20,346 bases of DNA from a virus, in the UHGV virus genome UHGV-0243115; one strand, written 5' to 3'. A program made the position numbers and the translations under genes. Below are positions 1 through 20,346 of the stretch, piece after piece (the first letter of the stretch is position 1; each line of letters starts with the position of its first letter). Below the pieces are notes generated by a model. That model ran no database searches. It had not been told where the DNA came from and saw nothing but the letters and a program-made list of their open reading frames with translations.

Positions 1-1334
1 TATGCTGGTGACGTATGAATCGTTACGCTGGCATTACTGGTATAATCCCATTGAATATTTACACCAGTCGCATAATTTCCGATTGCAACGTAAATATCGT
101 AAGTATCACCAGATGTATTGACCCAGGCAAAATTTGTAAACCCTGCCGATGTGCGCTGCCATAAAGCACCAGTAATCCCCTTCGGATTATCATTACCTGC
201 ACGCAAAACAAGTTCAGATATACCTGCCTGTTGAGGTGACCCCACGTTAAATCCCGCGCCACCAATCAACGTAATTGAAACAACAGAACTCGCCTGCGGC
301 ATGGTTACCGTTGCTAATTTGAACCAACCAGCACCACCGCTGAATGACATAGTTGTTGAGTTAAGCGTACCAATATCTTTCGGCGTCAGTGTTATATCCG
401 CTGAAAGCGCCTTACCATTCACCTTACGGGCAGAAGGTACCCGACCATTCGCATTGTCATTAGCTGCTTTCACTGCTTTCGGTGTCGCGGCAAGCGTTTC
501 AGATGTGCTGTTAGTCGCGCTGCTTAGCTGGACAATCCCTTTTTGTGCTGTCGTAGCGTCTTGAGCGGTATATTTCCCGTTAGCAAGGTCATATGCTGTC
601 TTTACCGCTTTCGGTGTTGCGGCCAGTGCTTCAGACGTGCTGTTGGTGGCGCTACTGAGCTGGACAAGGCCTTTCCGCGCTGTGGTGGCGTCCTGCGCAG
701 TATATTTCCCGTTAGCAAGGTCATATGCTGCCTTTACCGCCTTTGGTGTTGCAGCCTGTGTTTCAGACACGCTGTTAGTGTCGCTACTGAGTTGAACAAA
801 GCCTCTTGCGGTCAGTGAGGCGTCCGGGTGACGTCGTGACTGTTCATGCTCTTTCAGTTTGTCATCCACGTAATCCATGGTGGCCATCACCATGGTGTTA
901 TCCACGGTAAGTGCCACAGTGGCAGTGCTGGATACGGTCAGAATGGTGCGAAATGTTTGTGCACGTCCTGACCCTTCGGCAACGGTAGGTTTGTAACTTT
1001 CGGCAGTATTGCCCACCGCGATTAAATCGCCGTGCTCATCAAACACACCAATTTCCCTGATCCAGAATCCGCCCGTTTCTGGAGGAATAACCAGCTCCGC
1101 AATAATGCGGTTCTGATGTGTTGCGTCCAGGAAGACGCGATTAACAGTATGTCGCCACACCTCATGCACAAGACGGGTCTGCTTACTGTCTGGCGTGGGT
1201 AAAGTACCGCCGCCGTCACCCACGGCCATATGTGTCAGGCGGACAGGTTTACCATCTGGTGCGGCTGCCTGCGCTAATTTTTTTGCACCCGTATCGGTGA
1301 TAACGGTTTTAAATTTTCGTGTTGTGGTACTCAT
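1..1334 (-). CDS. H: Tail fiber protein gpH, N-terminal ~444 codons (partial; 3' end beyond window start)
   Basis: Manual minus-strand translation from ATG at 1334..1332 is open to position 1 (MSTTTRKFKTVITDTGAKKLAQAAAPDGKPVRLTHMAVGDGGG...). Resembles the P2 gpH N-terminal domain and contains three ~44-aa tail-fibre repeats. Not in the ORF track because there is no stop inside the window. Confidence 0.88.
   Translation of the reverse strand, partial: MSTTTRKFKTVITDTGAKKLAQAAAPDGKPVRLTHMAVGDGGGTLPTPDSKQTRLVHEVWRHTVNRVFLDATHQNRIIAELVIPPETGGFWIREIGVFDEHGDLIAVGNTAESYKPTVAEGSGRAQTFRTILTVSSTATVALTVDNTMVMATMDYVDDKLKEHEQSRRHPDASLTARGFVQLSSDTNSVSETQAATPKAVKAAYDLANGKYTAQDATTARKGLVQLSSATNSTSEALAATPKAVKTAYDLANGKYTAQDATTAQKGIVQLSSATNSTSETLAATPKAVKAANDNANGRVPSARKVNGKALSADITLTPKDIGTLNSTTMSFSGGAGWFKLATVTMPQASSVVSITLIGGAGFNVGSPQQAGISELVLRAGNDNPKGITGALWQRTSAGFTNFAWVNTSGDTYDIYVAIGNYATGVNIQWDYTSNASVTIHTSPA
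437..832 (-). repeat. Three tandem 132-bp coding repeats inside H (44-aa tail-fibre repeat)
   Basis: Copies at ~701-832, 569-700 and a diverged copy at ~437-568; e.g. tatatttcccgttagcaaggtcatatgctg occurs at 569-598 and 701-730. Encoded units: GFVQLSSDTNSVSETQAATPKAVKAAYDLANGKYTAQDATTA / GLVQLSSATNSTSEALAATPKAVKTAYDLANGKYTAQDATTA / GIVQLSSATNSTSETLAATPKAVKAAN... Confidence 0.85.
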
Positions 1335-1336
1335 GC

Positions 1337-1867
1337 TTAATCGCCTGGATAAATGGTAATAACTTCACCGTCATAAGTTGCCGCCGCTGCGAAAATATCC
1401 CCCGGAATTTCCTGAATGATATTCAGCCCTGTCATGTGGCGGCTGACCGGGCGGGCATCAGCAATCAACCGCTCCATTTCCAGATACATTTCCTCCGTCA
1501 CGCCACTGTCCAGCGTGCCGACTTCAACGGTAAATGTTCCCGGTTCTCCGCCGAATTCCCACCACTCAGACACGCGAATGAGGTATCCCAGCGGCTCAAT
1601 GGCCCGGCGCAGTGCGCTGATGGTTCCCTTGTGTCGGTGTATCAGCCATGCATCACGAATAACCTGTCGCTTTGTCTCTTCCGGCCAGTTGCGATCCCAG
1701 CGGTCAACGGAAAATGCCCATGCGAGATAAGGCAGCAGATGCACCGGGCAGGTGTCCGGTGACCACAGCGTGTTGAGGTCTACCGGGATGTCTGTAATGC
1801 GCGCTCCGACAGCTTCGGCGCAACGCATGAAACTGCTGGCTGATGGCGGTAACAGTGAATTACTCAT
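1337..1867 (-). CDS. I: Baseplate/tail protein gpI
   Basis: ORF track 1337..1900; likely true start is the ATG at 1867 (MSNSLLPPSASSFMRCAEAV...), which overlaps the J stop by a few nt. Position between J and H matches P2 order. Confidence 0.8.
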   Translation of the reverse strand: MSNSLLPPSASSFMRCAEAVGARITDIPVDLNTLWSPDTCPVHLLPYLAWAFSVDRWDRNWPEETKRQVIRDAWLIHRHKGTISALRRAIEPLGYLIRVSEWWEFGGEPGTFTVEVGTLDSGVTEEMYLEMERLIADARPVSRHMTGLNIIQEIPGDIFAAAATYDGEVITIYPGD

Positions 1868-2756
1868 TACGCCCACCTTCGCTGATGGTGAATGACTCAC
1901 AGCGCGCCGCCTGTATGTCGCTGATGGCCATATTCTGTGTGGGTTCGATTATCTCCACGCGTTGCACGCCGTGCACATGAAGTGCGGCAGCAATGGCGGA
2001 CAGCGCCACGTCCTGACCGATAAGCCCCTGTTCAGCCAGCCACTTCCTGAACGACGATTCAGCCGCAGCCAGAATAGGTTCGGATTCCGGGCCGGGGTAA
2101 AAGTACAGTTTTGCATTCAGCCGCCATGTCACGATTCTGGCGCTCTGTACCGTCAGGCGGTCGGCCACCGGGCGGGTATCCTCTGCATTCAGAACGGCGC
2201 GAACGGTATTAAGCAACGCCTCCGTTGCTGTGCCGTCGCCTTCAGTGGACAGAATGGAAACCGTCACACAGGCCGGAGACGGGCTGATAGCTCGCGCATC
2301 GCGCACCAGACCGCTGGCGCTGCGTGCAAAATACTCGTATGCACCTGACGGGCCAGCAACACTCAGGCCGTCGTACGCCCGCTGCGCCCGCAATCTCAGC
2401 GAGGTGTCGCTCTCCATCACCGCGTCGGTGGTATCCGTTGCCGGAGTGATAACCAGGCGCTTTGTGTTCATATTGCCCGCGAGGTTGTCCAGGTTTGTCC
2501 CTGAACCGTGGCTTAACATGCAGGCGCGTGCGCCCTCGTTAACCCGCTGGCGTAACAGCATTTCACGAAAAGACATGGTTTGAGCGATAACGTTCAGGGG
2601 TTCCGATTCCAGCTCCAGCGCGGCGGAGACGGCTTCACGCTGTTCGGCAGGATAGGACGCAATCATCATGGCCTTTGTGTCAGCCAGAATTGCCTCAAAG
2701 TCAGGCTCCGCTATGATGGCGGGTTCCGGTAACTGGGAAAGGTCAACGGCAGGCAT
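1860..2756 (-). CDS. J: Baseplate assembly protein gpJ
   Basis: 298-aa ORF with P2 gpJ-like sequence and synteny W-J-I-H. Confidence 0.88.
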   Translation of the reverse strand: MPAVDLSQLPEPAIIAEPDFEAILADTKAMMIASYPAEQREAVSAALELESEPLNVIAQTMSFREMLLRQRVNEGARACMLSHGSGTNLDNLAGNMNTKRLVITPATDTTDAVMESDTSLRLRAQRAYDGLSVAGPSGAYEYFARSASGLVRDARAISPSPACVTVSILSTEGDGTATEALLNTVRAVLNAEDTRPVADRLTVQSARIVTWRLNAKLYFYPGPESEPILAAAESSFRKWLAEQGLIGQDVALSAIAAALHVHGVQRVEIIEPTQNMAISDIQAARCESFTISEGGRNE

Positions 2757-2759
2757 GAT

Positions 2760-3110
2760 TTACTCTCTCAGCGTGATGGTTAATTCAACATTCTGCATGG
2801 TCTGCATGACAGTGCCCGACAGCGTCACCCCAGCGCGGCCTCCTGCTTTCCAGACAACATCGATGGCATCCAGGGCAATGCGGGGTTCCCATCGTGTCAG
2901 TGCAATCACGGCAGCACTCATGCATTGCAGACGCGTGGTGTTATTCATGGGTTCGTCAATCAAATCAGGCACAAGGCTGCCATATTCCCGTCGCATAACC
3001 CGGCTTGCCAGCGGGGTGGTCAGGATGTGCCTGACTGACTGTTTCAGGTGCTCCATATCGTTCAGGTTTCCCGTCCCGTCCGGATTCATTCCTGTGTAGC
3101 GGGTTGTCAC
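2760..3110 (-). CDS. W: Baseplate wedge protein gpW (gp25/lysozyme-like fold family)
   Basis: 116-aa ORF; size, sequence character and position between V and J match P2 gpW. Confidence 0.82.
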   Translation of the reverse strand: MTTRYTGMNPDGTGNLNDMEHLKQSVRHILTTPLASRVMRREYGSLVPDLIDEPMNNTTRLQCMSAAVIALTRWEPRIALDAIDVVWKAGGRAGVTLSGTVMQTMQNVELTITLRE

Positions 3111-3688
3111 TGCGGGCCTCCTGTCGAATCGCTGCCACCTTTAACGCCACCGTGCTTATGCGTATGCACTGTGATGCCGTTTGAGGTGAAATCGCCGCCG
3201 CTGTGCGTGATATTGCCGCTCATCTTTCCCCCTTTTGTGACGTCAAGCGTCGCTGTTCTCAGAAGGTCTGTGCATTCCACGACAGGCGTATCCAGTGTCA
3301 CGCTGACGGATGCCTGCAGGGTGGCTGTTTTCATGCCGCTGGCGCTCAGTGCGCCTGCGTCTGCGTCGTAGCGGAACACCGCGCCATCCGGCGCGCTGAC
3401 CACGATTTCTTTCAGGCTTTTGCCGGGGGCCGGATTGGCATCACTCCACAGGCTGCCGATTATCATGGCGGTTTCCGGATTGCCGCCGATGCAGGCAATT
3501 ACCACCTGTTCGCCGGGTGATGGCGGCAGCCACACATTGAAGGCACCTGCGCGCGTGGTGTTCCAGCGCAGCCAGCCTGTTTCCAGTTCGCCGCTGCGAA
3601 CGCGCACGCACCAGGATCCCTCATCAACTTCAGAGATGATCCCGGTGCGGATGATATTGCTCAGCAGTCGCATGAGTTCTGCGCTCAC
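3107..3688 (-). CDS. V: Baseplate spike/assembly protein gpV
   Basis: 193-aa ORF with Gly-rich C-terminus (HTHKHGGVKGGSDSTGG); 4-nt overlaps with S upstream and W downstream. Confidence 0.82.
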   Translation of the reverse strand: MSAELMRLLSNIIRTGIISEVDEGSWCVRVRSGELETGWLRWNTTRAGAFNVWLPPSPGEQVVIACIGGNPETAMIIGSLWSDANPAPGKSLKEIVVSAPDGAVFRYDADAGALSASGMKTATLQASVSVTLDTPVVECTDLLRTATLDVTKGGKMSGNITHSGGDFTSNGITVHTHKHGGVKGGSDSTGGPQ

Positions 3689-4329
3689 CGTACAGCCTCC
3701 GCAATCCGGCCCAGCACAGTGTTATAAATCAGGCGCTCATCTGCCTGACTGATGCCCAACAGCTCACGTACCGGGTAATCGGTGAAAATGCCCGGCGCAA
3801 CCTGATCGCGCTCACCGAACTGATGAACGCGTGCAATACGTGCAGCCACGCCGCTGTAACCCACCGTCACACCGGAAGCATCTGCACGGGCTTTCAGGTA
3901 GCGGGCGGTGCGCATTTTTACGAACATGGGGACGCGCTTTGTGCTGTCCTGGTTGATGCGCCGGGTGCGTATTTCCAGAAAACGGTCGATGTCATCCCGG
4001 TAAAACGTGCGGATATTGTTTTTATCCTCATCCCACCCGGTAATGGTTCGCCCGTATTTCCCCGTGTCGTGATGCCAGTTTTTCAGCGTGCGTGCTTCGT
4101 TATTCCAGATAAAGCGAATGCGTTCCTGTATCCGGGTTACGCGGCGTCTGCGTGGTGTCCACGCGGTCCCGTCCGGCGCTTTCTGTGACCGGATACGCGC
4201 CTGCTGGGCGCGGCGTAAATCCTGTGCCAGCTTTCTGGCGATGTTATTGATGGCCTGCTGATTCAGGCTGTCGCGGATGGCCTCAAAGGTTTCATCCACG
4301 CGGGTGAATGCCTTATCCATCGCTTTCAC
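3685..4329 (-). CDS. S: Tail completion / virion morphogenesis protein gpS (N-terminal extent uncertain)
   Basis: 214-aa ORF directly downstream of R; basic Arg-rich protein. It is longer than I recall for P2 gpS, so the true start may be internal. Confidence 0.7.
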   Translation of the reverse strand: MKAMDKAFTRVDETFEAIRDSLNQQAINNIARKLAQDLRRAQQARIRSQKAPDGTAWTPRRRRVTRIQERIRFIWNNEARTLKNWHHDTGKYGRTITGWDEDKNNIRTFYRDDIDRFLEIRTRRINQDSTKRVPMFVKMRTARYLKARADASGVTVGYSGVAARIARVHQFGERDQVAPGIFTDYPVRELLGISQADERLIYNTVLGRIAEAVR

Positions 4330-4780
4330 CCCACGTCACATCCTGGAATACATGCGACCAGTCGCCTTCGGAAGATGGCAGGCGGGGTTTTGGCTCAGGC
4401 AGGTGTTCTGCCTGCGGTGTGCCCTGACTGCTGCGCGTGATGCGAACGCGTTCCCGCAGGGGGAGCGTAAACAGGAGATCGGCGCTGTCATCGTCATTGA
4501 TAACGGCGGAGAATTTGATGTCCTGATTACGCTCCGGATTGAGCAACAACTGTGGCTGATTTTCGGATAACCACGCCAGCAGCGGCAGCGTGAGGTCGTC
4601 CAGCTCCCCGGCGTAATCCATGACAAACATCACCATCTGATAGCGGTAAACAAACGAGGGCGTTTCTCCGGTCGTTTCAATGTTGCCGCTCTCCACGAAA
4701 ATGGTGAATTTTTCCGGGTTGGCCTGACACCATCGGCATGAACGGGTCATGGCTTCACGCAGGGAATCAGTTTTCAGCAT
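4313..4780 (-). CDS. R: Tail completion protein gpR
   Basis: 155-aa ORF MLKTDSLREAMTR... closely resembles the P2 gpR N-terminus (MLKPDSLR...); follows the lysis cassette as in P2. Confidence 0.82.
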   Translation of the reverse strand: MLKTDSLREAMTRSCRWCQANPEKFTIFVESGNIETTGETPSFVYRYQMVMFVMDYAGELDDLTLPLLAWLSENQPQLLLNPERNQDIKFSAVINDDDSADLLFTLPLRERVRITRSSQGTPQAEHLPEPKPRLPSSEGDWSHVFQDVTWGESDG

Positions 4781-5057
4781 GGTTGTTATCCTCGTTGTTC
4801 AGTCGTTGCAGCCTGCGCTGTTCCAGTAATTCAATGGCCCGTTTATCCGCGTTACAGGTTTCCAGTGCATCCAGAAGGCGGTCGCCCCATATACCGAGAT
4901 TTCCCCAGGTGGGAGTATCAGGGAAGGGGGGAGGCGTTACCGGTATGGTCAGCGTCTGCGGTATAAGCCGGACTGACGGCGCTGGCAGTGGCGCGTTCTG
5001 CGTGCCTGCGCAGCCTGTCAGTAAAACGAGCGTCAGGCAAAGCGTGGGCGCATTCAT
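4767..5057 (-). CDS. o-spanin (Rz1/LysC-like outer-membrane lipoprotein), embedded/overlapped with the i-spanin gene
   Basis: Internal ATG at 5057 of track ORF 4767..5087 gives MNAPTLCLTLVLLTGCAGTQ... with a lipobox (LLTGC) and Pro-rich mature region. It starts inside the i-spanin frame and extends past its stop. Confidence 0.6.
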   Translation of the reverse strand: MNAPTLCLTLVLLTGCAGTQNAPLPAPSVRLIPQTLTIPVTPPPFPDTPTWGNLGIWGDRLLDALETCNADKRAIELLEQRRLQRLNNEDNNHAEN

Positions 5058-5325
5058 CTTTTGCAATATCGTTGCGTAGCTGTTCACGTCTTACCTCTCC
5101 GTCCTGATTGCGTTGCTGATTTTCCACGCGGAGTTGCGCCAGCACCTGCTGCATATCCTGTACCCCGGCGCTGATGATATTCAGGGTGTCGGCGGTACTT
5201 TTCAGGGTGCTGGCCTGCGCTTCGTTTCTGGCGTTCTCCCGGCCCAGCGACCACGACAGACGCATGGATGTTCCCCATGCGGCAATCAGAAGGAAAGCGA
5301 CGCCCAGCGTGGGCCAGAGCTTCAT
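4918..5325 (-). CDS. i-spanin (Rz/LysB-like)
   Basis: ATG at 5325 overlaps the endolysin stop (ATGA). MKLWPTLGVAFLLIAAWG... has an N-terminal TM helix followed by a charged coiled-coil-like region. Confidence 0.7.
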   Translation of the reverse strand: MKLWPTLGVAFLLIAAWGTSMRLSWSLGRENARNEAQASTLKSTADTLNIISAGVQDMQQVLAQLRVENQQRNQDGEVRREQLRNDIAKDECAHALPDARFTDRLRRHAERATASAVSPAYTADADHTGNASPLP

Positions 5326-5714
5326 GCCGGATAGGCTCCGTGTGGTAACTGAAAATGCGGTCCGTCTTTCAGGGTCTTCCAGTCGCCGCCCCATTCCACC
5401 GGAATATTCAGTTCCCGGCTGGCCTGTCTGAATGCTGCTGCGATTTTTTCGTACAGCGGCCATTCCCATGACACCTGGCTGCCGATATAAGCCACAACAT
5501 CCACGGCATGTCCCGTAAGGTGGCGGCTGTTCATGGTCTGGCTCTTACCTGTGGCCACAAGTTGCTTCTGGCGGTAACGGCTGCGCAACCCTTCGGTGAT
5601 ACCAAAATCCACTTCCGAAATTTCCAGTGCCCGTCTGGTCACTTTCACCAGATCAGGATTTACGCCCTGCAAATTCTTTTCGCTCCGGCTGCTGAATTTA
5701 AATGTGTTGCTCAT
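5322..5714 (-). CDS. Endolysin, peptidase M15 (VanY/L-Ala-D-Glu peptidase-like) family
   Basis: 130-aa ORF with zinc-peptidase motifs SRHLTGHAVDV ... WGGDW ... DGPHFQL; sits between holin and spanins. Confidence 0.8.
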   Translation of the reverse strand: MSNTFKFSSRSEKNLQGVNPDLVKVTRRALEISEVDFGITEGLRSRYRQKQLVATGKSQTMNSRHLTGHAVDVVAYIGSQVSWEWPLYEKIAAAFRQASRELNIPVEWGGDWKTLKDGPHFQLPHGAYPA

Positions 5715-6034
5715 TCGTCCTTCTCCTTCACCCTGCGATTAAAGGCAGCAATAACCTTGTCGCGTGCTTTCTCTGCCCCCATAAAACCGATTGATGCGCC
5801 GATAAACGTCACGGCATCTTCAGGAAAACCGAAGAAGCGCAACGACCCGGCCACGGCCATGGCAAGAACGCCGCACGCCAGCGATCCCGTTACGGTCTGA
5901 ACCAGTGTTCGTCCGTCATAAAGACTCATCAGCGCGGAAATGCTGACCGCCGCGCCTACTGCATACACCGTTGGCAGGTGGTCAAAGAGCCATGCAATAA
6001 CCTGCTCTGTGATCCCTGTTTGAATGGTGCTCAC
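5711..6034 (-). CDS. Holin (class I-like, three predicted TM segments); start codon uncertain
   Basis: In-frame GTG at 6034 just after the X stop, preceded by GGGGGGAG. Product has hydrophobic stretches and a charged C-tail KARDKVIAAFNRRVKEKDE. Track ORF 5711..6253 over-extends into X; alternative ATG at 5929. Confidence 0.55.
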   Translation of the reverse strand: MSTIQTGITEQVIAWLFDHLPTVYAVGAAVSISALMSLYDGRTLVQTVTGSLACGVLAMAVAGSLRFFGFPEDAVTFIGASIGFMGAEKARDKVIAAFNRRVKEKDE

Positions 6035-6036
6035 TG

Positions 6037-6243
6037 CTACTCCCCCCACAACTGAATCATTTCTCGTTTCTTCTTCTCCGGCTCCGGCATCTCCACTTCC
6101 TGCCCGGCGTCCAGAAATACCTGCTGACAGAGTCCGGGGTTTGCATCCAGCACCTTTTCGGTGACGCCCTGCGTCGTGCCGTAGTACCGGAAACAGAGCG
6201 AATCCACGGTGTCGCTTTCCAGTGCCTTCACTTTCATCAGCAC
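6037..6243 (-). CDS. X: Tail protein gpX
   Basis: 68-aa ORF ...SLCFRYYGTTQGVTEKVLDANPGL... resembles P2 gpX; position between L and the holin. Confidence 0.8.
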   Translation of the reverse strand: MLMKVKALESDTVDSLCFRYYGTTQGVTEKVLDANPGLCQQVFLDAGQEVEMPEPEKKKREMIQLWGE

Positions 6244-6740
6244 AACTCCGCAAAGATTCGCGGGCGGCGCAGAATGTCAGAGATGGCCCAGCTCACATCG
6301 CGCCACAAATCCGATGTCTGTATATCCAGTGCGTCCGCGCGGCGGTCGCCCTTATCCGTTGTGTCCGCATCGCGGTAACGCTCCAGAATCAGGGCGCGTG
6401 TGGCGGTATAAACGGCATTGCGCCAGTGCCAGAGATTGACGCTTTCTCCGTTAATTACGGGTGCCGGAACATCGGCCAGCGTCTGATGGCCAGCCGCCTG
6501 CTGTTCCTGCTGCCACGCTTCCAGCTCGCGGGTAACGTGTGCCACGGCCCCGGTGGCGGTATGCAGCAGGCGGGAGGTGGTCACACGGCCCGGCAGTCGT
6601 ATCGCCAGACGCAGCTCACGCAGCACAATATCCGGCCAGAATGCACCCGCTGAAATACGGGTATCACCATCATCGGTATCGGTGATGTCGTCCTCTGCGG
6701 GTCCGGGGTTGGTTCTGGCAACCATACTCATGGGGTTCAC
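6237..6740 (-). CDS. L: Head completion/stabilization protein gpL
   Basis: 167-aa ORF (GTG start per track; alternative ATG at 6731); position after M; acidic N-terminus typical of gpL-like proteins. Confidence 0.78.
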   Translation of the reverse strand: MNPMSMVARTNPGPAEDDITDTDDGDTRISAGAFWPDIVLRELRLAIRLPGRVTTSRLLHTATGAVAHVTRELEAWQQEQQAAGHQTLADVPAPVINGESVNLWHWRNAVYTATRALILERYRDADTTDKGDRRADALDIQTSDLWRDVSWAISDILRRPRIFAELC

Positions 6741-6745
6741 TCCTG

Positions 6746-6817
6746 AAAAAAATCGGGCGGTGGGTGCGCGGTGTAAACGGTCACGGAGTCAAACCGGAAC
6801 ACCGCGCACGCCGCCCG
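6746..6817 (-). terminator. Candidate intrinsic terminator/attenuator between M and L (long GC stem followed by U7 on the minus-strand transcript)
   Basis: Arms 6754-6773 (cgggcggtgggtgcgcggtg) and 6800-6817 (caccgcgcacgccgcccg) are near-perfect inverted repeats; A7 at 6746-6752 on plus strand = T7 directly after the stem on the minus strand. Confidence 0.4.
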
Positions 6818-6833
6818 CTGACGGGGTCAGTCG

Positions 6834-7634
6834 TTAACCGCGCTTCGCCTTCTGCGTCGCGGTGGTTTTTCGTGTTGCAGGCTTCCGCGTTGTCTTTTTA
6901 CTTTTGCTGCTTTCGTCCTGCGCCTGCGGTGTGCTGGCATCTTCTGGTGCGGCTGCGGAATCGGCTTTTTTCAGGGCGCGGGAAAGGGTTGCAATCTCGC
7001 GTTTCACACCTGCGTTCGGGTTCAGGTGCATTGCTTCGCGCAGCAGCTTCAGTGACAGGGCCATGCTGTCCGCATCACTCAGACCACGACGGGCAAAGGC
7101 GCACGCCTTGCATAATTTGGCGCGCACTTCGTCCGGCATGTCCTGGTCGGTGACAATCTCCCGGAGGGTGTCCAGTGGTTCGATAAAGGCGGACAAATCC
7201 GCGTCGGCATCCGTCCCGGCCTGCGTCAGTACCGGGTTGCAGATTTCTTCGGTCAGTACCGTGGCAGCAGTACGGCCAAAGTTATCCGGCATGATGAGGT
7301 TGTGACGGACCACATATGCACCAATACGCAGCGCCAGCGGAAGATCGCCGCAGTCAATCGCCCACACCATCAGCGTGGCAATCACTTCATCCTGCTGCCC
7401 GCCGTCAGCCTCCAGCGTTCCCTCAATCCAGCCGGAAAAGTCCGGCAACAACTCTTTTTTGATGGCGGCTTTCGCGCTTCTGGCCTGTACGCCCTTAAGC
7501 CGGGCCTGTGCCAGACGCAGACGATACAGCACCTCTTCATGCGCGGTACGCGCGGCGTGGTCCACGCCTTCATTCGCCCGGCCTGCGCGCTGTGCCATCA
7601 CGTTCTGCCAGTGTTGCTGTGCAGGAGTAATCAT
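6834..7634 (-). CDS. M: Terminase small/endonuclease subunit gpM
   Basis: 266-aa ORF with P2 gpM-like motifs (...MPDEVRAKL...AGVKREI...) and a basic Lys/Arg/Thr-rich tail; synteny N-M-L. Confidence 0.85.
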   Translation of the reverse strand: MITPAQQHWQNVMAQRAGRANEGVDHAARTAHEEVLYRLRLAQARLKGVQARSAKAAIKKELLPDFSGWIEGTLEADGGQQDEVIATLMVWAIDCGDLPLALRIGAYVVRHNLIMPDNFGRTAATVLTEEICNPVLTQAGTDADADLSAFIEPLDTLREIVTDQDMPDEVRAKLCKACAFARRGLSDADSMALSLKLLREAMHLNPNAGVKREIATLSRALKKADSAAAPEDASTPQAQDESSKSKKTTRKPATRKTTATQKAKRG

Positions 7635-7651
7635 TTTTTCTCTCCGTTACA

Positions 7652-7670
7652 GGCGGGCATGATGCCCGCC
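7652..7670. other. Perfect 19-bp palindrome (9-bp arms, 1-nt centre) in the N-M intergenic spacer
   Basis: ggcgggcat g atgcccgcc at 7652-7670, lying between the N stop (7680) and the M RBS/ATG (7634). Confidence 0.6.
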
Positions 7671-7679
7671 GTGATTTGA

Positions 7680-8732
7680 TTAGCTGTCGGCGAACTTCAG
7701 GCCAGTGACCATCGCGCACTTGCCATAGTCTTCAACGACATAAGCGTCATTGATGGACTGGTAGGTGGCGATGCGGTTGTATTCCGGCTCGTCTTTCATC
7801 AGGCGACGCATTGTTCCTTTCTGCCAGTAAATCGACAGGTTGTTGAACGAGGTGATCAGCATCGTTGAATCTGGGAAGAACGGCGCAAGGAATACATCCA
7901 GTCCGCCAATGGCGCGCGATGACAGGATGAGCTGTCCGGCAAGTAATTCCGCATTGGGATTCTGGCCGCTGATGCTGTTCAGCACGGGCAGACGCAGCGA
8001 GTTAAACAGGTTGCGCCCCATAATCACCACGAGGTCGTCAGCTTCCTTGTGCCATTCATCCAGCAGGGATGAGCGCGCGTCCTGTACCAGTGCATCAGCG
8101 TTCGCATACTTACCCGCGTGCGCCACGGTGTTGTCCATGTTGCGGGAGGTCAGCGTCACGTCATTCATTACGCGCTCGCTGGCGTCGGTTCTGATGTGCT
8201 CCAGCCATCCCACGTTAACGTCCTGAAGCAGCTTGTTGGTGCTGAAGTTGGACTCATCTGCGTGAGACGTGCCGTTGAAACCGATCATGATGCGGTCAAG
8301 CGCCACCTGCCGGGCAATCTGTGTGCTGACGCGGGACTGAAAATCAGGGTGTGCCGCCCAGGCATCAAGCTGCGGATACGAAATAAACGTGTCGTAGTTC
8401 ACCTGTTCGCACTGGTATTTGCGGTTTTTCAGATCAACCACGTTATTCGGGTTACGGCGTTTTGTGCCGTCATAACTGGTATTCGTGCGCGCAATCGGCC
8501 CGGTGGTGTCCAGGAGGATTTTTTCGCCTTTCTGGTCGGTCACACCGAACACGTTAATTTTTTTTGTAAATTCAGTGCTCTCCTTTACTGCGTTTTCAAA
8601 ACGCTGCTGCACCGAGGGTTCCACGGTAAATCGCGATACCAGTGCAGATACCGGGATGTTGTTAAGCGACGCCTGCTGCGCCATATAGCAACCCAGCTTG
8701 TTGCGGGTAATATCTGACATCACCAGATTCAT
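7680..8732 (-). CDS. N: Major capsid protein gpN
   Basis: 350-aa ORF with strong P2 gpN resemblance (FTVEPS..., ...NLSIYWQ..., ...YVVEDY...); AAGGAG RBS upstream of ATG 8732. Confidence 0.92.
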   Translation of the reverse strand: MNLVMSDITRNKLGCYMAQQASLNNIPVSALVSRFTVEPSVQQRFENAVKESTEFTKKINVFGVTDQKGEKILLDTTGPIARTNTSYDGTKRRNPNNVVDLKNRKYQCEQVNYDTFISYPQLDAWAAHPDFQSRVSTQIARQVALDRIMIGFNGTSHADESNFSTNKLLQDVNVGWLEHIRTDASERVMNDVTLTSRNMDNTVAHAGKYANADALVQDARSSLLDEWHKEADDLVVIMGRNLFNSLRLPVLNSISGQNPNAELLAGQLILSSRAIGGLDVFLAPFFPDSTMLITSFNNLSIYWQKGTMRRLMKDEPEYNRIATYQSINDAYVVEDYGKCAMVTGLKFADS

Positions 8733-15147: not shown

Positions 15148-17898
15148 ACTGGTCAGGCTACCCCGCAGCAGGTCTGCTTTGCGGTGGGCGCGTTCAGTGG
15201 TTTCACTGATTCTCTGTGCGTGCTCTGCGTCACGGATGGCGCGCAGCATGTCAGAAAGCACGGTAACGGGGGTTTTCATGGTGTTCTGGTCCTGCTGAAG
15301 TGTGGATGCCAGGTGTGCGGCGGCTTCGGGGTCTGATGCCCCCAGCTGTTCCAGATAGCTGGCGACCGGGTTATGGCGGATCTCCGTGCTGCTTACGCCG
15401 TGATTACGGCTCAGGCGCTGCCAGAGTTGCGTGATTCGGCTGTCCGGGCGGGTATCTGGTTTGCGTACAATTTCAAATCCCTGCGGTGCAATGATGCTGC
15501 CGTCAACGTACAGACTGCCGCCCCGTAACAGGTGCTGCATCTGCTGTTCACCGATATGCAGGCCGAGAGATTCAGCAGACTCCCGCCATTCTTTAGCGAG
15601 TAACTCGTGGTTATCAGGCAAAGGCCGTGGCTGTTTGCGGCTCTGTGTCCAGTTCTGCATTTCATCACTGCTGTTTTTTGCCTGTTTGTCACGCAGCGAA
15701 CGCATCAGCGCCCGGCGTTCGTGCCGTTTCAGTGAGCGCATCCATTCATTCACGTCAACGCCGTCAGGAAGCTGCGGCCACGGTGCTGGCCGTTCTTCCG
15801 GCTGTTCTGTCCCGTTGTTGTCCGTTTCCTGTACACGGGGACAGTTATTGCCACGAGTCCAAGGGGCGGTAGGGCCGCCCTGAAGGTCAAAACCATTTTC
15901 GCGGGCGCTGTCTTCCGCTTCCGGTTTACGTCTTACCAGCTTCCAGTTATCCGGGTGCGTGCACACGCGGGAAGACTCCCCGATGAGCGGCGACCAGATC
16001 CCGTAAATCTGTACACTCTGCTCGCCGTAATCGTTCAGCTCATCTGCGAGGTCGTAGGCGGTGCGAATCAGGTAGTCTTTACGTGGAACAAGTACGCCGC
16101 CCTGTTTTTCAATGTAGGAGGCAAAACACCCGGCATCAGCGGCAGCGAGTACCGCATCCATTGCATCATCCTTCAGCCGTTGCGGGCCTTCCGGGTTGCG
16201 TGCCATCTGGCTGGCAAGGCGGCGGAGTTCACGCCATACCTGACGGGAGGGGATGCCAAAGAACTGGAACTGGCGGACCCGATGAAGACGCGCCCAGCCA
16301 ATGGCGCGCTCCACGCTCTCGGCCATTGATTTTCCGGTTTCGTGGTCAACGCGTGGCTTGCCCGTTTTCGGGTCGATGCCATCTACGGCGCGGCTGTCCA
16401 GGTTTTTTCCGATGTAGGTCGCGATATAGCTGGTTGGTGTGCCTTTTGAGCCGTCGACATACTCCGCCTTAAAGCGCGGAGTAATATCATCGCCCAGTTC
16501 GTGACGATCTTCCTGAATGGCAATATCGCGGGTGATGGCCACGATGCTGTCGATTTCTTCCGGATGAGCAAAGACCATCATATGCCAGTGCACGGTGCCG
16601 TCATGGTGAGGCTCCACCGTGCGGATGCCATACCAGCGCAGGCCGTCGCGGTTCAGTTTTTTGCGGACCGCCGCAAAAAACGTGTTAACCAGGTAATCGC
16701 TGGAGTCGCGCATGGTGGCCCCGTTCCATTTGGGGTTCGGATGACCGTTCTCCGTTGTTGCGTGGTATTTTGACGGGCAGGTGACAGTCAGAAACACCGC
16801 TTTGTCACCACGGGCTTCGGCCAGAAGTTCCAGCCCCTTCATGGTGGCCATCATTTCTGCCTTACGGTGAACCGGGTTACTTACTCCCGCGTAATACACT
16901 GTCTCGAGATCAATCGTGAACCCGTCTTCATTTTCCAGCATGAAACTTTTCAGGAAATCGCGTGTTTTCTCGCGCTGTGCGCGAAACTCGCTTAACGCGT
17001 CCTGGCTCAGATAGGGCGATGTTTTTCTGGAAACCAGACAGGCGGCGCGGAGTTGTTCTTCTCTCCACTCGCAACGTAACAGCCACAGTTTGCGTTTCCA
17101 CCATTCTGCACAGGTCAGGCGAAGGATTGCGCCCGGCAGCAGCTCCGTGTCCGGTTCGTTCCTCCGGTCTTTGTCTGTTGTCAGTGCGTCATAATGTGGA
17201 GGCATGGCGTGCAGGTGTAACGCCATGCGGGCCAGCATCTGATACGCCTTCAGCGTTACATCCATGGTCAGTTCGCCATCGGTCGCGCCAAAGCCATCGC
17301 AGAGTTTTTCGAAGGTGCTGCTGAACATCGCCGCCGTCATGGTGGCCAGTGTCTGTATCTGGTGTTTGTTGAGCTGCGGCAGGTAAAGCAAATCGTCCAG
17401 GCGTTCGCGTCCGGCAAGGGAGCGATAACCCTGTGTCAGCCAGCGGTGATCGGTGCGCTCCAGACGTTCGAATATTTTGCGCAGGTTTCCGCGCGCGTAG
17501 CGTTCAGCCTGCCAGCTCTTTTTGCCTTTCTGACGATCGGCTTCCTGTTTTTTGCGCAGGAAGGAGAGGTGGCGAATAAGCGGATCGCGCAGATAGGACG
17601 GCAGCAGGCGCAGCGAGGCCATGGCTTCATCCACCGCGCCGCGTGCCTGTTTTCTGGCATCTCCTGCCAGTGTGATGGTTTTGTCCTGTTTTTCCTGTGC
17701 GTCCAGGCTTTTATTAATCAGGTTGCCCAGCGGCGTTGCGGAGAACGCCGCATCAGCCATTTCCTGGCGGCGCTCGTTCTCTACCCGGTAGGCATCCAGC
17801 CAGGAGGAAAGCGCGGATTCAGGAGCGGGGATCCCCGTTCCTTCACGCCCCACTGCGTGGCGCGGTTGTTGCCAGTCCCTGATGTACTCTGCCGTCAT
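15076..17898 (-). CDS. A: Replication initiation protein gpA (HUH rolling-circle endonuclease)
   Basis: 940-aa ORF containing an HUH-type motif (TVHWHMMVFA) and a paired-tyrosine motif (SYIATYIGK); position upstream of the hotspot matches P2 gene A. Confidence 0.88.
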   Translation of the reverse strand: MTAEYIRDWQQPRHAVGREGTGIPAPESALSSWLDAYRVENERRQEMADAAFSATPLGNLINKSLDAQEKQDKTITLAGDARKQARGAVDEAMASLRLLPSYLRDPLIRHLSFLRKKQEADRQKGKKSWQAERYARGNLRKIFERLERTDHRWLTQGYRSLAGRERLDDLLYLPQLNKHQIQTLATMTAAMFSSTFEKLCDGFGATDGELTMDVTLKAYQMLARMALHLHAMPPHYDALTTDKDRRNEPDTELLPGAILRLTCAEWWKRKLWLLRCEWREEQLRAACLVSRKTSPYLSQDALSEFRAQREKTRDFLKSFMLENEDGFTIDLETVYYAGVSNPVHRKAEMMATMKGLELLAEARGDKAVFLTVTCPSKYHATTENGHPNPKWNGATMRDSSDYLVNTFFAAVRKKLNRDGLRWYGIRTVEPHHDGTVHWHMMVFAHPEEIDSIVAITRDIAIQEDRHELGDDITPRFKAEYVDGSKGTPTSYIATYIGKNLDSRAVDGIDPKTGKPRVDHETGKSMAESVERAIGWARLHRVRQFQFFGIPSRQVWRELRRLASQMARNPEGPQRLKDDAMDAVLAAADAGCFASYIEKQGGVLVPRKDYLIRTAYDLADELNDYGEQSVQIYGIWSPLIGESSRVCTHPDNWKLVRRKPEAEDSARENGFDLQGGPTAPWTRGNNCPRVQETDNNGTEQPEERPAPWPQLPDGVDVNEWMRSLKRHERRALMRSLRDKQAKNSSDEMQNWTQSRKQPRPLPDNHELLAKEWRESAESLGLHIGEQQMQHLLRGGSLYVDGSIIAPQGFEIVRKPDTRPDSRITQLWQRLSRNHGVSSTEIRHNPVASYLEQLGASDPEAAAHLASTLQQDQNTMKTPVTVLSDMLRAIRDAEHAQRISETTERAHRKADLLRGSLTSGNKKQTETGLTNPVNEQKTCRDI

Positions 17899-17904
17899 AG
17901 TGAT

Positions 17905-18270
17905 TTACTTCGTCATGCCATTCAGGGTGTCGCGGCAGACTGTAGCCAGCCGCTGAATTTCCAGCACGGTGTCTTCTGTGTCGGCATGGCGATGTGTGAT
18001 GCGGATGCTGTCGGCAATCACATCGACGATTGCAGAGGATGGGCGCTGGTAAATGCCAATAACGGACGGGGTGCCACCTTCAATGCGGTAAAGCCTGTAA
18101 TTTCCCTCGTGGCTGTCAATCATGTAGCGACCATCAATAACAATCTTTCCGTCAGCGAGCTGCGGTACAGGCAGGGATTTCAGGTACATGTCATAACGAT
18201 CACGCACGCGAGCGGCAAGATCACGTTCTGTGTTGAGCAGGTATTCAAGAAAGTCGTTGGCGAGAATCAT
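17905..18270 (-). CDS. Hypothetical early protein (P2 orf80-83 neighbourhood)
   Basis: 121-aa ORF with RBS GAGGA upstream; ends 6 nt before the A start. Confidence 0.6.
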   Translation of the reverse strand: MILANDFLEYLLNTERDLAARVRDRYDMYLKSLPVPQLADGKIVIDGRYMIDSHEGNYRLYRIEGGTPSVIGIYQRPSSAIVDVIADSIRITHRHADTEDTVLEIQRLATVCRDTLNGMTK

Positions 18271-18286
18271 TGCGGCAATCCTCTTG

Positions 18287-18415
18287 TTACAGATGTGCGA
18301 AGGCCTCCCGCCGCAAGGTGCAGGAAAGGCCCGGAACAGGAATTAATGGAGTTTGTTTTGCTGCCGGATGAGCTGCTGAAGCCCGACGTGGTTTCCGGCA
18401 GTTGGAGGTGCTCAT
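18287..18415 (-). CDS. Possible small ORF (42 aa, basic, Pro/Ala-rich), translationally coupled to upstream gene
   Basis: ATG at 18415 overlaps the upstream stop as ATGA; encodes MSTSNCRKPRRASAAHPAAKQTPLIPVPGLSCTLRREAFAHL; fills an otherwise empty 141-bp gap. Not in ORF track. Confidence 0.3.
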   Translation of the reverse strand: MSTSNCRKPRRASAAHPAAKQTPLIPVPGLSCTLRREAFAHL

Positions 18416-18657
18416 GCTCTGATTTCCCTCAGTAGCTGGTTGAACATCTGGGTTAGTGGGTTGCTACACCCAAACGGCATCGGGTTTACCTGATAAGAAA
18501 AGCGACCGCCTGTTTTGCGCTCTTTTCTTATGACTGAACCGCTGCGCCAGAGACGGCGTAGCTCCGCATTAATGGTTGTGGTTGGTGTATTCAGTGCTGC
18601 GGCGATTTCTCCACCGCTACAACCCGGATTGGCAGCGATGTAGTCCAGAATGATCAT
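18412..18657 (-). CDS. Small putative winged-helix DNA-binding protein
   Basis: 81-aa ORF ...GEIAAALNTPTTTINAELRRLWRSGSVIRKERKTGGRFSY...; helix-turn-helix then beta-hairpin-like pattern. Confidence 0.55.
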   Translation of the reverse strand: MIILDYIAANPGCSGGEIAAALNTPTTTINAELRRLWRSGSVIRKERKTGGRFSYQVNPMPFGCSNPLTQMFNQLLREIRA

Positions 18658-18857
18658 CTGCGTGACTCCTGTACCTGTCTGATAAGATTTACCTGCACCA
18701 CGTTGGTGGCGCAGAAGTAAGTGCCGTCAGTGAGATAGATGTGATGTGCATCCTTTTCTGAACGGTGTTTGTCGATTGTGGTAATCAGGCGTTCGTCAAC
18801 TTCGTATTCACGTCCTCTGGAGGTGAAACGAACGACAGGAAAATGCTTAATTGCCAT
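18654..18857 (-). CDS. Hypothetical early protein (67 aa from ATG 18857)
   Basis: Track ORF 18654..18908 starts at a GTG; the internal ATG at 18857 has a perfect AGGAGG RBS 5 nt upstream (MAIKHFPVVRFTSRGREYEVDERL...). Confidence 0.6.
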   Translation of the reverse strand: MAIKHFPVVRFTSRGREYEVDERLITTIDKHRSEKDAHHIYLTDGTYFCATNVVQVNLIRQVQESRR

Positions 18858-18943
18858 TACGCCTCCTTGGCGTGTGCGAATACCTCCGCGAATGCGGATT
18901 GTTTTCACATTTTCTTATTTAACCTGGGGTCTTATTTGCGCGG

Positions 18944-19057
18944 TTATTCTTCAGTGAAAAAGCGTTCAATCTTTTTTACTGAATTAATAATTCGCATAAT
19001 CCCAATGGCGCAGACCACCGAAATAATCAGAACAAGCCATGAGATAAATATACTCAT
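18944..19057 (-). CDS. Unannotated small membrane peptide (37 aa, single TM helix)
   Basis: ATG at 19057 overlaps the stop of the upstream 81-aa gene (ATGA). Encodes MSIFISWLVLIISVVCAIGIMRIINSVKKIERFFTEE: hydrophobic helix then charged tail. Not in ORF track (too short). Confidence 0.5.
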   Translation of the reverse strand: MSIFISWLVLIISVVCAIGIMRIINSVKKIERFFTEE

Positions 19058-19299
19058 GCGATATTTCCCAGCTTATACGGTTCAATATGTTCCCCGCATT
19101 CTGCGGCACAGATCAGCTCGGAAAGTTCGTTAAGTGCATCCAGATCATCAGCGTAAAAAGCCACGTCATACAGACTTCGGATTGCTCTGGTCAATGAGTC
19201 ACGGGCCGCACGTTCAGCATGAGCGCCTGATGCACTTAAGCGAAAATAAAAACGCTCAAGTGCTTTGTTAATGAGAGTTTTATATTCTTTGCCCATCAC
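19054..19299 (-). CDS. Hypothetical early protein
   Basis: 81-aa ORF in the co-directional early gene run; no recognisable motif. Confidence 0.5.
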   Translation of the reverse strand: MMGKEYKTLINKALERFYFRLSASGAHAERAARDSLTRAIRSLYDVAFYADDLDALNELSELICAAECGEHIEPYKLGNIA

Positions 19300-19307
19300 A
19301 ACGCCCT

Positions 19308-19595
19308 TTAATCTGCTTTCTGTATTTCAGCTTCTGAATCCATACAAATAATTTCGATATAGGGTTCATCGCCATTAACCTGGCGTGCCTTTTCAGCTTC
19401 GCTAATGATTTCTCGTACGGTCTGGTACGGAAGTTCCACAAGCAGTCGCGTGCCGTTCAGATAAACGTAAGTGGCTTCGTCGGCTCCGTTTTTACCCGCC
19501 GGAGTCACTCCGTCAATAGCGGATGCACGTAATAACAGTTCACCGCGAAAATCAATAAAACGGATAAATACACCTTGTGCATGGTCTTTGGTCAT
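19308..19595 (-). CDS. Hypothetical early protein (95 aa from ATG 19595)
   Basis: Track ORF 19308..19709 overlaps the upstream gene; the internal ATG at 19595 (MTKDHAQGVFIRF...) sits 11 nt after that gene's stop with an AGGTG RBS. Confidence 0.55.
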   Translation of the reverse strand: MTKDHAQGVFIRFIDFRGELLLRASAIDGVTPAGKNGADEATYVYLNGTRLLVELPYQTVREIISEAEKARQVNGDEPYIEIICMDSEAEIQKAD

Positions 19596-19605
19596 AAAGC
19601 ACCTG

Positions 19606-19944
19606 TTATAAATCAGTCTGTTTAATAAAACTTTGCCCGCGAAGCAGACGATCAACCGTGCGAAGTGCTTCGTATAATGTGAAATCCTGCCCGAACTGAT
19701 TGTCGCCACAGCTCAATGCAAAAATGCGGTTTCCGGTAAACGGATTGCGTGGGCATTTGTGGATCACGATTCCAGCTTTCTCAATCAGCCAGGTGTGCTC
19801 GCCGATTTGTTTTACTGGGTAGCCATCCGGCGTTGCGTGTGTATCACTCAGGCTGTAGCGGATGTTGCTGCGTGATGCACTGGTAGTGAAACGGTTAGCG
19901 TGGCGTTCTGTTCCGGTACGAAAATTACGGCGTTGCTTCAGCAT
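19606..19944 (-). CDS. Hypothetical early protein; 5' end and upstream region lie inside the 140-bp direct repeat
   Basis: 112-aa ORF MLKQRRNFRTGTERHANRFTTS...; a GAGG RBS sits upstream of ATG 19944. Confidence 0.6.
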   Translation of the reverse strand: MLKQRRNFRTGTERHANRFTTSASRSNIRYSLSDTHATPDGYPVKQIGEHTWLIEKAGIVIHKCPRNPFTGNRIFALSCGDNQFGQDFTLYEALRTVDRLLRGQSFIKQTDL

Positions 19945-20017
19945 AAAATGACACCTCGTTATTTTGTCATCTGCACGTATTTTTCTGCGCTCCTGATTGT
20001 TTTCAGGAAAAGAGCGA
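19878..20017. repeat. Direct repeat copy 1 (140 bp, perfect)
   Basis: 19878-20017 is identical to 20207-20346 (offset 329 bp); contains the first 22 codons plus the upstream region of the 112-aa gene. Confidence 0.9.
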
Positions 20018-20215
20018 AGAGATTTACTGTGCGTCTTGAGTTCTTTTCACTTTGAGCGTTTAGCAGCGTTCTATCTCTACCGCGATGAGCATGGGTTACC
20101 AGTACTTGAAGAAAGCCTGAAAGATTACGCAAAGCGTACCAACCAAGCTGTTAACACAGTGAAAAGACAGGCTGACAGAGGTTCAATTCCCATCAACCAA
20201 GATGAACACTGGTAG
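19997..20215 (+). other. ORF fragment with a Cox/excisionase-like helix-turn-helix signature; no canonical start codon (possible gene remnant)
   Basis: Track ORF (TTG start) ends ...LKDYAKRTNQAVNTVKRQADRGSIPINQDEHW*, which resembles the P2 Cox HTH segment (FAKLIGKSTGAVRRMIDKGKLPV); no in-frame ATG/GTG; stop lies inside repeat copy 2. Confidence 0.3.
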
Positions 20216-20346
20216 TGAAACGGTTAGCGTGGCGTTCTGTTCCGGTACGAAAATTACGGCGTTGCTTCAGCATAAAATGACACCTCGTTATTTTGTCATC
20301 TGCACGTATTTTTCTGCGCTCCTGATTGTTTTCAGGAAAAGAGCGA
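20207..20346. repeat. Direct repeat copy 2 (at least 140 bp; truncated by window end)
   Basis: Identical to 19878-20017. On the minus strand it recreates the same RBS/ATG (20273) and 22 codons, then runs into the unique segment and stops after 4 more codons (MLKQRRNFRTGTERHANRFTTSVHLG*). Confidence 0.9.

Follow-up and report, generated by a model that had tools for sequence, protein, structure and literature searches.

A 37-codon gene overlapping DUF4754 in the early operon of P88-like prophages: a predicted inner-membrane peptide and putative partner of the DUF4754 protein

Type I toxins are proteins of fewer than 60 aa in which a single transmembrane (TM) helix is accompanied by a short charged extension, and they depolarize membranes through oligomeric pores (PMC12648545). 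Several of them (TisB, Ldr, Hok/Gef, IbsC, ZorO, and DinQ), some of which are prophage-borne, are inner-membrane proteins with one TM helix and are similar in size to the phage peptide discussed here. Other small single-TM proteins act as regulators of larger membrane proteins, as AcrZ does for AcrB and Caulobacter SidA for FtsW. MgrB, for instance, is a small single-TM protein that binds and regulates PhoQ (PMC12648545). The peptide is comparable to MgrB, AcrZ, and SidA in size and architecture, and helix–helix binding is the proposed shared mode of action; unlike these three, to which it has no sequence relation, the peptide is phage-encoded and apparently coupled to a soluble partner. For superinfection exclusion, the comparison is offered by Imm and Sp of phage T4, which are early membrane proteins. 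By position, the counterparts are fil and dhr in 186 and orf78/B in P2, small genes that close the early-operon segment ahead of an intra-operon terminator; like the peptide gene, they lie between the switch region and the replication genes and directly before a non-coding gap. According to the record annotation, 186 Fil and Dhr block division and depress host replication. A search of the literature on the peptide, DUF4754/DUF4761, Xuanwuvirus, and P2-like small membrane proteins returned nothing relevant.

The peptide gene lies in viral genome UHGV-0243115, the whole 20,346-nucleotide stretch of which was analyzed and is referred to as the window (Table 1). Bases 18400–19750 of the window match Escherichia coli SE11 at 100% identity and the temperate phages P88 and P884B11 (Xuanwuvirus, Peduoviridae, P2-like) at 92–96%. 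The early operon runs on the minus strand in the order DUF4761, 95-aa protein, DUF4754, small ORF, gap, 67-aa protein, MarR-type protein, 121-aa protein, and endonuclease; the early-operon placement made in the first-pass annotation is therefore borne out, with the peptide gene ahead of the GPA replication endonuclease gene in a P2-like prophage. The region was found in 1397 of 5426 complete E. coli genomes (26%), which places the peptide among the commoner uncharacterized small membrane proteins of the species. For comparison, a set of 165 loci encoding DUF4754 was used, consisting of 160 IMG/VR loci, not all of them independent because a minority of the contigs came up in both scans, together with phage and genome records; the contig scan of genomes with a DUF4754 query contributed at least one locus, in E. 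albertii.

Table 1. Positions of the peptide gene, its parts, and the neighboring features in the window.
Feature	Position	Strand	Remarks
Replication endonuclease, 940 aa	15076..17898	-	early operon
121-aa protein	17905..18270	-	early operon
MarR-type winged-helix protein	18412..18657	-	early operon
67-aa protein	18654..18857	-	early operon, after the 86-nt gap
Antisense ORF	18765..19133	+	122 codons, open in this window
Non-coding gap, peptide gene to next gene	18858..18943	-	86 nt
Hairpin/palindrome TCCGC-N4-GCGGA, 5 bp	18885..18898		inside the 86-nt gap; GG after it on the operon strand
CCG CGC AAA TAA, relic of four more codons	18932..18943	-	translated in 41-aa relatives
Small ORF (peptide gene)	18944..19057	-	114 nt, 37 codons + TAA; product MSIFISWLVLIISVVCAIGIMRIINSVKKIERFFTEE
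Basic amphipathic tail RIINSVKKIERFFTEE, predicted cytoplasmic	18947..18994	-	codons 22–37
CGC TTT TTC, T5 run (T6 in many relatives)	18956..18964	-	codons 33–34; 1-nt deletion site
Predicted transmembrane helix SIFISWLVLIISVVCAIGIM	18995..19054	-	codons 2–21
ATGA overlap of peptide start codon with DUF4754 stop codon	19054..19057	-	
Shine-Dalgarno-like GGGA, weak	19066..19069	-	8 nt before the peptide ATG
DUF4754 gene	19054..19296 (or ..19299)	-	80 aa from ATG (80/81 aa)
95-aa protein	19308..19595	-	early operon
DUF4761	19606..19944	-	early operon

The gene had been described in the first-pass annotation as unannotated, which does not hold. In SE11, the identical sequence is PGAP entry ECSE_RS28375 (WP_000021668.1, "hypothetical protein"), and the P88 copy, gp07 (GenBank AIZ95115.1, RefSeq YP_009113050.1), is annotated as "membrane protein"; two further phage records carry the label "putative membrane protein", UniRef lists it as "Prophage membrane protein", and at least 1000 contigs carry this very sequence. 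P88 gp07 (92% identity, same position) and WP_000021668.1 belong to the same family as the peptide, with full-length similarity and the same ATGA position after DUF4754, upstream of GPA; both are predicted entries in the databases, for which Pfam, PHROGs, and NCBIfam have no family. The peptide gene is already catalogued and belongs to a familiar class, the small phage membrane proteins, and as an annotated gene of such a class, with no specific or surprising mechanism attached, it constitutes an ordinary finding.

On the operon strand, the sequence around the peptide start reads ...GGA AAT ATC GCA TGA GTA..., in which the ATG of the 37-aa ORF overlaps the upstream stop as had been described, this stop being the TGA of the DUF4754 gene. 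The accompanying statement that the ORF occupies precisely the space before the following gene is incorrect, as its stop is at 18944 and the ATG after it lies at 18857, with 86 nt between. The latter ATG is the start given by the RefSeq annotation and is preceded by a strong AAGGAGG; an in-frame GTG at 18908 was considered as the start of that gene and rejected, because it is GTA or CTG in relatives and is thus not a conserved start. The duplex with the 16S 3' end amounts to −11.4 kcal/mol for the Shine-Dalgarno (SD) motif of this next gene and to −4.6 kcal/mol for the GGGA ahead of the peptide. Across the 165 loci, the peptide ATG overlaps the DUF4754 stop in all except the indel-ridden record of phage 503458. 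The ATGA overlap is also retained in the divergent loci L168, L169, L173, and L174; SD motifs of the divergent lineages are GAGGAG, GAGGTG, and AAGGGG (−7.6 to −8.5 kcal/mol in L168, L169, and L173), so that the window lineage, with GGGA only, appears to be the one most dependent on coupling. Ribosomes ending at the DUF4754 TGA would accordingly be expected to reinitiate at the overlapping ATG, as suggested by the conserved ATGA and the weak SD. Of the translational coupling claimed in the first pass, the overlap stands and is kept as coupling predicts; the coupling of the peptide to DUF4754 itself, which we infer from it, is likely.

The 37-codon frame is maintained with little variation in length. 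The ORF is exactly 37 aa in 150 of the 165 loci, at least 33 codons are retained in 163, and earlier frameshifts occur in two loci only, each at a homopolymer; conservation of the small ORF in relatives, which had been proposed as a check, is thus seen as a frame open in more than 98% of loci. The copy of phage 503458, listed as 57% identical, was rejected as a divergent homologue, since its record is riddled with indels. Pairwise comparison of the 41 distinct full-length haplotypes gave a dN/dS of 0.26 in frame, whereas the two remaining sense frames gave 1.42 and 1.02; by part, the in-frame value is 0.195 for codons 1–32 (0.20 for codons 2–21 and 0.20 for codons 22–32) and 0.62 for codons 33–37. 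When minimal events are counted, 21 changes in codons 2–32 are synonymous and 17 nonsynonymous, against an expected synonymous share of 25–29% (binomial p = 5e-5 to 5e-4 for the excess); codons 33–37, with 1 synonymous versus 8 nonsynonymous changes, look near-neutral. DUF4754 is under stronger constraint (dN/dS = 0.06 in the close set) than the peptide at 0.2–0.3. Moreover, the synonymous diversity of the peptide ORF is as high as that of the neighboring gene, which gives no sign of constraint from an overlapping RNA. With a dN/dS of 0.26 and a frame open in essentially all relatives, the ORF is almost certainly a real coding gene kept by selection, in agreement with its first-pass description as a peptide gene.

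The same comparisons bear on whether the ORF arose by chance in a spacer or is the shadow of the plus-strand ORF that covers it. Such a reading could draw on the very short frame and on the antisense frame, which shares third positions with the peptide ORF, has a dN/dS of 0.32, and is open over 122 codons in this window. However, the low antisense value is the expected artefact of wobble positions shared with the sense gene, and the plus-strand ORF was rejected as a gene, being interrupted by stops in 60 of 83 haplotypes, whereas the sense frame stays intact in nearly every locus and survives ~45% protein divergence at which synonymous sites are saturated. The plus-strand ORF is thus a shadow of the sense gene, and on these grounds the chance-ORF reading may be regarded as effectively refuted.

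The family to which the peptide belongs is narrow and can be differentiated by length. A profile of 29 members, searched against 1.84 billion representative proteins, matched 17 only, every one from the same family and with 41-aa forms included. A protein search with the 41-aa read-through allele P0014 as the query yielded 83 clusters at 90% identity, and the copies in Xuanwuvirus phages are 84–97% identical to the peptide. Three of the 17 matches are 41-aa homologues with ~55–60% identity (MSVFLSWVILIISVLMAIGIMRIIEALKNIESLFTGEERRK, MNILISWLILILAIICAVGTMRIINGIKTIESLFTGDKRHK, and MSIFMSWVVLVLAIIFAIGIVKIITVIKAIEALFTGDKHHK); the named members of two 41-aa clusters are from E. coli, and the cluster P0102 is a single NCBI record. 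The 41-aa loci have the order DUF4761, DUF4754, 4-nt overlap, peptide gene, ~80-nt gap, variable genes, and Phage_GPA. Between the divergent lineages, synonymous differences are saturated (pS 0.50–0.81) and nonsynonymous differences are fewer (pN 0.21–0.28), giving an omega of 0.23–0.34; in the other frames omega is 0.65–5.45 and at least 0.83 in all comparisons but one.

The length variants are confined to the end of the peptide. The 41-aa relatives terminate in …GEERRK-stop or …GDKRHK-stop and the read-through allele P0014 in ...FFTEEQPRK, and the window sequence GAA TAA CCG CGC AAA TAA corresponds to GAA GAG CGC CGT AAA TAA in L173; the 37-aa form is accordingly the 41-aa one truncated by a stop at codon 38 (TAA). 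Alleles of 45 aa, which are found in ~12 of the 165 loci in several haplotypes and end in ...ERFSLxNNxxNKTxx, result from one T missing from the T5/T6 run, and the 45-aa form is represented in the NCBI clusters P0037 (63 members), P0044, and P0046 (49 contigs each). The truncation of the 41-aa form to 37 aa, together with the read-through allele, suggests that the extreme C-terminus is dispensable, and the last 5–9 residues as a whole appear to be so.

The product was predicted by the first-pass annotation to be a single-TM peptide, with TM prediction as a proposed check, and this prediction is supported. Residues 3–21 (IFISWLVLIISVVCAIGIM) are the best 19-aa window, with a Kyte-Doolittle (KD) mean of 2.81 and a Hessa sum of −3.35 kcal/mol, and the AF2 model built from the family alignment is a single, continuous helix over residues 2–35 with a mean pLDDT of 89. 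In the tail, 4 K/R (R22, K28, K29, and R32) stand against 3 D/E, and its hydrophobic moment is 2.14. In the 37-aa relatives, K28, K29, I30, and F34 are invariant, S6, W7, and G19 are kept at ≥90%, and E31 is near-invariant; in the wider set with 45-aa and other lengths, K28 alone is invariant and E31 stands at ~90%. Residue 22 is mostly R, with K, Q, or P in some members, and the replacements in the TM part are exchanges among I, L, V, M, and A. Because only Met-Ser precedes the helix and the tail is basic, the positive-inside rule predicts an N-out/C-in orientation; residues 2–21 would then insert as the TM helix, leaving a two-residue N-terminus outside and the tail in the cytoplasm. The product is very probably a single-pass membrane peptide, as these models predict. 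A lipoprotein or cleavable signal peptide was considered and rejected: the N-terminus MS has no K/R, and the lipobox Cys is not conserved, as residues 13–16 are SVVC or SVAC when tested against [LVI][ASTVI][GAS]C and position 16 is S, M, or F in the homologues P0033, P0098, and P0102.

Downstream of the ORF, the 86-nt gap contains a short hairpin. Of the five pairs in its stem, four show no or almost no variation, and the pair next to the loop has switched from C-G to U-A in 5 distinct sequences (22 haplotypes). The hairpin is conserved above the level of the surrounding coding sequence and recurs, with other loops, in each of the four divergent lineages. An extension to 13 bp in the MFE fold was rejected, as it has no covariation support and the inner 5 bp alone hold. 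The A-tract that flanks the hairpin on the operon strand is a T-tract on the plus strand; hence a T-rich run follows the hairpin on the plus strand, with a terminator-like score, and the operon strand has no U-tract downstream of it, whereas the equivalent gap of P2/186 holds a sense-strand terminator. Since the gene just past the hairpin differs among relatives, the hairpin and gap mark a boundary between a conserved block and a mosaic one.

This arrangement could be taken to mean that translation of the ORF itself matters and its product is incidental, with ribosomes carried to the hairpin so as to counter Rho polarity or set the hairpin state. The universal ATGA coupling, an ORF end that always lies 40–60 nt before the conserved hairpin, and C-terminal codons that are near-neutral and tolerate frameshifts and truncation would all be consistent with such a role. 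However, amino-acid purifying selection acts on codons 1–32 (omega ~0.2, p <1e-3), hydrophobic residues are swapped for hydrophobic ones, K28, K29, I30, and F34 stay invariant and W7, G19, and E31 near-invariant in the 37-aa relatives, and a spacer ORF would not keep its TM helix across saturated synonymous divergence; a translation-only role is thus very improbable.

The protein encoded directly upstream of the peptide matches Pfam PF15946 (DUF4754) at E 2.9e-54, and its gene lies directly upstream of the peptide gene in every locus, the divergent ones included. DUF4754 occurs in Escherichia, Shigella, a few Salmonella, and one Citrobacter phage, and the peptide and DUF4754 families are both confined to the same Escherichia-group P88-like prophages. 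The AF2 model of DUF4754 is a small helical bundle (pLDDT 88.8, pTM 0.77), for which Foldseek against PDB and BFVD returned generic helical bundles only (E >0.3) and a PDB profile search returned no match; with no significant structural or sequence relative in these searches, DUF4754 gives no functional lead. Long DUF4754 homologues were examined as natural fusions with the peptide and rejected, as they are frameshift read-throughs in draft assemblies.

From the strict co-occurrence, the coupling, and the shared narrow distribution, the peptide may be viewed as the membrane-embedded half of a two-gene DUF4754–peptide module. In such a module, the soluble helical DUF4754 protein would be tethered by the peptide or work with it, and/or the peptide would attach to an inner-membrane protein of the host and modulate it in early lytic development. 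The absence of the cassette from P2 and 186 indicates that this function is accessory rather than core. The mechanism, either as DUF4754 partner or as modulator of the host membrane, is put forward tentatively as a possibility. For the broader description of the gene as a member of the early lytic (Pe-type) operon of a P88-like prophage, encoding an inner-membrane peptide that is a putative DUF4754 partner, the chances appear about even.

The roles listed in the first-pass annotation for peptides of this kind (host takeover, division inhibition, superinfection exclusion, and toxicity) are generic. A stand-alone "kil"-type toxin is the main rival to the module, as the sequence features of the peptide would suit a stand-alone membrane toxin equally well. 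Such a toxin would oligomerize in the inner membrane and dissipate the proton motive force or block a divisome-like machine, thereby arresting the host early in lytic growth; its action would be type I toxin-like and its control would come from the phage repressor, not from antisense RNA. The size, the single N-terminal TM helix, and the short charged tail are hallmarks of type I toxins (PMC12648545), the hydrophobicity is very high, and the early-operon position is that of the host-directed Fil and Dhr of 186. However, no toxin family was matched in Pfam (0 families at E up to 1) or in NCBIfam, where a 5TM model gave a sub-threshold match alone (13.4 bits vs a cutoff of 35), and PDB sequences likewise gave no match. 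Unlike Hok/Gef, Ldr, TisB, Ibs, ShoB, DinQ, and ZorO, the peptide has no sequence match to toxin families, and its gene lies inside a phage operon under repressor control, as an apparently coupled cistron, with no sign of its own promoter or antisense RNA, although novel sRNAs are still possible. In the peptide region, the only Rfam match up to E=1 is a snoRNA model (E 0.18, far below the gathering score), which leaves no antitoxin RNA among Rfam families; no promoter-like site was seen around the ORF on either strand, and its synonymous diversity, level with that of the neighboring gene, also argues against the toxin. Moreover, Fil (75 aa) and Dhr (66 aa), as translated from NC_001317, have best KD windows of 1.26 and 0.49 versus 2.81 for the peptide and no TM segment; homology or analogy to them was rejected, as both are soluble and without sequence similarity to the peptide. 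A stand-alone toxin is accordingly judged unlikely.

Alternatively, the peptide could act in superinfection exclusion, blocking injection during lytic growth in the manner of T4 Imm/Sp so that DNA entry of later phages is stopped. The predicted inner-membrane localization and the restriction of this accessory gene to one phage lineage would agree with exclusion; nevertheless, PADLOC gave 0 hits and PHROGs a best match to phrog_5620 (E 0.58), neither returning an exclusion or defence match, and the tight coupling to a soluble DUF4754 protein speaks against it. Exclusion by the lysogen is further disfavored because the immunity repressor would shut off the operon, as judged from P2/186 biology. 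Exclusion as a whole is improbable. A still more doubtful proposal is that the DUF4754–peptide pair constitutes an undescribed phage device that brings a small helical protein to the inner membrane and thereby inhibits an essential host machine such as the divisome, lipid II flipping, FtsH, or Sec/YidC or, together with the hairpin, gates the passage from the switch block to the mosaic replication block.

As a separate observation on the same window, no complete E. coli genome is colinear with its last ~300 bases (20049–20346). This end combines an inverted piece of 158 nt with 140 nt that repeat 19878–20017 exactly, and the rearrangement scrambles the cox-like first gene.

A hairpin or palindrome in the non-coding gap downstream of the small ORF (18944-19057, minus strand), the 37-codon gene for a predicted single-TM peptide, is present in every lineage, even where protein identity has fallen to about 55%. 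Its loops vary between lineages, and one pair of the stem has changed in a compensatory way, with C-G replaced by U-A. On the plus strand, a T-rich run comes directly after the hairpin, which receives a terminator-like score there; in P2 and 186, the equivalent gap holds sense-strand terminators. Directly downstream of the hairpin lies a mosaic boundary (window 18654-18884 compared with relatives, e.g., the related loci L006, L026, and L059), where the product of the next gene begins MAIKHF in the window, whereas relatives that are almost identical elsewhere have MKAKE, MHAKE, or MLRTNQ.

Features located in and around the small ORF
Feature	Position	Strand	Description
Hairpin or palindrome	18885-18898		TCCGC-N4-GCGGA, 5 bp, then GG; inside gap 18858-18943; conserved
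Homopolymer slip site	18956-18964		T5 run, codons 32-34 of the small ORF
"Ash family protein" pseudogene fragment	18267-18386	-	N-terminus missing; RefSeq
Antisense ORF	18765-19133	+	122 codons, across three minus-strand genes

Within the small ORF itself, the loss of one T from the slip site leads to 45-aa alleles ending in ERFSLxNNxxNKTxx. The forms occur across several independent haplotypes as well as NCBI clusters with as many as 63 members, and therefore look like real alleles, beyond sequencing error alone. The "57% identical" peptide match in phage 503458 (NC_049341; locus L085) is rejected as an artefact, since this record carries many single-base indels across the small ORF and the DUF4754 gene directly upstream of it and looks like a low-quality assembly. 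The antisense ORF is spurious as a gene, being interrupted in 60 of the 83 related haplotypes.

The GenBank record of phage P88 (KP063541) names the DUF4754 gene (19054-19296) "DNA modification methyltransferase", a label without support from Pfam, NCBIfam, or fold matches; its sole trace is a match to PADLOC type IIG at E 0.012 over 56 residues, and the label is probably a misannotation. P88 differs from the window further downstream: where the window has the ash fragment, between a MarR-type gene and a 121-aa gene, P88 carries about 2.4 kb of additional genes, namely Ead/Ea22-like, membrane protein, SPFH/lipoprotein, and derepression protein genes.

At the end of the window, positions 20049-20346 differ in arrangement from all of the complete E. 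coli genomes searched, with 20049-20206 being the reverse complement of sequence from the E. coli genome SE11 and 20207-20346 an exact second copy of 19878-20017; as a result, the early operon has a scrambled cox-like first gene. This rearrangement is either a contig-end assembly artefact or a real local rearrangement.
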